This document shows positions 1 to 64,000 of a stretch of 64,000 nucleotides of DNA, piece by piece. The notes under the pieces were generated by a model that did not search any database, was not told the origin of the DNA, and was given only the letters and a program-made list of their open reading frames with translations. The position numbers were made by a program, and so were the translations under genes. Origin of the DNA: Actinomycetota bacterium (GTDB lineage Bacteria > Actinomycetota > UBA4738 > HRBIN12); NCBI GenBank assembly GCA_036374435.1, contig DASUTU010000153.1:7393-71392 (forward strand). Reading direction: 5' to 3'. Positions within the stretch are counted from its first letter, which is position 1. Every line of letters starts with the position of its first letter.

Positions 1-683
1 ACGATGGCTCGGAACCGCTCGTCGGCCATGTTCGGGTCGCCGTCGCGGTCGGTGGCCCCCCCGGCGCCGGGGGGCTCGGGGCGGGGCGTCCGGGGAGTGT
101 CGAGGCGACCGGCCAGCTCGTCCAGCGCCTCGACGCCGGCGTCGTAGCCGCCCGCCGGCATGTGCGCCACGAGGAACAGCCGCTGTCGCCAGTGGTCGAA
201 CACCACGGCCCGGTCGATCACCAGCAGGCCGATCGGCGGCGCGGGCACGTCCCCGGCCGGGAAGGGGTGCCCGTCCAGGAGCGCTCCCGCCTCGTAGGAC
301 AGGTACCCCATCAGCCCCCCGGTGAGCGGCGGCAACCCGTCCGGCCGCGGGGCCCGAAGGCTCCGTGCCAACGCGACGAGGTCCTCCCGGGCGTCTCCGG
401 TGCGGGGTCCGTCGAACCCGAGGTCCCGGACCACCGCCTCCACCCGAAGGCCCGTCGGGTCGGCCACGACGAGGGCCGCCGGGTCACCCGCGACGAACGA
501 GTACCGCCCCCACCGCTCGGAACGTTCCACGCTCTCCAGGAGCACGCCGGGTCCCTCGCCGGCCAGGGCGGGGAACACCCCGACCGGCGTCGAGACGTCG
601 GCCAGGAGCTCGGTCCAGACCGGAACCAGGGCGTGATCCGAGGCGAGCGCCTCGAACGTCGCTCGGTCCGGTTGCACGTTCAC
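1..683 (-). CDS. trpE: anthranilate synthase component I, N-terminal ~227 aa; gene continues past window start
   Basis: Minus-strand translation from GTG (683-681) preceded by GAGGAGG gives MNVQPDRATFEALASDHALVPVWTELLADVSTPVGVFPAL...GYLSYEAG...LVIDRAVVFDHWRQRLFLV. These are TrpE N-terminal hallmarks. It is missing from the ORF track because there is no stop inside the window. Confidence 0.8.
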   Translation of the reverse strand, partial: MNVQPDRATFEALASDHALVPVWTELLADVSTPVGVFPALAGEGPGVLLESVERSERWGRYSFVAGDPAALVVADPTGLRVEAVVRDLGFDGPRTGDAREDLVALARSLRAPRPDGLPPLTGGLMGYLSYEAGALLDGHPFPAGDVPAPPIGLLVIDRAVVFDHWRQRLFLVAHMPAGGYDAGVEALDELAGRLDTPRTPRPEPPGAGGATDRDGDPNMADERFRAI

Positions 684-705
684 GTCCGCACCTCCTCGAT
701 CCCCT

Positions 706-737
706 CGAAGACGCGAAACCCCGGGGCTCGCCCGGGG
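706..737 (-). terminator. trp attenuator terminator: stem CCCCGGG/CCCGGGG with a 5-nt loop, then UUUCGCGUCUUCG
   Basis: The minus-strand RNA reads ...GAGCCCCGGGCGAGCCCCGGGGUUUCGCGUCUUCGAGGGGAUCGAGGAGGUGCGGAC-GUG(trpE). A 7-bp GC stem plus U-rich tail lies between the leader peptide and the trpE SD. Confidence 0.5.
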
Positions 738-786
738 CTCTCGTCGCCGTGCCGATGGGTGGTGCCGAGCGCGCCGGAGCCGGGCG

Positions 787-831
787 TCAGACGCCCGTGA
801 ACCAGGACCAGCGCCGCACGCGCTCGTTCAT
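787..831 (-). CDS. trpL: trp operon leader peptide (14 aa: MNERVRRWSWFTGV) with two Trp codons
   Basis: ATG AAC GAG CGC GTG CGG CGC TGG TCC TGG TTC ACG GGC GTC TGA sits about 100 nt upstream of trpE on the same strand. The TGG-TCC-TGG pair lies just ahead of a terminator hairpin. Confidence 0.55.
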   Translation of the reverse strand: MNERVRRWSWFTGV

Positions 832-952
832 GTGTGGCCGATGGTCGCAGCCGGCCGGAGCGGCGTCAACGGCGACCGCCCTCGAGCGTCGAATGCGTGG
901 GACGCGCAACCCCCGGTTCGGTAGGGTCCCCCCGACCCGGGCAGGGAGCTCG

Positions 953-2539
953 ATGCGCACGTTCACCCGATCCGCTTCCCTCATGGCCGCGCTGGCGGTC
1001 CCAGCGGTCCTCGTCGCCGGCGTCGTGGCCCGGCCCGCCACGGCCGAACACGACGTGGGCGAACCGGCGTGGTCGGTGGCGCGCGCTGCCGTGGTCCACG
1101 GTCGCGATCCCGGTGGGTCGGAGCGGCGTCCCACCTCCTTCGAGGTCTTCGCCCGGCGAGGACGGCCCGCCCGGGCCGGGGGAGCGGCCCCGGGCCCGGC
1201 CCCGCGAACCCCGCAGCCCGTGTCGGGGTTCGACGCGTTGTCCGACCCGTTCGCCGTCCCGGCGGACCCAACCGGGGCCCTGGGGGTCGACTTCGTGCTG
1301 GCGGCCGTCAACACGCAGGCCGCGGTCTACGACCGCACGGGTGCGCTCGTCGGCTCCCCGATCCAGCTGGCCGCACTGCATCCCGAGTCCCTGGGCCGGT
1401 TCGCGTTCGACCCCAGGGTCGTCTACGACCAGTACGCGGACACCTTCGTGCTGACCTATCTGGTCCAGCGCGATCGTCCGAAGTACTCGCGGATCATCGT
1501 GGTGGCGATCCCGAACGCGACGGCGGACGACCCGCTGACGTGGTGCGCGACGGCGTTCCTCGGCGACCTGGTGCCCGGCAGACCACGGGTGTGGGCGGAC
1601 TACCCGGGCCTCGGCTACAACCACGATCGCGTCACGATCACGACGAACCAGTTCACGTTCCCGGCGCTCCGGGCCAGGTTCCGCTACGCGCAGGTCCTGT
1701 CGATCCCGAAAGCCGAGCTCTACGACTGCGCGGTCCCGGTGGTTCCGGACGTCTTCGCCGGCACCCAGACCGCCGACCCGTCCGGGCGGCAGTCGTTCAC
1801 GCTCCAGCCGGCGCAGTCGGTCGACGGATCCGGGCCCCAGCACCTGTTGTCGTTCGAGCTTTTCGGCAAGCGGTCCTACCTCGTGGTGTGGCGGATCAAG
1901 AACACGCGAGCCGGGCTTCGGCTCCAACGCGCCGAGATCGGCGTGGGCCGGGCGGGCCGTCCTCCGCTCGGCACCCAGGGCGGGGGAGGGCTGGCCGATC
2001 CGGAGACGTTCTGGGACGCGGGGGACGAGCGGTTGATCAACGCGTACCACGAGGTCGACACGAGGGCCTTGTACGCCGCCCACGCGGTGTTCCGGGACCT
2101 CCGTCCCGATACGCTCACCGGGGCCTACCCCGAGTCCACGATCCGGTGGTACGAGGTGCGACCGACCCGGAGGCTGGGGAGATCGTCGCTGATCCGCAAG
2201 GGGACGATCGGGGCTCCGGAGGTGGACGTGGGGTGGCCCACCGTAGCGACCGACGGGAACGGCTCGCTGTTCGTCGCATACAGTCGGGCCGGGGCCGTTC
2301 GCAGCGAGTTCCTCTCGGCCTGGGTCGCCGAGATCCTCCCGGGGCGCCGGGCCGCGACCCAGACGTTGCTCGCGCCCGGCCTGGCCACCTACGACGCGCT
2401 CCCCGGGCCCGAACGTTGGGGGGACTTCACGGCGATCAACCGCGACCCTCTGGATCCCGCTCGGCTGGCCACGTTCAACCAGTACGCGCTCGACCCGGTG
2501 AGCTGGCAGCAGGTCGTTCACTTCGTCGAACACGGATGA
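953..2539 (+). CDS. secreted hypothetical protein (~528 aa) with N-terminal signal peptide
   Basis: ATG at 953 gives MRTFTRSASLMAALAVPAVLVAGVVARPATA (signal peptide). The rest has normal composition (VYDQYADTFVLTYLVQRDRPKYSRIIVVAIPNAT...) and no recognised family. The 365..2539 ORF upstream of 953 is low-complexity R/P/G overprint. Confidence 0.6.
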   Translation: MRTFTRSASLMAALAVPAVLVAGVVARPATAEHDVGEPAWSVARAAVVHGRDPGGSERRPTSFEVFARRGRPARAGGAAPGPAPRTPQPVSGFDALSDPFAVPADPTGALGVDFVLAAVNTQAAVYDRTGALVGSPIQLAALHPESLGRFAFDPRVVYDQYADTFVLTYLVQRDRPKYSRIIVVAIPNATADDPLTWCATAFLGDLVPGRPRVWADYPGLGYNHDRVTITTNQFTFPALRARFRYAQVLSIPKAELYDCAVPVVPDVFAGTQTADPSGRQSFTLQPAQSVDGSGPQHLLSFELFGKRSYLVVWRIKNTRAGLRLQRAEIGVGRAGRPPLGTQGGGGLADPETFWDAGDERLINAYHEVDTRALYAAHAVFRDLRPDTLTGAYPESTIRWYEVRPTRRLGRSSLIRKGTIGAPEVDVGWPTVATDGNGSLFVAYSRAGAVRSEFLSAWVAEILPGRRAATQTLLAPGLATYDALPGPERWGDFTAINRDPLDPARLATFNQYALDPVSWQQVVHFVEHG

Positions 2540-2660
2540 GACGATCCGGTCCCGGGGCGGAGGGGGGCGGCGTCCCTGGTTCGCGGCTCAAGCCGGCGTA
2601 GCCTCGCGACGAAACCACCCCCCACGAGGAAACCACTCCCACACGGGAGAGGAGGGCATC

Positions 2661-4472
2661 GTGTCCAACGTTCGAAAGCTGATCGCGCTCGCCGCCGTCC
2701 TGGCGCTGGGATCCGTGGCTCCCGCCTCCGCCGGGACCGCTCCCGAAACGGCCCGCACCCGAGAGCCGGTGTCGGTGACGCTGCGGCCACCTGCGGAGAA
2801 ACCGTCCATGGCGCAGCGGGTCGCCCTCGGCCGCGAGCTCATCGTGCGGTTCCGCTCCGGAGCGGCCGACCGGGACCGCGCCGCGGCGCATCTGGCCGCC
2901 GGAGCGCTCGTGGTCGACCGGGTGGCCGGCCGCGGGCTCACGCTCGTGCGGGTGCCCGAGGGCGTGGAGCCGGCCGTCGCGATGCGTGCGTACCGGCGGA
3001 GCGAGGCAGTGGCCTTCGTCGAGCCGAACGTCGAGCGTCCGCTGCTCGAGACCGTGCCGAACGACCCCTTGTTCCCGGAGCTCTGGGGACTGCGGAACAC
3101 GGGCCAGGCGCACGGGCTCACCGACCCGCCACCTCCGACCTTCCCCGGCCTGTCGGACGCCGACATCGACGCCGGCGACGCCTGGGACGCCACGACCGGG
3201 TCGTCGGCCACGGTCGTCGCCGTGATCGACACCGGCATCGACCTGAGCCACCCCGACCTCGCGCCGAACCTGTGGGTGAACGCGGACGAGATCCCGGCGA
3301 ACGGGATCGACGACGACGCGAACGGCTACGTCGACGACGTGAACGGCTGGGACTTCATCGATGACGACGCCGTACCGCAGGACACGGACGCCCACGGCTC
3401 CCACGTCTCCGGGACGATCGCCGCGGCGATGAACAACACGATCGGGGTCGCGGGGGTCTGCCCCGGCTGCCGGATCATGCCGTTGCGGTTCGACCTCGAC
3501 GTGTTCACCGAGCTCCGGGCGATCGACTACGCGATCGCAAACGGCGCCCACATCATCAACGCGAGCTTCGGCGGCGACGTGTTCTCCAAGGCCGAGCGCA
3601 ACGCCATCGGACGAGCGAACGATGCCGGGATCTTGTTCGTCGCTGCCGCTGGGAACGAGTTCGCCGATCTGGACATCTGGATCCCCGGTCTCTCGCCGTC
3701 GTTCCCGGCCGCCTACGACTTGCCGGGGATCGTCTCGGTCGGCGCGAGTAACGATTACGACGAGATCGGGTACTTCAGCGGCTGCGCCCTCGCCGGGAAC
3801 GACTTCTTCGACTGTGTGTTCAGCAACTTCGGGCACGATGCCGTCGACCTGTTCGCTCCGGGCGTGGACATCCTCAGCACGGTTCCCGGCAGCGCGTATG
3901 CCTACTTCAACGGGACGTCGATGGCCTCGCCGCACGTCGCCGGGGTGGCCGGACTGGTCAAGTCGCTCCATCCGGACTACACGCCGCTCCAGCTCCGGAA
4001 CGCGCTGCTCAACTCGGTGGACACGGCGGAGAACCTCACGCTTCTGGCTGACGGGCTCACTCTGACCGATGGGCGCGTGAACGCGGCGGCGGCCTTGAAT
4101 GCGTCGACCGCGACCACCTACCCCGTCAGCTCCGGGAACATCCAGACGGCACAGACCCTGAGGTCCAGGGCCAACGGCAGGGTCTCGTTCCCCGGGAACG
4201 TGAACGACGTGTTCAAGAAACGGCTGCGGAAGGGCGCGCGGTACGCCGTGTTCCTCGACGTCCCGAGGCGGACCGACCTCGATCTGTTCGTGTGGAAGCC
4301 GGGCACGTTCCAGATCTTCCAGGGCCTGAGGCAGCTTGCCGGGGTGAGCGGAGACGGCGCCGGCCGGGACGAGCTGGTGGTGTTCAAGGCGAGGAAGGCC
4401 GGCATCTACTACTTCCACGTGGAGGCATTCTTCGACACGGGCCGGTACACGCTGGAGGTCGCGCGGGTCTGA
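2661..4472 (+). CDS. secreted subtilisin-like serine protease (peptidase S8)
   Basis: SD GGAGAGGAGGG before GTG. Signal peptide MSNVRKLIALAAVLALGSVAPASA. Catalytic triad motifs VAVIDTGID (Asp), HGSHVSGTIAA (His), GTSMASPHVAGVAGL (Ser). Confidence 0.9.
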   Translation: MSNVRKLIALAAVLALGSVAPASAGTAPETARTREPVSVTLRPPAEKPSMAQRVALGRELIVRFRSGAADRDRAAAHLAAGALVVDRVAGRGLTLVRVPEGVEPAVAMRAYRRSEAVAFVEPNVERPLLETVPNDPLFPELWGLRNTGQAHGLTDPPPPTFPGLSDADIDAGDAWDATTGSSATVVAVIDTGIDLSHPDLAPNLWVNADEIPANGIDDDANGYVDDVNGWDFIDDDAVPQDTDAHGSHVSGTIAAAMNNTIGVAGVCPGCRIMPLRFDLDVFTELRAIDYAIANGAHIINASFGGDVFSKAERNAIGRANDAGILFVAAAGNEFADLDIWIPGLSPSFPAAYDLPGIVSVGASNDYDEIGYFSGCALAGNDFFDCVFSNFGHDAVDLFAPGVDILSTVPGSAYAYFNGTSMASPHVAGVAGLVKSLHPDYTPLQLRNALLNSVDTAENLTLLADGLTLTDGRVNAAAALNASTATTYPVSSGNIQTAQTLRSRANGRVSFPGNVNDVFKKRLRKGARYAVFLDVPRRTDLDLFVWKPGTFQIFQGLRQLAGVSGDGAGRDELVVFKARKAGIYYFHVEAFFDTGRYTLEVARV

Positions 4473-4545
4473 AGAACGTCCCTCGTCGAGCTCGGGGGCC
4501 GGAGCGGGCGTGGGCGGCCCGCTCGGCCGGTATCCTGAGCCCTCC

Positions 4546-6255
4546 ATGAGGCTGTCCAACGCGTTCGTTCCGACGCTGCGCGAGGACCCCTCCGAGGCGG
4601 AGGTCCCCTCGCACCGCCTGCTGCTGCGGGCCGGGTTCATCCGTCAGGTGGCGGCCGGGATCTACACGACCCTGCCGCTCGGCGTGCGCTCGATGCGCAA
4701 GATCTCCGAGATCGTCCGGGAGGAGATGGACGGGTCGGGGGCCCACGAGATCCGGATGCCGATCACGCTTCCGGCGGAGCCGTGGAAGGCGACCGGCCGG
4801 TGGGACCTCTACGGTGACCTCCTGTTCCGGCTGACCGACCGGCACGGGCGGGAGATGCTCCTCGGCCCCACCCAGGAGGAGGTGGCCACGCTCCTGATCG
4901 ACGGCGAGCTGCCCTCGTACCGCGACCTGCCGATGAACGTGTACCAGATCGAGTGGAAGTACCGGGACGAGTACCGCCCGCGGTTCGGCCTGCTTCGAGG
5001 CCGCGAGTTCCTGATGAAGGACGCCTACACGTTCGACCGCGATGAGGAGGGCATGGCTCGCTCGTACGACGTGATGCTCCAGGCGTACAAGCGCGTCTTC
5101 GACCGGTGCCGATTGTCGTACGCGGTCGTCGAGGCCGAGCCGGGGCAGATCGGCGGCGGCGTGAACCACGAGTTCATGGCGCGGGCCGAAGTGGGGGAGG
5201 ACCTGTTCGTCGAGTGCGAGAACGGGGACTACCTCGCCGACCAGAAGGCCGCGACCCCGATGCCGCCGGAGCCGGCCGCGCCGGACGCGCTCGAGGAGCT
5301 GACCCGGGTGCCGACGCCGGGTGCCTCGACCATCGAGCAGCTCTCGGCGTTCCTGCAGCGCCCCGCGCGCGAGACGCTCAAGTGCCTGCTGTTCGACGCC
5401 GGCGGCGAGCCGGTGGCCGCCCTGGTGCCGGGCGATCGAGAGGTCGAAGAGGCCAAGCTCGAGCGGCTGCTGTTCCCGGCGCCGGTCCGGCCGTTCGAAG
5501 ACGTCGACTTCGAGACCCGCGGCTTCGTCAAGGGCTTCGTGGGCCCGCAGGGGCTCGGCGAGGGCGTGCGCATCCTGGCCGATCATTCCGTCCGCGGCGG
5601 CGCGAACTGGATCACCGGCGCCAACGAGATCGACCACCACGTCACCGGCGCGAACACCCCCCGGGACTTCCGCGTCGACGCGTACGAGGACCTGGTGTCC
5701 CTGCGCGATGGTGACCGGTGCCCGGTCGACGGCGGCAGCCTCCACGTGGGGCGGTCCATCGTGGTTGGGCACATCTACCAGCTCGGCACCCGGTACTCCG
5801 AGCCGCTCAAGGCGCGGTTCGTGGACGAAGACGGCATCGAGCGGCCGTATTACATGGGCTCGCACGGGATCGGGATCTCGCGGATCCTCGCGGCGGCCGT
5901 CGAGCAGTTCCACGACGAGGTCGGCCTCCGGCTCCCCAGGGTCCTGGCCCCGTTCGACGTGGTGGTCGTGATCGCCAACCGCGACGACGACCGGGTGGTC
6001 GCCGAGGCCGAGCGCCTGTACGAGGAGCTTCGGTCCCGGGGCGCGGACGTCGTGCTGGACGACCGGGAGGAGACCGCCGGGGTGAAGTTCGCCGACGCCG
6101 ACCTGGTCGGGCACCCGGTCCAGGTCGTCGTGGGCCGCCGTGGGGTGGAGGCCGGAACCGCCGACCTGAAGCTCCGGGCCACCGGCGACCGATCCACGGT
6201 GCCGCTCGCCGACGCCGCCGGGGCCGCGATGGACCTGCTCGCCTCCGCGCCGTAG
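4546..6255 (+). CDS. proS: proline--tRNA ligase
   Basis: MRLSNAFVPTLREDPSEAEVPSHRLLLRAGFIRQVAAGIYTTLPLGVRSMRKISEIVREEM aligns with ProRS N-termini. Class II motifs follow: FRLTDRHGREMLLGPTQEE, QIEWKYRDEYRPRFGLLRGREFLMKDAYTF. Confidence 0.9.
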   Translation: MRLSNAFVPTLREDPSEAEVPSHRLLLRAGFIRQVAAGIYTTLPLGVRSMRKISEIVREEMDGSGAHEIRMPITLPAEPWKATGRWDLYGDLLFRLTDRHGREMLLGPTQEEVATLLIDGELPSYRDLPMNVYQIEWKYRDEYRPRFGLLRGREFLMKDAYTFDRDEEGMARSYDVMLQAYKRVFDRCRLSYAVVEAEPGQIGGGVNHEFMARAEVGEDLFVECENGDYLADQKAATPMPPEPAAPDALEELTRVPTPGASTIEQLSAFLQRPARETLKCLLFDAGGEPVAALVPGDREVEEAKLERLLFPAPVRPFEDVDFETRGFVKGFVGPQGLGEGVRILADHSVRGGANWITGANEIDHHVTGANTPRDFRVDAYEDLVSLRDGDRCPVDGGSLHVGRSIVVGHIYQLGTRYSEPLKARFVDEDGIERPYYMGSHGIGISRILAAAVEQFHDEVGLRLPRVLAPFDVVVVIANRDDDRVVAEAERLYEELRSRGADVVLDDREETAGVKFADADLVGHPVQVVVGRRGVEAGTADLKLRATGDRSTVPLADAAGAAMDLLASAP

Positions 6256-6265
6256 GCTCGCCCCG

Positions 6266-6547
6266 ATGTCCGTCCGTGCGCCCTCCCACCTGCGCGAGTT
6301 CGTGAAGATGCGGCCGGAGGTCGAGGCCGTGCTCCAGCACGTCGGGCGCCGGACCTGGGATCTGGTGCTCGTGGACGTCGAGGGGCTGTGGGTGCGCGAG
6401 GAGTTCGAGAGCGAGGAGGCCGCCGAGGCCGCGTGCCTGGACCTCGGCATCCGGATGCACCGCGGGTGGGACGACCAGCGCCTGGTCCGGCGGATGCGCC
6501 GTCGGGACCACTGGGGCCAACCCGGCGGGCAGCGCCGGGCGCGCTAG
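6266..6547 (+). CDS. small hypothetical protein (93 aa)
   Basis: Intact ORF with ordinary composition in the proS-rimP gap (MSVRAPSHLREFVKMRPEVEAVLQHVGRRTWDLVLVDVEGLWVREEFESEEAAEAACLDL...). No family recognised. Confidence 0.35.
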   Translation: MSVRAPSHLREFVKMRPEVEAVLQHVGRRTWDLVLVDVEGLWVREEFESEEAAEAACLDLGIRMHRGWDDQRLVRRMRRRDHWGQPGGQRRAR

Positions 6548-6635
6548 GCGTCCGGAGCCTCTGACCTGCGGATTCGGGCACCATTCGCGCCGGCTCGGCT
6601 ATACTCCTACTGGTCAACGGAGCGGTTTCACCCGG

Positions 6636-6664
6636 AAGTGGGCTCGCGCCCACTTTCTTTTTCG
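6636..6664 (+). terminator. leader terminator/attenuator of the rimP-nusA-infB operon: AAGTGGGC-tcgc-GCCCACTT then TCTTTTTCG
   Basis: Perfect 8-bp stem plus T-tract, about 35 nt downstream of a TATACT -10-like hexamer (6599-6604) and directly before the rimP SD GGGAGGGGA (6671-6679). Confidence 0.5.
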
Positions 6665-6685
6665 CAGGTCCGGGAGGGGATCGCG

Positions 6686-7144
6686 GTGCAGGTGCGGGTC
6701 GAGGAGCTGGTGGAGCCCGTCGTCGAGGCCTCCGGCCTGGAGCTGTGGGAGGTGTCGTTCGGCAAGCAGCGCGGCCGCTCGGTCCTGCGGGTGGTGGTGG
6801 ACCGGGAGGGCGGCGGCGTCGACCTCGACACCATCTCCGAGGTCTCCGAGCGCCTCTCGCGGCGCCTGGACCTCGAGGGATTCTCCGGCGACCGGGCGTA
6901 TTCGCTCGAGGTGAGCTCGCCGGGCGTGGAGCGGTCGCTGCGCGAGCCGCGGCACTTCCGGCGGAGCGTCGGCGAGCGGGTGAAGGTGAAGACGGCGGTG
7001 CTGGTGGAGGGGCGCCGGGTGGTCGAGGGCGCGCTGGTCTCGGCCGACGCGGAGGCGATCGTGGTCGCATCCGACGGCGGAGAGCTGCGCGTCCCCTACG
7101 CGGACGTGGCGTCCGCCCGCACCGTGTTTCGATGGGGATCGTGA
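6686..7144 (+). CDS. rimP: ribosome maturation factor RimP
   Basis: VQVRVEELVEPVVEASGLELWEVSFGKQRGRSVLRVVVDREGGGVDLDTISEVSERLSRRLD...YSLEVSSPGVERSL matches the RimP family. GTG start after the SD; upstream ORF codons overlap the terminator hairpin. Confidence 0.85.
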   Translation: MQVRVEELVEPVVEASGLELWEVSFGKQRGRSVLRVVVDREGGGVDLDTISEVSERLSRRLDLEGFSGDRAYSLEVSSPGVERSLREPRHFRRSVGERVKVKTAVLVEGRRVVEGALVSADAEAIVVASDGGELRVPYADVASARTVFRWGS

Positions 7145-7157
7145 CGGGAGCAGGGAC

Positions 7158-8309
7158 ATGAACCAGGAGATGATCGCGGCGCTCCGTGAGCTGGAGCGCG
7201 AGAAGGGGATCGCGTTCGAGACGATCCTCGCCGGGCTCGAGGAAGCCATGGCTTCCGCCTACAAGTCGTGGTGGAAGCAGCAGCATCCCGAGCTCGAGGA
7301 GGAGACCGTCGGCGTGCGGGCGCAGATCGATCCCGAGTCGGGCGACCTGCGGGTGTGGCTGCAGAAGCTCGAGGAGATGGAGCACGAGGACGAGGAGACC
7401 GGCGAGATCACCACCGAGTACCGCGTGCTGTCCGAGGACGAGGTCGAGGTGACCGACGAGTTCAAGGGGCGCATCGGCGCGCAGACGGCCAAGCAGGTGA
7501 TCTTCCAGAAGCTGCGCGATGCCGAACGCGAGATGACCTACGAGGAGTTCGCCGGGCGCGAGGGCGACATCGTAACCGGGATCGTCCAGCAGTCCGAGCG
7601 ACGGTACACGCTGCTCGACCTCGGCAAGGTCGAGGCGTTGCTGCCGCAGGCCGAGCAGGTCCCGTCCGAGCCCTACCGCAACGGCGAGCGGCTCAAGGCT
7701 TACATCACCGAGGTCCGCAAGGGCACGAAGGGGCCGCAGATCGTGGTGTCCAGAACGCACCCCGGCCTGCTGAAGAAGCTGTTCGAGATGGAGGTGCCCG
7801 AGGTCGAGGAGGGCATCGTGGAGATCAGGGCCGTCGCCCGCGAGCCGGGGCACCGGTCCAAGATCGCCGTCGCGTCCAACGAGCCGGCGGTGGACCCGGT
7901 CGGCGCCTGCGTCGGACCGAAGGGGTCGCGTGTGCGCAACGTCGTGACCGAGCTGCGGGGCGAGAAGATCGACGTCGTCCCCTGGAGCGCGGACACGTCC
8001 ACGCTCGTGGCGAACGCCCTCCAGCCGGCGAAGGTCAAGGAGGCGCGCGTCGATCCCGACACGCAGACGGCGCTGGTCATCGTGCCCGACTACCAGCTCT
8101 CGCTGGCGATTGGGAAGGAGGGCCAGAACGCGCGGCTGGCGGCCCGCCTGACCGGGTGGCGGATCGACATCAAGAGCGAGACGCAGTTCGTCGACGAGCA
8201 GCGGGCTCCGAAGAAGGTCCCCCCGGCGGCCGTCGGTGAGACCGAGGAACCCGTGGTCGTGGAGGAGACCGCCGAGGAGGCGCCGGCGGAGGAGCGTGCG
8301 GAGGCCTGA
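7158..8309 (+). CDS. nusA: transcription termination/antitermination factor NusA
   Basis: MNQEMIAALRELEREKGIAFETILAGLEEAMASAYK..., then S1 and KH domains (KIDVVPWSADTSTLVANALQPAKV). Confidence 0.95.
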   Translation: MNQEMIAALRELEREKGIAFETILAGLEEAMASAYKSWWKQQHPELEEETVGVRAQIDPESGDLRVWLQKLEEMEHEDEETGEITTEYRVLSEDEVEVTDEFKGRIGAQTAKQVIFQKLRDAEREMTYEEFAGREGDIVTGIVQQSERRYTLLDLGKVEALLPQAEQVPSEPYRNGERLKAYITEVRKGTKGPQIVVSRTHPGLLKKLFEMEVPEVEEGIVEIRAVAREPGHRSKIAVASNEPAVDPVGACVGPKGSRVRNVVTELRGEKIDVVPWSADTSTLVANALQPAKVKEARVDPDTQTALVIVPDYQLSLAIGKEGQNARLAARLTGWRIDIKSETQFVDEQRAPKKVPPAAVGETEEPVVVEETAEEAPAEERAEA

Positions 8310-8314
8310 CCACC

Positions 8315-8590
8315 GTGGGGGCCGCGCGCGAGCCGGTTCGGACGTGTGTGGGATGTCGCACGGCGGCGCCGAAACGTTCGTTGCTCAGGATCGCGCGGTT
8401 GCCCGACGGGCGGGTCATCGTCGATCCGACCGGGAAGGCGCCGGGGCGTGGGGCGTACGTGCACCGCGATCCGGGGTGCGTCGACGCGGCGCTGGCGCGC
8501 GGCGGACTGTGGCGGATGTTGCGGACGGGGGCGGACCTGGACGCAGCCGCTAGGCTTACGCAGGAGATCGAGGGGGCAATCCGGACGTGA
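8315..8590 (+). CDS. ylxR: YlxR/DUF448 RNA-binding protein of the nusA-infB operon
   Basis: PVRTCVGCRTAAPKRSLLRIARLPDGRVIVDPTGKAPGRGAYVH is the typical YlxR motif; position between nusA and infB. Confidence 0.85.
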   Translation: MGAAREPVRTCVGCRTAAPKRSLLRIARLPDGRVIVDPTGKAPGRGAYVHRDPGCVDAALARGGLWRMLRTGADLDAAARLTQEIEGAIRT

Positions 8591-10704
8591 GGGTTCACGA
8601 GCTGGCCAAAGAGCTCGGCGTCGCGAGCAAGGAGCTGCTCGCCGCGTTGAAGGAGATGGGGGCCGACGGGCTGACGGCCTCGTCGTCGGTTCCCGACCAG
8701 GCCGTGCCGCGCCTGCGCGCCTCCGGCGGCAAGGCCGTGCCGGAGGCCAAGCTGAAGGAGGCGGTGGAGGAACCGCTGCCGCGGCCGCGGCGCAAGAAGG
8801 TGCCCGCCGAGGTCTCGGCGCCGGGCGCCGAGGCCCCGGTGCCGGCCGAGACGGCACCCGCCCCGGCCCCCGTGGAGGAGGCGGCGCCTGCGCCGCCCGC
8901 CGCCCCCGCCGCCGCAGCCGTGCCGACGACGACCGCGGTCATCGAGACCGAGCGGCCGACGGTCAAGCTCTCGCACGGCGCCACTCCCCAGGACGTGGCC
9001 GAGAAGACCGGCCGAGGGGTCGCCGACGTCGTCAAGGCCTTGATCGGGCTCGGCGAGATGGCCACCGCCTCGCAGTCGTTGTCGGACGACGCCATCTCCC
9101 TGGTCGCGGCCGAGCTCGGGTTCGAGGCCGAGATCGTGGGGGTCGAGGAGGAAGAGCTCGAAGAGGAGGAGGAGCCGGTCGACGAGAGCCGCCTGGTGCC
9201 GCGGGCGCCCGTCGTCACGATCATGGGCCACGTCGACCATGGAAAGACGCTCCTGCTGGACGCGATCCGCAGGACCGACGTGGTGGGCCATGAGTTCGGC
9301 GGCATCACCCAGCACATCGGCGCCTACCAGGTGCACGTGGACGACCGCGAGGTGACGTTCATCGACACGCCCGGGCACGAGGCCTTCACCGCCATGCGGG
9401 CCCGCGGGGCGCAGGTGACCGACATCGCCGTGCTGGTGGTCGCGGCGGACGACGGCGTCAAGCCGCAGACCGTGGAGGCCCTGGACCACGCCAAGGCGGC
9501 CGGGGTCCCGATCGTGGTCGCGGTCAACAAGGTGGACAAACCCGAGGCCGACCCGCAGCGTGTTCGGACCCAGATGGTCGAGCTCGACATCGTGCCGACG
9601 CAGTTCGGTGGCTCGTACGAGTTCGTGGACGTCTCGGCGAAGGCGCGGACCAACCTCGACGCGTTGCTCGAGACGATCCTGCTGGTGGCCGACCTCGAGG
9701 ACCTCAAGGGGGATCCGGAAGGCCGGGCCCGAGGGACCGTGCTCGAGGCCCACCTGGACAAGGGACGCGGACCGGTGGCGACGGTGCTCGTGCAGAAGGG
9801 AACGCTCGAGGTCGGAGACACTCTCGTCTCCGGCGTCGCCTGGGCGAAGATCCGCGCGATGCTCGACGAGAACGGCCGGCCGGTGAAGGTGGCGGGACCG
9901 AGCAAGCCGGTGCAGATCCTGGGGTGGTCGGCCACACCGGAGGCCGGCGACGACGTTCGCGAGGTGGCGGACGAGCGAACCGCGCGCCATCTCGCCCAGG
10001 AGCGGGAGGCCAAACATCGCGCCGCCGATCTCGTCACGACCCGCCCGGTCACGCTCCAGGAGCTCACCGCCCAGGCCCGGCACGAGCAGGTGCCGGAGCT
10101 GAACCTGATCGTGAAGGCCGACGTGCAGGGTTCGATCGGTGCGCTCGTGGACGCGTTCGGGAAGCTCCCGCAGGACGAGGTGCGGGTGAACGTGATCCGC
10201 AGCGCCGCGGGCGCCGTCACCGAGAGCGACATCAACCTGGCCCTCACGTCCAACGCCATCGTGGTCGGCTTCAACGTCCGGCCCGACGTGCAGGCGCGCG
10301 AGCTCGCCGAGAAGGAGGGCGTCGACGTCCGCCTGTACCGGGTCATCTACGATGCGATCGACGACGTTCGGACCGCCCTGTCCGGGATGCTCTCGCCCGA
10401 GGAGCGGGAGACCGAGCTCGGAGCGGCGGAGGTCCGGGCCCTGTTCCGTGTCCCGCGGGCCGGCGTCATCGCCGGCTGTTACGTCACCCGCGGGACCGTG
10501 CAGCGCAACGCTCGCGCGCGGGTGGTGCGGGACGGCGTCGTCGCGTACGACGGCCGGATCGGATCGCTGCGGCGGTTCAAGGACGACGTCCGCGAGGTCG
10601 CCGAGGGGTTCGAGTGCGGGATCGGCATCGAGAACTTCAACGACATCAAAGAGGGCGACGTCATCGAAGCGTACGAGGTGCGCGAGGTCGCCCGAGAGCT
10701 CTGA
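8587..10704 (+). CDS. infB: translation initiation factor IF-2
   Basis: MRVHELAKELGVASKELLAALKEMG N-terminus. GTP-binding G domain (IMGHVDHGKTLLLDAIR, DTPGHEAFTAMRARGA, NKVDK). Pro/Ala-rich linker. Confidence 0.95.
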   Translation: MRVHELAKELGVASKELLAALKEMGADGLTASSSVPDQAVPRLRASGGKAVPEAKLKEAVEEPLPRPRRKKVPAEVSAPGAEAPVPAETAPAPAPVEEAAPAPPAAPAAAAVPTTTAVIETERPTVKLSHGATPQDVAEKTGRGVADVVKALIGLGEMATASQSLSDDAISLVAAELGFEAEIVGVEEEELEEEEEPVDESRLVPRAPVVTIMGHVDHGKTLLLDAIRRTDVVGHEFGGITQHIGAYQVHVDDREVTFIDTPGHEAFTAMRARGAQVTDIAVLVVAADDGVKPQTVEALDHAKAAGVPIVVAVNKVDKPEADPQRVRTQMVELDIVPTQFGGSYEFVDVSAKARTNLDALLETILLVADLEDLKGDPEGRARGTVLEAHLDKGRGPVATVLVQKGTLEVGDTLVSGVAWAKIRAMLDENGRPVKVAGPSKPVQILGWSATPEAGDDVREVADERTARHLAQEREAKHRAADLVTTRPVTLQELTAQARHEQVPELNLIVKADVQGSIGALVDAFGKLPQDEVRVNVIRSAAGAVTESDINLALTSNAIVVGFNVRPDVQARELAEKEGVDVRLYRVIYDAIDDVRTALSGMLSPEERETELGAAEVRALFRVPRAGVIAGCYVTRGTVQRNARARVVRDGVVAYDGRIGSLRRFKDDVREVAEGFECGIGIENFNDIKEGDVIEAYEVREVAREL

Positions 10705-10722
10705 TCCGTCGGAGGGCCCGCG

Positions 10723-11016
10723 ATGCTCGTGGCGCTCGAACGCTTCGACCTGCGGATCCCCGCCTGCGGCTCCCTGAAGGAGAAGCGGCACGTCGTGAAG
10801 ACGCTCACGAGCGCCATCCGGTCGAAGTTCAACGTCTCGGTGTCCGAGGTGGACCACCACGACCTGTGGCAGCGAACGGCCCTCGCCGTGGCCGTGGCGG
10901 CGGGCGACGGGTATCACGCCCGGCGGGTCCTGCACGAGGTGGAGAAGCTCGTGGACCGCTGGCTGGAGGTCGAGGTGATCGACACGGACGTCTCGCTCCA
11001 TTACCCGGAGACCTGA
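10723..11016 (+). CDS. DUF503 (YlxP-like) protein
   Basis: MLVALERFDLRIPACGSLKEKRHVVKTLTSAIRSKFNVSVSEVDHHDLWQRTALAVAV. Conserved position between infB and rbfA. Confidence 0.8.
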   Translation: MLVALERFDLRIPACGSLKEKRHVVKTLTSAIRSKFNVSVSEVDHHDLWQRTALAVAVAAGDGYHARRVLHEVEKLVDRWLEVEVIDTDVSLHYPET

Positions 11017-11020
11017 GCCG

Positions 11021-11395
11021 GTGACGGACGGGAGCCGGCCGAGCCGCGTGGCCGAGGAGTTCCGGGAGATCCTTGCCGAGGAGATCCCTCGGCTGAAGGA
11101 CCCGCGGATCGGGTTCGTCACGGTGACGGGGGTGAAGGTCACGGGCGACCTGCGGCACGCCCGGGTGTTCTACACGGCGCTCGGGGACGAGCGGGCTCGC
11201 CGGGCCACGGCCGCGGCGTTGCGGTCGGCGCGCGGGCATCTGCGCCGGGTGATCGGGGACCAGGTCCGGATGAAGGTGCTCCCGGACCTGGCGTTCGAGG
11301 AGGACGAGACGGCCGAGGCCGCGGACCGCATCGAGTCGGTCCTGCGCGAGCTCCACACGTCGGAGGGGCAGCCGAGGGAAGGGGAGGGAGAGTGA
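11021..11395 (+). CDS. rbfA: ribosome-binding factor A
   Basis: RVAEEFREILAEEIPRLKDPRIGFVTVTGVKVTGDLRHARVFYTALGD matches RbfA. Confidence 0.9.
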   Translation: MTDGSRPSRVAEEFREILAEEIPRLKDPRIGFVTVTGVKVTGDLRHARVFYTALGDERARRATAAALRSARGHLRRVIGDQVRMKVLPDLAFEEDETAEAADRIESVLRELHTSEGQPREGEGE

Positions 11396-12372
11396 AGGAC
11401 TTGCTGGCCGAGGCGGCTCGGGCGCTCGCGGACGCGTCCGAGGTGGCCATCGCGGCCCACGTGAACCCGGACGCGGACGCCCTCGGCTCGGCGCTCGGCC
11501 TGTCGAACTTCCTCCGGGCCCGCGGCGCGTCGACCGTGTGTTCGTTTCCCAACGAGCCCTACCACCCGCCGAGATGGGTCGAGCTGCTCCCCGGCAACGA
11601 CGCGCTGGTCCCGCCGCGCGAGTTCCCCAAAGCGCCGGCGGTCATGGTGACCTGCGACGTCGCCTCGACGGACCGGCTGGGGATGCTCGCGCCGGCCGCG
11701 GCGAAGGCGGAGACGCTCGTGTGGATCGACCACCACGTGAGCAACGAGGGCCACGGGACCATCCCGCTGATCGACCCCACCGCGAGCTCGACCGCCGAGG
11801 TCGTGTGGCGGCTGCTCCGCGAGATGGGCGGAGAGATCTCGGAGGCCTCCGCGGTGTGCCTGTACGCGGGCGTCGTCACCGACACGGGCCGGTTCCAGTA
11901 CGAGGCCGTGACGCCCCAGACGTTGCGGCTGGGCGCCGAGCTCCGGGAATACGCGTTCGACCACACGCGGCTGGTCCAGGGCTTGTACGAGGACAACGGC
12001 CTGGCGTACCTGCGGCTGCTCGGCGTGGCCCTCGAACGCATCGCGCTCGAGCCCGACGCGGACCTGGTCTGGAGCTACCTGACGCAAGCCGACCTCGGCT
12101 CGGCGGGGGTGCACCCGGCCGAGACCGACGACCTGATCGACGTCGTCCGCACGGCGAGGGAGGCGGACGTCACGGCCGTGATCAAGGAGCAGATCGACGG
12201 CCGCTTCAAGGTCAGCTTGCGTTCGAAGCGAGGGCACGACGTCGCGGCGGTCGCGGCGCAGTTCGGCGGCGGCGGGCACCGGCTGGCCGCCGGCTACACG
12301 TCGCCGCACGGGCTCGCGGAGACCGTCGACCGGCTGAAGGCCGCCCTTCGGGCTCCGGGCCACGGGGCCTGA
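11392..12372 (+). CDS. nrnA: DHH-family phosphoesterase NrnA (bifunctional oligoribonuclease / pAp phosphatase)
   Basis: DHH motifs HVNPDADALGSALGL and WIDHHVSNEGHG. Conserved position between rbfA and truB. Confidence 0.85.
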   Translation: MKDLLAEAARALADASEVAIAAHVNPDADALGSALGLSNFLRARGASTVCSFPNEPYHPPRWVELLPGNDALVPPREFPKAPAVMVTCDVASTDRLGMLAPAAAKAETLVWIDHHVSNEGHGTIPLIDPTASSTAEVVWRLLREMGGEISEASAVCLYAGVVTDTGRFQYEAVTPQTLRLGAELREYAFDHTRLVQGLYEDNGLAYLRLLGVALERIALEPDADLVWSYLTQADLGSAGVHPAETDDLIDVVRTAREADVTAVIKEQIDGRFKVSLRSKRGHDVAAVAAQFGGGGHRLAAGYTSPHGLAETVDRLKAALRAPGHGA

Positions 12373-12377
12373 CCGGC

Positions 12378-13226
12378 GTGAGCGGCGAGCGTGGCGGGCT
12401 CCTGCTCGTCGACAAGCCGGCGGGCGTCACCTCTCACGACGTCGTGGACGCGGTGCGCCGGGCGTTGGGGACGAAGAAGGTGGGGCACGCCGGCACGCTC
12501 GACCCCATGGCCACCGGGCTGCTGCTGGTCGGGGTGGGCCGCGCCACCCGGCTCCTCCGGTACTTCGGCGACCTGCCGAAGGTGTACGAGGGCACCGCGC
12601 GGCTGGGGGTCGAGACCGACACCCTGGACGCCGAGGGCACGGTCGTCCGCACGTCCGAGGTTTCGGTCACGCTGGACGACGTCGAGCGGGCCTTCGTGGC
12701 GCTGGTTGGCCCCTCCCTCCAGCGCCCGCCGGCGTATTCGGCGGTGAAGGTGGGGGGCCGGAAGCTCTACGAGGCGGCGCGCGCCGGCGAGGCCCTGGAG
12801 GCGCCGCCCCGCCCGATCCGGGTCGACGAGATCCGCGTGCTCGCGTTCGACGGGACCGACGTCGAGTTCTCCGTGGTGTGCTCCGGGGGAACGTACGTGC
12901 GGGTGTTGGTCGCCGACGCCGGGGTGTCGCTCGGATGCGGCGCTCACCTGCGGCGGTTGCGACGGACCGGGATCGGGCCCTACCGGGTCGCCGACGCCGA
13001 CCCGCTCGGCACGCTGGGCTCCCCGCTGTCCCTCGAGACCGCGGTGGCCCACCTGCCGAAGATCGATCTGTCCGACGAGGAGGCCCGGGCGGCGTCGAAC
13101 GGGAGCATCCTGGCGCCGGCCGGCCTCGACGCGCCGTACGCGGTGTTCGATCGGGGTGGTCGGCTGATCGGGATCTACCGGGACCAGGGCGCGAAGGCCC
13201 GTCCAGAGGTCATACTGCCCCGATGA
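12378..13226 (+). CDS. truB: tRNA pseudouridine(55) synthase
   Basis: GLLLVDKPAGVTSHDVVDAVRRALGTKKVGHAGTLDPMATGLLLVGVGRATRLL (catalytic Asp in GTLDP). GTG start; the long 11538..13226 ORF is in the same frame, but its upstream part is junk. Confidence 0.9.
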   Translation: MSGERGGLLLVDKPAGVTSHDVVDAVRRALGTKKVGHAGTLDPMATGLLLVGVGRATRLLRYFGDLPKVYEGTARLGVETDTLDAEGTVVRTSEVSVTLDDVERAFVALVGPSLQRPPAYSAVKVGGRKLYEAARAGEALEAPPRPIRVDEIRVLAFDGTDVEFSVVCSGGTYVRVLVADAGVSLGCGAHLRRLRRTGIGPYRVADADPLGTLGSPLSLETAVAHLPKIDLSDEEARAASNGSILAPAGLDAPYAVFDRGGRLIGIYRDQGAKARPEVILPR

Positions 13227-14326
13227 CCGAACCGATCACCGCCGCGCGAGAGGCGCTCGTCACCCCGGCCAGGGGCGGTGCGACCAAACGGGTCCTCCAG
13301 GTGGTCGTCTCGGTTGCGATCGTCGTCGGTATCTTCGCGTTCGCCATCCCGCGGATCGCCGACTACTCGGCGGTCTGGGGCACCATGTCCGACCTCTCGT
13401 GGCTGGAGCTATGGTCGCTGATCGGGATCACGGTGCTGAACCTCGCCACGTACTGGTTCGCGAACATGGCGGCGCTCCCCGGCCTGACGCTCGGCAAGTC
13501 CGCGGTCCTCACGCAGACGACGACGTCGGTGGCGAACACCCTGCCGGCCGGCGGGGCCGTGGCGGTCGGGCTCACGTACACCATCCTGCGGTCGTGGGGG
13601 TTCCACCGGCAGTCGATCGCGTTGTACGTCGGCGTTACGGGCGTCTGGAACATCTTCCTGAAGCTCGCCCTGCCCATCTTCGCGCTGTCGCTGCTCGCGC
13701 TCGTGGGCGGCGCCACCGCGGCGCTGGTGGTGGCCGCGCTCGTCGGCCTGGGGGTCCTCGGCGCGGCCGTGACGTTGTTCGCGCTCGCCTTGTGGAAGAA
13801 GGAGTTCGCCCGCCGGATCGGGGACGGGCTCGGGCGCGCCGCCTCCGCGCTCCGTCGGATCGTCCGCCGCCCGCCGATCCGCGACTGGGGCGAACACGCG
13901 GTGGCCTTTCGCAAGCGGACCATCGCCCTCGTGGTCGACCGGTGGCCCTGGCTGACCCTCACGACGGTCGTGTCGCACCTGATGTTGTGGGTCGTGCTCC
14001 TTGCTGCGCTCCGCCACGTGGGAGTGTCGCAGCAGGAGGTGAGCACGCTCGAGACGCTGGCCGTGTTCGCGTTCGGCCGTCTGCTGACGGCGCTGCCGAT
14101 CACGCCCGGGGGGCTCGGCGTGATCGAGCTCGGCTACATCGGCGGCCTGGTCGCGGCCGGTGGGAACGAGCCGCAGGTGGTGGCGGCGGTCCTGCTGTTC
14201 CGGGTCTTGACCTACGGCGTGCCGATCCCGCTCGGCGGCGCGACGTATCTGGTCTGGCGAGGCCGCTCGAGCTGGCGCCGGTCCGAAGCCCCGACGCCAA
14301 CCGCCACCCCGCCGGCGCCGGGTTAA
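13223..14326 (+). CDS. polytopic membrane protein, lysylphosphatidylglycerol-synthase transmembrane-domain / flippase-like family
   Basis: ATG overlaps the truB stop (ATGA). About 8 TM helices with family-typical LFRVLTYGVPIPLGGATYLVWRG and GRLLTALPITPGGLGVIELGYIGGLVAAG motifs. Confidence 0.75.
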   Translation: MTEPITAAREALVTPARGGATKRVLQVVVSVAIVVGIFAFAIPRIADYSAVWGTMSDLSWLELWSLIGITVLNLATYWFANMAALPGLTLGKSAVLTQTTTSVANTLPAGGAVAVGLTYTILRSWGFHRQSIALYVGVTGVWNIFLKLALPIFALSLLALVGGATAALVVAALVGLGVLGAAVTLFALALWKKEFARRIGDGLGRAASALRRIVRRPPIRDWGEHAVAFRKRTIALVVDRWPWLTLTTVVSHLMLWVVLLAALRHVGVSQQEVSTLETLAVFAFGRLLTALPITPGGLGVIELGYIGGLVAAGGNEPQVVAAVLLFRVLTYGVPIPLGGATYLVWRGRSSWRRSEAPTPTATPPAPG

Positions 14327-15030
14327 GACGAACGCGCCGCCTCGTCCGGCTCGGGTGCCGGGGCGTGCGGCCCGCGGTGCAGCGCCAGGTCGCGGATCTC
14401 GGTGACGATCGCGGCGGTGGCCACCGCCACGCCCGATCCGAGGAGGACCCCGGCCACGACGTCGGACAACCAGTGGGCGCCGAGGTAGACGCGGGAGAGG
14501 CCCATGAGGAACGCGAACCCGGCGGCCGCCCACTCCCAGCGACGACGGGCCGGTCCCGCCGGCATGACCACGAGCACGAGCGCCACGGCGATGGCGGCGC
14601 CGGCCACGGCGTGACCGGAGGGGAACGAGAAGCTGCCGCCGGTGTCCACGAGGGCCCCGGAGGGCCGCCCTCGGTGGAAGGTGCTCTTGGACAGGGTGAG
14701 CAGGAGCTCGGCCATCGCCGCCGTCACCGCCCAGACCGCGAATGCGCGCCACCTGGTGCGGACGGCCAGCCAGGCTCCCACCACGATCCGGAGCGGGATC
14801 GTCACGATGCCGGCCCCGAGCACGTTCAAGGCGTGGGCCAGGGCGGTGAGGGGGGCGCTCCTGACGTCTTCCATCCAGCCGTGGACGGCTCGGTCCCACT
14901 CGCCGATGAACCGCACGCTGGTCGCCGGGGCGCGGGCGGTGGGGTGCACGCCCACGCCGGCGAACATCAGCGCCACGACCGCCAGCAGGCCGACCGCATA
15001 CCACAGGGCCCGCCGGTGATCGGCCAGCAC
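14323..15030 (-). CDS. PAP2-family lipid phosphatase (canonical motifs)
   Basis: All three acid-phosphatase motifs are intact: KSTFHRGRP (KX6RP), SFPSGHA (PSGH), SRVYLGAHWLSDV (SRX5HX3D). GTG start lies 2 nt after the upstream gene's stop (TGA-CC-GTG). The N-terminal extension in the ORF track is overprint. Confidence 0.8.
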   Translation of the reverse strand: MLADHRRALWYAVGLLAVVALMFAGVGVHPTARAPATSVRFIGEWDRAVHGWMEDVRSAPLTALAHALNVLGAGIVTIPLRIVVGAWLAVRTRWRAFAVWAVTAAMAELLLTLSKSTFHRGRPSGALVDTGGSFSFPSGHAVAGAAIAVALVLVVMPAGPARRRWEWAAAGFAFLMGLSRVYLGAHWLSDVVAGVLLGSGVAVATAAIVTEIRDLALHRGPHAPAPEPDEAARSS

Positions 15031-15032
15031 GG

Positions 15033-15584
15033 TCAGTCGGTCCCGGGACAGGGCGGCGCGCCGGCCCCGCACAACACGATGCCGAGATCGGCCAGCCGTC
15101 GCACCAGGCTCGCGCGAGGGCGGAACCCGATCGCCTGGTCGGCCTGGAGGACCTCCGTGGGGTCGCCCGATCCGAACCGGTACTCGACCCGGACGCACCC
15201 GCCGGCGAACGTGTAGTACCGGTTGGCGGCGAAGACCGGGTCGAGCGACAGCGGCTCCTCGAACCGTCGGGTCCCCTCCTCGCCGGGCGCGGGGACGACC
15301 TCCACCGCCGCGGAGAGATCGCACTCGGAGACGAGCTCCACGCGCACCGTCCGGATCCCGGTGCGGTCGGAGCTGAGCCAGAACCGGTAGGCGCCGTCGG
15401 TGATCTGGATCCCCTCGAACGACCAGCCGGGCAGCAACACGTCCAGGCACGGCAACATCGTGGCGGTGGGCACGGCCTGCGCGGCGAGCGTCAACACGCG
15501 GGTGGACTCGTCGCCCACCCGGCATTCGGGTGCCACGTCGACCGCCTGGACACACGCCGGAAGGAGGGCGGCCACGGTGATCAT
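15033..15584 (-). CDS. putative lipoprotein (183 aa), unknown function
   Basis: MITVAALLPACVQAVD... signal peptide with a lipobox-like LPAC. Normal composition (FWLSSDRTGIRTVRVELVSECDLSAAVEVV...). Tightly packed between the two PAP2-type genes. The larger 15033..16991 ORF overlaps the real upstream gene and is R/G/P-rich. Confidence 0.55.
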   Translation of the reverse strand: MITVAALLPACVQAVDVAPECRVGDESTRVLTLAAQAVPTATMLPCLDVLLPGWSFEGIQITDGAYRFWLSSDRTGIRTVRVELVSECDLSAAVEVVPAPGEEGTRRFEEPLSLDPVFAANRYYTFAGGCVRVEYRFGSGDPTEVLQADQAIGFRPRASLVRRLADLGIVLCGAGAPPCPGTD

Positions 15585-15604
15585 CGCGACGGCCGCTCTC
15601 CGCC

Positions 15605-17287
15605 TCACGCGAAGACCGCCCAGTTGCTGGCCACGAGCCCCAGCAGCAGCAGGCCGACGATCACCACGGCCAACGTCCGCGCGACCCGTCGCACGCTCCA
15701 CCGCTGGATCGGTATCGGGTCGTGAGCGGGAGCGAGGCGACGGAACTCCTCGAGCAGGTTGCGGCCGTCGCGCCGGATCATCACCCGGAGCTGCGTCGGG
15801 CTGGCCACGCCGCGGGTGGCCGCGAAGGCCTCGGCGATCTCCTCCGGGGTGAAATGCCGCGACGCGACGCGGTACACGGTCTCGGGGTCCGACCGCAGCC
15901 CGAGCACGAGCATCATGTTCGCCAGGTCGACGGCCTGCCGCCACGGCGAGGGACGGACCTGCACGAAGAAGACGTCGATCAGCCGCAGCCGCCGGTCCTC
16001 GAGCATCAGGTTGGCCGGCTTGATGTCGCGGTGGGCCAGGCCCGTCTCCCACAACCGCCGGATCAGGCCGAGGCCCTGGTCGATGACGTCTTCGTCCACC
16101 TCGGCGTCGCCGAGCTCCACCGCGCCGGGGAAGAACTCCATGACGATCATGTACTCGCGCTCCGGCGTGATCTCGACGACCCCGAACGGATGCGGCGTCG
16201 GCAACCCGGCGTCGGCCATCAGCCGCAGCGTGTAGTCCTCGTATTCCACGAACCGCCGAACGGTCTGGAACGGGGTCTCGTCCTCGAGCGCGCCGTACAG
16301 GATCTGACGGCCGAGCTTGTACCAGCGGTCCGCCCGGACGTGGTTCTTGGCGTACAGCTTGGCGAACGCGTACCGGCGGAGCCCACCCGTCTCGTCGACG
16401 AGCGTCAGGCGCAGCGGCGTCGATCCCCCCGACCCCGCCAGGCCGATCGGCCGGACCTCCGCCACGTCCACGCCCAGCTGGTCCCGGACGGCCCGCACGA
16501 TGGCCTGCCCGCGCCGCCCCGAGACATCGAGGTGGGCGGTCTTGCCGCGGCGGAACGTCACCGGGAACACGTCGTTGGGCGCGAACCAGCGGAAGGCGAC
16601 GATCGGCACGGTCACGCCGATCAACACCCCGAGGACCTGGTCGCTCAGGTGATCGACGCCGAGGTAGGAGCGCGCCAACGCCACCGTCCCGACCACGATC
16701 GCCGCCGCCGCCTTGGCCTTGAACCTCGGCCGGCCGGCCGGCACGAGCGCGTACGCCATGCCGGCCAGGGTGACGGCGAGCGAGGCGATCGGCCGCGAGG
16801 GGAAGGAGAACCCGACCCAGTCCGTGGCGATCTCGACGCCGAACGGCCGCGACCGGCCCACGGCGAGCGACGTGGCGTAGGTGACGTACTCCACCGTGAG
16901 CAGGGAACCGACGAACACGGCCAGGTGCCGCCATCGCCGGAAGAGCACCAGGGCCAGCAGCGTGGCCCAGCGCAACCCCCGGAGCGGCCATCGGCTCGCC
17001 AGGCCGTCCAGGAGCTGCATCACGTCCGTGACCGCGCCCACCCGGATGCGGGCGAACGCGCGCACGAGCGACGAGTCGATCTGGTCGATCGCGGTGGCCC
17101 GGGTGCCGATCAGGGCCGCGGCCACCGTGAGGCCGGCCCCGATGGCGACGAGCATCAGCAGGAGGCGTCCGGTCCGGCCGATCTCGCGGGGCAGCGGCGG
17201 GGGTTCCCCCGAGGGGCGCCGCCGGAGGCGGCGAAGGCTCCGCTGGCCGATCGACGAAGGCTGTTCCACCCGCTCCACGCCGCGCAC
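15605..17287 (-). CDS. membrane protein: N-terminal degenerate PAP2-like domain fused to a C-terminal protein-kinase-like domain
   Basis: PAP2 fold is recognisable but its catalytic motifs are lost (LAVGRSRPF, FPSRP in place of PSGH, ARSYLGVDHLSD). Kinase-like part has YAFAKLY (VAIK-like Lys), LAHRDIKPANLML (HRD catalytic loop) and LIDVFF (DFG-like). A final TM helix follows. GTG start lies 1 nt after the upstream OpuAC stop. Confidence 0.75.
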   Translation of the reverse strand: MRGVERVEQPSSIGQRSLRRLRRRPSGEPPPLPREIGRTGRLLLMLVAIGAGLTVAAALIGTRATAIDQIDSSLVRAFARIRVGAVTDVMQLLDGLASRWPLRGLRWATLLALVLFRRWRHLAVFVGSLLTVEYVTYATSLAVGRSRPFGVEIATDWVGFSFPSRPIASLAVTLAGMAYALVPAGRPRFKAKAAAAIVVGTVALARSYLGVDHLSDQVLGVLIGVTVPIVAFRWFAPNDVFPVTFRRGKTAHLDVSGRRGQAIVRAVRDQLGVDVAEVRPIGLAGSGGSTPLRLTLVDETGGLRRYAFAKLYAKNHVRADRWYKLGRQILYGALEDETPFQTVRRFVEYEDYTLRLMADAGLPTPHPFGVVEITPEREYMIVMEFFPGAVELGDAEVDEDVIDQGLGLIRRLWETGLAHRDIKPANLMLEDRRLRLIDVFFVQVRPSPWRQAVDLANMMLVLGLRSDPETVYRVASRHFTPEEIAEAFAATRGVASPTQLRVMIRRDGRNLLEEFRRLAPAHDPIPIQRWSVRRVARTLAVVIVGLLLLGLVASNWAVFA

Positions 17288-17288
17288 T

Positions 17289-18200
17289 CTAGCCCTCGCC
17301 CGCCACGAGGCCGCGCCCCACCAGCCACGTTCGAGCGACCTCGGCGGGGGTCAGGTCGGCCACCTCGACCCGGAGGTTCATCAGGCGGAGCTCCGCGGTG
17401 GTCAGGGAGGCGGACACGCGGTTGACGGCCTCTTCGAGCCGCGGGCCGAACCGCTCGACCGCCGCGGCGTTGGCCACGGGCGTGACGTGCTCGGCCGGTT
17501 GCAGGTGGCGGTCGTCCTCCAGGAGCACGAGGTCGCTTCGGAGGACCTCGGGGCTCGTCGTGAACATCAGGCCGACGTCCACGAGGCCCCGCACCAACGC
17601 CTGCGCGGTGAGCGGGCCGCTCGAGTCCAGGGGGACGAACGAGTCGAACGTGATCCCGTACGTCTCCTCGAGCCCCGGCTGGCACAGCGGACGGCGGGGG
17701 CACTCGGCTGGGCCGCCCAGGGCGAGCCCCTCGTCCCCCGCGAGGTCCGAGAGCCGGGCCACCCGGGCGGCGCGGGCCAGGTCGGCCGAGACGGCGAACG
17801 CGTTTCGGTTCTGCGCTCGGGCCGACTCGAAGGCCACGAGCCCGCGCGCGTCGAGCTCGACGGCGAGGGCCCCTCGCACCACGCCGAGGTTCGAGGAGGC
17901 CGAGCCGCCGGTGACGAACTCCAGCAGGCTGCCGGCGTATTCGGGCACGAGCTCGATCAGGCCTCGCTGGAGTGACGGCTGGACCAGCTCGCGTGGCCCG
18001 ATGTCGAACCGCCGGACGACGCGGATGCCCTCGGCCTCGACGGCCTGCGCGTAGAGCTCGGCGAGCAGAACGCTCTCGCCGAAGTTGAACGAGCCGACGG
18101 TGAGCGCGTCGTCCGTCAGGGCCTGGGGCTCCCGGGGCGGCACCGGAGCGCACGCAGTCAGGATCGCCGCCGCGAGGAGCACCAGCAGCCGGGACCGCAC
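17289..18200 (-). CDS. glycine betaine/choline-type substrate-binding lipoprotein (OpuAC/ProX family), without cognate permease or ATPase
   Basis: MRSRLLVLLAAAILTACAP lipoprotein signal. OpuAC hallmarks TVGSFNFGESVLLAELYAQAVEAEG, ELVPEYAGSLLEF, ECPRRPLCQPGLEETYGI, VLLEDDRHLQPAEHVTPVA. The GTG start is approximate. Confidence 0.8.
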   Translation of the reverse strand: MRSRLLVLLAAAILTACAPVPPREPQALTDDALTVGSFNFGESVLLAELYAQAVEAEGIRVVRRFDIGPRELVQPSLQRGLIELVPEYAGSLLEFVTGGSASSNLGVVRGALAVELDARGLVAFESARAQNRNAFAVSADLARAARVARLSDLAGDEGLALGGPAECPRRPLCQPGLEETYGITFDSFVPLDSSGPLTAQALVRGLVDVGLMFTTSPEVLRSDLVLLEDDRHLQPAEHVTPVANAAAVERFGPRLEEAVNRVSASLTTAELRLMNLRVEVADLTPAEVARTWLVGRGLVAGEG

Positions 18201-18254
18201 AAACGTGACAGTAGCGGACCCGGAGGCCGCGCATCCGTTCGCTACCCTTCCGAC

Positions 18255-19190
18255 GTGGAGCGAGCGGACGGGCTCGGTGGCCTGCCGATCACCCCGGAGG
18301 CGAGCGTCGTCACGGTCGGCTTCTTCGACGGCGTGCACCTCGGGCATCGCGCCGTCCTCGAGGCCACGGTCGTCGCCGCCCGCGATCGAGGCCTGCCGGC
18401 GGTGGCCGTCACGTTCGACCGCCATCCGCGCGAGATCCTCACGCCGGGGCGGGAGCCGCGGCTGCTCACGACCGTCGAGCGCAAGGCGGCCCTGATCGAG
18501 GGGCTCGGCGTCGACCTGCTGGTCGTGCTCGAGTTCACCGAAGAGTTCTCTCGATGGCCGGCCGATCGGTTCATGGGCGAGGTTCTCCGGGACGGCCTGC
18601 ACGCCCGGCATTGCGTGATGGGGGCGAACTTCACCTTCGGCCACCGGGCGCTGGGGACGGTGGACACCTTGATCGAGCGGGGCGGCCGGTACGGGTTCGG
18701 CGCCGAACGGGTGGAGCTGCGCGACCTCGAGGGGCTCACGGTGTCCTCCTCGGCGGTGCGGGACGCCGTCTCCCGCGGAGATCTGGAGTGGGCCCGGCGC
18801 GCGCTCGGCCGCCGGTTCGTGCTCGACGGCACCGTCGTGAGCGGGGCGGGACGGGGGCAGGGCCTGGGCTACCCGACGGCGAACCTGCGCACCTGGCCGC
18901 GGCTGCTGCTGCCGGGACAGGGCATCTACGCCGGCCGCGCGAAGGTCGACGGTCGGGCCCACGTCGCCGCGATCGACGTCGGCACCAACCCGACGTTCGG
19001 CACCGAACCGCTCCACGTCGAGTCGTACCTGCTGGATTTCGACGGCGATCTGGTGGGGCGCCCGATGGCCGTGGAGTTCTGGGCGTTCCTTCGGCCCGAG
19101 GTCCGCTTCGAGTCCCCCGAGGAGCTGGTGGCCGCAATGGACGACGACGTGGATCGCACCCGGGCCCTGGTCGACCCCCACGCGCCGTGA
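18255..19190 (+). CDS. ribF: bifunctional riboflavin kinase / FMN adenylyltransferase
   Basis: VVTVGFFDGVHLGHRAVL (FAD synthetase) and GRGQGLGYPTANL...ESYLLDFDGDLVGRPMAVEF (riboflavin kinase). Confidence 0.9.
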   Translation: MERADGLGGLPITPEASVVTVGFFDGVHLGHRAVLEATVVAARDRGLPAVAVTFDRHPREILTPGREPRLLTTVERKAALIEGLGVDLLVVLEFTEEFSRWPADRFMGEVLRDGLHARHCVMGANFTFGHRALGTVDTLIERGGRYGFGAERVELRDLEGLTVSSSAVRDAVSRGDLEWARRALGRRFVLDGTVVSGAGRGQGLGYPTANLRTWPRLLLPGQGIYAGRAKVDGRAHVAAIDVGTNPTFGTEPLHVESYLLDFDGDLVGRPMAVEFWAFLRPEVRFESPEELVAAMDDDVDRTRALVDPHAP

Positions 19191-20278
19191 GCTGGGGCCG
19201 CCACGCTCGCCCGTCCCGGCTGCCGTTGGGTCTCCTCGTGGGCGCACTGATCCTGGCCGCCGTGGGGGCCGGCGCCTGGGCCATCACGCGACCCCGCGAC
19301 GGGTCGGATCGGGTCCAGACCTCGCCTGATCCCCCGACGCCGAGCGAGGTCGCGGCGGCCGCGGAGGGCAGCCCGCCCGGGCCGGCCGCGGCGACGCCCC
19401 CGACCCCGAGCCCTTCCGCGGAGCCGAGATGGCCGCTCGTGGTCCATGGGACCGGCGACGTCAGCCTGGACCCGGAGTACATCTCGGCGTTCCGGTCGAA
19501 CGGATACGGGTGGGCGTGGAGCGGGCTGGGCGGGCTGTTCCGTCGAGACGACCTCACGGTCATCAACCACGAGTGCCCCTCGACCGACATCGTCGCGCCG
19601 CTTCCCAAACAGTTCAACTTCCGGTGTGACCCGGAGGCGCTGCCCGCCGCGAGACGGGCCGGGGTGGAGGTCCTCAACCTGGCGAACAACCACGGGTACG
19701 ACCACGGCCCCGAGGCGCTGCTCGACTCGATCCGCAACATCCGCCGGGCCGGGCTGGTCCCCGTGGGAGCCGGCCCGAACGAGCGGGCGGCGGACCGACC
19801 CGCCTTCGTCGAGGTCGGGGGGTGGCGCATCGCGGTCGTCGGTATTAGCCAGGTGCTCGACCCCGTGAACCAGGTGGCCGAAGGGGACAGGCCGGGGACG
19901 GCCGTGGGCCACGACTTCGACCGGGCCCTCCGGGCCATCCGAGCCGCGGAGCAGGAAGCCGACCTGGTGCTGGTGACGATCCACTGGGGGGTCGAGCTCG
20001 ACACGGAGCCGCGCGACTACCAGATCGAGCAGGCCCGAGAGATGATCGAGGCCGGAGCTGACGCGATCTTCGGGCACCACGCGCACCGCCTGCAGCCGAT
20101 GGACACGTATCGCGGCCGCCCGATCTTCTACGGCCTCGGGAACTTCGTGTGGCCGAACTTCTCGGTGGAGGGCTCCACGACGGCCGTGGCCGAGGTCCGG
20201 GTCTCGGCGGACGGGCGGGTCCGGGGGAGGCTCCTCCCGGCGTTCATCACCGCTCCCGGCCACCCGGAGCTCCGTTGA
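19187..20278 (+). CDS. CapA-family (poly-gamma-glutamate synthesis-like) metallophosphatase, membrane-anchored/secreted
   Basis: GTG overlaps the ribF stop. N-terminal TM LPLGLLVGALILAAVGAGAWA plus a Pro/Ala linker. CapA motifs VINHECP, NLANNHGYDHG, VTIHWGVE, FGHHAHRLQP. Confidence 0.8.
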   Translation: MSWGRHARPSRLPLGLLVGALILAAVGAGAWAITRPRDGSDRVQTSPDPPTPSEVAAAAEGSPPGPAAATPPTPSPSAEPRWPLVVHGTGDVSLDPEYISAFRSNGYGWAWSGLGGLFRRDDLTVINHECPSTDIVAPLPKQFNFRCDPEALPAARRAGVEVLNLANNHGYDHGPEALLDSIRNIRRAGLVPVGAGPNERAADRPAFVEVGGWRIAVVGISQVLDPVNQVAEGDRPGTAVGHDFDRALRAIRAAEQEADLVLVTIHWGVELDTEPRDYQIEQAREMIEAGADAIFGHHAHRLQPMDTYRGRPIFYGLGNFVWPNFSVEGSTTAVAEVRVSADGRVRGRLLPAFITAPGHPELR

Positions 20279-20317
20279 GGGGTATCCGAAAGTCGTCTGG
20301 TAGCCTTTGCGCTGGTC

Positions 20318-20587
20318 ATGACCCTCACGAAGACGCAGAAGTCCGAGATCATCTCCGAGCACCGCCGCTCCGGCGCGGACACCGGTTCCGCCGAGGTCCA
20401 GATCGCGGTGCTCAGCAAGCGGATCTCCGACCTCACCGAACACCTGAAGACCCACAAGAAGGACCACGCCTCGCGGCGGGGCCTGCTGATGCTGGTCGGC
20501 CGCCGCCGCCGCCTGCTGGAGTACCTGCGGCGAGAGGACGTCGAGCGATACCGCGGCATCGTGGCCAAGCTCGGATTGAGGCGGTAG
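20318..20587 (+). CDS. rpsO: 30S ribosomal protein S15
   Basis: [70 protein letters not shown]. Confidence 0.95.
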
Positions 20588-20789
20588 GCGGGGGCCCGGC
20601 CGCCGCCCGTAGGAGGGATGCCAACGAACCACTGACCGATCCGGAGTGACGGTCGGTCCCGGTCGGTTCTCAGTCGCGAGCCTCCGATGCCCCCATCGGC
20701 GGTTCACCACTGACAACCGGCCGCACCGATCCTCCACCGCAACCGCGGCGCGTCCGCGCCGCGCCGAACCTCGAAGGAGGACCCGGCCG

Positions 20790-23087
20790 ATGGCCACCAC
20801 CCTTTCCCGCGAGATCGGGAACCAGACCCTGACGTTCGAGAGCGGAAAGCTCGCCCAGCAGGCGGGCGGCTCGTGCGTCGTGACCTACGGCGAGACCCAG
20901 GTGCTCGCCACCTGTACCACCGCGAAACCCCGCGAGGGGATCGACTTCTTCCCCCTCACGATCGACGTGGAGGAGCGGATGTACGCCGCCGGGAAGATCC
21001 CCGGCGGTTTCTTCCGGCGCGAGGGGCGGCCGTCGGAGACGGCTATCTTGACCGCCCGCCTGACCGACCGGCCCATGCGCCCGAGCTTCCGCGAGGGGTA
21101 CCGAGACGAGGTCCAGGTCGTCATCACCGTGTTGTCGGTGGACATGGCCAATCCCTACGACATCCCCGGCATGAACGCGGCCAGCCTGGCCACGATGATC
21201 AGCGGGATCCCCTTCGAGGGTCCCGTGGGGTCGGTGCGCCTGGGGCTGATCGGCGCTGAGTGGGTGATCAACCCGACGTTCCAGCAGGTCGAGGAGGCCA
21301 CGTTCGACATCGTCGTGGCCGGCCGCCGCAACGACGCCGGCGAGATCGACATCCTCATGATCGAGGGCGAGGCCCCCGACGACGCCTGGCAGCTCATCGC
21401 GGCCGACACGGGCGCCGTGGCGCCGACCGAAGACGTCGTCGCGCGCGGCCTCGAGGTCGCCAAGGCGGCGATCGACGAGCTGGTCGACCTCCAGCTCGAG
21501 TTCGTGGCGTCCCTGGACGCGAAACCCCGGCCGTTCGAGCCGACCCCGCTGTACGGCGCCGACACGTGGTCGCTCGTGCAGTCCTTCGCCAAGGAGCGCG
21601 TGGAGACGGCCCTCGTCCCCGACCGGGTCGAGCGCGAGGCCGCGCTCGACCAGGCGAAGGAGGACCTCAAGGCGCACGCGCTCGCGACCTGGGGCGAGGA
21701 GGTCTTCGCTCAGCGCCAGGCGGAGATCGGTCCGGCCTGGAAGGACCTGCAGAAGAAGGTCATGCGCGCCCGGGTCATCGAGCACGGGGTGCGCCTGGAC
21801 GGCCGCGGCCCGAAGGACATCCGTCCGCTCTCGGCGGAGGTCGGCCTGGTGCCCCGCGCCCACGGCTCGAGCCTGTTCCAGCGGGGCGATACGCAGGTCC
21901 TGAACGTCACCACCCTCGGGATGCTGCGGATGACCCAGATGATCGACACGCTCGATCCCGAGGAGACCAAACGCTACATCCACCACTACAACTTCCCACC
22001 GTTCTCGACGGGCGAGGTCGGGCGAATCGGCTCCCCCCGGCGGCGCGAGATCGGACACGGCGCACTCGCCGAACGGGCGCTCGTCCCGATGATCCCTCCG
22101 GAGGAGGAGTTCCCCTACGCGCTGCGGCTGGTCTCCGACGTGTTGGGCTCCAACGGCTCCACGTCGATGGCCAGCGTCTGCGCCTCGACGTTGTCGCTGA
22201 TGGACGCCGGCGTGCCGATCAAGGCGCCGGTGGCGGGGATCGCCATGGGCATGATCGCCGAAGGTGACACGTTCGTGACGCTCACCGACATCCTCGGCGC
22301 CGAGGACGCCCTCGGCGACATGGACTTCAAGGTGGCGGGCACGCGCGAGTTCGTCACCGCGATCCAGCTCGACATGAAGGTCACCGGCCTCCCCGGCGAG
22401 GTCCTGGCCGACGCCCTCCAGCAGGCCAGGGAGGCGCGGCTGAAGATCCTCGAGGTCATCATCGACGCCATCCCGACGCCGCGCACCGAGGTCAACCCGA
22501 AGGCGCCGCGCATCCTGACGCTCCAGATCCCCGTGGACAAGATCGGCGAGGTGATCGGACCCAAGGGGAAGAAGATCAACGAGATCGTCGCATTGACCGG
22601 CGCCGACATCGACATCCAGGACGACGGCACGGTGTTCATCGGGGCCCGCGAGGGCGCCGGGGCCGACGAGGCCGCTCGGATCATCGACGAGATCGCCAAC
22701 CCACGACCGATCACGGTCGGCGAGCGGTTCACCGGCACCGTGGTGAACACCACGACGTTCGGCGCGTTCGTGAACCTGGTTCCGGGCCGCGACGGGCTGA
22801 TCCACATCTCCAAGCTCGGCCGGGGTCGCCGGATCGCGAACGTCGAGGAGGCCGTCTCCGTGGGCGACACGCTCGAGGTCGAGGTGCAGGACATCGACGA
22901 CCGCGGCAAGATCTCGCTCAAGCCGGTCGGCGCCGAGTGGGAGATCCCCGAGGGCCAGGAGCCCGAGGTCTCGACGGACCGGCCGCCGCGGCGCGACCGC
23001 GGTGACCGGCGCGGCCCGCGCGACCGGGACCGCCGCCCGCGCGACCGCGATCGCCGTCCTCGCGAACCCCGATCGCCGGAGGGCTGA
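20790..23087 (+). CDS. pnp: polyribonucleotide nucleotidyltransferase (PNPase) with a C-terminal Arg/Asp-rich tail
   Basis: SD GAAGGAGG before ATG 20790 (MATTLSREIGNQTLTFESGKLAQQAGGSCVV). Two RNase PH domains, KH and S1 domains. Tail RPPRRDRGDRRGPRDRDRRPRDRDRRPREPRSPEG. Confidence 0.95.
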   Translation: MATTLSREIGNQTLTFESGKLAQQAGGSCVVTYGETQVLATCTTAKPREGIDFFPLTIDVEERMYAAGKIPGGFFRREGRPSETAILTARLTDRPMRPSFREGYRDEVQVVITVLSVDMANPYDIPGMNAASLATMISGIPFEGPVGSVRLGLIGAEWVINPTFQQVEEATFDIVVAGRRNDAGEIDILMIEGEAPDDAWQLIAADTGAVAPTEDVVARGLEVAKAAIDELVDLQLEFVASLDAKPRPFEPTPLYGADTWSLVQSFAKERVETALVPDRVEREAALDQAKEDLKAHALATWGEEVFAQRQAEIGPAWKDLQKKVMRARVIEHGVRLDGRGPKDIRPLSAEVGLVPRAHGSSLFQRGDTQVLNVTTLGMLRMTQMIDTLDPEETKRYIHHYNFPPFSTGEVGRIGSPRRREIGHGALAERALVPMIPPEEEFPYALRLVSDVLGSNGSTSMASVCASTLSLMDAGVPIKAPVAGIAMGMIAEGDTFVTLTDILGAEDALGDMDFKVAGTREFVTAIQLDMKVTGLPGEVLADALQQAREARLKILEVIIDAIPTPRTEVNPKAPRILTLQIPVDKIGEVIGPKGKKINEIVALTGADIDIQDDGTVFIGAREGAGADEAARIIDEIANPRPITVGERFTGTVVNTTTFGAFVNLVPGRDGLIHISKLGRGRRIANVEEAVSVGDTLEVEVQDIDDRGKISLKPVGAEWEIPEGQEPEVSTDRPPRRDRGDRRGPRDRDRRPRDRDRRPREPRSPEG

Positions 23088-23098
23088 GGCACCCGCCG

Positions 23099-24358
23099 AT
23101 GGCCATCGGTCGGACCGAGCTCGGCTCTGGCCTTCGCGTCGTCACCGAGCGGATGCCGGACGTGCGTTCGGTGGCGCTCGGGTTCTGGGTGTTGGCCGGC
23201 TCGCGCGACGAGCCGCCGCCCATCAGCGGCTCGAGCCATTTCCTCGAGCACCTGCTGTTCAAGGGGACGAAGAGGCGCAGCGCCCGCGACATCGCCGAAG
23301 CGTTCGACGCGGTCGGCGGCGACGTCAACGCGTTCACCGCCAAGGAGTACACGTGTTTCTACGGGCGCGTTCGCGACCGGGACCTCCCGATGGCGGTGGA
23401 GCACCTGGCGGACATGGTCCAGAACTCCGTGTTGCGCGAGCCCGACTTCCGGTCGGAGAAGCGCGTCATCCTCGAGGAGATCAACGTCCACGAGGACACC
23501 CCCGACGACCTCGTCCACGACCTGTTCGTCGAGTCGTTGTGGCCCCACCACCCGCTGGGTCGGCCCGTGCTGGGGACCAAGCGCAGCATCCGGGCCGCCA
23601 CGCGCGACCAGGTTCGCCGGTTCTACCGGAAGCACTACGTCCCGGGGAACCTCGTCGTCGTCGCGGCGGGCAACCTCCACCACGACCGGCTCCTCGAGCT
23701 CCTGTCGGACGTGATGGACATCGGACCGGTCCGCGCCGAGGGGCCGGCCGCGTGGAACCTCCGGCGGGCCGGCCCTCCGCCGAGTCCCTCGGGCCGCACC
23801 GTGGTGAAGTCGCGCGATACCGAGCAGGCCCACATCTGTGTCGGCACCAGCGGCCTTTCCCGGACGGACCCGGACCGCTTCGCCTTCGGCGTGGTCAACA
23901 ACGCGCTGGGCGGCGGGATGTCCTCGAGGCTGTTCCAGGAGGTCCGCGAGCGGCGCGGCCTCGCGTACAGCGTCTACAGCTACCACTCGATGTACGCGGA
24001 GGCGGGCGTGTTCTCGGCGTACGCCGGCACGACGCCGGGCCGGGCCAAAGACGTCTTGTCGATCGTGCGGGGCCAGCTCCAGGACGTGGCCGAGCACGGC
24101 CTGCGGCCCGACGAGTTCGAGCGCGCCAAGGGCCACATGAAAGGGGCGCTCGTCCTGTCGCTCGAGGACCCCGGCGGCCGGATGTCTCGGCTGGGCAAGT
24201 CCGAGATCGGCCACGGCGAGACCTTGACGCTCAACCAGATGCTCGCTCGGATCTCCGCGGTGACGCCGGAGGACTCGCGCCGGGCGGCCGACCGGGTACT
24301 CTCGCAACCCATGACCACCACCGTGCTGGGTCCGTTCGACCGGCGGTCGATCAGATGA
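23099..24358 (+). CDS. M16-family zinc peptidase (pitrilysin-like)
   Basis: HxxEH zinc motif in GSSHFLEHLLFKGT. Conserved position downstream of pnp, as in mycobacterial pepR. Confidence 0.85.
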   Translation: MAIGRTELGSGLRVVTERMPDVRSVALGFWVLAGSRDEPPPISGSSHFLEHLLFKGTKRRSARDIAEAFDAVGGDVNAFTAKEYTCFYGRVRDRDLPMAVEHLADMVQNSVLREPDFRSEKRVILEEINVHEDTPDDLVHDLFVESLWPHHPLGRPVLGTKRSIRAATRDQVRRFYRKHYVPGNLVVVAAGNLHHDRLLELLSDVMDIGPVRAEGPAAWNLRRAGPPPSPSGRTVVKSRDTEQAHICVGTSGLSRTDPDRFAFGVVNNALGGGMSSRLFQEVRERRGLAYSVYSYHSMYAEAGVFSAYAGTTPGRAKDVLSIVRGQLQDVAEHGLRPDEFERAKGHMKGALVLSLEDPGGRMSRLGKSEIGHGETLTLNQMLARISAVTPEDSRRAADRVLSQPMTTTVLGPFDRRSIR

Positions 24359-25152
24359 TCCGGGTGGGCGTCGTCGGCGCCTGCGGGCGGATGGGGCAGA
24401 TGGTGTGCCGGTCCGTCGCCGACGCCGACGACCTGGCGCTCGTCGCGGCCATCGATCGGTCGAGGATCGGCCAGAGCATCGGCCCGCTGATCGGCCACCC
24501 CGAGATCGACGTGCCGGTCTCGGACGAGCTCGACCGGCTCCTGGAGGCCGAGGTCGAGGTGGCGGTCGACTTCACGCATCCGGACGTCGTCATGGAGAAC
24601 GTCCGCTGGTGCGTCAACCACGCGATCCACCTCGTGGTCGGCACCACCGGCATCACCGAGGACGACCTGCGCGAGATCGATGTCGCCATCGGCGACGAAG
24701 GGGCCGAGTCCAACGTGATCGTGGCCTCGAACTTCGCGCTCGGCGCCGTGTTGATGTTGCGGTTCGCCACCGAGGCCATCCGGCACCTTCCGGCCGTCGA
24801 GATCATCGAGCTGCACCACGACCAGAAGGCCGATGCCCCGTCCGGCACGGCGTTCGCCATGGCCCGTCGGCTGGATGCCGAACGCGCCGAGCCGTATCGG
24901 GGACCGACGGCGGAGAGCCTCCGGGGGGTCCGGGGCGGGGAAGAAGACGGGATCCGGGTCCATTCGGTGCGGCTCCCCGGGCTGGTGGCGCACCACGAGA
25001 TCATCTTCGGGGGGCAGGGGCAGACCCTCACGATCCGTCACGACTCGACGGATCGCAGCTCGTTCATGCCGGGCGTGTTGCTCGCCGTCCGCGCCGTGCT
25101 GACCAGGCGGGGGCTGACCGTCGGCCTCGAGCCGCTCCTGTCCTCCCCGTGA
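24355..25152 (+). CDS. dapB: 4-hydroxy-tetrahydrodipicolinate reductase
   Basis: ATG overlaps the peptidase stop (ATGA). MIRVGVVGACGRMGQMV NAD(P)-binding N-terminus; EIIELHHDQKADAPSGTA; IRHDSTDRSSFMPGVLLAV. Confidence 0.9.
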   Translation: MIRVGVVGACGRMGQMVCRSVADADDLALVAAIDRSRIGQSIGPLIGHPEIDVPVSDELDRLLEAEVEVAVDFTHPDVVMENVRWCVNHAIHLVVGTTGITEDDLREIDVAIGDEGAESNVIVASNFALGAVLMLRFATEAIRHLPAVEIIELHHDQKADAPSGTAFAMARRLDAERAEPYRGPTAESLRGVRGGEEDGIRVHSVRLPGLVAHHEIIFGGQGQTLTIRHDSTDRSSFMPGVLLAVRAVLTRRGLTVGLEPLLSSP

Positions 25153-25928
25153 CGCGCCGCGTCACGTGCGTCTTCGCGCACCCGGACGACGACACGTACG
25201 GCGTGGCCGGATCGCTCGCCCTGGAAGCCGATCGAGGGGTCGAGGTCACCGTGGTCCTCGCCACCAGCGGCGAGGCCGGGCTGATCGCCGACGCCAGCCT
25301 GGCCACCCGCGAGACCCTGGCCGCGGTCCGAGAGGCCGAGGACCGCGCGTCGTGGGAGGCCCTCGGGCTCGAGCCGGCCGTCAAGTTCCTGCGGCACCCC
25401 GACGGCCGCCTCACCGAGATCCCCCGCGAGCAGCTCGTGGCGGAGGTCCTGGCGATCCTCCAGGAGGCACGTCCCGACGTCGTGGTCACGTTCGGCCCCG
25501 ACGGCGTCACCGGGCACGCCGACCACGTCGCGATCGGCGCCGTCACCGCCGCGGCCTTCCACGCCGCTCGGGCGGCCGGCTCGGACGGGTTCCACCGCCT
25601 CCTTCAGGTGGCCATCCCGCAGTCCCGGATGGACCGGATGAACGAGCTCCTGCGCGAGCGGGGGTTGAACCCGATCGACCCGACCCAGGAGTTCCAGCCC
25701 CGGAGCGTGCCCGACGAGTCGATCGGGGTCCTGGTGGACTGCTCGTCGGTCTACGACCGGAAGCTCGAGGCGCTGCGACGACACCGGACCCAGGCCGAGC
25801 TCCAGGACGTCCCGTTCGAGATGTGGCCGGAGCTCCTTTCGGTGGAGGCGTTCGTCCCGGCGTTCCCGGAGCGCGAGCCCGAGGCGCCGGTCCTGGACGG
25901 GCTGTTCGACGGGCTGGCCGGTCCGTAA
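25149..25928 (+). CDS. PIG-L / LmbE-family N-acetylglucosaminyl deacetylase-like protein
   Basis: GTG overlaps the dapB stop. LmbE signature VFAHPDDDTYGVAG and GPDGVTGHADHVAIGAV. Confidence 0.8.
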   Translation: MTRRVTCVFAHPDDDTYGVAGSLALEADRGVEVTVVLATSGEAGLIADASLATRETLAAVREAEDRASWEALGLEPAVKFLRHPDGRLTEIPREQLVAEVLAILQEARPDVVVTFGPDGVTGHADHVAIGAVTAAAFHAARAAGSDGFHRLLQVAIPQSRMDRMNELLRERGLNPIDPTQEFQPRSVPDESIGVLVDCSSVYDRKLEALRRHRTQAELQDVPFEMWPELLSVEAFVPAFPEREPEAPVLDGLFDGLAGP

Positions 25929-25939
25929 GCTCGAACGCC

Positions 25940-27157
25940 ATGGACGTGACCATCCGGACCATCACGCAGGAGGAGCTCGTGCCGTTCCTCCAGGCGAACG
26001 ACGCCGCCTTCAGCTCGGCGCCGTCCGAAGAGGACATCGAGCGCGCCCGCAAGCTGGTCGAGCTCGACCGCTGCTTCGTCGCGTTGGACGGGACCGACAT
26101 GGTCGGCACCGCGGCCGTCTTCACGATGCCGATGACCATCCCGGGCGGCGAGCTCGACGTCGGCTACGTCACCGGCGTCGGGGTCAAGCCGACCCACCGG
26201 CGGCGCGGGATCAACACGGGGCTGATGCGGACGCAGCTCGAGCAGGCGCGGGAGCGAGGCGAGCCCGTGGACGTCCTGTACGCCTCGGAGGGGGGCATCT
26301 ACGGACGGTTCGGCTACGGCCTGGCGACGTTCGGGCTGGCCATGGAGGTCGACAGCGCCCGAGCGGCGTTCGTGCGTGGGTATCGACCGTCGGGTTCGAT
26401 CCACCTGGCCGAGTGGGGAGACGCGCTGCCCCGGATCCTCGCCGTCCACCACGCCGTCCGTCCCCGGCGGCCGGGGATGGTCGCGCTCGACGAGGCTCGG
26501 CTCCAGGACACCCTGCACGAACACGGGTCGGAAAAGGAGCTGCCGCTGTTCGTGGCCCTCCATGAAGGCGACGACGGGATGGACGGCTACGTGTTGTACC
26601 GGGTGCGCCACGAGTGGCCGGCCGGAATGCCGCAGTCGACGCTCATGGTGAAGGACCTCCAGGCGACGACGCCCGGCGCGAACGCGGACCTATGGCGATA
26701 CGTGTTCGACGTGGACCTCACCGAGAAGGTCGGGGCCTGGAACCGGGCCGTGGACGACCCGCTGCTGCACCTGGTCGCCGAGCCGCGGCGGCTCCGCGCC
26801 ACCGTGCGCGACAACCTGTGGCTGCGGCTGGTGGACGTCGCCGCCGCGCTCGCCGCTCGGCGGTACGCGTCGCCCGGCGAGGTCGTGCTCGAGGTCCAGG
26901 ACCGGTTCTGCTCGTGGAACGACGGCCGGTACCTGCTGGAGGTCGCGCCCGACGGGACCGCCTCGGCCGGGCCGACGAACCGCGAGCCGGATCTCGTGTG
27001 CCCGGTGAGCGAGCTCGGGGCCGCGTATCTCGGCGGCACCTCGTTCCGCCGGCTCCAGCGGGCCGGGTTGGTGGAGGAGCGCTCGGACGGCGCGCTGGCC
27101 CGGGCGGACGCGATGTTCACCTGGGACCCGGCCCCCTGGTCTCCCTACGTGTTCTGA
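25940..27157 (+). CDS. GNAT N-acetyltransferase with C-terminal sterol-carrier-like extension (Eis-like architecture)
   Basis: GNAT core VKPTHRRRGINTGLMRTQLEQARERGEPVDVLYASEGGIYGRFGY, followed by about 250 aa of Eis-like C-terminal region. Total about 405 aa. Confidence 0.7.
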   Translation: MDVTIRTITQEELVPFLQANDAAFSSAPSEEDIERARKLVELDRCFVALDGTDMVGTAAVFTMPMTIPGGELDVGYVTGVGVKPTHRRRGINTGLMRTQLEQARERGEPVDVLYASEGGIYGRFGYGLATFGLAMEVDSARAAFVRGYRPSGSIHLAEWGDALPRILAVHHAVRPRRPGMVALDEARLQDTLHEHGSEKELPLFVALHEGDDGMDGYVLYRVRHEWPAGMPQSTLMVKDLQATTPGANADLWRYVFDVDLTEKVGAWNRAVDDPLLHLVAEPRRLRATVRDNLWLRLVDVAAALAARRYASPGEVVLEVQDRFCSWNDGRYLLEVAPDGTASAGPTNREPDLVCPVSELGAAYLGGTSFRRLQRAGLVEERSDGALARADAMFTWDPAPWSPYVF

Positions 27158-27164
27158 ACCCCCC

Positions 27165-27623
27165 TCACCGCGAGAGCCGGATCTCCTCGACCTCCACGGG
27201 CGCGTCGTCGCCGGCCCGGGTGATCACGACGCCTTCACACTCGGCGAGCTGTTCCACCTCTCGAGCGGTCAGGCCGAGCACGGCGCGTTCGATCAGCGGG
27301 GTGTGGGAGATCGCGAGCCCGCTCCCGCCGTCCGGGACGGCATCGAGCAGCGCGGAGACCACGCCGGCCATGGCCAGCGGCGAGGCGTCGTTGTCCTTGC
27401 CGGCCAACCCCGGGACCACCGCGTGCGGCGGGAGCTGGCCCCCGGACCCCCGCAACATCCAGGCGACCGTCTCCGCGGCACGCTGGGCCGGCGAGATGAA
27501 GACCACGTCGTAGCCGCCGTCGAGGTCGCGGCCGACGTCTTCGGCCCGCGCCCGCCCCGCCGCCGAGAGCCGGTCCGCGGCCGGGTCGCGCTGGGCGTGG
27601 CGGCGGATCTCGAGTCGCTTCAT
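27165..27623 (-). CDS. histidine phosphatase superfamily protein (SixA / phosphoglycerate-mutase-like)
   Basis: MKRLEIRRHAQRD (RHG-type catalytic His near the N-terminus) and DVVFISPAQRAAETVAWM. Longer ORFs in other frames over this locus are R/G-rich overprints. Confidence 0.65.
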   Translation of the reverse strand: MKRLEIRRHAQRDPAADRLSAAGRARAEDVGRDLDGGYDVVFISPAQRAAETVAWMLRGSGGQLPPHAVVPGLAGKDNDASPLAMAGVVSALLDAVPDGGSGLAISHTPLIERAVLGLTAREVEQLAECEGVVITRAGDDAPVEVEEIRLSR

Positions 27624-27657
27624 CCGCGTGGATCTCCTCGTCGGGGCGTCGTGTAGC

Positions 27658-28143
27658 ATGCCCGCGCCCGTGAAGCGTACCCACGCCGTCGCCGTGTTCA
27701 CCCTCGCCCTCGCCGTGTTGGCGGCGTCGTGCACCGGAGACGGCGACGACGACGGGAACACCGGCGCGACCGGGGCGACGGCCGGGGCGACCGGCGCGAC
27801 CGGGGGGGAGGGGCCGACCCCGGTCCAGTCCGGGTCGGACACGGCCGGCACCTACGAATACTCGAACGCCGGCCTCGTGGCCGTGCTCGAGCTGGACGGG
27901 GCCGCCGGGAGCCTCGAAGTGGACAACGGCACGGACCACGAGCTGCCCGACCCGGGCTTCTACGCCCGCCACGCGCTCACCGGCGCCCGAACCGACGGCG
28001 TCGTGACCGACCCCGCCCCGATCCCACCCGGCGAGACCGGGACCTTCGAGATCGAGCTCGAGGGCCTCACGGTCGGGGACATCGGCGTCCTGGGGCTGTT
28101 GTTCGGCGAGGAGGACTACGGCCTGCTCGTGCGAACGGCCTGA
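27658..28143 (+). CDS. small secreted lipoprotein, unknown function
   Basis: MPAPVKRTHAVAVFTLALAVLAASCTGDGDDDG (lipobox LAAS-C), then a Gly/Thr/Ala-rich linker and a small domain. The start could instead be the GTG 9 nt downstream. Confidence 0.5.
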   Translation: MPAPVKRTHAVAVFTLALAVLAASCTGDGDDDGNTGATGATAGATGATGGEGPTPVQSGSDTAGTYEYSNAGLVAVLELDGAAGSLEVDNGTDHELPDPGFYARHALTGARTDGVVTDPAPIPPGETGTFEIELEGLTVGDIGVLGLLFGEEDYGLLVRTA

Positions 28144-28148
28144 AGCGC

Positions 28149-28697
28149 TCAGGCCCGGCTGGGGGGTTCGTCCTCGCCGGCCACGGCCCGGGCCAGGACG
28201 AACAGCAGGTCCGACAGCCGGTTCACGTAGTGGAGCACCGACTCGTTCACCTCGGCCCCGCCGTCGCGCAGGGCGACCACGCGGCGTTCCGCCCGGCGCG
28301 CCACCGCCCGGGCCAGGTCGAGCGCGGCCGAGACCGGGTTGGCCCCCGGCACCACGAACACGCCGGGCAAGGGACGGGCCCCGACGAGGTCGTCGATCCA
28401 GGCCTCGAGCCCGGCCACCATGTCCGGCGCCGTGAGCGACACGCCGGCCTCCAGCCGGGCGCGTTCGGCCGGGTTCGTGGCCAGGTCGGCGCCGAGCACG
28501 AACAGCTCCCGCTGGAGCCCGAGGAGGTCCTCCGCGAGCTTCGGATCCTCGGTCCGGGCCCGGGCCACGCCGAGCGCCGCCACCACCTCGTCGAGCGTGC
28601 CGACGGCTTCGGCCACCGGGTCGGCTTTGGTGATCCGGCCCCCGTACAACAGCCCGGTCGATCCGTCGTCCCCGGTCCTCGTGTAGATGCGAGGCAT
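28149..28697 (-). CDS. ATP:cob(I)alamin adenosyltransferase, PduO-type
   Basis: MPRIYTRTGDDGSTGLLYGGRITKADPVAEAVGTLDEVVAALGVAR is the classic PduO/MMAB N-terminus. The ORF-track start further upstream is an unlikely extension. Confidence 0.8.
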   Translation of the reverse strand: MPRIYTRTGDDGSTGLLYGGRITKADPVAEAVGTLDEVVAALGVARARTEDPKLAEDLLGLQRELFVLGADLATNPAERARLEAGVSLTAPDMVAGLEAWIDDLVGARPLPGVFVVPGANPVSAALDLARAVARRAERRVVALRDGGAEVNESVLHYVNRLSDLLFVLARAVAGEDEPPSRA

Positions 28698-28974
28698 CCG
28701 GCTAGGATAGCCGCAGGACCGCCCGCCCTCGGGCGGCACGAGTGACCCGGCAATCTCGAGGGGCTCGAGCATGACGACTGCCGCAAGGGACACACGTTCC
28801 ACAGAATGCACCAGGAGCGCGTGCATCTCGCGTGGCCCTCAGGCCTCTCGTGATCCTTACCTATACTCGTGCAACGTGTGGCACATGTGATTCTTGTGAG
28901 GATGGAGGCTCGGGTGCTACGCTGACCGGCCCGGTCGGCCGGAGCCCTCGAGCTCATCGACGGAAGGAGGCAAC

Positions 28975-29859
28975 ATGGCCGGGAGGTTCGGGGCGGTGGT
29001 CACCGCCATGGTCACGCCGTTCAGGGAGGACCATTCGCTGGACCTCGACGCCGCGAGCAGCCTCGCCGCGTACCTGCTCGAACACGGCACGGAGTCGATC
29101 GTCGTGGCCGGGTCCACCGGCGAGTCCCCCACGCTCACTCACAAGGAGAAGCTCGAGCTCTTCCGCGCCGTGATCGAGGTCGCCGGCGACGACGGCAAGG
29201 TGATCTGTGGCACCGGGACCTACAACACGGCCGAGACGATCGAGCTCTCGCGCGAGGCCGAGGGGCTGGGCGCGGACGGGCTGCTGCTGGTCACGCCCTA
29301 CTACAACAAGCCGCCGCAGCGGGGCCTGCTCGAACACTTCCGTCGCGTGGCGGCGGTGGTGGACCTGCCGATCATCGCCTACAACATCCCCGGGCGGACC
29401 GCCACGCGGATCGAACACGCCACGCTCCTGGAGATGGCGGAGGTGCCGAACATCGTCGGCGTGAAGGACTCGACCGGCGACTTCCAGGCGATCTCGCGTC
29501 TCATCAGCGAGGCGCCCCCCGAGTTCGAGGTCTACTCGGGCGACGACTGGGCGACCTTCGGTTACCTGTGCCTCGGCGCGGTGGGCATCGTGTCGGTCGC
29601 GGCGCACCTGGTCGGAGATCGGATCCGGCAGATGTGCGACCTGATCTTCTCCGGAGACATCCCGGCGGCCCGCAAGATCCACGAGGAGCTCACGCCGCTG
29701 TTCAACGCCCTGTTCATCACGAGCAACCCGATCCCGGTCAAGACGGCGCTCGAGATGGTGGGGCGCCCGGTCGGGCCGCCGCGCCTCCCGCTCGTCCCGG
29801 CCACCCGCGAGGAGCGGGAGCGGATCCGCCGGGCGCTGGCCGATGCCGCGCTCCTCTGA
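28975..29859 (+). CDS. dapA: 4-hydroxy-tetrahydrodipicolinate synthase
   Basis: SD GGAAGGAGG before ATG. GAVVTAMVTPF, VVAGSTGESPTLTHKEK, LLLVTPYYNKP, and the catalytic-Lys region IVGVKDSTGD. Confidence 0.95.
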   Translation: MAGRFGAVVTAMVTPFREDHSLDLDAASSLAAYLLEHGTESIVVAGSTGESPTLTHKEKLELFRAVIEVAGDDGKVICGTGTYNTAETIELSREAEGLGADGLLLVTPYYNKPPQRGLLEHFRRVAAVVDLPIIAYNIPGRTATRIEHATLLEMAEVPNIVGVKDSTGDFQAISRLISEAPPEFEVYSGDDWATFGYLCLGAVGIVSVAAHLVGDRIRQMCDLIFSGDIPAARKIHEELTPLFNALFITSNPIPVKTALEMVGRPVGPPRLPLVPATREERERIRRALADAALL

Positions 29860-31558
29860 GCCGGTCCTTCCCGCACCCCCCGAGACGCTCCGACGTCCGG
29901 ACGGGCCCGCCAGGGTCGTCTTCCTCGGCGGCGTCGGCGAGGTCGGCCGCAACATGGCCTGCGTCGAGCTCGACGGGCGCCTGCTGATCCTCGACGCCGG
30001 CCTGTCGTTCCCGCACGCCGAGATGCCGGGCATCGACCTGGTGCTCCCGGACTTCGAATACGTCCGAGGGCGCCTGGGCGACGTGGAGGCGGTCGTCCTC
30101 ACCCACGGACACGAAGATCACATCGGCGCGATCCCGTACCTGCTCCGCGAGCTGGCGCGGCCCGTTCCCGTGTACGGCACGGCGTTCACGCTGGCCCTGC
30201 TGGAGGGCAAGCTCGAGGAGCACGGCGTTCGCGAACGGGCCGAGCCGCGGCGCGTGGTGCCCGGCGAGGCCGCCCGGGTGGGGCCGTTCTCGATGCGGTT
30301 CCTGCGCGTCACGCACTCGATCCCGGATGGCATGGCCGTGGTAATCGACACGCCGTTCGGCTCGATCCTGCACACGGGCGACTTCAAGATCGACCAGACC
30401 CCGCTGGACGGCCGGCCCACCGACCTGCACGGGCTGGCCGAGGAGGCGGGCCACGGGGTCCACCTGCTGCTGTCCGACTCGACGAACGCGGAGGAGGGCG
30501 GCTACACGACGAGCGAACGCAGCGTCGGTCCCGTGCTGCAGGAGATCATCTCGCGCGCGCCGCAACTCGTCGTGGTGGCGTGCTTCAGCAGCCACATCCA
30601 CCGCATCCAGCAGGTGGTGAACGCCGCCCGGGCCGACGAGCGCGTCGTGGCCTTCCTCGGGCGCTCCATGCACCAGAGCGTCGAGGCAGCCCGGACGCTC
30701 GGCATCCTGCACGCCCCCGAGAGCGACGTCGTGCCGATCGAGGAGGTGGAACGCCTGGACCCCGCGCGGGTCGTCGTCATCTGCACGGGGTCCCAGGGCG
30801 AGCCGCTGTCGGCGCTCAGCCTCATGGCGGCGCGCGAGCACAAGTGGGTGACGCTCCGCGAGGGCGACAGCGTGGTCCTTTCGAGCAGCCTGATCCCCGG
30901 CAACGAGCCCGCCATCCACCGGGTGGTGGACGGGTTGTACCGGACGGGCGCCGACGTGTTCCACCTGCCGACCTATCCGGTCCACGCGAGCGGGCACGCC
31001 GCCGCCGAGGAGCTGCGGCTCATGTTGTCGCTGGTCCGGCCGCGATGGTTCGTCCCGATCCACGGCGAGCGCCGCCACCTGGCGCATCACGCCAAGATCG
31101 CCACCGAGGTCGGCATCCCGCCCGACCACGTCCTGATCTGCGAGGACGGAGACGTCCTCGAGGTGGGGGAGAAGGTGGAGATCGTTGGGCGGGTTCCGGC
31201 CGGCATGACGTTCGTGGACGGGCTCGGCATCGGCGACGTCGGCGACGTGGTCCTGCGCGACCGCCGCAAGCTCTCCTCCGAGGGCGTGGTCGTGGTGGTC
31301 ATCGCCGTCGACGCGCACCACGGACAGCTCGTGGCCGGCCCGGACATCGTCAACCGCGGGTTCGTGTTCGACGAGACCTCCGGCGACATCCTTGAAGCGG
31401 CCCGCGAACGCGTCATGCTCTCGTTGCGGGAGTCGGCCGAGGCCGAGGTGGTCGACCGGGGCGTGCTCGAGCAGAACGTCCGGCGCACGCTGAGCCGGTA
31501 CTTCTACGAGCAGACCCAGCGCAAGCCGGTGATCCTGCCGGTCATCCTGGAGGTGTAG
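29843..31558 (+). CDS. rnj: ribonuclease J (metallo-beta-lactamase / beta-CASP)
   Basis: HxHxDH motif in VVLTHGHEDHIGAIPYLL; beta-CASP region; C-terminal domain. Conserved position next to dapA. Confidence 0.9.
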   Translation: MPRSSEPVLPAPPETLRRPDGPARVVFLGGVGEVGRNMACVELDGRLLILDAGLSFPHAEMPGIDLVLPDFEYVRGRLGDVEAVVLTHGHEDHIGAIPYLLRELARPVPVYGTAFTLALLEGKLEEHGVRERAEPRRVVPGEAARVGPFSMRFLRVTHSIPDGMAVVIDTPFGSILHTGDFKIDQTPLDGRPTDLHGLAEEAGHGVHLLLSDSTNAEEGGYTTSERSVGPVLQEIISRAPQLVVVACFSSHIHRIQQVVNAARADERVVAFLGRSMHQSVEAARTLGILHAPESDVVPIEEVERLDPARVVVICTGSQGEPLSALSLMAAREHKWVTLREGDSVVLSSSLIPGNEPAIHRVVDGLYRTGADVFHLPTYPVHASGHAAAEELRLMLSLVRPRWFVPIHGERRHLAHHAKIATEVGIPPDHVLICEDGDVLEVGEKVEIVGRVPAGMTFVDGLGIGDVGDVVLRDRRKLSSEGVVVVVIAVDAHHGQLVAGPDIVNRGFVFDETSGDILEAARERVMLSLRESAEAEVVDRGVLEQNVRRTLSRYFYEQTQRKPVILPVILEV

Positions 31559-33753
31559 TGGGAACGAGGTCGAAGGGCCGCTCGGGCCGAACCCGAACGG
31601 GCCGCACGCCGGTGCGTCAACACGTCGCCCCGTGGGCGCGCGACGCGTTCGGGATCGGGCTCGTGGTGCTCGGGCTCCTGGCCGTGCTGGCGTTGTGGTT
31701 CGAGGCGGCCGGGCCCGTGGGCGGGGGCGTCGACTGGCTGCTGCGGGGCTCGATCGGGGTGGCGGCGACTAGCTTCCCCGTGATCGCCCTGTACTGGGGG
31801 GTCGTGCTCCTGCGAGGGCGTCCGGAGGAGGAGCGCGTCCGGATGTTCATCGGGTTCGCGCTGGCGCTCGTCGCGGCGTTGGCCCTGCTCTCTTTGTGGA
31901 ACGGGAACCCCCGTCCGATCGCCGGCCACGCCAAGGTGAGCGAGGCCGCCGGCGTGGTGGGCGCGCTGGCGTCGTGGCCGCTCGGCAAGCTGATCTCCAA
32001 GACCGGGACGGCGATCGTGTGGTCCGGCGCCGTGGTCCTCGGCCTGCTCATCTTCACCGGGACCCCGCTCGCGTCGGTGTTCACCTGGGTGCGCGAACGC
32101 GTGGCCCGGAATGAAGAGGCCGAGGAAGAAGAGGACGAGGAGCCGCGTCCGGCCCGGCGTCCGCCTCGCGTGATCCACGCCGACGACGAGGCCGTGGTCG
32201 AGCTCCTCGACGAGCCGCCGCCGTCGGAGCCCCAACCCGAACCCGAGCCGATCGAGGTCCCCGAGCTGGTTCGGCCGCGTCCGGGGGGCGGGCGGTACGA
32301 GCTCCCCCCGCTGGACCTGCTGCGGATCTCACCTCCCTCTGCCGGGAGCACCCGGGACGAGGAACACACCACCGAGGCGTTGGAGCGCACGTTCCACACG
32401 TTCGGCGTGCCGGCCCACGTCGTGGCCTCGCACCGCGGCCCCACGGTGACGTTGTACGAGGTCGAGGTCGAGGCCGGGACGAAGGTCAACAAGGTGCTCT
32501 CGCTCGCCGACGACATCGCCTACGCGCTCGCCACGCCCGACGTCCGCATCATCGCGCCGATCCCGGGCAAGTCCGCCATCGGCGTGGAGGTGCCCAACAA
32601 GGTCCGTGACTTCGTCATGCTCGGGGACGTCCTGCGGTCTCGCACGGCGGCCGAGGACCGGCACCCGCTGGCCGTCGCGCTCGGCAAAGACGTGCACGGG
32701 CGGGCCCAGCTCGTGAACCTCACTGCGATGCCGCACCTGCTGATCGCCGGGGCGACCGGCGCCGGCAAGTCGAGCCTCATCAACTCGTTCATCAGCTCGG
32801 TGTTGATGCGGGCCACGCCGGACCAGGTCAAGCTCGTCCTGGTGGACCCCAAACGGGTCGAGCTCACGCACTTCGCGGACCTGCCGCACCTGCTGGTCCC
32901 GGTGATCGTGCACCCCAAACGCGCCGCCGAGGCGTTGTCGTGGGTGGTGCGGGAGATGGAGCAGCGGTACGAGGTGCTGGCCATGGTCGGCGTCCGCGAC
33001 ATCGACGGGTACCGCGCCGGCCTGGCGGAGGGGACGTTGCGGATCCCGCCGGGGCAGGAGGAGCGGGCCGTCGAGTTCCCCTACCTCCTGGTCGTGATCG
33101 ACGAGCTCGCCGACCTCATGATGGTCGCTCCCCGCGACGTCGAGGACGCGATCTGTCGGATCGCGCAGATGGCGAGGGCGGTGGGCATTCACCTGGTGGT
33201 CGCCACGCAGCGGCCGAGCGTCGACGTCGTGACTGGGCTCATCAAGGCGAACATCCCCAGCCGGATCGCGCTGATGACCTCGAGCCAGGCCGACAGCCGG
33301 GTGATCCTCGACATGAACGGGGCCGAGAAGCTGGTGGGGCACGGCGACCTGCTGTTCGCCCCCTCGTCGGCCTCCAAGCCCACCCGGCTCCAGGCGGCGT
33401 GGGTCACCGAGAAGGAGGTCCAGCAGGTGGCGGAGTGGGTCCGGGCGCAGCGGGCCGCCGACTACGCCATAAGCGTGGAGGGTCTCGGCCGGCCACCGGT
33501 CGACGACGAAGGCGACGCGGGCCTGGGGGGCGACGACGAGCTGCTCGAGCAGGCCGCCGACCTGGTGATCCGCTCGCAGCTCGGCTCGACCAGCATGCTC
33601 CAGCGCAAGCTGAAGGTGGGCTTCGCCCGCGCCGGCCGGTTGATGGACCTGCTCGAGGAGCGCGGGCTGGTGGGGCCATCGCAGGGATCGAAGGCCCGCG
33701 ACGTGTTGATCACGCCGGAGGAGTGGGAGGAGTCCCGCTCGGCGTCGGCCTGA
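31558..33753 (+). CDS. ftsK: DNA translocase FtsK/SpoIIIE
   Basis: N-terminal TM helices, acidic/Pro linker, motor domain with Walker A LLIAGATGAGKSSLINS, VVIDELADLMM and HLVVATQRPSVDV, and the gamma domain at the C-terminus. Confidence 0.95.
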   Translation: MGTRSKGRSGRTRTGRTPVRQHVAPWARDAFGIGLVVLGLLAVLALWFEAAGPVGGGVDWLLRGSIGVAATSFPVIALYWGVVLLRGRPEEERVRMFIGFALALVAALALLSLWNGNPRPIAGHAKVSEAAGVVGALASWPLGKLISKTGTAIVWSGAVVLGLLIFTGTPLASVFTWVRERVARNEEAEEEEDEEPRPARRPPRVIHADDEAVVELLDEPPPSEPQPEPEPIEVPELVRPRPGGGRYELPPLDLLRISPPSAGSTRDEEHTTEALERTFHTFGVPAHVVASHRGPTVTLYEVEVEAGTKVNKVLSLADDIAYALATPDVRIIAPIPGKSAIGVEVPNKVRDFVMLGDVLRSRTAAEDRHPLAVALGKDVHGRAQLVNLTAMPHLLIAGATGAGKSSLINSFISSVLMRATPDQVKLVLVDPKRVELTHFADLPHLLVPVIVHPKRAAEALSWVVREMEQRYEVLAMVGVRDIDGYRAGLAEGTLRIPPGQEERAVEFPYLLVVIDELADLMMVAPRDVEDAICRIAQMARAVGIHLVVATQRPSVDVVTGLIKANIPSRIALMTSSQADSRVILDMNGAEKLVGHGDLLFAPSSASKPTRLQAAWVTEKEVQQVAEWVRAQRAADYAISVEGLGRPPVDDEGDAGLGGDDELLEQAADLVIRSQLGSTSMLQRKLKVGFARAGRLMDLLEERGLVGPSQGSKARDVLITPEEWEESRSASA

Positions 33754-33754
33754 C

Positions 33755-34003
33755 CTACAAGGTCGAGAGCAGCTCGTTGAGCAGCAGGAGGGTCTCGGCC
33801 TGGACCTCGTCGTCCGCGGCGTAGGTGCCGCGCCAGACCTCTTCCTGCCAGTAGCGATGGATCGTCGCCGGCGTCCACCCGCGAAGCAGCGCGGAGCGGT
33901 GGCCGCGGGCGAACTCGCTGCCCTCCCACAGGGCCCACGGATGGACCAGGAACCCTCCCCGCTCGCCGTCGGCCGAGAGCCACAACGCCCCGACGGGCCT
34001 CAC
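33755..34003 (-). CDS. small Trp-rich hypothetical protein (82 aa)
   Basis: Convergent with ftsK (stops 1 nt apart). GC3 about 93% in this frame. GTG overlaps the stop of the upstream 44-aa ORF (GTGA). MRPVGALWLSADGERGGFLVHPWALWEGSEFARGHRSALLRGWTPATIHRYWQEEVWRG... Confidence 0.4.
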   Translation of the reverse strand: MRPVGALWLSADGERGGFLVHPWALWEGSEFARGHRSALLRGWTPATIHRYWQEEVWRGTYAADDEVQAETLLLLNELLSTL

Positions 34004-34134
34004 ACCCCATCGTCCTGTTTGCCCCGCATCAACAGGTACCGGACGCGTCCTTCGTCGGTCAGCTCCGGGGTGGTGGGAAGGCGGACGATCGAGAACGGAG
34101 ACCTGGCCCCGATCTGGGTTCGTTCGGTGATCAT
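34000..34134 (-). CDS. very small hypothetical protein (44 aa), translationally coupled to the 82-aa ORF
   Basis: ATG preceded by AGGGGGA at -14. MITERTQIGARSPFSIVRLPTTPELTDEGRVRYLLMRGKQDDGV. GC3 about 80%. Confidence 0.35.
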   Translation of the reverse strand: MITERTQIGARSPFSIVRLPTTPELTDEGRVRYLLMRGKQDDGV

Positions 34135-34257
34135 GGCGTCGGTCCCCCTGAACCGATCCGTCCGGCAAGACGGTATCCCCTGACCCGTTCCATGGCATCG
34201 GCCGTGCGCCCTCAGACCTTGGGCGGCGGTCGTGGGCTCCCCACACGGTGAGAGTGC

Positions 34258-34995
34258 GTGTTTCTGCTCTCGGCTCGGGATCCGAATCGGCCGTTGCAGC
34301 TACCAGCCGTGTTCGAAGACGACCCCTCCCACCGAACGTCGCCGTCCAAAGGACGAGGTGCGGTCGCGGATTCCTCCGTTGGAGCTGCGGAGCGCGAGCT
34401 CCATCAGCAGCAGGCGCTGGCCGACCTGGCGCTGGCCGAGCTGGCGCTGGCCGAGCTGGCGCTGGCGTTGGGGTCGGACCGGCCCTTCGACGATCTCATC
34501 CAGCTCGTGACGGACCGGGCTCGCGAGGTCATCGGGGCGGACCTGGCGCTCACCAGCCGGATGGGCGGCGGGCCGGCCGGCACGGTCACGCGGATGTCCC
34601 TGTCGGCTCGGATGGCCGGATGTCGCGACCTCCCCGTCCCGCCGCACGAGGCGGGCCTGCCGGCGCTCGTCTGCGAGCGCAATCGATCCATGCGACTCAC
34701 GCAGGCCGAGCTCCACCATCCTGTACCGCGTGGCGCAGGAGGCGCTGGCGACATCCGCAAACACGTCGCCGGCGCGTCGTTCGAGCTGATGCTCTCGGGG
34801 CGGGACGGCGGCCACCTGCTCGAGATCCGCGACGACGGCCCGGGGTTCGATGTGGACGCCGTGCACGCGGGCGGGTTCGACCTCGGCCTGGCGTCGATGC
34901 GCGAACGCGCCGAGCTCGGCGGCGGCTGGTTCGTGGTCCACAGCGCACCCGGCGAGGGAACGTCGCTCCGGGTGTGGATCCCAGATACGGCCTGA
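34258..34995 (+). CDS. GAF/HATPase sensor-kinase-like protein, apparently internally shortened (possible degenerate histidine kinase)
   Basis: C-terminus is a NarL-class HATPase (LLEIRDDGPGFD...GGFDLGLASMRERAELGGGWFVVHSAPGEGTSLRVWIP). A partial GAF-like start (FDDLIQLVTDRAREVIGADLALTSRM) and a weak H-box (ERNRSMRLTQAELHH) are compressed into 245 aa. Contains a 15-bp tandem repeat. Confidence 0.5.
   Translation: MFLLSARDPNRPLQLPAVFEDDPSHRTSPSKGRGAVADSSVGAAERELHQQQALADLALAELALAELALALGSDRPFDDLIQLVTDRAREVIGADLALTSRMGGGPAGTVTRMSLSARMAGCRDLPVPPHEAGLPALVCERNRSMRLTQAELHHPVPRGAGGAGDIRKHVAGASFELMLSGRDGGHLLEIRDDGPGFDVDAVHAGGFDLGLASMRERAELGGGWFVVHSAPGEGTSLRVWIPDTA
34411..34470 (+). repeat. about 4 tandem copies of the 15-bp unit CTGGCGCTGGCCGAG, in frame (encodes (A/Q)LALAE)n)
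   Basis: caggcgctggccgac / ctggcgctggccgag / ctggcgctggccgag / ctggcgctggcgttg are read directly from the sequence. Confidence 0.65.
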
Positions 34996-35061
34996 GCGGT
35001 CCACTCCGATCGTTTGGCTAGGATGGGGCGGATCACACGGCTCACATGAGGGGTTGCGCCG

Positions 35062-35778
35062 TTGCAGGACCGGATGACGATCGGCGTTGGGCACGCCCTG
35101 AAGAAGGTGCGGGAGTCGCGCGATCTGGAGCTCGAGGAGGCGGCGCGGGACACGCGCATCCGCTCCGAGTTCCTCCAGGCGATCGAGGCAGACGACTTCG
35201 ACCGCCTGCTCGGGGACGTTCACACACGGGGGTGCCTGCGGACCTACGCGTCGTATCTCCGCCTCTCGCCTGAGAAGGTGATCGCCGCGTACGAGTCGTC
35301 GATGCCGGCGCGGAGCGTCGAGGCGGCCGGCGCGCAGGGCCTCGCGCCGCCGGAGATGCCGACGCTGGGGCGTCGCCGTCTTCGCGACAATCATCGCCTC
35401 CTCGGCATGATCGCGGCGACGATCCTGGTGCTCGCAGCGGCGTTCGGGGTGCTCTCGGCGCGCCAGCCGGCGCCGGCGCCGGCCGAACCGGAGACCGAGG
35501 CTCCCGCGGCCGCGGTGGACCCCGAGCTCTCCATCACGGTGACGATCACGGCGCGCGAACCCGTCGACGTCACGATCGTGGCCGACGGAGGAGAGCCGGA
35601 CCGCTACCGGCTGGAGGCCGGAGAGGGCCGCTCGTTCGACGGCAAGGGCTCGATCAAGGTCTGGCTCTCGAGCGGCGGCGTGGCCAGGGTCACGGTGAAC
35701 GGCCGCGACCTCGGGTTTCCCGGTGTGAAGGGCCGCCCCTGGGAGGACACCTTCGCCTTCGGCACGCCGTCGCCGTGA
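35062..35778 (+). CDS. XRE-type helix-turn-helix protein with TM segment and C-terminal DUF4115 (RodZ-like architecture)
   Basis: HTH TIGVGHALKKVRESRDLELEEAARDTRIRSEFLQAIEADDF; TM LLGMIAATILVLAAAFGVL; DUF4115-like VTITAREPVDVTIVADGG...GSIKVWLSSGGVARVTVNG. Confidence 0.7.
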   Translation: MQDRMTIGVGHALKKVRESRDLELEEAARDTRIRSEFLQAIEADDFDRLLGDVHTRGCLRTYASYLRLSPEKVIAAYESSMPARSVEAAGAQGLAPPEMPTLGRRRLRDNHRLLGMIAATILVLAAAFGVLSARQPAPAPAEPETEAPAAAVDPELSITVTITAREPVDVTIVADGGEPDRYRLEAGEGRSFDGKGSIKVWLSSGGVARVTVNGRDLGFPGVKGRPWEDTFAFGTPSP

Positions 35779-37040
35779 AGGCGGAGGTCGTCGGCGTCGG
35801 GACCGAGCTGCTCCTCGGGCAGATCGTCGACACGAACGCCGCCTGGATCGGGGAGCGGCTCGCCGAGATCGGCGTGGACGTGCTGCACCATCAGGTGGTC
35901 GGCGACAACGTGGGGCGCATCGTGGAGGTGCTCACGTTGGCGCTGTCCCGATCGGACGCCGTGATCGTCACCGGCGGGCTGGGCCCCACCCAGGACGACG
36001 TCACCCGGCACGCCCTCGCCGAGGCGACCGGGGTGGCGCTCGAACGCCGGCCCGAGCTCGCCGAGATGATCCGCGAGCGATTCACGCGCGCGGGCCGCGA
36101 GATGCCTCTGTCGAACCTCGTCCAGGCCGACCTGCCCGCGGGGGCGCGAGCCATCGTCCCCCGGCGGGGAACCGCGCCGGGCATCGTGGTCGACCTCGCC
36201 GACCGGCGGGTGTACGCCGTGCCGGGTGTCCCGGCGGAGATGCGGGAGATGATGGAGGGGACGGTGCTCCCGGAGCTCGCCGCGGCGGCCGGCCCCGCCA
36301 CGATCGTCTCGCGGATCGTTCGCTGCGTCGGCATCGCGGAGTCGCGCGTGGCCGAGCTCCTGGACGACGTGTTCCAGGGGTCGACGAACCCGACCGTGGC
36401 CTACCTGGCCGGCGGGGGAGAGGTGAAGGTGCGCCTCACCGCCAAGGCCCCCACCGCCGAGGAGGCCGGGGCGATGCTCGTGCCCGCGATCGAGACCGTG
36501 GTCGAGCGCGTCGGCGACTTCGTCACCTCGACGTCGGACGAGGACCTCGAGGAGGTGGTGGGGCGGCTGCTGCGGGCCGCGGGATCCACCGTCGCCTGCG
36601 CCGAGTCGCTCACGGCCGGGTCGCTCTCGGCCCGGCTGGCGAGGGTCCCGGGGGCCTCCGACTACCTGCTCGGCTCGGCGGTGACGTACGGTGCCCGGGC
36701 CAAGCGCGACCTGCTCGGGGTGTCCGAGGCGACCCTGGCCGGCCCCGGCGTCGTCAGCCGCGAGTGCGCCGCCGAGATGGCCGCGGGAGCCCGGCGGGCC
36801 TTCGGCGCCGATCTCGGCCTGGCGCTCACGGGAGCGGCGGGCCCCGAGCCCCACGACGGCGCGGAGCCGGGCACCGCCTGGGTGGCGCTGGACGGCGAGG
36901 AGATCGCCCATCAGCGGAAGATCCGGGCGCCCGGCGACCGGCCGATGGTGGTCCGCTGGTCCGAACAGGCGGCGCTCGACCTGGTGCGGCGCCACCTCGA
37001 GGGCCGGCCGCTGCCGGACGCCGAACCCGTGGTTCGCTGA
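35775..37040 (+). CDS. cinA: competence/damage-inducible protein CinA (MocF-like plus NMN deamidase PncC domain)
   Basis: MKAEVVGVGTELLLGQIVDTNAAWIGERLAEIGVDV...TGGLGPTQDDVT; C-terminal CinA domain CAESLTAGSLSARL. Confidence 0.9.
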   Translation: MKAEVVGVGTELLLGQIVDTNAAWIGERLAEIGVDVLHHQVVGDNVGRIVEVLTLALSRSDAVIVTGGLGPTQDDVTRHALAEATGVALERRPELAEMIRERFTRAGREMPLSNLVQADLPAGARAIVPRRGTAPGIVVDLADRRVYAVPGVPAEMREMMEGTVLPELAAAAGPATIVSRIVRCVGIAESRVAELLDDVFQGSTNPTVAYLAGGGEVKVRLTAKAPTAEEAGAMLVPAIETVVERVGDFVTSTSDEDLEEVVGRLLRAAGSTVACAESLTAGSLSARLARVPGASDYLLGSAVTYGARAKRDLLGVSEATLAGPGVVSRECAAEMAAGARRAFGADLGLALTGAAGPEPHDGAEPGTAWVALDGEEIAHQRKIRAPGDRPMVVRWSEQAALDLVRRHLEGRPLPDAEPVVR

Positions 37041-37625
37041 ATGGCCCGGGATCGCGCGTCGCGTCCGGAGGCGAAGCCGCTCCGGCTGTTCGTGGCGTTC
37101 GACGTGCCCGAGCCGGTGCTGGACGCCGTGGAGGCCGCCGAGGCGCCGCTCCGCGAGCAGTTCCCCCGCGCGCGATGGGTGCCGCGCCAGAACCGCCACG
37201 TTACGGTGAAGTTCCTGGGCTCGACGTGGCCGAGGCTCGTCGACTGGGTCCTCACGTCCGTGGCGACTGCCGCTGCCGCCGCCGAGCCCGTGCCGACCCG
37301 CGTGACCGGGCTCGGCGTCTTCCCGAACGCGCGGCGCGCCCGGGTGCTCTGGGCAGGCCTCGACGACGGCGACCGCGTCCTGGCCCGGCTGGCGGCCGGC
37401 CTGGACGAGGCCCTGGCCCGCGAGTTCACGCCCGAGAAGCGGGCGTTCACCGCGCACCTGACGCTCGCCCGGTTCGACCCGTCCGTCCCGATCGGGGACC
37501 TGCCGCCGGCGGACGCGCTCGGCGACCCGTTCACGGTGGACCGGATCGTCTTGTATCGCAGCCACCTGCGGCGCCCGGCCCCCGTCTACGAGGCCTTCGA
37601 GACGTTCTCGCTCGGACGTCGTTGA
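37041..37625 (+). CDS. thpR: RNA 2',3'-cyclic phosphodiesterase (2H family, ThpR/LigT)
   Basis: Two H-x-T/S-x motifs, HVTVKFLG and HLTLARF. RLFVAFDVP N-terminus. Confidence 0.85.
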   Translation: MARDRASRPEAKPLRLFVAFDVPEPVLDAVEAAEAPLREQFPRARWVPRQNRHVTVKFLGSTWPRLVDWVLTSVATAAAAAEPVPTRVTGLGVFPNARRARVLWAGLDDGDRVLARLAAGLDEALAREFTPEKRAFTAHLTLARFDPSVPIGDLPPADALGDPFTVDRIVLYRSHLRRPAPVYEAFETFSLGRR

Positions 37626-37650
37626 CCTCGAACACGTGTTCGACTAAGGT
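37622..37650 (+). promoter_or_regulatory. recA promoter with embedded LexA (SOS) box: TTGACC - TCGAACACGTGTTCGA - c - TAAGGT
   Basis: Perfect 16-bp palindrome TCGAAC-ACGT-GTTCGA (37628-37643) lies between a -35 TTGACC (37622-37627) and a -10 TAAGGT (37645-37650). It is about 160 nt upstream of the recA ATG. Confidence 0.75.
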
Positions 37651-37809
37651 CGGGGTTGCACGTGGCCCGGTTCCGGGCCTAGTTTCAGGGGTGTAATCAC
37701 AGGAGCGTGGTTCGTGTCGGACCCTCACGGTAACGTCCGTCCCGCACTCGGGGAGGGGCTCACCGGCGTGGTGAAGCGGTGGGCGAGGGATCAGAAGGAG
37801 GCTTCGCGC

Positions 37810-38910
<1,101 letters not shown>

Positions 38911-38947
38911 GGGAAGGGTCGGCCGGCCCCGGTCTCTCGCTGCCTCC

Positions 38948-39421
38948 ATGGCCAAGACGCCGCTGGACTGCCACGAGCGGGCCCTCGGCCTGCTGGCCGT
39001 CCGGCCGCGGTCGCGCCGCGAGCTCCGCACCCGGCTCCTGCGGGCAGGGTTCGAGGCGGGCGAGGTCGACGGGGAGCTCGAGCGGCTCGAAGCGGTGGGG
39101 CTCGTGGACGACGACGAGTTCGCCCGCCGGGTGGCCGAACACGAGCTCTCGGTGCGGTTGTCCGGGCGGCGGGCCATCGAGAACCGGCTGGCCGCCAAAG
39201 GCGTGGACCGGGCCACGATCGACCGTGCCCTGGAGGACGTCGGCGTTCCGGACGAGGAGCGTGCTCTCGAGCTGGCGCGGGATCGAGCCCGCCGGCTGGG
39301 CGGCCTCCGGCCCGAACAGGCCTACTCCCGCCTGGTGTCGTTCCTGGCCAGGCGGGGCTATGAGCCCGGCATCGCCCACAGCGCCGCCCGGGCCGCGCTC
39401 GGGGCCGGGACGGAGGAGTGA
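38948..39421 (+). CDS. recX: RecA regulator RecX
   Basis: MAKTPLDCHERALGLLAVRPRSRRELRTRLLRAGF, repeated three-helix modules. Directly downstream of recA. Confidence 0.85.
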   Translation: MAKTPLDCHERALGLLAVRPRSRRELRTRLLRAGFEAGEVDGELERLEAVGLVDDDEFARRVAEHELSVRLSGRRAIENRLAAKGVDRATIDRALEDVGVPDEERALELARDRARRLGGLRPEQAYSRLVSFLARRGYEPGIAHSAARAALGAGTEE

Positions 39422-39620
39422 GGGGTGTGGAGGCCACCCTTGCCTCATCGTGCGAGAGGCCGTACCCTCGGCGCAGAAGGTTCATCGGATCGTCAACTGT
39501 TCGAGACGCGCCTGACACGTCGAGATCGAAGACACAAGGTTCCCAGGTAGCAGACCGGATCCGGGGAGGCGAAGGGCCGCACAGGCAGCGCCGTCCCTAG
39601 ATCATCCGTATCGGACGCAC

Positions 39621-39670
39621 GGCCGAACAGGGCCCGGTGGGCCTCGGTTCGGCCGTGTTGTCGTTTTGTT
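39621..39670 (+). terminator. hairpin GGCCGAACAGGGCCCGGTGGGCCTCGGTTCGGCC then GTGTTGTCGTTTTGTTCG, just before the rny SD
   Basis: Long GC stem with internal GGGCCC sub-palindrome and a T-rich tail. Ends about 12 nt before the rny SD GGGAGG. Could be the recX terminator or an rny leader attenuator. Confidence 0.4.
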
Positions 39671-39682
39671 CGGGAGGCGACG

Positions 39683-41215
39683 ATGGAAGCGTTCGTGGCG
39701 GGTGCCGTGGCTCTCGCCGTCGGGATCGGCATCGGGTTCCTCGTCCGCAAGGTGATCGCGCAGTCGCAGGTCCACAGCGCGGAGGCGAGGGCGCAGAAGG
39801 TCATCCTCGAGGCCGAACGCGAGGCGGAACACCTGACGCGAGAGGCGCTCGTCGAGGCCCGCGACGAGATCGGAGGGCTCCGGCGAGAGGCGGAGGAGGA
39901 CCTGCGGTCGCGGCGGGAGGAGGTCAAACGTCAGGAGGAGCGCCTGGCGCAGAAGGAGTCGTCGGTCGATCGCAAGCTCGACGGGGCGGACCGCCGGGCC
40001 GAGGAGCTCGACGACCGCGACCGAAAGCTCCAGCAAGTGCGTCAGCAGCTCGAGCAGGCCGCGGAGCAACACCGCAAACGCCTGGAGGACATCGCCCACA
40101 TGACCGCGCAGGAGGCCAGGGAGGCCCTGCGCCGGCAGGTGGTGGAGGACGCCAAACGCGAGGCGATGGCCACCGTCCGCGAGATCGAGCAGCGGGCCAG
40201 GGAGGAGGGGGAGGAGCGCGCGCGCAAGATCGTGACGATCGCGATCCAGCGCGTGGCCTCGGAGCAGACGGCCGAGTCCTCCGTCTCGGTGTTCTCGCTG
40301 CCGAGCGAGGACATGAAGGGACGGATCATCGGACGGGAGGGCCGGAACATCCGGGCGTTCGAGGCCGTCACCGGCGTGAACCTGATCATCGACGACACGC
40401 CCGAGGCCGTCGTGTTGTCCTGCTTCGATCCCGTCCGTCGCGAGACCGCCCGCCTCACCCTGGAGAAGCTCGTCCAGGACGGCCGGATCCACCCGGCGAG
40501 GATCGAGGAGACGTTCGACCGTTCGTCGAGCGAGATCGAGGAGCGGATCCGTCGCGCCGGTGAGGAGGCCGTGATGGACGTCGGCATCACGGACATGCAC
40601 CCGGAGATGATCCGGCTCCTCGGCCGGCTCCAGTTCCGGACGTCGTACGGGCAGAACGTGCTTCGGCACCTGGTGGAGTCCGCGCACATCGCCGCGGCGA
40701 TCAGCACGGAGCTGGGCGTCGACCCCACGGTCCCCAAACGCGGCGCGCTCCTGCACGACATCGGCAAGGCCGTGACCCACGAGGTCGAGGGGTCGCACGC
40801 GATCATCGGCGCCGAGATCGCTCGGCGGATGAAGGAGGCCCCCGAGGTGGTGCACTGCATCGAGTCGCACCACGGCGAGGTCGAGCAGCGAACGATCGAG
40901 GCGGTCATCGCGCAGATCGCCGACGGGATCTCGGGCGGCCGTCCCGGCGCTCGCCGGGAGAGCCTCGAGACGTACGTGAAACGACTGGAGCGCCTCGAGG
41001 AGATCTGCACGAGTTACCCGGGGGTGGAGAAGGTCTACGCCATGCAGGCCGGCCGCGAGGTGCGTGTGATGGTCAAGCCCACCGACATCGACGACCTGTC
41101 CGCCCAGGTGATGGCGCGAGACATCGCCAAGCAGGTGGAAGAGGAGCTTCAGTACCCCGGCCAGATCAAGATCACCGTGGTCCGCGAGACCCGGTCGGTC
41201 GAATACGCGAAGTAG
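39683..41215 (+). CDS. rny: ribonuclease Y (N-terminal TM, coiled coil, KH and HD domains)
   Basis: MEAFVAGAVALAVGIGIGFLV TM; KH GRIIGREGRNIRAFEAVTGVNLIIDD; HD LRHLVESAHIAAAI...LLHDIGKA...ESHHGE. Confidence 0.9.
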   Translation: MEAFVAGAVALAVGIGIGFLVRKVIAQSQVHSAEARAQKVILEAEREAEHLTREALVEARDEIGGLRREAEEDLRSRREEVKRQEERLAQKESSVDRKLDGADRRAEELDDRDRKLQQVRQQLEQAAEQHRKRLEDIAHMTAQEAREALRRQVVEDAKREAMATVREIEQRAREEGEERARKIVTIAIQRVASEQTAESSVSVFSLPSEDMKGRIIGREGRNIRAFEAVTGVNLIIDDTPEAVVLSCFDPVRRETARLTLEKLVQDGRIHPARIEETFDRSSSEIEERIRRAGEEAVMDVGITDMHPEMIRLLGRLQFRTSYGQNVLRHLVESAHIAAAISTELGVDPTVPKRGALLHDIGKAVTHEVEGSHAIIGAEIARRMKEAPEVVHCIESHHGEVEQRTIEAVIAQIADGISGGRPGARRESLETYVKRLERLEEICTSYPGVEKVYAMQAGREVRVMVKPTDIDDLSAQVMARDIAKQVEEELQYPGQIKITVVRETRSVEYAK

Positions 41216-41249
41216 CCGCTCGCCCCGCTCGTCGCGGATGAGCAGATGA

Positions 41250-41298
41250 GCGGATGAGAGGAGTCTCATCCGCTCCTTACGGGGGCCTCACGCCCCCC
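41250..41298 (+). terminator. two consecutive hairpins downstream of rny (GCGGATGAGA-ggag-TCTCATCCGC, then GGGGGC-ctcac-GCCCCC)
   Basis: Perfect 10-bp stem followed by TCCTTAC, then a 6-bp GC stem. Weak U-tracts. Confidence 0.4.
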
Positions 41299-41347
41299 GG
41301 ATACCTTCGACTCGACGGATCGAGCGAGAAGAGGGGGAGGTATCCGC

Positions 41348-41716
41348 ATGATTCCGAAGATCCTGATGGGGCTCATGGTGGCGGCGCTCGTCGCCTTCGT
41401 GTATCCGGTCGCAACGCCGGCCGCAGGACGCGCCGACGACGAGGTCGTGGTGGCTCGCGAGGAAGACGTCGACGGCGAGGTCGTCTCCAACGACGACGGG
41501 GACGATGACGGCGGCGACACGAACGGCACCAACTCGTTCACGAGCGGGGTCGACAGCAACGACGGCACGAACAGCCGAGCGACGAGCGTCTCTCGAGGCG
41601 ACGATCGCAGCCGCGGGGACCTCACGCGGGACCGGACGAAGGACGGGCCCGGCTCCAGCACCCGCGACCGGTCACGACACCACACCAACGACCGGTCGCG
41701 GCACGACACCCGCTGA
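41348..41716 (+). CDS. small secreted acidic low-complexity protein (122 aa)
   Basis: SD GGGGGAGG before ATG. Signal peptide MIPKILMGLMVAALVAFVYPVATPAAG, then an Asp/Gly/Thr/Ser/Arg-rich tail (EEDVDGEVVSNDDGDDDGGDTNGTNSFTSGVDSNDGTNS...). Confidence 0.55.
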   Translation: MIPKILMGLMVAALVAFVYPVATPAAGRADDEVVVAREEDVDGEVVSNDDGDDDGGDTNGTNSFTSGVDSNDGTNSRATSVSRGDDRSRGDLTRDRTKDGPGSSTRDRSRHHTNDRSRHDTR

Positions 41717-41740
41717 CCCGGACCCGAGAGGACGGACGAG

Positions 41741-42643
41741 ATGGTGACCGCGACGAGCGACCTCCGCCGGGCCTGGGAGCTCGGCGCCGGGGACGAGATC
41801 GCCCCGGGGCTCCTCGCCCAGCAGCTGCTGGGCGGCGGGTCGAGGTACGAGGCGTACCTGGCGTTCGACGAGCGCCTGCATCACCTGGTCGTGGTGAAGG
41901 TCCTTCGCCCCGACCGGATCGGCGACGAGGCGGCCCGGAGCGGGCTCCGCGCAGAGGCGGAGGTGCTCGCCGCGGTCAACCACCCGGCGATCGCGCGCAT
42001 GCTCCGGGCCGGTCTGGACGACGAGCGCCCGCACTTGGTGCTCGAGTTCGTGGAGGGACCGCGCCTGTCGACGCTGATCCGCAGGTTCGGCCCGGTCGAG
42101 TCGGTCCAGGCGGCGCCCCTGGCGGTCGAGGTTGCCTCGGCGTTGCACTACCTGCACGGCCTCGGCCTGGTCCACCTGGACGTGAAGCCGAAGAACCTGA
42201 TCATGGGCGCACCCCCGCGCCTGATCGACCTCAGCATCGCCCGGTCGATCGAATCGGCGGCTCGGCTCGACGTGGCGATCGGGACCGACGCCTACATGGC
42301 GCCGGAGCAGTGCACGCCTTCACCCGGGCGCGTCGGGCCGCCCGCCGACGTGTGGGGTCTGGGCGTGACGTTGTACGAGGCGCTGGCCGGGCGCCCCGCC
42401 TTCCCGGCGGGTGATCCCGACGGCGCCTCGGCAGAAGAGCGGTTCCCGCAGCTCGTGTGTGGCGTGGAGCCGCTCCCGGAGCACGTGCCCGAGGAGCTGC
42501 GGAGCGCGGCCGAGGCCGCGTTGGCGTACGAACCCGCGGACCGGCCGGCCGTGGCAGAGCTCGCCGACCTGGTCGAGCCGCTCCTGCGGCACCCCCGGCG
42601 CCTGGTGCTCAACCAGCTGAAACCGAGAACGAGGAAGGAGTGA
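41741..42643 (+). CDS. Hanks-type Ser/Thr protein kinase, catalytic domain only (300 aa, no sensor or TM)
   Basis: G-loop LGGGSRYEAY, VVVKVL (Lys), HLDVKPKNL (HRD-like loop with Leu for Arg), IDLS (DFG-like), TDAYMAPE (APE). Confidence 0.85.
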   Translation: MVTATSDLRRAWELGAGDEIAPGLLAQQLLGGGSRYEAYLAFDERLHHLVVVKVLRPDRIGDEAARSGLRAEAEVLAAVNHPAIARMLRAGLDDERPHLVLEFVEGPRLSTLIRRFGPVESVQAAPLAVEVASALHYLHGLGLVHLDVKPKNLIMGAPPRLIDLSIARSIESAARLDVAIGTDAYMAPEQCTPSPGRVGPPADVWGLGVTLYEALAGRPAFPAGDPDGASAEERFPQLVCGVEPLPEHVPEELRSAAEAALAYEPADRPAVAELADLVEPLLRHPRRLVLNQLKPRTRKE

Positions 42644-42649
42644 GGGGAG

Positions 42650-43072
42650 ATGCCCTGGGGGAAGATCGCGGTGGTCGGGCTGGCCACGCTGGTCACGCTC
42701 GGCCTGGGATTGGTGGCGACGCAACCGTGGAAGGGGCCGAACCCGGTGGACGCCCTGGAGCTCGATCAAGCCTGGAAAGATGGCGATGCTCCCGACGGCG
42801 AGATCGGGGACGATGACGACGATGGCGACGACACCGGGACCCGCACCCGAGGCGGTGCACGGGACGCCTCTCGCACCGACGACGGCCGGGACGGAACCCG
42901 CGAGGGCGACACCCGCGGGGCACGCGGGACGGGAACGGCCGACAGCGTCGCGGTCGCGACCAACACCGGAGGGGACCGCGACACCAACGGCGGGGTCGTC
43001 ACGGCCACCGACGACGGGGGCGGGGCCCCCAGCGTCTCGCGGGACAGCGTCTCCGGAGGCAGCGATACCTGA
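42650..43072 (+). CDS. small secreted/membrane-anchored acidic low-complexity protein (140 aa), paralogue-like to 41348..41716
   Basis: SD GAGGGGAG before ATG, 7 nt after the kinase stop. MPWGKIAVVGLATLVTLGLGLVATQPW, then DGDAPDGEIGDDDDDGDDTGTRTRGGARDASRTDDGRDGTREGD... Confidence 0.55.
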   Translation: MPWGKIAVVGLATLVTLGLGLVATQPWKGPNPVDALELDQAWKDGDAPDGEIGDDDDDGDDTGTRTRGGARDASRTDDGRDGTREGDTRGARGTGTADSVAVATNTGGDRDTNGGVVTATDDGGGAPSVSRDSVSGGSDT

Positions 43073-43094
43073 TCCATCCGATCGAGATCCCGAC

Positions 43095-44579
43095 GTGGCC
43101 CCCGGGAGCGACTCCCGGGGGCCCGTTCCTTCGCGGCGGCGGTTGAGCTCGAGCATCGCCGTCCGGATCCTTCTCGCGTTCGCGGCGCTCATGACGGTCG
43201 CTACGGTGGTCTCGGTCATCTTGGTGCGGCAGGTGTTGTTCGCCGGGCTGGACGGCCGGATCGACTCCGACCTGGTTCAGGAATCGCGCGAGCTCACGCG
43301 CCTCGCTCGCGGGAACGACCCGGACACCGGCGAGCCGTTCGGGACCGACGTTCGGCGGATCCTCGAGGTCTTCCTCCAGCGGAACGTCCCGGCCCGCAAC
43401 GAAGCGTTGTTGTCCTTCGTGGGCGGGGAGCTCTTCGTGCGCAGCCGCAACGTGTTGCCCTACCGGCTCGACGAAGACGACGACCTGGTTCGCCGCTGGG
43501 TGGAGGCCTCGGACGTCCAGATGGACGCGGTGCAGACGCCGGGGGGCACGGTCCGGTACCTGGCCATGCCCGTGCAGGTGTCGGGTCGAACGGAGGCGGT
43601 GTTCGTGGCCGCCGTGTTCCGCGATCTCGAGGCCGAGTCGATCCAGCCGGCCGTTCGCGCGGCGGGCTTCGTCGGGCTGGGGGCCCTCCTGGTCGGTTCC
43701 CTCCTGGCGTTCCTGGTGGCGAGGAGGATCATCGACCGCGTGCAGGCGGTCGAGTTCAGCGCACGTTCGATCTCCGAGTCCGATCTCAGCCGCCGGGTGG
43801 AGGTGAGCGGCTCGGACGAGATCGCCCACCTCGCGCAGACGTTCAACGACCTGCTCGACCGCCTCGAGGGCGCGTTCCGAGCCCAGCGGGCGTTCGTGGA
43901 CGACGCGGGCCACGAGCTGCGCACGCCGATCACGATCATCCGCGGCCAGCTCGAGGTGCTCGGCGACGATCCACGACAACGAGAACACGCGGTGGCGCTC
44001 GTCACGAGCGAGCTCGACCGGATGAGCCGGATGGTGAACGACCTGCTCCTGTTGGCGAAGGCCGAGCAGCCGCAGTTCCTCGAGTTCGACCTCGTGGACG
44101 TCGGCTCGCTCACCCGTCGCGTGAACGAGAAAGCCGGGGCCCTCGCCGATCGGGACTGGCGGGTCGACGAGATCGCCGGCGGCGCCATCGTGGGCGACGG
44201 AGAGCGGTTGGAGCAGGCCCTGATCCAGCTCCTGCAGAACGCCGTCGATCACACGCCGGACGGAGCGGAGATCGCGGTCGGCTCGCGGATCCGCGACGGG
44301 GTCGCCGAGTTGTGGGTGCGGGACGCCGGGCCGGGCATCCCTCCCGAAGAACGTGAGCGCATCTTCGAACGGTTCGCCCGGGCCGGCGTCCGGCGCTCGG
44401 AGGGGGTCGGCCTCGGCCTGGCCATCGTGCGCGCGATCGCCGAAGGCCACGGCGGACGGGTCCGGCTGGACAGCGAGGTCGGGGTCGGGACCACGATCCG
44501 GATCGAGGTGCCGGTGGACCACGGGGCCGGCGCCGAGCTGCCGGAGGAACGCGAGGACGGCCCGGCGGAGCCCAGCTGA
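43095..44579 (+). CDS. sensor histidine kinase (2 TM, HAMP, HisKA, HATPase), start uncertain (GTG 43095 or TTG 43143)
   Basis: TM1 IAVRILLAFAALMTVATVVSVILV, TM2 AGFVGLGALLVGSLLAFLVA, H-box RAFVDDAGHELRTPIT, N/G boxes LIQLLQNAVDHT, VRDAGPGIP, GVGLGLAIV. Confidence 0.8.
   Translation: MAPGSDSRGPVPSRRRLSSSIAVRILLAFAALMTVATVVSVILVRQVLFAGLDGRIDSDLVQESRELTRLARGNDPDTGEPFGTDVRRILEVFLQRNVPARNEALLSFVGGELFVRSRNVLPYRLDEDDDLVRRWVEASDVQMDAVQTPGGTVRYLAMPVQVSGRTEAVFVAAVFRDLEAESIQPAVRAAGFVGLGALLVGSLLAFLVARRIIDRVQAVEFSARSISESDLSRRVEVSGSDEIAHLAQTFNDLLDRLEGAFRAQRAFVDDAGHELRTPITIIRGQLEVLGDDPRQREHAVALVTSELDRMSRMVNDLLLLAKAEQPQFLEFDLVDVGSLTRRVNEKAGALADRDWRVDEIAGGAIVGDGERLEQALIQLLQNAVDHTPDGAEIAVGSRIRDGVAELWVRDAGPGIPPEERERIFERFARAGVRRSEGVGLGLAIVRAIAEGHGGRVRLDSEVGVGTTIRIEVPVDHGAGAELPEEREDGPAEPS
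43099..43121 (+). promoter_or_regulatory. very stable hairpin CCCCCGGGAG-cga-CTCCCGGGGG (10-bp perfect stem)
   Basis: Lies 27 nt after the stop of the acidic-protein gene, at or just before the sensor-kinase start. Confidence 0.4.
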
Positions 44580-45244
44580 TGGGCGGCGCGCGGATCCTGA
44601 TCGCGGAGGACGAGGCCGGCATCTCGTCGTTCCTGGACAAGGGGCTCCGGGCCAACGGGTTCACCCCGACCGTCGTTGCCGACGGGGCCTCGGCCCTGGC
44701 GCTGGCCCGGACGGATCAGTTCGACCTCTTCGTGCTCGACCTCGGGCTCCCTTCGCTGGATGGCTTGTCGGTGTTGGAGGAGCTCCGCCGTACGGGCAGC
44801 CGGCTGCCGGTGGTGGTCCTCACGGCGCGGTCCGAGCTCGAGGACACCGTGGCCGGGCTGGACCTGGGCGCCGACGACTACGTCACAAAACCCTTCCGCT
44901 TCGAGGAGCTGCTGGCTCGCATCCGCGCCCGGCTCCGTACGGGAGGGGAGAAGCAGGAGCTCGAGCTGCTCGCCGGGGACGTCGCGCTCGACCTGCGTCG
45001 CCGACGCGCCCGGGTCGGAGAGCGGGAGGTGGACCTGTCCGCCCGCGAGTTCGCGCTCGCCGAGACCTTCTTCCGCCACCTGGGCCAGGTGTTGTCGCGG
45101 GAGCAGCTCCTCAGCCTGGTCTGGGGGTACGACCGTGATCCCGGGTCGAACGTCGTGGACGTGTACGTGGGGTACCTGCGCCGCAAGCTGGGGGACGACC
45201 TGATCTCCACGGTGCGGGGGATGGGGTACCGGCTCGAGGCGTGA
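44579..45244 (+). CDS. OmpR/PhoB-family response regulator
   Basis: ARILIAEDE...[10 protein letters not shown]...LTAR receiver domain; winged-helix [23 protein letters not shown]...[15 protein letters not shown] overlaps the kinase stop. Confidence 0.9.
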
Positions 45245-45264
45245 CGTTCGGTACCCTGCCCTGG

Positions 45265-46605
45265 ATGAGCGACCGCCGCTACCTGCTGCGCACCTTCGGG
45301 TGCCAGATGAACGAGCACGACTCCGAACGCATCGCCGGGCTGCTCACGGCCGACGGGTACGTCCCGACGGAGCAGGCGGCCGAGGCGAACGTGGTCGTGT
45401 TCAACACGTGCGCCATCCGGGAGAACGCGGACAACCGTCTGTACGGGAACCTCGGCCACCTGCGGCCGCTCAAGGAGCGCAACCCCCGGATGCGGATCGT
45501 CGTGGCCGGCTGTCTGGCGCAGAAGGACGGCGGACGGATCCAGGAGCGGGCGCCGTGGGTGGACGTGGTGATCGGCACCCACGCCCTGCCCGGGCTCCTC
45601 GAGCTGCTGCACCGCGCCGACGTCGAGGGGCCGCAGATGGACGTCCGCGAGTTCACCGAGGTGTTCCCCAGCGCCCTCCCGGCTCGCCGCGAGCTCGCCC
45701 ACCACGCGTGGGTCTCGATCGCGGTCGGATGCGACAACGCCTGCACGTTCTGCATCGTGCCGCTGGTTCGAGGCCCGCAGCTGTCGCGCCCGATCGGCGA
45801 CGTGCTCGCCGAGGTCCAGGCCCTGGCGCGCCGGGGCGTCGTCGAGGTCACGCTCCTCGGACAGAACGTCAACACCTACGGCCGCGACCTGACGGTCCCC
45901 GGATCTTCGCGCCGTCCGCTGTTCGCAGATCTCCTTCGAGCCGTGAACGAGGTGGACGGGATTCGCCGCATCCGGTTCACCAGCCCGCACCCGCACGACT
46001 TCACGCCCGACGTGGTCGACGCCATGGCCGACAGCGACAAGGTGTGTGAACACCTCCACTTCCCGCTCCAGTCGGGCTCCGACCGGATCCTGAAGGCCAT
46101 GCGCCGCAGCTACCGGCGCGAGCGGTACCTCGAGTGGCTCGAGCGGATCCGCGCCGCGGTCTCGGACGTCGCGGTCAGCACCGACGTGATCGTCGGGTTC
46201 CCCGGCGAGACCGAAGGCGACTTCGAAGACACGCTCGACGTCGTACGCCGGGCGCGCTTCGACCAGGCGTACACGTTCCAGTATTCGACCCGGCCCGGCA
46301 CCGTCGCCGCGACGATGGACGAGCACGTGCCGAAGGAGACCGTGCAGGAGCGGTTCGACCGGCTGGTCGCGCTCCAGGAGTCGATCTCGCTCGAACGCAT
46401 GCGCGAGCAGATCGGGACGACCGTCGAGGTGCTCGTCGAGGGTCGTGGGCGCAAGGGCCGGGTCCAGGGGCGGACCCGTACGAACCGGGTGGTGCACCTG
46501 GACGGCCAGCACGAGCCCGGCGAGTTCGTCGTGGCGACGATCGTCGGCGCCCATCCCCACCACCTGGATGGTGAACGCGTGAAGGAGCGGGTTCCGGCGG
46601 CCTGA
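45265..46605 (+). CDS. miaB: tRNA-i6A37 methylthiotransferase MiaB (radical SAM)
   Basis: [19 protein letters not shown]; radical-SAM CxxxCxxC in [14 protein letters not shown]; TRAM domain at the C-terminus. Confidence 0.9.
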
Positions 46606-47537
46606 TGGGCGGCAACGGAGAGGCGGAGCGGCTGCTCGCGCTCGTCGGGCCGACCGCCTCGGGGAAGACCGACGCCGCGATCGCGCTGGCCGAACGCCTC
46701 GGAGCCGAGATCGTCTCGGTCGACTCGATGCTCGTCTACCGGGGGATGGACGTGGGCACGGCCAAACCCTCCCCGGAGCAGCGGCGTCGGGTGCCGCACC
46801 ACCTCGTGGACGTGGCCGAGCCCTCCGAGCCGTTCAGCGTGGCCCGCTATCAGGCCCTCGCGCGCGAGGCGATCGCCGGCATCCGTGAGCGGGGACGGCG
46901 TCCGCTGCTGGTCGGCGGGACGGCCCTGTACCTCCGGGCGGTGGCGGACGACCTGGATCTCCCGCCGACCGACCCCGGCATCCGAGCGGCGCTCGAGGAC
47001 GAAGCCGGGCGCCTCGGCGCGATCGAGCTCTACGAGCGGCTGGCCCGCAGCGACCCCGTCGCCGCGGCGAAGATCGAGCCGGCCAACGTCCGGCGGACGG
47101 TCCGCGCGCTCGAGGTGGCCCAGCTGACGGGCCGGCCGTTCTCCAGCTTCGCCTCCGCCTGGGAACGGTTCGAGCCCTCGCGCCTGCGGGCCGCCGGCGT
47201 CGAGCTTCCTCGGCCCCGGCTCGCCGGACGGATCCGGGACCGCGTGGCGCGGATGCTCGAGCTCGGCCTGCTCGAGGAGGTCGCGGGTCTGGTCGAGCGC
47301 GGACTTGGGGAGTGGCTCACCGCGTCCCAGGCCATCGGGTACGCTGAGTTCGCGCGGCACCTGGCCGGCGAGCTGACGCTGGAGGAGGCCGTGGCCGGCA
47401 CCGGGCGGCGGACGACGGCGCTGGCGCGCCGACAGATGGCCTTCTTCCGGCGCGATCCCCGGATCCGGTGGTTCGAGACGGAAGGGGGAGGCGCCGAGCG
47501 GGTCGTGGACGAGATCGCGGAGCACCTCGATGGCTGA
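46605..47537 (+). CDS. miaA: tRNA dimethylallyltransferase
   Basis: P-loop LVGPTASGKTDAAIALAERLGAEIVSVDSMLVYRGMDVGTAKP. Confidence 0.9.
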   Translation: MGGNGEAERLLALVGPTASGKTDAAIALAERLGAEIVSVDSMLVYRGMDVGTAKPSPEQRRRVPHHLVDVAEPSEPFSVARYQALAREAIAGIRERGRRPLLVGGTALYLRAVADDLDLPPTDPGIRAALEDEAGRLGAIELYERLARSDPVAAAKIEPANVRRTVRALEVAQLTGRPFSSFASAWERFEPSRLRAAGVELPRPRLAGRIRDRVARMLELGLLEEVAGLVERGLGEWLTASQAIGYAEFARHLAGELTLEEAVAGTGRRTTALARRQMAFFRRDPRIRWFETEGGGAERVVDEIAEHLDG

Positions 47538-48402
47538 ACGGACGATGTGGAAGTACCACGGGACGGGCAACGACTTCGTCCTGCTCGAAGACCTCGAGGA
47601 CGAACGGCCGCTCGACCCGGACCTGGTCGCCGCGCTGTGCGACCGCCACCTCGGCGTGGGCGGCGACGGGGTGATCCGAGTGGTCCGCGGCCGGGACGGC
47701 ACGGACTTCTTCATGGACTACCGCAACGCGGACGGGTCGCTCGCCGAGATGTGCGGCAACGGCATCCGATGTCTCGGCAAGCTCGTCTACGACCGCGGCC
47801 ACACGTCGGCGACCGAGCTGGACGTGGACACGCGCGACGGCGTGAAACATCTCTCGCTCGACGTGCGCGAGGGCGTCGTGCATACGGTCACCGTGGGGAT
47901 GGGACCGCCGGCGTTCGCGCGCGGAGAGATCCCGATGGCCGGCCCCGCCGGTCAGCCGTTCCTGACCGAACCCTTCGACGTGGACGGACGGACGTTCAAG
48001 GCGACGGCCGTGTCGATGGGCAACCCCCACTTGGTGCTGTTCGTCGAGCGCGACCCGGCCGAGGTCGACGTCCGCACGATCGGCCCGAGGATCGAACACG
48101 ACCCGCGCTTCCCACAGAAGACCAACGTGGAGTTCGTCGCGGTGGAGGACGGCGGCGTCCGTGCCCGGGTGTGGGAGCGTGGCTCCGGCGAGACCATGGC
48201 CTGCGGCACCGGCGCGTGCGCCGTCCTGGTGGCGGCCAACGAGGCGGGGCTCGTGCCCTCCCGGGCCGAGGTCCGCTTCCCCGGCGGGACGCTCGTGGTC
48301 GAGCGCGCCTCCGACGAGGTCTTGCTCACCGGGCCGGCCGAGCTCGTGTTCGAGGCCACGATCGACCAGGCCTGGCTGGCGGCGAGAGGGTTCGGCGCGT
48401 GA
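47530..48402 (+). CDS. dapF: diaminopimelate epimerase
   Basis: KYHGTGNDFVLLED, MCGNGIRCL (active-site Cys), MACGTGACAV (second Cys). Confidence 0.9.
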   Translation: MAERTMWKYHGTGNDFVLLEDLEDERPLDPDLVAALCDRHLGVGGDGVIRVVRGRDGTDFFMDYRNADGSLAEMCGNGIRCLGKLVYDRGHTSATELDVDTRDGVKHLSLDVREGVVHTVTVGMGPPAFARGEIPMAGPAGQPFLTEPFDVDGRTFKATAVSMGNPHLVLFVERDPAEVDVRTIGPRIEHDPRFPQKTNVEFVAVEDGGVRARVWERGSGETMACGTGACAVLVAANEAGLVPSRAEVRFPGGTLVVERASDEVLLTGPAELVFEATIDQAWLAARGFGA

Positions 48403-49553
48403 AGGTCGCGAAGCGGATCGAAACCCTGCCGCCCTACCTGTTCGCAGAGCTGGACCGCAAGCTCGCGGAAAAGCGAGCGCAGGGTGTCGACGTGATCTCG
48501 CTCGGCGTGGGCGACCCCGACCGGCCGACGCCGGCGCACGTGGTCGAGGCGATGCGCGAGGCCGTGGGCGACCCGGCCACGCATCGGTACCCGAGCTACT
48601 ACGGCTCGCCCGAGTTCCGAACGGCCGTGGCCGGGTGGTACCGGCGGCGACACGGCGTCGAGCTCGACCCCGACACGGAGGTGATGGCGCTGATCGGCTC
48701 GAAGGAGGGGATCGGGCACATCGCGTTCGCGGTCCTCGACCCCGGGGACGAGGCCCTGGTCCCCGACCCGGGGTATCCCGTCTACGGGATCTCGACGCGC
48801 CTGGCCGGCGCCACCGCGGCGTCGCTGCCGATGCCGGCCGAGCGCGACTTCCGTCCGGACCTGTCGGCGGCCCGCGCCACCGAACGCACCAAGGCGCTCT
48901 GGCTGAACTTCCCGTCGAACCCGACGGCGGCCGTGGCCGACGACCGGACGTTCGAGGAGGCGGTGGCGTTCTGCCGCGAGCACGACCTCGTGCTCCTGCA
49001 CGATGCCGCCTACGAGGAGATCACGTTCGACGGGTACGTGGCGCCGTCGGCGCTCGCCACGCCGGGGGCGAAAGAGGTGACGCTCGAGTTCGGCTCGGCC
49101 TCGAAGTCCTTCAACATGACCGGCTGGCGGATCGGCTGGGCGGCCGGCTCGGCCGAGGCCATCCGCGCGCTCGGCGTGGTGAAGACCAACCTCGACAGCG
49201 GGCAGTTCACCGCGGTGCAGCGAGCGGCGATCGCCGCCCTCGAGGGTCCGCAGGAGCACGTGGACGAGGTCCGCGCCGTGTACCAGCGGCGGCGCGACGT
49301 CGTCGTCGGGACGCTGAACGGCCTCGGCTGGTCGCTGAAGCCGCCGCTCGGATCCTGTTATGTCTGGGCGCCGGTGCCCGAGGGCGAGACCTCGGTGTCG
49401 TTCGCCGACCGGTTGCTCGACGAGGTGGGGGTGTTCGTCGCGCCGGGCAACGGCTACGGCGAACGCGGCGAGGGATACGTGCGGTTCTCGTTGACCGTGC
49501 CCGACGAGCGCCTGGCCGAGGCGATGGATCGCCTGGGGCGGGTGTTGGCCTGA
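48399..49553 (+). CDS. class-I PLP aminotransferase, most consistent with LL-diaminopimelate aminotransferase (DapL); DapC-like alternative not excluded
   Basis: GTG overlaps the dapF stop. RIETLPPYLFAELDRKLAEKRAQGVDVISLGVGDPD; PLP-Lys region FGSASKSFNMTGWRIG. Confidence 0.65.
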   Translation: MKVAKRIETLPPYLFAELDRKLAEKRAQGVDVISLGVGDPDRPTPAHVVEAMREAVGDPATHRYPSYYGSPEFRTAVAGWYRRRHGVELDPDTEVMALIGSKEGIGHIAFAVLDPGDEALVPDPGYPVYGISTRLAGATAASLPMPAERDFRPDLSAARATERTKALWLNFPSNPTAAVADDRTFEEAVAFCREHDLVLLHDAAYEEITFDGYVAPSALATPGAKEVTLEFGSASKSFNMTGWRIGWAAGSAEAIRALGVVKTNLDSGQFTAVQRAAIAALEGPQEHVDEVRAVYQRRRDVVVGTLNGLGWSLKPPLGSCYVWAPVPEGETSVSFADRLLDEVGVFVAPGNGYGERGEGYVRFSLTVPDERLAEAMDRLGRVLA

Positions 49554-50896
49554 TGTCGCAGAACGGCCGGAAACGGCCCCGCGGCGTGCACCAGACCTCG
49601 ACGCTGGAGTCGCCGCTCGCCGCGACGTGGCGCCCGCGCGTCACGGAGAAGGCGGTGCTCGTCGGGGTGGGACGCGGCCTGGACGAGACCGACCTGGACG
49701 AGCTCGCGGCGCTCGCCGACACGGCGGGGGCCGTGGCCGTGGCGCGCGTGATCCAGACGCGACAGGAGCCGGACCCCGCGACGTTCGTCGGCAGGGGCAA
49801 ACTCGAGGAGATCCACCGCGAGGTGCACCGCACCGGCGCCGACGCGGTCATCCTCGACCAGGAGCTCTCGCCGGGCCAGCTCCGCAACCTGGAGGAGAAG
49901 CTCAAGATCAAGGTGGTGGACCGGACCGCCCTGATCCTGGACATCTTCGCCCTGCACGCGCGCAGCCGGGAGGGCAAGGCCCAGGTCGAGCTGGCGCAGC
50001 TCAACTACCTGCTCCCGCGCCTGCGCGGCTGGGGCGAGGCCATGAGCCGGGTCGGCGGCGGCGTAGGCGCGCGGTTCGGCCCCGGCGAGACCAAGCTCGA
50101 GGTGGACCGCCAGCACATCCGCCGGCGCATCTCGAAGCTGCGCAAGGACCTGAAGGACCTGGCGCGGACCCGCGACGTCAAACGATCCGGGCGCGAGCGT
50201 TCCGGGGTCCCGCAGATCGCGATCGCCGGCTACACGAACGCCGGCAAGTCCACGCTGCTGAACGCGCTCACCGGCTCGGACGTGGTGGTGGCCAACCAGC
50301 TCTTCGCAACGCTCGACCCCACGGTGCGCCGGATCGAGCTTCCCACCGGGCGCGCGGCGACGATCTCCGACACGGTCGGGTTCGTCAGCAAGCTGCCACA
50401 CGACCTGGTTGAGGCGTTCCGCTCGACGTTGGAGGAGGTGGCCCGCGCCACGTTGATCCTGCACGTCGCCGACGGCTCCTCGCCCGAGCTCCCCGAGCAG
50501 GTCGAGGCCGTTCGAACCGTGTTGCACGAGATCGGCGCGTCGCGCATCCCCGAGGTCGTGGCCGTCAACAAGGTGGACCTGCTGGACGACGACGCCCGGG
50601 CCCGCGCGCTGGCGCGGCTGGGCGGCGAGGCCGTGGCCATCTCGGCCCGGACGGGAGCGGGGCTCGAGCGGCTCCTGCAGCGTCTGGAGGACGCGCTGCC
50701 CCGGTTCCCCCTGGACGTCACGTTGCTCGTCCCCTTCGGGCGCGAAGACGTCACGGCGCTGCTGCACCGCGAGGCCGAGGTGGTCTCGCAGCAGGTCCGC
50801 GAGGACGGCACGCTCGTCCGCGCCCGGGTGGGCGAGCGCGTGTTCGCCGCCGTGGGCGAGTTCCGCCTGGACGCCGCGCCCACCGGCCGCGGCTGA
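49553..50896 (+). CDS. hflX: GTPase HflX
   Basis: N-terminal HflX domain (AVLVGVG...LILDIFALHARSREGKAQVELAQL); G domain IAIAGYTNAGKSTLLNALTG, DTVGF, NKVD. Confidence 0.9.
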   Translation: MSQNGRKRPRGVHQTSTLESPLAATWRPRVTEKAVLVGVGRGLDETDLDELAALADTAGAVAVARVIQTRQEPDPATFVGRGKLEEIHREVHRTGADAVILDQELSPGQLRNLEEKLKIKVVDRTALILDIFALHARSREGKAQVELAQLNYLLPRLRGWGEAMSRVGGGVGARFGPGETKLEVDRQHIRRRISKLRKDLKDLARTRDVKRSGRERSGVPQIAIAGYTNAGKSTLLNALTGSDVVVANQLFATLDPTVRRIELPTGRAATISDTVGFVSKLPHDLVEAFRSTLEEVARATLILHVADGSSPELPEQVEAVRTVLHEIGASRIPEVVAVNKVDLLDDDARARALARLGGEAVAISARTGAGLERLLQRLEDALPRFPLDVTLLVPFGREDVTALLHREAEVVSQQVREDGTLVRARVGERVFAAVGEFRLDAAPTGRG

Positions 50897-50942
50897 CGCG
50901 TTCGCGGTGAGCCGGCGGCGGCCGCCGGCGGGCGGTCGACCG

Positions 50943-51938
50943 TCAGCGGGCGCCCGGAGAGCCGATCGCCCAGAGTCCCTCGTCCGCCCAGGGTCCCTCG
51001 ATCGCGACGTCCGGGTTGTGGCCGCGTTCGACGGCCAGCCGGAGCGCGAGGACCTGGAGGCGGACCACCAGCGGGATCTGCGCGAGGACCGGCGGAAGGT
51101 CGGCCGGCTCGGACAGCCGGGTCACCGGGACGCCGGCGCGTTCGGCGGCGGTGGCGACGCCGTCGACGAGGCCGTGGGTGTCGGGCGGCGACAGGGCCAC
51201 CACGTGATCCTCGGCCCCGAGCGGCACGGCGTGGCCGTGCAGCAGCGGCTCGACGTCGTATCCCTCGGCCGCGACCCGGGCGGCCTCGCGCACCTTGAGG
51301 GCTCCCTCGCGGGCCGTGACCGCAGCCGGCCCCTCGCCCGTCAGGACCAGCAATCGCCCGGGGGCGGGGATCGACTCGGTCCCCGGTGCGGCCAGCGCCG
51401 CCCGGACCGCCCCGGGGACCTTCGACAGCGCGCCGCCGTCCAGCGTCTCGGCGCCGAGCTCCACGGCCAGCCGCGCCAGCAGCAGCAGGACGGCCGTGTA
51501 GCTGACGGAGTAGGTGTGGGACGTCTCCTTGTCCACGGTCTGGAGCGCTCGCGGCATCGCGCCGCCGCGCCGGGTGATCGGCAGGACCCCGAGCCCCGCG
51601 TTGATCGCGATGGTCCAGGCCGCCCCGGCGTACGCGGTCTCCGTGCCGGCGTTGTGGCTGATGAGGATGAGGGTGTCTTTGTGGTCGATCGGGGGCGCCC
51701 AGTTCACGAACTGCATCGAGCTCATGGCGTGGGCGCCGCGCCCGGCGTCGTGGAGCATCATCGCGCCGAGCTCGGCCGCGTGCTGGCTCGTCCCCGTGCC
51801 GACCACCCAGATGCGGTGGGCCTGCCGGAGCCCCTCGACGGTGTCGTGGGGGAGCGGCTCGTCCAGCAGCCGGGTGAGCTCGGCCGGCTGGGACGCGATG
51901 TGGCCCTCGAGCGCGGGCGGCGCGACGTCGTCGGGCAT
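50943..51938 (-). CDS. SIS-domain sugar-phosphate isomerase-like protein (GlmS isomerase-half / AgaS-like)
   Basis: Tandem SIS domains (WVVGTGTSQHAAELGAMML...LILISHNAGTE...LLVLTGEGPAAVTAREGALKVREAA). Starts 33 bp downstream of the lexA stop on the same strand. Upstream part of the ORF-track entry is overprint. Confidence 0.7.
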   Translation of the reverse strand: MPDDVAPPALEGHIASQPAELTRLLDEPLPHDTVEGLRQAHRIWVVGTGTSQHAAELGAMMLHDAGRGAHAMSSMQFVNWAPPIDHKDTLILISHNAGTETAYAGAAWTIAINAGLGVLPITRRGGAMPRALQTVDKETSHTYSVSYTAVLLLLARLAVELGAETLDGGALSKVPGAVRAALAAPGTESIPAPGRLLVLTGEGPAAVTAREGALKVREAARVAAEGYDVEPLLHGHAVPLGAEDHVVALSPPDTHGLVDGVATAAERAGVPVTRLSEPADLPPVLAQIPLVVRLQVLALRLAVERGHNPDVAIEGPWADEGLWAIGSPGAR

Positions 51939-51970
51939 GGAACCTCCAGGATCGGCGGGTGCGGCGGAGC

Positions 51971-52615
51971 CTAGAGCTTCCGCAGCACGGCCACCACCGT
52001 GCCCAGGATCCGGCCCTGCGGGTCCAGGTCGAACGGTTCGAGCGCCGGGTTCTCCGGAACGAGCGTCACCCGTCCCTTCGTCCGCTTGAGGCGCTTGACC
52101 GTGGCCTCGTCTTCGGCCGGGCCGGGAACCAACGCGACCACGATCCGTCCGTCCTCGGCGGCCGCACCGGCGCGGACCACGACCACGTCCCCGTCGAGGA
52201 TGCCGGCCCCGACCATCGAGTCCCCGCGGACCCGGAGCGCGAAGTGGTCCGCGCCGCTCACGAACCCCATGGGGACGGTGAGGTAGTCCTCGACGTGCTC
52301 GGCGGCCAGGATCGGGGCGCCGGCCGCGATCCGCCCGAGCACCGGGACGACCGCTCCCTCGACGCGTGGCTCGGCCAGGGTCATGGCGCGGGGTTTCGTG
52401 GGGTCTTTGTGGAGGAGCCCCCGCCGTTCGAGGTTCGCCAGCTGCGCGTGGACGCTCGAGGACGAGGTCAACCCGACGGCCTCGCCGATCTCGCGCACGG
52501 TCGGCGGGTACCCGCGTTCGCGAACGGCCTGGGAGATGAACCGCAGGATGCGCTCCTGCCGGGCGGTGAGCGGTGCCGCCGGTCCTGCCTGCGTGGTGGC
52601 CTCGTTGGTCGCCAT
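51971..52615 (-). CDS. lexA: SOS repressor LexA
   Basis: SD GGAGGGGG before ATG. LTARQERILRFISQAVRERGYPPTVREIGEAVGLTSSSSVHAQL HTH. Ala-Gly cleavage site and S24 peptidase (RVRGDSMVGAGILDGD...TVKRL). Confidence 0.9.
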   Translation of the reverse strand: MATNEATTQAGPAAPLTARQERILRFISQAVRERGYPPTVREIGEAVGLTSSSSVHAQLANLERRGLLHKDPTKPRAMTLAEPRVEGAVVPVLGRIAAGAPILAAEHVEDYLTVPMGFVSGADHFALRVRGDSMVGAGILDGDVVVVRAGAAAEDGRIVVALVPGPAEDEATVKRLKRTKGRVTLVPENPALEPFDLDPQGRILGTVVAVLRKL

Positions 52616-52667
52616 GTCGGTGCCCCCTCCTAGGCTTCGCGAAGGTACCACGGCGAGGAGGAGGATT

Positions 52668-52746
52668 CAAACATATGTTCGGTAGGGGCTTTGACGCCGA
52701 ACGTGCGTTCGATAAGATACCTGGCGTGAGCCGAACACGCGTTCGA
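52668..52746 (+). promoter_or_regulatory. three LexA/Cheo-type SOS boxes in the lexA / LysM-gene divergent region
   Basis: tcAAACATATGTTCgg (52668-52683, one mismatch), cCGAACGTGCGTTCGA (52697-52712) and cCGAACACGCGTTCGA (52731-52746). All fit GAAC-N4-GTTC, and the last two fit the extended TCGAAC-N4-GTTCGA form. Confidence 0.7.
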
Positions 52747-52767
52747 GGCCGCCGCCTGGCCGTCACG

Positions 52768-53022
52768 ATGGGCCTGGCGCTGATGGCGGCCGCCTGGGCG
52801 GGGCCGGCCGCGGCGGCCCTGGGCGGCGGGGACCGGGCCGAACCCGTCTCGCGCGCCACCCACCTGGTCCGGTCCGGCGACACGTTGTGGTCGATCGCCC
52901 GAGGCATCGCCCCGGGATCGGACCCTCGGCCGCTGGTCGACGCGCTCGTCGCGGCGAACGGCGACCTCGACCCGGGCGCCCTGGTGCCCGGCCAGGTCCT
53001 GGTGATCCCGGCCGCGCCCTGA
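52768..53022 (+). CDS. small LysM-domain membrane/secreted protein, probably SOS-regulated (divergent from lexA)
   Basis: MGLALMAAAWAGPAAAA signal/TM, then LysM (HLVRSGDTLWSIARGIAP...LVPGQVLVIP). Alternative starts are GTG 52726 or ATG 52675. It sits directly downstream of two SOS boxes. Confidence 0.6.
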   Translation: MGLALMAAAWAGPAAAALGGGDRAEPVSRATHLVRSGDTLWSIARGIAPGSDPRPLVDALVAANGDLDPGALVPGQVLVIPAAP

Positions 53023-53034
53023 CGACGTCCGGGG

Positions 53035-53661
53035 CTATCGCGGCAAGGCCATCGGTGCCGGCACCCCAACCAATGCCCGCCGCACCACCACCTCGTCCAC
53101 GATCCCGTAGTCCCTGGCCTGCTCGGGCCCGAGGATGAAGTCGCGCTCGGTGTCGGTGTGGATCTCATCGACCGAGCGACCGGTGTGTTCGGCCAGGATC
53201 TCCTCCACCCGCCGGCGCTGACGAAGGATCTCGCGGGCGTGGATCTCCAGGTCGGCCGACTGGCCCTCGATGCCGCCGTGGGGCTGGTGGAGAAGGATCC
53301 TCGAGTTCGGCAGGGCGAACCGTTTGCCGCGGGTCCCGGTGGCGAGGATCATCGCGGCCGCGGACGCCGCCTGGCCCAGGCAATACGTCGCCACGTCGGA
53401 CCTCAGGAACTGCATCGTGTCGTAGATCGCGAACAGCGCCGTCGAGGCGCCGCCGGGGCTGTTGACGTACAACGCGATGTCTTTGCCGGGCTCGACCGAG
53501 TCCAAGAACAGGAGCTGGGCGACCACCGTGTTCGCGACGGCGTCGTCGATCGGCTCGCCCAGGAACACGATCCGCTCCCGGAGCAGCCGCGAGTAGATGT
53601 CGAACGCGCGCTCGCCCCGCGCATTCTCCTCGATGACCGTGGGGACCAGCGTGCCGGGCAT
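53035..53661 (-). CDS. clpP: ATP-dependent Clp protease proteolytic subunit (solitary copy, not next to tig or clpX)
   Basis: SD AAGGAGG before [38 protein letters not shown]; catalytic Ser in [10 protein letters not shown]; His in LLHQPHGG; Asp later. Confidence 0.9.
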
Positions 53662-53693
53662 GGCGCCTCCTTGCGGCTGGGGCCCGGTACGAT

Positions 53694-53755
53694 GCAACCG
53701 TGCGGTTGCGGATCAGCCTACGACGCACGAGCCCGAAAGGCAACCGAACGGTTGC
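53694..53755. promoter_or_regulatory. two perfect 16-bp palindromes GCAACCG-NN-CGGTTGC, 46 bp apart, between clpP and the SRPBCC-ArsR operon
   Basis: GCAACCGTGCGGTTGC (53694-53709) and GCAACCGAACGGTTGC (53740-53755) are identical apart from the central dinucleotide. The first sits 33-48 bp upstream of the clpP ATG, the second about 25 bp upstream of the SRPBCC start. Confidence 0.55.
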
Positions 53756-53775
53756 GTGATCTGGTCGAGCGCTCG

Positions 53776-54114
53776 GTGGTGGTGCCCGCTCCTCGGCACG
53801 AGGTGTGGCGGGCGCTGACCAGCCTGGAGCTCGCCTCGGCGTGGCTGGGCGAGGTGGTCGAGCTCGAGGCACGGGCCGGCGGTACGGTGATCGTCCGCGA
53901 CGGGGACGGGACCACGCGCCGGGGGCTGGTCGAGCTGGTGGAGCCGGCCCGGTCGCTCGTCCTGCGGTGGCGCCGGCTGGCCGGCGCCGGACCGAGCCTG
54001 GAGGTCGGCGAGGCCACGCGGGTCGCGTTCGCGCTCGACGACGATCCCGGGGGCACCCGGCTCACCGTGACCGAGGAGCCGACGGCGCTGGTCGCCGTGG
54101 GAGGCGAACGGTGA
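53776..54114 (+). CDS. SRPBCC-superfamily (AHSA1 / polyketide-cyclase-like) small protein
   Basis: VVPAPRHEVWRALTSLELASAWLGEVVELEARAGGTVIVRDGDGTTRRGLVELVEPARSLVLRWR... is typical of Aha1/SRPBCC proteins paired with ArsR regulators. Start could be GTG 53776-53782 or TTG 53752. Confidence 0.6.
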   Translation: MVVPAPRHEVWRALTSLELASAWLGEVVELEARAGGTVIVRDGDGTTRRGLVELVEPARSLVLRWRRLAGAGPSLEVGEATRVAFALDDDPGGTRLTVTEEPTALVAVGGER

Positions 54115-54431
54115 CGGGGGAGCGAAGGGTGGACGCCGTCTTCTCGGCGTTGTCGGATCCCACGCGCCGGACCGTGATCCGCACGTTGTCCGAGGGCGGT
54201 CCGAGCACCGTGACCGAGCTCGCCGCGCGGCTGCCGGTCTCGCGCCAGGCCGTGGCCAAACACCTGGACGCGCTGGAGGCGGCGGGGCTGGTCTCGGCGT
54301 CGGCCTCGGGTCGGAGCCGCCACTACCGGCTCACCCCGGGACCGATGGCCGAGGCGATGGCGTGGATGACCGACGTCGGCGCCGAGTGGGACGAGCGCCT
54401 GGAGTCGCTCCGCCGGCTGTTCGAACCCTGA
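54111..54431 (+). CDS. ArsR/SmtB-family winged-helix transcriptional regulator
   Basis: GTG overlaps the SRPBCC stop (GTGA). VFSALSDPTRRTVIRTLSEGGPSTVTELAARLPVSRQAVAKHLDALEAAGLV. Confidence 0.8.
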   Translation: MTGERRVDAVFSALSDPTRRTVIRTLSEGGPSTVTELAARLPVSRQAVAKHLDALEAAGLVSASASGRSRHYRLTPGPMAEAMAWMTDVGAEWDERLESLRRLFEP

Positions 54432-54476
54432 TCCGCCGTTGACGCACCCCACATGGGCCCGTACCGTGCGCCCGAG

Positions 54477-54494
54477 CCACCACATCTAGTGCGG
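54477..54494 (+). promoter_or_regulatory. NrdR-box-like motif upstream of nrdR (CCACCACATCTAGTGCGG)
   Basis: Shares the core ACATCTAGTG with the two motifs upstream of nrdJ and resembles the CAC...ATAT...GTG-type NrdR operators. It is 13 nt before the nrdR start. Confidence 0.45.
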
Positions 54495-54506
54495 GGGTAA
54501 CGGCGC

Positions 54507-54983
54507 ATGCGATGCCCGTGGTGCGGGCAATTGGAGGATCGGGTGATCGACTCGCGCCCGGCCGACGGCGGCGAGGCGATCCGCCGACGACGCGAGTGCC
54601 GGTCGTGCGGTCGCCGGTACACGACGTTCGAGCGGGTCGAGGCGCCGGCCCTCCTGGTGGTCAAACGCGACGGCACCAGGGAACCGTGGGACCGGGCGAA
54701 GCTCCTGGCCGGCGTGCAGAAGGCGCTGGCCAACCGCCCGGTGGGCGAGGACCGCGTGCAGGCCCTGGTCGGCCGCGTCGAGTCGCGCCTGCGGCGCCGG
54801 GGGCCGGAGGTGACGTCCCAGCAGGTCGGCGTGGAGGTCCTGCAGGGGCTGCAGAAGCTCGACCAGATCGGGTATCTACGGTTCGCCAGCGTCTACAAGG
54901 ACTTCCAGGAGGTGGGCGACTTCGAGCGCGAGCTCGGCCTGCTCCTGCAGAAGAAGGAGCCGGCGAAGCGCCGGGCCAGGTAG
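54507..54983 (+). CDS. nrdR: transcriptional repressor NrdR (zinc ribbon plus ATP-cone)
   Basis: MRCPWCGQLEDRVIDSRPADGGEAIRRRRECRSCGRRYTTFERVE zinc ribbon; ATP-cone LLVVKRDGTREPWDRAKLLAGVQKA. Confidence 0.9.
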   Translation: MRCPWCGQLEDRVIDSRPADGGEAIRRRRECRSCGRRYTTFERVEAPALLVVKRDGTREPWDRAKLLAGVQKALANRPVGEDRVQALVGRVESRLRRRGPEVTSQQVGVEVLQGLQKLDQIGYLRFASVYKDFQEVGDFERELGLLLQKKEPAKRRAR

Positions 54984-54993
54984 TCGGAGCGAC

Positions 54994-55044
54994 CCACCAC
55001 AACATCTAGTGGTCGGCGGTCGTGCCGCCCACTAGATATCCTGG
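54994..55044 (+). promoter_or_regulatory. pair of NrdR-box-like motifs in inverted arrangement upstream of nrdJ (..CACAACATCTAGTGG..n16..CCACTAGATATCCTGG..)
   Basis: ATCTAGTGG (55004-55012) and its reverse complement CCACTAGAT (55029-55037). Followed by a TTGACG -35-like hexamer (55052-55057) and a moderately AT-rich promoter region before the nrdJ SD. Confidence 0.5.
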
Positions 55045-55143
55045 ATGCGGGCTTGACGGGAGCCGGGGCCGGGTGTTGAATGACACCCTTGTAGTTATCC
55101 ACATGTCCTTCCCCAGGTTTGGAAACAGCTACTGGAAAGGGGG

Positions 55144-57888
55144 ATGCCCGTGGCCACCAAGGAGGGGGACGTCCAGGTCATCCGCGACGGCCTGACGTTC
55201 AAGCGGTACTTCACGCGGGACGGGGTGCACCCGTACGACGAGATCGAGTGGGAGCGCCGCGACGCGGTCATCCCGAACTTCAAGGAAGGCGGGAACGCCT
55301 TCGAGCAGCGCGACGTCGATTTCCCCGTCACCTGGTCCCAGAACGCGACGAACATCGTCGCGCAGAAGTACTTCCGCGGCCCCCTCGGCAGCCCCGAACG
55401 TGAGTCCAGCGTCCGCCAGCTCGTCGGTCGGATCGTCGACACGATCACCGGCTGGGGCAAGAAGGGCGGCTACTTCGCGAGCGACCAGGACGCTCAGGTG
55501 TTCGCGGAGGAGCTCTCCCATCTGCTCGTCCACCAGAAGGCGGCGTTCAACTCGCCGGTGTGGTTCAACCTCGGCATCCCCAACACGGCCCAGCAGTGCA
55601 GCGCGTGTTTCATCCTCGCCGTGGACGACCAGATCTCCTCGATCCTGAACTGGTACGCGGAGGAAGGGGTCATCTTCAAGGGCGGATCGGGCTCGGGCAT
55701 CAACCTGTCCACGCTCCGCTCGTCCAAGGAACGGGTGAACGGAGGCGGGACCGCCAGCGGTCCGGTGTCGTTCATGCGGGGGGCCGACGCCAGCGCCGGC
55801 ACGATCAAGTCCGGCGGCAAGACGCGGCGGGCCGCGAAGATGGTCATCCTCAACGCCGACCACCCCGACATCCGCGACTTCATCTGGTGCAAGGCCCTCG
55901 AGGAGCGCAAGGCGCGGGCCCTGCGCGACGCCGGATTCGACATGGACCTGGACGGCAGGGACAGCTACTCGATCCAGTACCAGAACGCGAACAACTCGGT
56001 GCGCGTCGCCGACGAGTTCATGAAGGCGTACGAGCAGGACCAGGACTGGAAGCTCAAGGCCGTGCTCTCGGGCGAGCCGGTCGAGACGGTCCGGGCCCGG
56101 GACCTGATGCGCGAGATCGCCCAGGCTGCGTGGGAGTGCGCCGACCCCGGCATGCAGTACGACACCACGATCAACGAGTGGCACACCTGTCCGGCCAGCG
56201 GCCGGATCAACGCGAGCAACCCGTGCAGCGAATACATGCACCTGGACAACAGCGCGTGCAACCTGGCCTCGCTCAACCTGCTGAAGTTCCTCGACGCCGA
56301 TGGCAACTTCGACGTGCGGGCGTTCCGCAAGGCGGTGGACATCGTGTTCACCGCGCAGGAGATCATCGTCGGCAACTCGGACTACCCGACGGAGAAGATC
56401 GGCCTGAACGCGCGGGCGTACCGCCAGCTCGGGCTGGGCTACGCGAACCTCGGCGCGCTGCTGATGGCGCGGGGCAACGCCTACGACTCGGACGGCGGGC
56501 GGGCCTGGGCCGGCGCCATCACGGCGCTCATGACCGGACAGGCCTACCGCACCAGCGCCCGGATCGCCGGGGTGATGGGCCCGTTCGAGGGCTACGCGCC
56601 GAACGCGGACGCCATGCTCCGCGTCATGCGCAAACACCGCGCGGCGGCCGACGAGATCGACGGCGACCTCGTGCCGGAGGGCCTGCTGTCGGCGGCCAAA
56701 CAGTCGTGGGACGACGCGATCGCGTTCGGAGCGAAGCACGGCTACCGGAACGCGCAGGCCACCGTGCTCGCGCCCACCGGCACGATCGGGCTGATGATGG
56801 ACTGCGACACCACCGGCATCGAGCCCGAGCTCGCACTGGTCAAGACGAAGAAGCTGGTCGGCGGCGGCACGATGCAGTTCGTCAACCAGACGGTGCCCCG
56901 GGCGCTCGCGCGGCTCGGCTACACGCGCGAGGAGACCGAGGACATCGTGGCCTACATCGCCGAGAACAACTCGGTGGCCGAGGCCCCGCATCTCAAGCCG
57001 GAGCACCACGAGGTGTTCCACACGGCGATGGGGGACCAGCCGATCCAGTACATGGGGCACGTCCGGATGATGGCGGCGGCCCAGCCATTCATCTCCGGCG
57101 CCATCAGCAAGACGGTCAACATGCCCGAACACGTCACGGTCGAGGAGGTCGAGCAGCTGTTCCTCGAGTCGTGGAAGCTCGGCCTGAAGGCCGTCGCGAT
57201 CTACCGCGACAACTGCAAGGTGGCCCAGCCGCTCTCGGCCGACAAGAAGACGAAGGCAACCGTCGCCGAGCCCGCCGCGCTGCCGGAGCCGATGCGCAAG
57301 CGCCTGCCGCGGAGCCGGCCCTCGATCACCACGAAGTTCGAGGTGGCCGACGCCGAGGGCTACATCACGGCCAGCACGTACCCCGACGACGGGATCGGCG
57401 AGATCTTCCTGAAGACCTCGAAGCAGGGCTCGACGCTCGCGGGGATCACCGACGCCTTCTCGATCGCCGTCTCGATCGGCCTCCAGTACGGGGTCCCGCT
57501 CGAGACCTACGTGGCGAAGTTCATCAACATGAAGTTCGAGCCGAGTGGGATGACGAACGACCCGGACATCCGGTTCGCCACGTCGATCGTGGACTACGTG
57601 TTCCGCCGGCTGGCCCTCGACCACCTGTCGCAGGACAAGCGGGAGGGGCTCGGGATCCGCTCGATCGAGGAACGCAAGGAAACCGCGGCGTCGGAGGCGG
57701 CGGAGAAGATGAACATGCCGCCACCGCCGAAGGCGGAGGCCTCGAACCCGCGGCCGATCGAGCTCGTGCCCGGTCCGCAGGCGCAGGCCGCCGACGCGCC
57801 GCTGTGTTACGCGTGCGGCTCGAAGATGCAGCCGGCGGGAAGCTGCTACGTCTGCCCGAGCTGCGGCTCGACCAGCGGCTGCTCGTAA
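55144..57888 (+). CDS. nrdJ: class II (adenosylcobalamin-dependent) ribonucleotide reductase NrdJ
   Basis: 914 aa. NrdJ-specific N-terminus (IRDGLTFKRYFTRDGVHPYDEIEWERRD), active-site Cys regions (NPCSEYMHLDNSACNL), and a C-terminal Cys-rich zinc-ribbon tail CYACGSKMQPAGSCYVCPSCGSTSGC. Confidence 0.95.
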   Translation: MPVATKEGDVQVIRDGLTFKRYFTRDGVHPYDEIEWERRDAVIPNFKEGGNAFEQRDVDFPVTWSQNATNIVAQKYFRGPLGSPERESSVRQLVGRIVDTITGWGKKGGYFASDQDAQVFAEELSHLLVHQKAAFNSPVWFNLGIPNTAQQCSACFILAVDDQISSILNWYAEEGVIFKGGSGSGINLSTLRSSKERVNGGGTASGPVSFMRGADASAGTIKSGGKTRRAAKMVILNADHPDIRDFIWCKALEERKARALRDAGFDMDLDGRDSYSIQYQNANNSVRVADEFMKAYEQDQDWKLKAVLSGEPVETVRARDLMREIAQAAWECADPGMQYDTTINEWHTCPASGRINASNPCSEYMHLDNSACNLASLNLLKFLDADGNFDVRAFRKAVDIVFTAQEIIVGNSDYPTEKIGLNARAYRQLGLGYANLGALLMARGNAYDSDGGRAWAGAITALMTGQAYRTSARIAGVMGPFEGYAPNADAMLRVMRKHRAAADEIDGDLVPEGLLSAAKQSWDDAIAFGAKHGYRNAQATVLAPTGTIGLMMDCDTTGIEPELALVKTKKLVGGGTMQFVNQTVPRALARLGYTREETEDIVAYIAENNSVAEAPHLKPEHHEVFHTAMGDQPIQYMGHVRMMAAAQPFISGAISKTVNMPEHVTVEEVEQLFLESWKLGLKAVAIYRDNCKVAQPLSADKKTKATVAEPAALPEPMRKRLPRSRPSITTKFEVADAEGYITASTYPDDGIGEIFLKTSKQGSTLAGITDAFSIAVSIGLQYGVPLETYVAKFINMKFEPSGMTNDPDIRFATSIVDYVFRRLALDHLSQDKREGLGIRSIEERKETAASEAAEKMNMPPPPKAEASNPRPIELVPGPQAQAADAPLCYACGSKMQPAGSCYVCPSCGSTSGCS

Positions 57889-57892
57889 GACG

Positions 57893-58264
57893 ATGGGGTA
57901 CCGGGTCACCGGCCTGCACCACGTCCAGCTGGCCATGCCGCCGGCGGAGGAGGATGCGGGGCGAACGTTCTACGGCGAGCTCCTGGGCCTGCCCGAGGTG
58001 CCGAAGCCCGAGGCCCTCGCCCCGCGGGGCGGGTTGTGGTTCCGGGAGGGCCCGATCGAGGTCCACCTGGGGGTGGAGCGCGAGGGTTTCACCCCCGCCC
58101 GCAAGGCCCACCCGGCGTTCGTGGTCGAGGGCCTGAACGAGCTCCGGACGCGCCTCGAGGACGCCGGGTACCGGACCGCGGACGACGCGCCGATCGACGG
58201 CTACCGCCGGTTCCACGTCCGGGACCCCTTCGGCAACCGTCTCGAGCTCCTCGAACCGGCGTGA
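57893..58264 (+). CDS. VOC / glyoxalase-bleomycin-resistance family protein
   Basis: GLHHVQLAMPPAEEDAGRTFYGELLGLPEV...FHVRDPFGNRLELLE paired beta-alpha-beta-beta-beta modules. Confidence 0.8.
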   Translation: MGYRVTGLHHVQLAMPPAEEDAGRTFYGELLGLPEVPKPEALAPRGGLWFREGPIEVHLGVEREGFTPARKAHPAFVVEGLNELRTRLEDAGYRTADDAPIDGYRRFHVRDPFGNRLELLEPA

Positions 58265-58701
58265 CCCCCTCGCTCCCGTTCACGCGGCTGGACCCGGGCG
58301 CGGTGTTGCCCGAGCGGGCTCACCCGGGGGACGCCGGGCTCGACCTTCGCTCGGCGATCGACGTCGACGTGGGGCCGGGGGAGCGGGCCATGGTGCCGAC
58401 CGGCCTGTCGGTGGCGATCCCCGAGGGGCACGCGGGGCTGGTGCTGCCGAGGAGCGGCCTGGCCAGCCGGCAAGGGCTCACGCTCGCGAACGCACCGGGA
58501 CTGATCGACGCCGGGTACCGAGGCGAGGTCGTCTGCGCCGTGGTCAACCTCGACCGGAACGAGCCGGTCACGATCGCCAGAGGCGACCGGGTGGCGCAGC
58601 TCGTGATCGTGGCCGTGCCGGAGCTCGAGCCGGTCTGGGTGGAGGCGCTCCCGCCGTCCGCCCGCGGCGAGGGCGGGTTCGGCTCGACCGGGATGCAGTG
58701 A
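58261..58701 (+). CDS. dut: dUTP diphosphatase
   Basis: GTG overlaps the preceding stop. PGDAGLDLRSA, RSGLASRQGL, GLIDAGYRGEV, and GEGGFGSTG at the C-terminus are the five dUTPase motifs. Confidence 0.9.
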   Translation: MTPSLPFTRLDPGAVLPERAHPGDAGLDLRSAIDVDVGPGERAMVPTGLSVAIPEGHAGLVLPRSGLASRQGLTLANAPGLIDAGYRGEVVCAVVNLDRNEPVTIARGDRVAQLVIVAVPELEPVWVEALPPSARGEGGFGSTGMQ

Positions 58702-59246
58702 CCGTCCGGATCCGCCTCGAGGAGCCGGCCGACCGGGCGGTCTCCGTTGAGATCGAACGGTTGGCGTTCGGCTCGGACGCGGAGGCGGCGATCGTCGAAG
58801 CCGTGCGGGACGAGGACGGCTCGTTCGCCCTCGTCGCCGAGGAGGACGGCATCGTGGTCGGGCATATGCAGTTCAGCCGCGCCTGGGTGGGCGATGTCCC
58901 CGTCCTCGCGCTGGGCCCGATCGGCGTCCTGCCGGACCGGCAGGGGAGTGGGATCGGCTCCGCGTTGATGCGCGCGGGGCTGGACGAGGCGCGGGCACGC
59001 CGGGAAGCGGCGGTCGTCCTGTTCGGCGACCCGGCGTTCTATCAACGGTTCGGGTTCGAGCCCGGGATCAAGTTCGGGCTGCCGAACCCCTATACGGGCA
59101 TGTCGATGCCTGACGGGGAGGTCGTCGTGGAGGAGAACTTCCTGCTCGCGCCGCTGGACGAACGGGCGCGATCGCTGTCGGGGGCGGTCCGCTGGCATCC
59201 GGCGCTGGCCAACGCGCCGGTTGAAGGCGGGGGTCCGGCTCTCTAG
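58698..59246 (+). CDS. GNAT-family N-acetyltransferase
   Basis: GNAT core LGPIGVLPDRQGSGIGSALMRAGLDEARARREAAVVLFGDPAFYQRFGF. GTG overlaps the dut stop. Confidence 0.7.
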   Translation: MTVRIRLEEPADRAVSVEIERLAFGSDAEAAIVEAVRDEDGSFALVAEEDGIVVGHMQFSRAWVGDVPVLALGPIGVLPDRQGSGIGSALMRAGLDEARARREAAVVLFGDPAFYQRFGFEPGIKFGLPNPYTGMSMPDGEVVVEENFLLAPLDERARSLSGAVRWHPALANAPVEGGGPAL

Positions 59247-59262
59247 ACTCGATGGGCACAAC

Positions 59263-59338
<76 letters not shown>

Positions 59339-59369
59339 GGAGAACTGCCTCTGACCAGCGGCAATGCGA

Positions 59370-59396
59370 AGGCCCCCGGACTGGGGGCCTTTCTTT
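59370..59396 (+). terminator. intrinsic terminator after tRNA-Gly (AGGCCCCCGGACTGGGGGCCTTTCTTT)
   Basis: 7-bp GC stem GGCCCCC/GGGGGCC with loop GGACT, followed by TTTCTTT. Confidence 0.7.
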
Positions 59397-59689
59397 GCGG
59401 GCCGATCCACCAACGAAAGACCAACGAAACGTCTGACGGCTCGGCGTCCGGACCGTGGCCACGAGCGTTCCTGAGCGGCACGATCCCAGCGCCAGTCCTT
59501 GCCGGGGGCTGTGGTCGCGCCAGTCTTGCGGCCGTCGGGGTCGGAGCAGGGCATCGGTCATCCTCCGTGCAAGAGAGCGGGGGTCGAGAGCGCGTCGGTG
59601 CGAGTCGATAGCAGGCTCCCGTCTTCGCCGATCTCGATCGAGGCGTGCTGTTCGCCCAGGGGGCGGGACGCACTTCGTCGGGTCGAGGC

Positions 59690-60110
59690 GGTTGCAGGAA
59701 GCGAGGGCGACGACGTTCTCGGATGCAGACAACGACCTGTTCGGGTAAGGCGGGGATGACGTCCTCATCGGTCGGGACGCCCAAGCGTCGACGCGCTCGC
59801 CTCCATCGAGGCCGTCGGCAGAACGATCTTCGATGACGTGCTGCTGGGTGCTGGTGACAACCTCCTGGTCGGCTACGGGGGGAGTGACTCGATCTCCGGA
59901 GGTGCCGGGGACGATCTGCTCGATGGAGACACGTTCGTGTTGGGCGTTCCGTTCGACCTCGATGGGAACGACGACCTCATCGGGGGGGCGGGTACGGACA
60001 CCTGCCTCGGCGGGGAGATGCCGAGCGAATGCGAGAACCTCGAGCTGGCGAGCAGCGTTGCCGTGAGTGGCCCGACGGCACCCGGCTCGATGTATCTCGA
60101 GAGCTTGTCT
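59690..60110 (+). pseudogene. frameshifted remnant of a calcium-binding RTX-like (GGxGxD repeat) protein
   Basis: GGAGDDLL / GAGDNLL / GGSDSISGG / GSEGDDVLG motifs are spread over two reading frames with no credible start. The region is wedged between tRNA-Gly and the convergent large regulator gene. Confidence 0.3.
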
Positions 60111-60111
60111 C

Positions 60112-63100
60112 CTAGCGGACCCAGAGCTGGCCCACCAAGACGCCCCAGTGCGGATGGGCCTGGTAGTTCCCCACTCGGTCAGAGACGAGACGAACGTCGA
60201 AAGGGTTCGCGAGTGGGACCCAGGGAGCCTGGTCCACGATCCGCCGGTCGACGGCCGCCCAGAGCTTGGCCGCGGCGGCCGGTTCCGTTGTCTCCAACGT
60301 GCGGGCCTTGTCCATCATCGCGTCGATCCTCGGATCACAGAAGCCGTTGACGTTGTCCGGCGCGCCGCATTCGAGCTGCAACGATAGGAAGGTCGAATCG
60401 CCAGGGAAGTCGGCGCTCCAACCCCTGGGGAAGATGTGGATGCGCCGCTCTGGGTGGGCAATGCCATGTTCTTGGATGTACCGGGGGATGTCGTCCACCA
60501 CCTTGAGGCTCGACCGGTACCCGAGTTCTCGCAGGAGTTTGACGAGGTACCGAGCGATGGAGGGCGCCGCCCCCCTCACGTCCGCTCGCTGCGCCCACAC
60601 CCGAACGCGAGCCCCGGTCGTCCCGGAGGCAGCCACCAGATCCCGAGCGCGGACTGGATCGGGCGCGGTCCAGATGCCCGCCGTCCCTGGCCGGCTGGTA
60701 TACGGGCAGTACGGCTCGTACTGGGGGAAGGTGGGCGGGAGGACCTGGCAGGTTGGACGGGCCTGCCCTCCTGCCACCAGCTCTGCCACGCGCTGTCGAT
60801 CCACGGCGTAGTTCACGGCCTGCCGAGCCCTTACGTCGTTGAAGGGAGGCGCCATCAGGTTGAGGACCGCGAAGGCCGTCGTCGATGCCGGGAAGGTGTG
60901 CATCTGACCTGGGTTGTTCGCCATCAACCGCCCCACCCCATCGGGGGGAGGGGGGCGGAACATCACGTCGGCCCGACCTGCCAAGACCTCCTCCACCGCC
61001 CGCTCGGCGGGGACGCCGAATCGCCACACGATCCGATCGGGAAACCCCTCCGGCTGGGCGGCCGGGGACCACTCCTGGAACTCCGGGTTGCGCACGAGCT
61101 CGACCTGCTCGGGTGTGGAGCTTGCGATCATGTACGGCCCGGTCGCGGGGAGGAGCTCCGCGCCGATATCCGGATCGGGCGCTCCGGGCGGTACGGCGAA
61201 GGCGAAGGAGAGGGCGAGCTTCGACAGGAATTCCGTATCGGGTGCCTCGAGGAGGAACGTTACGGTGTTGGCCTCCTCATCCACCACGATGCCCTGATGA
61301 AGATCACAGCTTTGCGGTTGGCGGAGGCAGCCCTCGGCCCCGACGATGCTCCGGTAGAGGTCGGCCCGGGGGGACCCCAGGATGAGGGTCCTCTCGATTG
61401 CGCGACGGAAATCCTCTGGCCGGACTGTCGCGCCGTTCGAATACCGGATCCCGGAGCGAAGCTGGAACGTGTAGGTCGTCCCGCCTTCCGTGGGGGTGGG
61501 GAGCGACCGGGCAAGATTCGGAACCAGGGTGGTCCCCTCCAGGCCGCCGGCACGCTTGAAGGCGACGAGGCCGTCGTTGGTCAGACTCAGGATGCTCCAC
61601 GCAGCACCGGAGTAGGCCGTCGCCGGATCAAGCGAGCCCACCTCGTAGTCGACGAGCACCGTGAGGTTCCCCCCACGATGGGCCTCCTCGGCGGCACGCA
61701 CGCCCACCCACAGGGAGCCATCGACGCCCGCCGCCCCACCAGTCTCTGCTCCGACGGCGAAGCTCTCCACCTCGTTTGATCGAGGGTCGATCCTCGATAC
61801 CGTCCCGTCCAGCTCGTTGGCGACCCACACCCACCCCCCGCTCAGCACGACGGTCGCTGGACCGCCTCCGACTCGGATCGTCGACTCGACGGCGTTGGTC
61901 CTCGGATCGATCCTCGACACGGTGTCATCGAGTTGGTTGGCAATCCAGATGCCGCCTTCCCCGCTCGCAAGCCCCAGGGGTCCGTTCCCGACAGATACGG
62001 TCGCGACCTCGACCTCTCTCTTAGCGTCGATCCTCGAGACGGTGCCTGACCCATAGTTCGTGACCCATAGGGCGTCGTCGGCGACGACGATCCCGCTGGG
62101 CCGGTCCCCGACCGCGATCGAGGCTTCCACCTCGCCGATCTCGGGTTCGATCCGGGACACGGAGTCATCCAACGCATTCGCGATCCAGAGCGCGCCGCCT
62201 CCAACGGCGATTCCTACCGGTCCTCCTCTGGTTTCGACGGTCTCAACCACCGAGTTCGTGTCGGCACTGATCCGCGAGACCGAAGATCCTCCGGCGTTGG
62301 CGACCCACACGGAGCCGCCCGAAACAGCGATGGCCGAGGGATCTGGGCCGACCTGGATCGTGTCGACGACGGCCCGCGTGTCCGGATCGATCCGAACGAC
62401 GATGCCCCGGTCGGGTTGGGCCACCCAGACCGCCCCTTCCCCCACGACGAGGGCACCGGGCCTCCCATCGAGCTCGATGGCCCCGGCGATCTCGCCGGTT
62501 CGAGGATCGATGATGGCGACGGCGTCGTCGCCGATCTCGGTGACGGCTCCCCGATCGAGGAGCGTAAGCGGCACGGCCGCGGCTACGACCAAGGCAGTCG
62601 CAGCGACGAGGGAAGCGACCGGGTGGTTCCGGATCAGAGAGCCGCGGTAGCGAGGTCGGGAGACCTGCACGGTGCCCGTCGCCTCGGCGGAAGCCTTCGG
62701 GGGATCGAGCACGGGATCCTGGGCGAGGATCCGCTCGTGGAGCCGGGTCAGGTCTGTCGACGGATCGACGCCGATCTCCTCGGCGAGCGTTCGACGGGCG
62801 CGACCGAACGCCGATAGCGCGTCGGCCTGACGGCCGGAACGGTAGAGAGCCAGCATGAGATGCGCCCACAGCCGTTCCCGGAGCGGGTGCCTCGCCACCA
62901 GCCCCTCGAGCTCCGGGATCACGTCGCGGTGCCGGCCTAGGCCCAGGTCCGCGGCGAGGCGGTCCTCGAGTGCGGTCAGACGGATCTCCTCGAGGCGAGT
63001 GATCTCGCCGGCCAGGCTCGGCTCGTCGGCCACATCCGCGAGGGCCGGACCTCGCCAGAGCGAGAGCGCCTCCTCCAGGGTCGAGGCCGCGGCGTCCGGA

Positions 63101-63438
63101 TCGTCGGCGTGCTGTTTCCGGGCGTCAGTCACGAGTCGCTCGAACCGGCGGGCGTCCACCTCCTGAGGCTCGGCCTTGAGGGCATAGCCTGCCGGCCCGG
63201 TGGTGATCCTTTCGGCACCCAGGGCCTTGCGTAGATGCGAGATATGACTCTGCAGGGTGTTGCGGGCCGCCTCGGTGGCATGCTCCCGCCACAGCTCGTC
63301 GATCAGACGGTCGGGGGATACTGGTTGGTTGACTCGGGTGAGCAGGTACGCGAGCACCGCGCGCTGCTTCGGACCCCCGAGCGGGATCCGGCGGGTGTCG
63401 TCCGACACTTCCAACGGTCCCAGGACTCGGAAGTCCAT
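60112..63438 (-). CDS. 1108-aa one-component membrane regulator: SARP-type OmpR/PhoB winged-helix, BTAD, one TM helix, 7-bladed YVTN beta-propeller, then a family-5 solute-binding (SBP_bac_5, DppA/NikA-like) domain
   Basis: N-terminus MDFRVLGPLEVSDDTRRIPLGGPKQRAVLAYLL...ALYRSGRQADAL (SARP plus BTAD). TM HPVASLVAATALVVAAAVPLTLL. Seven repeats of about 40 aa (IDPxTxxVVxTIxVGxxPxGIAVxGGxxWVANxxDxTVSR). C-terminal 520 aa has SBP_bac_5 character (LTVLVDYEVGSLDPATAYS...WSADFPGDSTFL). Confidence 0.85.
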   Translation of the reverse strand: MDFRVLGPLEVSDDTRRIPLGGPKQRAVLAYLLTRVNQPVSPDRLIDELWREHATEAARNTLQSHISHLRKALGAERITTGPAGYALKAEPQEVDARRFERLVTDARKQHADDPDAAASTLEEALSLWRGPALADVADEPSLAGEITRLEEIRLTALEDRLAADLGLGRHRDVIPELEGLVARHPLRERLWAHLMLALYRSGRQADALSAFGRARRTLAEEIGVDPSTDLTRLHERILAQDPVLDPPKASAEATGTVQVSRPRYRGSLIRNHPVASLVAATALVVAAAVPLTLLDRGAVTEIGDDAVAIIDPRTGEIAGAIELDGRPGALVVGEGAVWVAQPDRGIVVRIDPDTRAVVDTIQVGPDPSAIAVSGGSVWVANAGGSSVSRISADTNSVVETVETRGGPVGIAVGGGALWIANALDDSVSRIEPEIGEVEASIAVGDRPSGIVVADDALWVTNYGSGTVSRIDAKREVEVATVSVGNGPLGLASGEGGIWIANQLDDTVSRIDPRTNAVESTIRVGGGPATVVLSGGWVWVANELDGTVSRIDPRSNEVESFAVGAETGGAAGVDGSLWVGVRAAEEAHRGGNLTVLVDYEVGSLDPATAYSGAAWSILSLTNDGLVAFKRAGGLEGTTLVPNLARSLPTPTEGGTTYTFQLRSGIRYSNGATVRPEDFRRAIERTLILGSPRADLYRSIVGAEGCLRQPQSCDLHQGIVVDEEANTVTFLLEAPDTEFLSKLALSFAFAVPPGAPDPDIGAELLPATGPYMIASSTPEQVELVRNPEFQEWSPAAQPEGFPDRIVWRFGVPAERAVEEVLAGRADVMFRPPPPDGVGRLMANNPGQMHTFPASTTAFAVLNLMAPPFNDVRARQAVNYAVDRQRVAELVAGGQARPTCQVLPPTFPQYEPYCPYTSRPGTAGIWTAPDPVRARDLVAASGTTGARVRVWAQRADVRGAAPSIARYLVKLLRELGYRSSLKVVDDIPRYIQEHGIAHPERRIHIFPRGWSADFPGDSTFLSLQLECGAPDNVNGFCDPRIDAMMDKARTLETTEPAAAAKLWAAVDRRIVDQAPWVPLANPFDVRLVSDRVGNYQAHPHWGVLVGQLWVR

Positions 63439-63828
63439 GCGCGAACGATACGCTCGCCGCAGTCGGGGGTGAACCCGTCAGCCGGCCTCCAGCGCGTTTC
63501 CAGCTCTCCGTCAGGCGCCGATCGCACCGTGCCGCCGAGAGCGCCCGAGGGGCGCGGGGAGAGAAGGGAGGCCCAGATGACCACCGAGATCGAGATGGGG
63601 AGACGGACCCGCGGGGGGCGGATGGCCGTCGGATTCTTCGTGGCGACGCCGGCCAACGCCGCGCGTCGCTCGTGTCTCGGTCGCAAGGCTCGATCCGAGG
63701 CGAGGGATTATGACCTCCATCCGACGCGCGTTCCTGGGCGCTTTGCGTCACGCAAACCCGCGCAACGGTCACTCCGATGATCCGCGCATGTTCACTGGGC
63801 AACCAGACGCCCGACCGCCCACCCCCGG

Positions 63829-64000
63829 TGAGACTTCGGTCGGCGCGCTCCCGCGCGAACGCGATCTGGCTTCTCATGGCGCTGACGCTTGCGGCCTGTC
63901 AAGGAGAAGTCGATCACGGACCAGGCGGAAGCACCGACACCGCTGCCGCGACACCCGTCGACCAGGGACCGACGCCGACCGAGGCTGCGGAACGAGCCGT
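63829..64000 (+). CDS. putative lipoprotein, N-terminal fragment (continues beyond window)
   Basis: GTG 63829: VRLRSARSRANAIWLLMALTLAACQGEVDHGPGGSTDTAAATPVDQGPTPTE has a lipobox LAAC, then a low-complexity linker. Confidence 0.4.

Follow-up and report, generated by a model that had tools for sequence, protein, structure and literature searches.

The stretch of DNA analysed here, a window of 64 kb, contains three genes arranged around a short intergenic region. A solitary clpP gene on the minus strand (53035-53661, 208 aa) diverges from two genes of the plus strand, namely a short SRPBCC/AHSA1 gene (53752-54114, 120 aa) and a gene for an ArsR-family winged-helix regulator (54111-54431, 106 aa). 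The clpP product matches Pfam CLP_protease (E=1.4e-75) and NCBIfam NF001368 (292 bits, cut-off 249), and its ribosome-binding site, AGGAGG, lies at 53666-53671. The SRPBCC protein is recognized by Pfam AHSA1 (E=4.5e-14), while the regulator is placed among the winged helix-turn-helix proteins by Pfam HTH_20/HTH_5 (PF12840, E=8.7e-14; PF01022, E=1.1e-10), exceeds the cut-off of NCBIfam NF033788 (75 bits against 55) and has 2OQG as its closest solved structure (E=7.6e-19). The GTG start codon of arsR overlaps the SRPBCC stop codon (GTGA, 54111-54114), and this start is fixed at 54111 because homologues begin MTGERRVDAVF. The adjacent, co-directional ArsR and COG3832/AHSA1 genes thus form one operon, and the pair is kept in most related loci, as judged by a tblastn match of the SRPBCC protein.

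About 90 bp separate the start codons of clpP and SRPBCC, and the middle of this gap is occupied by two palindromes, assigned to neither strand, which are predicted to be operators. Site 1, proximal to clpP (53694-53709, GCAACCGTGCGGTTGC), is an exact palindrome, and site 2, proximal to SRPBCC, lies at 53740-53755 (GCAACCGAACGGTTGC); both are conserved in relatives. The original prediction of twin perfect 16-bp palindromes, 46 bp or approximately 4.4 helical turns apart and flanked by clpP, an SRPBCC gene and an ArsR-family gene, is exact for this window: both sites are perfect 7-2-7 palindromes whose sole difference is the central dinucleotide (TG in site 1, AA in site 2), and the Pfam and NCBIfam profiles identify the flanking genes as claimed.

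The Predicted Operator Motif and Its Association with ArsR

Within the 64-kb window, no further match to the palindrome occurs even when up to two mismatches are allowed, and the two sites are likewise the sole matches to a relaxed 10-base core, GCAACNNNNNNGTTGC, which was found in none of 100 dinucleotide-preserving shuffles of the window. A chance origin of the twin sites is ruled out by this uniqueness in the window, together with the empty shuffles. Among relatives, nearly every mismatch is a C to T change at position 6 or a G to A change at position 11, and the variation of site 2 is confined to positions 6-11. Since positions 6 and 11 vary among relatives, the conserved core is defined as GCAAC-N6-GTTGC.

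The association of this motif with the regulator was approached from both ends. When 80 genome loci were picked solely by ArsR similarity, by alignment of homologues, GCAACC-N4-GGTTGC was found in one or two copies in most of them, 300-500 bp upstream of the ArsR match and just upstream of the SRPBCC gene. The 750-bp upstream regions of these loci (58 kb in all) hold 127 sites, 69 of them exact and 58 with one mismatch, and the remaining 645 kb of the same loci hold no exact site and two with one mismatch. In the opposite direction, metagenomes were scanned for two sites lying 8-36 bp apart, irrespective of which genes adjoined them, and at least 120 such loci were found. Profile searches of the flanks of the 120 loci listed revealed both ArsR and SRPBCC genes in 86, SRPBCC only in 19 (mostly at contig ends), ArsR only in four and neither in 11, so that 109 of those listed adjoin one or both genes. 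Several of the 11 loci with neither gene are situated at contig ends, and others carry DUF899 or clpP genes.

Most of the ArsRs at the listed metagenome loci are only 31-47% identical to that of the window and have no clpP nearby. As such distant, clpP-less ArsRs share the sites, the operator belongs to a broad ArsR-SRPBCC family and not to the window locus alone. Sites upstream of an SRPBCC-arsR pair are also retained at clpP-less genome loci of Kribbella (L085), Nonomuraea (L072) and Micromonosporaceae (L060) and at L018, and at a further locus (L075) they precede arsR alone. Across 157 site-linked ArsRs, the overall identity of which ranges from 31 to 100%, conservation of the recognition helix, TRQAVAKHL, reaches at least 90%. 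Two conjectures of the original prediction, that the motif would not be scattered at random and that the adjacent ArsR is the obvious candidate binder, have therefore gained support: the motif is near-absent from the 645 kb of flanking DNA, it tracks ArsR/SRPBCC in both search directions, it persists without clpP, and the recognition helix is conserved along with it. We regard the sites as predicted operators of the ArsR-SRPBCC family, physical binding being inferred from these patterns of conservation.

The palindromes could also act in RNA, as 5' stem-loops that stabilize the clpP mRNA or as structures that mask the SRPBCC start codon. Each site can indeed fold as a 6-bp stem with a tetraloop (-7.8 kcal/mol), and would be placed either at the 5' terminus of the clpP mRNA or across the start codon of SRPBCC. 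However, stem pairs 1-5 show not a single compensatory change in 139 sites, pair 6 is broken in 36 of these and reduced to a G-T wobble in 21, the loop varies freely, and no Rfam family is matched. Since the arms never covary, the pattern is that of a DNA operator, and the RNA reading has very little likelihood.

Several observations made during these searches concern departures from the usual arrangement. A distant ArsR group in Micromonospora has a variant with a 3-nt spacer, GCAACC-N3-GGTTGC, about 500 bp upstream of arsR (Micromonospora sp. CA-249363, locus L071, 4490-4520). At one of the 11 metagenome loci with neither match (L116, 1256-1486) a frameshift interrupts the SRPBCC gene beyond some 30 conserved residues, and a PpoB2/DUF2182-like membrane protein is encoded next, and at a genome locus (L016, 4022-4586) clpP matches occur in two frames; these may reflect decay of the cassette in some genomes, or assembly errors. 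Near the twin sites of eight metagenome loci without an ArsR or SRPBCC match, among them L095, L142 and L144, three of the 30 open reading frames scanned match the thioredoxin-like DUF899, and DUF899 genes may be further members of the regulon of the ArsR-SRPBCC family.

The clpP Cassette across Lineages

Divergent clpP lies directly upstream of the sites in approximately 66 of the 80 genome loci, and two sites are present in 54 of the 66 clpP-bearing loci scanned, one of which is a contig of a close relative (L003). The clpP/SRPBCC/ArsR cassette with its sites recurs in many soil Actinomycetota, which are labelled as Thermoleophilia (Solirubrobacterales and Gaiellales), Acidimicrobiia and uncultured Actinomycetes, and look-ups starting from ClpP gave the same cassette for all three homologues followed, at 84-85% identity. 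The genes outside the cassette vary from locus to locus, with 114 Pfam families beyond clpP and 111 beyond arsR, none of which recurs above 5-7 times. These outer neighbours were called by Pfam scans of candidate open reading frames, as a simple GC3-based caller is unreliable in DNA of high GC content. The cassette is accordingly not a strict two-gene unit, as divergent clpP is conserved while all outer neighbours differ. A fourth conserved gene, such as clpX, clpC or an adaptor gene, was found on neither side of the cassette. Downstream of arsR (loci L008-L087), FtsH-type genes (Peptidase_M41 with AAA) occur in four loci and histidine-kinase genes in six or seven; neither is counted as a member of the cassette, because too few loci carry them, although with the FtsH-type genes a protease theme appears again near arsR.

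The catalytic triad Ser100/His125/Asp174 is invariant in 81 ClpP sequences of the cassette, and the best match of the window protein in the PDB is 8R04. As judged by this intact triad, the window clpP product is a catalytically competent ClpP. Cassette ClpPs begin straight at the gating segment MPLVP, and hence lack a propeptide. In the canonical actinobacterial locus, clpP1 and clpP2 stand in tandem beside tig and clpX, and the original prediction had placed this clpP outside that context. The claim stands as regards clpP in the window and the neighbours of clpP in related loci: the window has a single clpP, with no second copy found anywhere in its 64 kb, and in related clpP-bearing loci neither clpX, nor clpC, nor a second clpP was found adjoining clpP.

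Predicted Promoter Geometry

A sigma-70 consensus scan called no promoter in the intergenic region, and for this reason the promoters are deduced from conserved TAnnnT hexamers. The predicted -10 element of clpP is TAGGCT on the minus strand (AGCCTA on the plus strand, 53715-53720), 5 nt from site 1. The corresponding AnnnTA, that is, TAnnnT on the clpP strand, is present between the sites in all 53 two-site clpP loci (background frequency 0.0007 per position), for the most part at a distance of 2-7 nt from site 1. Transcription of clpP is thus predicted to start at approximately 53707-53709, at the edge of site 1. On the same strand, a possible -35 element, TTGCCT (53738-53743), can be read from the sequence 17 nt upstream of the -10 element; it overlaps site 2 by 4 nt, and is a weak candidate. 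For the SRPBCC-arsR operon, the putative -10 element is TACGAT on the plus strand (53688-53693), which abuts site 1. A plus-strand TAnnnT occurs within 12 nt to the left of site 1 in 26 of the 53 loci, without any gap in 20, and lies between the sites in the remaining 27. In close relatives, every column of the intergenic region varies except those of the two sites, the A...TA that belongs to the clpP -10 element and the start codon of clpP.

The spacing of the sites from centre to centre clusters at 26-27, 37-38, 42-44 and 46-48 bp. Such varied spacing points to two independently bound dimers, set by the geometry of the promoters, and makes a fixed cooperative complex unlikely. In Solirubrobacterales loci with the longer spacings, TAGCAT or TATCAT stands ahead of site 2, the spacer of which contains an ATG that is apparently leaderless. 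In clpP-less relatives and in a metagenome class with 25-bp spacing, the order of elements is the textbook one of -35, site, -10, site and ribosome-binding site. If both predicted -10 hexamers of the window are in use, transcription of clpP and of SRPBCC would begin at facing points some 8 nt from each other, and the transcripts would share, within site 1 (53700-53709), a short stretch of complementary 5' sequence.

On this evidence, the twin palindromes are probably operators of the ArsR-family repressor encoded 0.4 kb downstream, through which both clpP and the SRPBCC-arsR operon would be controlled. The sites bracket the clpP -10 hexamer in 53 of 53 loci, and, with the clpP start codon, sites and hexamer are all that is invariant between the genes of close relatives, which is in keeping with the earlier suggestion of autoregulation combined with control of clpP. 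A narrower explanation is that the sites autoregulate SRPBCC-arsR only, clpP being an independently transcribed neighbour, and the many clpP-less ArsR-SRPBCC loci with the same operator pair are what one would then expect. Against this, the start codons are only some 90 bp apart with the sites in mid-gap, the clpP-strand -10 element falls between the sites at every two-site locus and is unchanged in close relatives, and clpP stays linked in several classes despite complete turnover of the outer flanks. Regulation of SRPBCC-arsR without clpP is therefore unlikely.

It might also be supposed that ArsR binds the sites but activates clpP, or represses one of the promoters while activating the other. 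The geometry speaks for repression, as the sites fall upon the regions predicted as -35, +1 and ribosome-binding site and do not lie upstream of -35, and clpP-less relatives carry theirs in the -35/-10 spacer and at +1, which is the arrangement of a repressor. The precedent for activation comes from Rv2034 of Mycobacterium tuberculosis, which is reported to regulate phoP, groEL2 and dosR positively (PMC3338718). We consider activation quite improbable here; repression rather than activation, like the positions of the transcription starts, is inferred from the arrangement of the elements, and the sign of regulation is uncertain because Rv2034 also activates some of its targets.

The SRPBCC Partner Protein

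The SRPBCC gene most likely starts at a TTG codon (53752) within site 2, rather than at GTG 53776, the start chosen by gene callers, since residues R7 and V9 (numbered from the TTG), which are nearly invariant among homologues, precede GTG 53776. The conserved protein comprises approximately 115-122 aa, its C-terminal end lies at the same point in all SRPBCC homologues, and longer entries are N-terminal over-extensions. Many database entries reach 137-160 aa (P0251, P0294, P0301 and P0334 among the homologues) only through a called start that crosses the operator region. From the start of the SRPBCC domain to the stop codon, the median length is 113 aa in clpP-linked proteins (n=84), compared with 142 aa in other ArsR-SRPBCC pairs (n=77). 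An AlphaFold2 model of the window protein (pLDDT 88, pTM 0.78) shows the strands of the START fold and two short helices, and ends after the last strand with no C-terminal helix, so that the START/helix-grip fold is incomplete. A Foldseek search with this model returned AHSA1/START proteins of 132-163 aa, including Ms6760 of M. smegmatis and the C-terminal domain of human Aha1. As modelled, the clpP-linked SRPBCC has lost its C-terminal (lid) helix. The idea that the C-terminal helix of ArsR complements the truncated SRPBCC was set aside, as the same C-terminal ArsR motif is conserved beside full-length SRPBCC partners.

Relation to Known Systems

Classical ArsR/SmtB proteins, such as SmtB, CzrA and CadC, bind as winged-helix dimers to inverted repeats that overlap promoters, whether of a divergent operon or of one downstream, and multiple operators per promoter are common among these metalloregulators. 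The window regulator differs from them in that it has neither the alpha3 Cys motif nor the alpha5 His/Asp/Glu site, and the genes it is predicted to control encode a protease and a START-fold protein, not a metal transporter. There is no Cys in its 106 aa and no His in its 30 C-terminal residues, which places the window ArsR, with Rv2034, among the non-metal members.

ClgR and PopR are Xre-type activators with a box of the CGC-N5-GCG type, and are themselves Clp substrates. Their control of clp genes in Actinobacteria was reportedly described by Bellier and Mazodier in 2004 and by Engels et al. in 2004. The window shares with these systems, in which additional ClpP paralogues are separately controlled, the assignment of a dedicated transcription factor to a clpP. 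Its candidate factor differs in being of ArsR type, with repressor geometry and a different motif, and no ClgR-type CGC-N5-GCG box was found upstream of clpP (53640-53780), so that the motif is, as anticipated, not the ClgR operator.

The closest functional precedent is Rv2034, a dimeric autorepressor insensitive to Zn, Ni, Co, Cd, Pb, Cu and Mn (PMC3338718), and its relatives MSMEG_6762 and MAB_3862 have been named alongside it. In Rv2034-Rv2035(-Rv2036), as in the window, an ArsR without canonical metal sites shares one operon with an SRPBCC/polyketide_cyc2 gene, and a further source treats the Rv2034-Rv2035 system (bioRxiv 10.1101/2022.05.14.491971). The Rv2034 footprint extends from -30 to +3 of its own promoter and contains a single 20-bp inverted repeat, CCGTAAGT-N4-ACTTACGG, and the divergent neighbour is Rv2033c (PMC3338718). 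Both systems have, at the promoter, an inverted repeat whose arms are separated by 4 bp, and at the predicted promoters of the window it takes a 6-4-6 form. The half-site, however, is not CCGTAAGT but GCAAC(C), as in GCAACC-N4-GGTTGC, and the window has two palindromes where the Rv2034 promoter has one. In addition, the gene order is reversed, with SRPBCC first in the window, the window SRPBCC is without its C-terminal helix, and no clpP has been reported beside Rv2034.

Makarova, Wolf and Koonin (2009) described ArsR proteins without metal-binding motifs that are paired with COG3832 (Aha1/START) proteins, a combination which is scattered in its distribution, expanded in Actinobacteria and proposed to be a toxin-antitoxin (TA)-like or mobile stress/antibiotic-response module (PMC2701414). 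In mycobacteria, ArsR-COG3832 is treated as a putative type II TA system (bioRxiv 10.1101/2022.05.14.491971, PMC8165232), a status that is a proposal only in the literature (PMC2701414, PMC8165232). By its sequence, the window regulator is a member of this metal-insensitive ArsR-COG3832 pair family, and the window-type operator is common to distant pairs of the same family. The module of 2009 was a strict two-gene unit for which no operator was given, whereas in the clade described here a third conserved gene, clpP, is added and the COG3832 protein is shortened. In the literature, we found nothing that links clpP to the ArsR-SRPBCC module or gives the motif sequence. Three features appear to be new, namely the sequence of the operator, the constant linkage with clpP and the absence of the C-terminal helix from the SRPBCC partner.

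Proposed Mechanism and Significance

If the twin sites are operators of the adjacent ArsR, one ArsR dimer would bind each GCAAC-N6-GTTGC site. Site 1 would cover the regions where transcription is predicted to start from two divergent promoters that overlap, and site 2 the -35 region of clpP together with the ribosome-binding site and start codon of SRPBCC, so that the occupied pair would shut off both clpP and the SRPBCC-arsR operon. As occupied sites would silence SRPBCC-arsR, we propose that the operon is autoregulated. The regulator, having no Cys, shows no obvious sensory residues; a non-metal signal would release it from the DNA, switching on a solitary and catalytically competent ClpP, and the SRPBCC protein may serve as its sensor or partner.

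In Actinobacteria, few regulator modules are more abundant than ArsR-COG3832 pairs, and views of them range from a TA system to an antibiotic response. For this family, GCAAC-N6-GTTGC is a sharply defined candidate operator that can be used for regulon prediction in any genome. The clade identified here would have its ArsR-COG3832 module wired to a concrete output, a ClpP protease with an intact triad, and loss of the SRPBCC lid helix goes together with this wiring. For Clp biology, the proposal is a repressor-based circuit for a solitary clpP, distinct from the ClgR/PopR activators, in which the twin sites link an obscure regulator family to the control of proteolysis. The proposed circuit occurs in the poorly studied Thermoleophilia and Acidimicrobiia and in uncultured Actinomycetota, and cultured carriers exist, such as Svornostia abyssi J379 (L063) and Solirubrobacter (L034); NZ_CP088295.1 is one of the complete genomes with the cassette.

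A more speculative and rather doubtful extension is that the cassette of clpP, helix-less SRPBCC and ArsR constitutes a self-contained, inducible proteolysis switch. In one version, a TA-like ArsR-SRPBCC pair may both control its own ClpP and be processed by it, which would provide feedback or bistability. A review figure on candidate protease substrates covers TA families of M. tuberculosis, ArsR-COG3832 being one of those listed, and Rv2035 has been found in the pupylome (PMC8165232). In another version, the open START-fold protein may sense or sequester a hydrophobic xenobiotic and thereby turn on a spare ClpP; if true, this could afford inducible protection against ClpP-targeting natural products in soil, and self-resistance through an additional copy of clpP is known (PMC12607617, PMC13243586).

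LexA- and NrdR-Type Sites around the Cassette

In the window, the gene trio is flanked on one side by lexA and a LysM gene and on the other by nrdR and a gene for a class II ribonucleotide reductase, and it is only in the lineage of the window that lexA and nrdR go with the cassette. This neighbourhood raises the question of another binder of the palindromes, be it LexA or NrdR, ClgR or an unlinked global factor. The boxes of the LexA type (52667, 52697 and 52731) and the NrdR-like boxes (54477, 54997 and 55029) are, however, separate from the palindromes and of different sequence, and dozens of genomes have the cassette with its sites and neither lexA nor nrdR nearby. LexA, NrdR and ClgR were rejected as binders, given the separate boxes of the first two, the missing ClgR box and the movement of the cassette independently of lexA and nrdR; an alternative binder of any kind is extremely improbable, and the cassette's own ArsR is retained as the candidate.

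The NrdR-box-like sequences CCACCACATCTAGTGC, CCACAACATCTAGTGG and CCACTAGATATCCTGG (54477-54492, 54997-55012 and 55029-55044) precede nrdR and the gene for the class II ribonucleotide reductase. The intergenic region between lexA and the LysM gene holds three LexA-box-like palindromes, TCAAACATATGTTCGG, CCGAACGTGCGTTCGA and CCGAACACGCGTTCGA (52667-52682, 52697-52712 and 52731-52746), and an exact TCGAACACGTGTTCGA is present elsewhere in the window, at 37628-37643. These LexA-box-like sequences, in the lexA/LysM intergenic region and at 37628, are probably SOS operators.

Follow-up and report, generated by a model that had tools for sequence, protein, structure and literature searches.

The gene at 60112–63438 on the minus strand of the 64,000-nucleotide stretch of DNA analysed here (the window) encodes a protein that is probably a single-pass, N-in/C-out, one-component transmembrane transcription regulator of the ToxR/CadC class, with a SARP head as its output domain. 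The preliminary description of this DNA had proposed a chain of 1108 amino acids that combines a SARP/BTAD DNA-binding part, a transmembrane (TM) helix, a YVTN propeller and a family-5 solute-binding domain (SBP). Every structural detail of this proposal was confirmed, and the Pfam scan recovered Trans_reg_C, BTAD, propeller families and SBP_bac_5. The features of the gene are as follows.

60112–63438, minus strand: transmembrane SARP regulator, complete CDS, 1108 aa plus stop (ORF listing)
63169–63438, minus strand: OmpR-type winged-helix DNA-binding domain, residues 1-90 (Pfam Trans_reg_C, PDB matches, model)
62725–63159, minus strand: bacterial transcriptional activation domain (BTAD), residues 94-238 (Pfam, model)
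62614–62706, minus strand: cytoplasmic juxtamembrane linker, residues ~245-275, predicted to be disordered, with an Arg-rich end RPRYRGSLIRNH
62637–62656, minus strand: head/sensor recombination breakpoint, residues ~261-267 (DNA identity blocks, sliding protein identity)
62557–62613, minus strand: single transmembrane helix, residues 276-294 (SLVAATALVVAAAVPLTLL; Kyte-Doolittle)
61684–62526, minus strand: seven-bladed YVTN beta-propeller, residues 305-585 (TIGR02276, model, 1l0q fold match)
60115–61680, minus strand: family-5 (cluster C) solute-binding domain, residues 587-1108 (Pfam SBP_bac_5, phmmer, Foldseek)

The reading frame begins with ATG, and this start codon is credible, as the first residues, MDFRVLGPLEV, fit the family consensus of MxFRILGPLEV. 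The protein is identical to the NCBI entry HEX6332346.1 (exact database match, P0001), which is annotated as an 'ABC transporter substrate-binding protein', i.e. a SARP regulator has been mislabelled as a part of a transporter. The AlphaFold model of the whole protein has a pLDDT of 88.4 and a pTM of 0.70.

The head was matched by Trans_reg_C at residues 22-79 (E 4.9e-11) and by BTAD at residues 94-238 (E 7e-52). The winged helix is modelled at pLDDT above 90, with the recognition helix at about residues 56-73, and the BTAD is all-helical (helices 95-238). The closest solved relatives of the head are EmbR (2fez, E 2.6e-47) and AfsR (8hvr, 8k60 and 8jke, about 1e-41), and the homology extends over the whole ODB + BTA region (E 1e-41 to 3e-47). 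All 56 homologues have W50, R70 and L73. Most of the DNA contacts of AfsR, including most of the backbone contacts, are kept, which agrees with the DNA-binding role first ascribed to the N-terminus: AfsR W74 and R94 correspond to W50 and R70 (both kept in 56/56 homologues), S91 to S67 (52/56) and K95 to K71 (K or R in 56/56). Two contact positions are substituted, P79 by T55 and the base-specific R92 by H68, where the majority of the family has P and R. AfsR and EmbR are soluble proteins controlled by NOD/TPR and ATP or by FHA and phosphorylation, whereas the regulator lacks NB-ARC, TPR and FHA domains in Pfam and has, in their place, a TM helix and an extracellular sensor. Orthology to AfsR is ruled out by its score of 205.6 bits against the NCBIfam AfsR model, the cut-off of which is 1430.

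The head is followed by a disordered linker of about 30 residues in front of the TM helix. The helix stands out on the Kyte-Doolittle scale, with a 19-residue mean of 2.25 at residues 276-294 as compared to 1.25 for the next best segment of the protein, and a hydrophobic segment is found at this position in 56/56 aligned homologues, each with a score of at least 1.92. AlphaFold gave no confident helix at the TM segment, where pLDDT is below 50 as it is for residues 250-299 as a whole. The mean net charge over the 56 homologues is +3.8 for the N flank of the helix and +0.4 for the C flank, and in 52 of them the N flank is the more positive. In the homologue alignment the head has a median of 0 cysteines and the ectodomain a median of 6, and the number is even in 95% of the sequences. 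The family-wide positive-inside bias and the ectodomain-only cysteine pattern thus support a predicted single-pass N-in/C-out topology.

The propeller comes directly after the helix on the predicted outer side of the membrane and consists of seven 40-residue blades. Pfam propeller families cover residues 306-571, the YVTN repeat TIGR02276 was found in 5 stretches (NCBIfam, E 1.1e-32), and a Trp recurs invariantly every 40 residues (338, 378, 418, 458, 498 and 538). The seven blades of the preliminary description are seen in the whole-protein model as 28 strands between residues 306 and 581, i.e. 7 blades of 4 strands; modelled alone, the propeller reaches pLDDT 93.1 and pTM 0.90. The DNA periodicity of about 120 bp noted earlier is also real. 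The autocorrelation at lags of 120, 240 and 360 is 0.52, 0.49 and 0.50, as opposed to 0.32 +/- 0.035 at other in-frame lags, and a repeat search found 5 copies of a 45-nt unit at 61783-62307 with an exact 120-nt spacing and 60-73% identity; Tandem Repeats Finder made no call for this periodicity. The best solved match is the surface-layer protein of Methanosarcina (1l0q: E 4.3e-19, TM-score relative to query 0.87, rmsd 2.2 A, 31% identity), which shares the seven four-stranded 40-residue blades and the TIGR02276 repeats. However, the 1l0q propeller belongs to a structural surface protein and is followed by PKD domains, while that of the regulator lies between the TM helix and the SBP of a signalling protein. 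A second parallel is PknD of Mycobacterium tuberculosis, whose propeller is six-bladed, of the NHL type and without an SBP domain. PknD was reportedly described by Good et al. in J Mol Biol in 2004 as a Ser/Thr kinase with a TM helix and an extracellular beta-propeller. Both are actinobacterial single-pass receptors in which a highly regular extracellular propeller is the presumed sensor, but the output of PknD is phosphorylation and that of the regulator would be direct DNA binding.

The C-terminal part is a complete SBP, as had been proposed. SBP_bac_5 matched residues 637-1025 (E 5.4e-52) above the Pfam gathering score, the best PDB matches in phmmer were OppA2 (2wok, 3.7e-45) and 8upi (9.8e-42), and Foldseek found 2wop (9.4e-38, TM-score relative to target 0.81), with TM-scores relative to target of 0.75-0.87 against the OppA, DppA, MppA and GsiB structures. 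In other words, the bilobed Venus-flytrap fold of cluster-C SBPs (OppA2 of S. clavuligerus, 2wok/2wop; 8upi; GsiB/YliB; DppA; MppA) is complete in the regulator, which is 27% identical to OppA2 in this domain. The motif W-x-x-D-[FY]-P, a putative ligand contact by analogy with OppA and DppA, is common to the regulator, OppA2 and 8upi; its Asp (D1010) is kept in just 37/56 homologues. The domain differs from these SBPs in that it is neither free nor lipid-anchored but forms the C-terminus of a TM regulator, that it has no cognate permease or ATPase genes nearby, and that it contains three Cys pairs invariant in the family (C704/C711, C897/C911 and C1024/C1034), which are presumed to form disulfides.

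Of the 150 best-matching representatives of 50%-identity clusters, about 95 have the whole architecture, and family members in this set are 40-56% identical to the query. The best 120 clusters at 90% identity all align well, in most cases along 100% of the query's length. The same ectodomain is also found on other heads, i.e. Guanylate_cyc (class III cyclase; L011, 1.6e-11, and L019), Pkinase (Ser/Thr kinase; L069, 7e-51, which adds to the likeness to PknD), SARP+AAA_16 (P0013, P0105) and SARP+Guanylate_cyc (P0162). The TM-propeller-SBP unit is a portable sensor cassette. SARP-TM-propeller proteins also occur without a binding domain or with Peripla_BP_6 in place of SBP_bac_5, and the latter replacement speaks for a generic ligand-sensor slot.

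If the SBP domain instead fed an Opp/Dpp-type ABC importer encoded elsewhere, with the TM helix replacing the lipid anchor and the SARP head reporting occupancy, the NCBI name would be essentially right. This is very unlikely. The domain is indeed a complete cluster-C SBP, 38-41% identical to standalone homologues in Opp/Dpp operons, and the solved structures closest to it are those of SBPs that serve transporters or bind peptides. However, Opp/Dpp-type permease genes flank 4/4 of the standalone homologues and were found within ~10 kb of 0/20 fused loci and nowhere in the 64-kb window. Moreover, a propeller of 280 residues separates the SBP from the membrane, the cassette occurs in fusion with three unrelated signalling outputs, and the exchange with Peripla_BP_6 argues for a sensor slot. 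The topology bias, the six-Cys ectodomain, the cyclase and kinase heads and the lack of adjacent permeases at fused loci all support the sensor role that had been suggested at the outset.

The regulator gene is itself a recombinant of head and sensor, joined just upstream of the TM helix. Positions 63506-62656, i.e. the head and 68 bp upstream, are 92% identical in DNA to the contig of another family member (L085, P0003), while positions 60113-62637 are 87% identical to the contigs of a cyclase-headed protein (L001/L002, P0002), and the latter block ends exactly at the stop codon. So clean a mosaic, with a breakpoint interval of 19 nt, is what one would also expect if a metagenome assembler or a frameshift had joined two genes, a reading that we regard as barely credible. 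An independent Logan assembly (run SRR28462679, contig L086) contains the same 1108-aa protein with 2 amino acid substitutions, between which the breakpoint lies, and is 99.74% identical in DNA to positions 59311-64000 over 4690 nt, both flanks included. At the junction the parent types share no sequence similarity by which an assembler might be misled, and the architecture predominates in a very large family. An assembly chimera or a decaying fusion is thus effectively refuted, and the possibility of a frameshifted two-gene locus, raised in the preliminary description, can be set aside.

The surroundings of the recombinant gene contain the following features.

59263–59338: tRNA-Gly(GCC)
63439–63827, no strand: divergent intergenic/promoter region of 389 bp between the regulator and a lipoprotein gene
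63777–64000, plus strand, running past the window end: divergent lipoprotein gene with a LAAC lipobox (translation; extension in L086)

The tRNA-Gly is adjacent to the regulator as first described, and so is an RTX-like pseudogene remnant (HemolysinCabind, E 3.8e-7), whose GGxGxD pieces are spread over two reading frames and which contains an in-frame stop. The accessory island that had been proposed on this basis is unproven: no integrase or tRNA-derived repeat was found in the 64-kb window, the composition is no different from that of the adjacent core RNR gene, and the other flank is housekeeping (NrdJ, dUTPase, GNAT). Gene neighbourhoods are not conserved among the family members compared, and context therefore reveals no regulon. 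The 389-bp region is the expected place for a target or autoregulatory site, but none was identified in it. SARP-type direct repeats were not above shuffle expectation there at spacings of 10-12 or 21-23 nt (exact 7-mer pairs: 0 vs 0.34 expected; near-exact 8-mer pairs: 2 vs 2.2 expected), and no sigma-70-like consensus was found in this region. The lipoprotein gene starts at ATG 63777 or GTG 63828. Its fragment is the N-terminus of a PHB-depolymerase-family esterase (NCBIfam NF050058, 7e-11, profile positions 4-61 of 276; PDB 8daj 'Esterase, PHB depolymerase family', 3.9e-8), and a Pfam search with it gave no match. This divergent gene for a secreted esterase would be the nearest candidate for a regulatory target.

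We infer a ligand, a DNA target and a signalling step for the regulator, i.e. that it would sense a ligand and transduce the signal directly; our literature search found no measured ligand, DNA target or membrane localisation for any family member. A small extracellular ligand would bind between the two SBP lobes, most likely a peptide-like solute, given that OppA2 and other peptide binders are the closest relatives with solved structures. Closure of the lobes would alter the packing against the propeller or favour pairing of ectodomains, and two membrane-tethered SARP heads would thereby come together. In solution SARP domains are monomers; on DNA they form side-by-side dimers across two 11-nt direct repeats that overlap the -35 element, and there they contact sigma region 4 and RNAP (AfsR, PMC10936776). 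Given this behaviour, proximity of the heads would be expected to switch on DNA binding and activation, with the protein still in the membrane.

Alternatively, the membrane tether might sequester the SARP head until an ectodomain signal leads to cleavage in the linker or the membrane and releases a soluble activator. Residues 245-299 form a long linker that is predicted to be disordered; across the family, 63-133 residues separate the end of the BTAD from the start of the propeller. The released fragment, at ~250-270 aa, would correspond to a canonical 'small SARP' (PMC10972967). Regulated proteolysis of membrane-tethered regulators is established in other systems (PMC7593790). We consider this route rather unlikely here. 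No protease gene is consistently adjacent at the family loci, and the cyclase and kinase heads act at the membrane without release, so that a common allosteric or dimerisation mechanism is simpler for all fusions. Moreover, ToxR, TcpP and CadC are active while membrane-bound (PMC10629549, PMC12802830, PMC6320335).

It is likewise improbable that the ectodomain binds the cell's own muropeptides or surface polymer and reports wall turnover or damage, as a sensor of envelope status, which MppA and the S-layer YVTN propeller would suggest by analogy. The close fold matches include MppA and DppE, both of which bind murein tripeptide, the best propeller match comes from a surface-layer protein, and the kinase-headed variant is reminiscent of actinobacterial wall-sensing receptor kinases. 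However, the fold resembles MppA no more closely than it does OppA, DppA or GsiB, the best sequence match is OppA2, and the high diversification of the family suggests many ligands and not one conserved self-ligand.

Direct transduction from the membrane would place the regulator with ToxR, TcpP and CadC, with which it shares an N-terminal cytoplasmic OmpR-type winged helix, a disordered linker, a single TM helix and an extracytoplasmic sensor in one polypeptide and, presumably, action on DNA from the membrane. It differs in that the BTAD makes its head a SARP, as opposed to a bare winged helix, that its ectodomain of ~810 aa is unrelated to the small periplasmic domains of ToxR and CadC, and that its host belongs to the Actinomycetota. 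A census of transmembrane transcription regulators counted 50,302 of them in 9,673 genomes, 213 with a BTAD, and SBP_bac_5 does not appear in its domain table, as far as that source is accessible (PMC10269533). Transmembrane transcription regulators are thus a known kind, of which the SARP with a propeller and an SBP is an uncharacterised form, and this architecture is common in uncultured soil actinobacteria.

The ORF listing gives the regulator gene exactly the position and length that had been read from the DNA beforehand:

60112..63438, minus strand: regulator CDS, ATG start, 1108 aa

The encoded protein (P0001) contains a Trans_reg_C winged helix (residues 22-79, E 4.9e-11, 43 bits against a cut-off of 26.2), a BTAD matched over profile positions 1-146 out of 146 (residues 94-238, E 7e-52, 176 bits, cut-off 22.1), several propeller families spread over residues 306-571 and an SBP_bac_5 domain (residues 637-1025, E 5.4e-52, 177.6 bits, cut-off 32.4), all detected with Pfam. 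The YVTN repeat model TIGR02276 of NCBIfam matched in 5 stretches (E 1.1e-32, 111.8 bits, cut-off 27.85). In other words, the winged helix, BTAD, YVTN propeller and SBP_bac_5 domain named in the preliminary description were all found. An AlphaFold model of the whole regulator, built with 56 homologues as input, has a mean pLDDT of 88.4 and a pTM of 0.70; low confidence is restricted to residues 250-299, and the seven-bladed propeller and the complete SBP fold anticipated from the sequence were both recovered.

A gene of this composition could be an artefact of assembly or of fusion, the latter a doubt already raised when the ORF was described. The protein is identical to NCBI entry HEX6332346.1, annotated as 'MAG TPA: ABC transporter substrate-binding protein [Actinomycetota bacterium]'. 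The Logan assembly of run SRR28462679 encodes the same protein except for I152L and P756R, and its contig (L086) is 99.74% identical to window positions 59311-64000. Given the agreement of this independent assembly we reject an assembly chimera, and the full architecture is common among the relatives, so that we give the artefact reading next to no credence.

The head, i.e. residues 1-263, aligns from residue 1 with EmbR (2fez, E 2.6e-47) and AfsR (8hvr/8k60/8jke, E ~1e-41). An OmpR-type winged helix is located at the N-terminus according to Pfam, the PDB alignment and the confident model, and the BTAD identified by Pfam lies directly behind it. The DNA contacts of AfsR, taken from its cryo-EM study, include Q48, W74, P79, T88, R94 and K95 in the recognition helix/HTH loop (PMC10936776), and were mapped by adding 24 to the residue number of the regulator. 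W74 and R94 correspond to W50 and R70, both conserved in 56/56 homologues, S91 to S67 (52/56), and K95 to K71, which is K or R in all 56. P79 is replaced by T55 and the base-specific R92 by H68, whereas 54/56 homologues keep the P and 45/56 the R; Q48 and T88 are replaced by K24 and S64. The backbone contacts are thus kept and the base-specificity positions differ. Since the backbone-contact residues of AfsR are mostly retained, the head looks competent for DNA binding, with a base specificity of its own; with W50, S67, R70 and K71 in place, an N-terminus devoid of DNA-binding residues, which would have spoken against the original reading, is not what we see.

AfsR binds as a side-by-side dimer to tandem repeats at the -35 element and recruits RNA polymerase; SARP target sites are tandem direct repeats with an 11-nt period that overlap this element (PMC10936776). 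In the 389-bp divergent region upstream of the regulator, direct repeats with a spacing of 10-12 or 21-23 nt were not found above shuffle expectation, and a promoter/terminator consensus scan of the upstream region found nothing. Direct-repeat targets of the regulator may lie elsewhere.

Only one segment of the protein is strongly hydrophobic (residues 276-294, 19-residue Kyte-Doolittle mean 2.25; the runner-up reaches 1.25). A hydrophobic 19-mer between BTAD and propeller is present in 56/56 homologues, with a Kyte-Doolittle mean of at least 1.92. The mean net charge of the 12 flanking residues in these homologues is +3.8 before the TM segment as compared to +0.4 after it, and the N-side flank is the more positive one in 52 of the 56. 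The median number of cysteines is 0 in the head plus linker and 6 in the ectodomain, the ectodomain number is even in 95% of the homologues, and three pairs are invariant (C704/C711, C897/C911 and C1024/C1034). The ectodomain domains are members of secreted/periplasmic families. A cytoplasmic head joined to a disulfide-bonded extracytoplasmic domain is the pattern to be expected from these charges and cysteines; the N-in/C-out topology with an extracytoplasmic sensor, proposed earlier, agrees with the charge bias and the confinement of cysteines to the ectodomain, and stands as a prediction.

Residues 306-581 form 28 beta-strands in the whole-protein AlphaFold model, i.e. seven four-stranded blades. 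Modelled alone, the propeller reaches a pLDDT of 93.1 and a pTM of 0.90. Its best PDB match is 1l0q (E 4.3e-19, TM-score (query) 0.87, rmsd 2.2 A, 31% identity), the founding YVTN propeller, which comes from an archaeal S-layer protein and is the structure that the propeller of the regulator resembles most. The tandem repeats of about 40 residues and the seven blades are those of a YVTN propeller. The repeats are also visible in the DNA, where a periodicity of about 120 bp had been noticed: the autocorrelation over 61684-62526 is 0.52, 0.49 and 0.50 at lags of 120, 240 and 360 vs 0.32 +/- 0.035 at other in-frame lags, and a repeat search detected five 45-nt units at an exact spacing of 120 nt. 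By both measures the periodicity is real; Tandem Repeats Finder called no array in the propeller DNA.

The closest sequence matches of the SBP domain (phmmer against the PDB) are OppA2 of S. clavuligerus (2wok, E 3.7e-45), aligned over positions 2-515 of the 523-residue query, and the peptide binder 8upi (E 9.8e-42). Foldseek gave TM-scores (target) of 0.75-0.87 against OppA2, GsiB/YliB, MppA, DppA and OppA. The SBP_bac_5 signature and the complete bilobed fold place the domain among cluster-C SBPs; Pfam, phmmer and Foldseek thus agree that the C-terminal part is an SBP, the point on which the preliminary description had allowed for the opposite outcome.

The sensor cassette, i.e. the TM helix, propeller and SBP domain, is found on other signalling heads as well. 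It occurs on canonical class III cyclases (Guanylate_cyc 1.6e-11 in locus L011 and 8.2e-7 in L019), on a Ser/Thr kinase (L069, Pkinase 7e-51) and behind SARP plus AAA_16 (proteins P0013 and P0105), and one protein of 1293 aa (P0162) has two outputs, SARP and Guanylate_cyc, before the cassette. Conversely, the SARP-TM-propeller part occurs with Peripla_BP_6 replacing SBP_bac_5 (L030, L031) and without any binding domain (L024, L036). Another protein, P0189 (1365 aa), has a second propeller behind the SBP domain.

The family to which the SBP domain belongs raises the question of whether the regulator is a binding protein coupled to transport. Standalone SBP_bac_5 homologues with 38-49% identity to the C-terminal domain are encoded in four loci (L020, L021, L023 and L082). 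All four are flanked by OppB- and OppC-like permease genes (tblastn), and in L021 and L023 oligo_HPY ATPase genes follow downstream (Pfam); these loci probably show the transporter setting from which the sensor domain descends. The same permeases had no tblastn match in 20 loci of the fused cassette or in the 64-kb window, and the gene lists around three fused copies (P0002, P0006 and P0087) agree with this absence. The partnership with OppBC/DppBC permeases and OppDF ATPases that marks a transporter component is thus missing from the window and the 20 fused loci. A permease partner at a distance from the regulator locus is conceivable, but we consider transport coupling quite improbable, and by genomic criteria the regulator is not an ABC-transporter component. 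Since the cassette sits on other signalling heads and the fused loci lack transporter genes, we conclude from the sequence comparisons that a transporter protein of the Opp/Dpp type appears to have been the source of the SBP domain, which now serves as an input domain.

With the domains, their order and conservation, the predicted topology, the reuse of the cassette and its uncoupling from transporter genes established, we moderately favour an N-in/C-out one-component receptor that acts by ligand-driven pairing and membrane-bound activation. A ligand would be captured between the SBP lobes of the ectodomain; by analogy with the nearest relatives it would belong to a peptide-like class. The propeller and the single TM helix would relay the binding signal; in the simplest case, two receptors would be brought to pair. 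Their SARP heads would then dimerise side by side on the tandem repeats of a -35 element, where they would recruit RNA polymerase in the manner of AfsR, and activation would take place throughout with the regulator still in the membrane. We infer the dimerisation step, the target and the membrane-bound action. ToxR, TcpP and CadC regulate transcription while membrane-bound, and it is to this mode that the proposed activation is likened; release of the head by regulated proteolysis, which would dispense with it, seems to us rather unlikely. That the receptor senses the cell's own wall peptides is likewise an unlikely reading, and is really a variant of the favoured mechanism in terms of ligand identity.

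The gene itself is a mosaic. Its first 851 nt, a stretch that takes in 68 nt ahead of the start codon, share 92% identity with the contig encoding P0003, and the remainder of the P0003 gene shows just 65-72%, patchy, DNA identity to the regulator. Positions 60113-62637 are 87% identical to the two contigs encoding P0002, the closest relative of the cassette (L001 9292-12417 and L002 10001-13126), and here the similarity stops exactly at the stop codon. At the protein level, too, the regulator first follows P0003 (identity 0.94-0.98, residues 1-200) and then P0002 (identity 0.8-0.94, from residue 300 on). The breakpoint between head and cassette falls within 62637-62656 (residues ~261-267), directly before the TM helix, which indicates that recombination moved the cassette as one unit. 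By sequence comparison, the regulator is a recombinant of a P0003-type head and a P0002-type cassette. The head of P0002 matches Guanylate_cyc at an E-value of only 0.12; because it resembles by eye the head encoded in L019, which is above the Pfam threshold, we treat it as a divergent, class III cyclase-like head. As a tentative generalisation, the cassette may be a mobile plug-in sensor that uncultured soil Actinomycetota swap by recombination between SARP, cyclase and Ser/Thr kinase heads, always at the same juxtamembrane position. If this is true, the regulator would be a recent swap, with 92% vs 87% DNA identity to its parental types, and transcription, phosphorylation or cyclic-nucleotide signalling could quickly be placed under one and the same extracellular cue.

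The neighbours of the regulator in the window are as follows:

55144-59246, plus strand: core block of class II (B12-dependent) ribonucleotide reductase with TSCPD domain, glyoxalase-like protein, dUTPase and GNAT acetyltransferase
59690-60066, plus strand: decayed RTX-like gene (HemolysinCabind 3.8e-7), flanked by tRNA-Gly and the regulator's 3' end
63577-63780, plus strand: 67-aa arginine-rich ORF (MTTEIEMGRRTRGG...), gene call in L086
63777/63828-64000, continued in L086 3-494 (minus strand there), plus strand: lipoprotein gene with LAAC lipobox, cut short by the window and by the contig end

A tRNA-Gly(GCC) lies between the core block and the RTX-like remnant. The remnant lacks a start codon and a secretion signal, has an in-frame TAA and carries its GGxGxD nonapeptide repeats in two reading frames. 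Both neighbours attributed to the regulator, tRNA-Gly and RTX-like pseudogene, are therefore present. The accessory island proposed on their account is conceivable but has no positive support within the window, since no integrase or tRNA-derived direct repeat follows the tRNA-Gly there and the GC content around the regulator (0.66-0.70) is no different from that of the reductase gene. The core block has a GC content of 0.65-0.69, as compared to 0.71-0.77 at 50-54.5 kb. The surroundings of P0002 contain transposase (rve, DDE), toxin-antitoxin-type, Gp49/HTH and ERCC4 genes and an adjoining second Guanylate_cyc gene; all that the mosaic gene and these transposases show is mobility of the family on an evolutionary time scale.

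On its other side, the regulator is separated from the lipoprotein gene by the 389-bp divergent region. The lipoprotein N-terminus, read with 270 extra nt beyond the window from L086, matches PHB-depolymerase-family esterases (NF050058 of NCBIfam, 7e-11; PDB 8daj, 3.9e-8), and Pfam gave no match on this esterase-like fragment. The 67-aa ORF ends in a stop that overlaps an ATG at which the lipoprotein gene might start; the ORF has a strong Shine-Dalgarno sequence (GAAGGGAGG) and no Pfam or family match, and may be spurious in such high-GC DNA. An all-vs-all comparison of the flanking ORFs of 18 loci returned generic STAND/AAA signalling proteins and one beta-helix protein, and no regulon could be inferred from it. 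This secreted, parallel-beta-helix-like protein of ~550 aa is divergent to the regulator in three Thermoleophilia copies:

L006 8036-9718, minus strand: beta-helix-like protein
L007 227-2155, minus strand: beta-helix-like protein
L009 8331-10007, minus strand: beta-helix-like protein

A CxGC motif is found at its end in L007 and L009; in L006 the region is split over two ORFs and the C-terminal motif was not seen. The protein is a possible conserved target in this Thermoleophilia subgroup.

A word-indexed protein search returned 7906 proteins at E <= 1e-10, and the 120 best of these are almost all full length. When all 1.84 billion cluster representatives (50% identity) were searched exhaustively, the best 150 listed had at least 625 bits each, and ~95 of them align from residue ~1 to ~1108. 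Among the matches listed in species-representative genomes, the full architecture is present in MAGs labelled Solirubrobacterales, Gaiellales, Thermoleophilia, 'Actinomycetes' and Actinomycetota, and in one Chloroflexia-labelled and one Gammaproteobacteria-labelled MAG; the full-length matches among the 80 loci listed all come from MAGs, none from an isolate. The Chloroflexia- and Gammaproteobacteria-labelled members (L015 and L022, 49% and 42% identity) are full length and lie on long contigs; horizontal transfer is one explanation, wrong binning or labelling of actinobacterial contigs the other.

By the membership test the regulator is a SARP, and by class it is a TTR, i.e. a DNA-binding domain (Pfam) and a TM segment (hydropathy) in one polypeptide. 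It is not an AfsR orthologue: with the AfsR equivalog model of NCBIfam, whose cut-off is 1430 bits, it reaches 205.6 bits, and it matches over residues 2-262 only. Large AfsR-type SARPs have an NB-ARC/NOD ATPase and TPRs, whereas the regulator has no AAA, NB-ARC or TPR match in Pfam; unlike it, the variants P0013 and P0105 carry such an ATPase domain in the form of AAA_16. ToxR and CadC have a periplasmic sensor type of their own and a winged helix without BTAD, in contrast to the propeller, SBP_bac_5 domain and BTAD seen here; the functional class is common, but homology ends at the winged helix, so that membership in their family was rejected. TTRs are a recognised, widespread class. A census of 9,673 genomes counts 50,302 TTRs, of which 3,459 have Trans_reg_C and 213 BTAD, and SBP_bac_5 is absent from the census domain table consulted (PMC10269533). 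A 2024 review divides SARPs into small, medium, large and SARP-LAL classes and never mentions a membrane form (PMC10972967), and our full-text literature search found no description of a membrane-anchored SARP or of the SARP-TM-propeller-SBP architecture.

The sequences are already public, but automatic naming refers them to transport ('ABC transporter substrate-binding protein') or to their propeller ('YVTN family beta-propeller protein'), so that censuses of regulons and of signalling miss thousands of regulators. The family is large, mis-annotated and unstudied, and its principle, a tethered one-component regulator with a sensor of the periplasmic-binding-protein type, will not surprise signalling specialists. 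The cassette on cyclase and kinase heads is a natural experiment in which one sensor meets different outputs, and an SBP-defined ligand with a direct transcriptional output makes a possible biosensor chassis. SARP research has so far dealt almost solely with soluble activators of Streptomyces antibiotic clusters, and the input signals have been a long-standing gap; here, many SARPs are wired straight to an extracellular ligand-binding module, in soil-dominating and barely cultured lineages (Thermoleophilia and other Actinomycetota MAGs). If the cassette is indeed a plug-in sensor, these bacteria would have in membrane-tethered SARPs a major and so far overlooked direct link between extracellular chemistry and gene activation, and SARPs would reach well beyond the control of antibiotic clusters.
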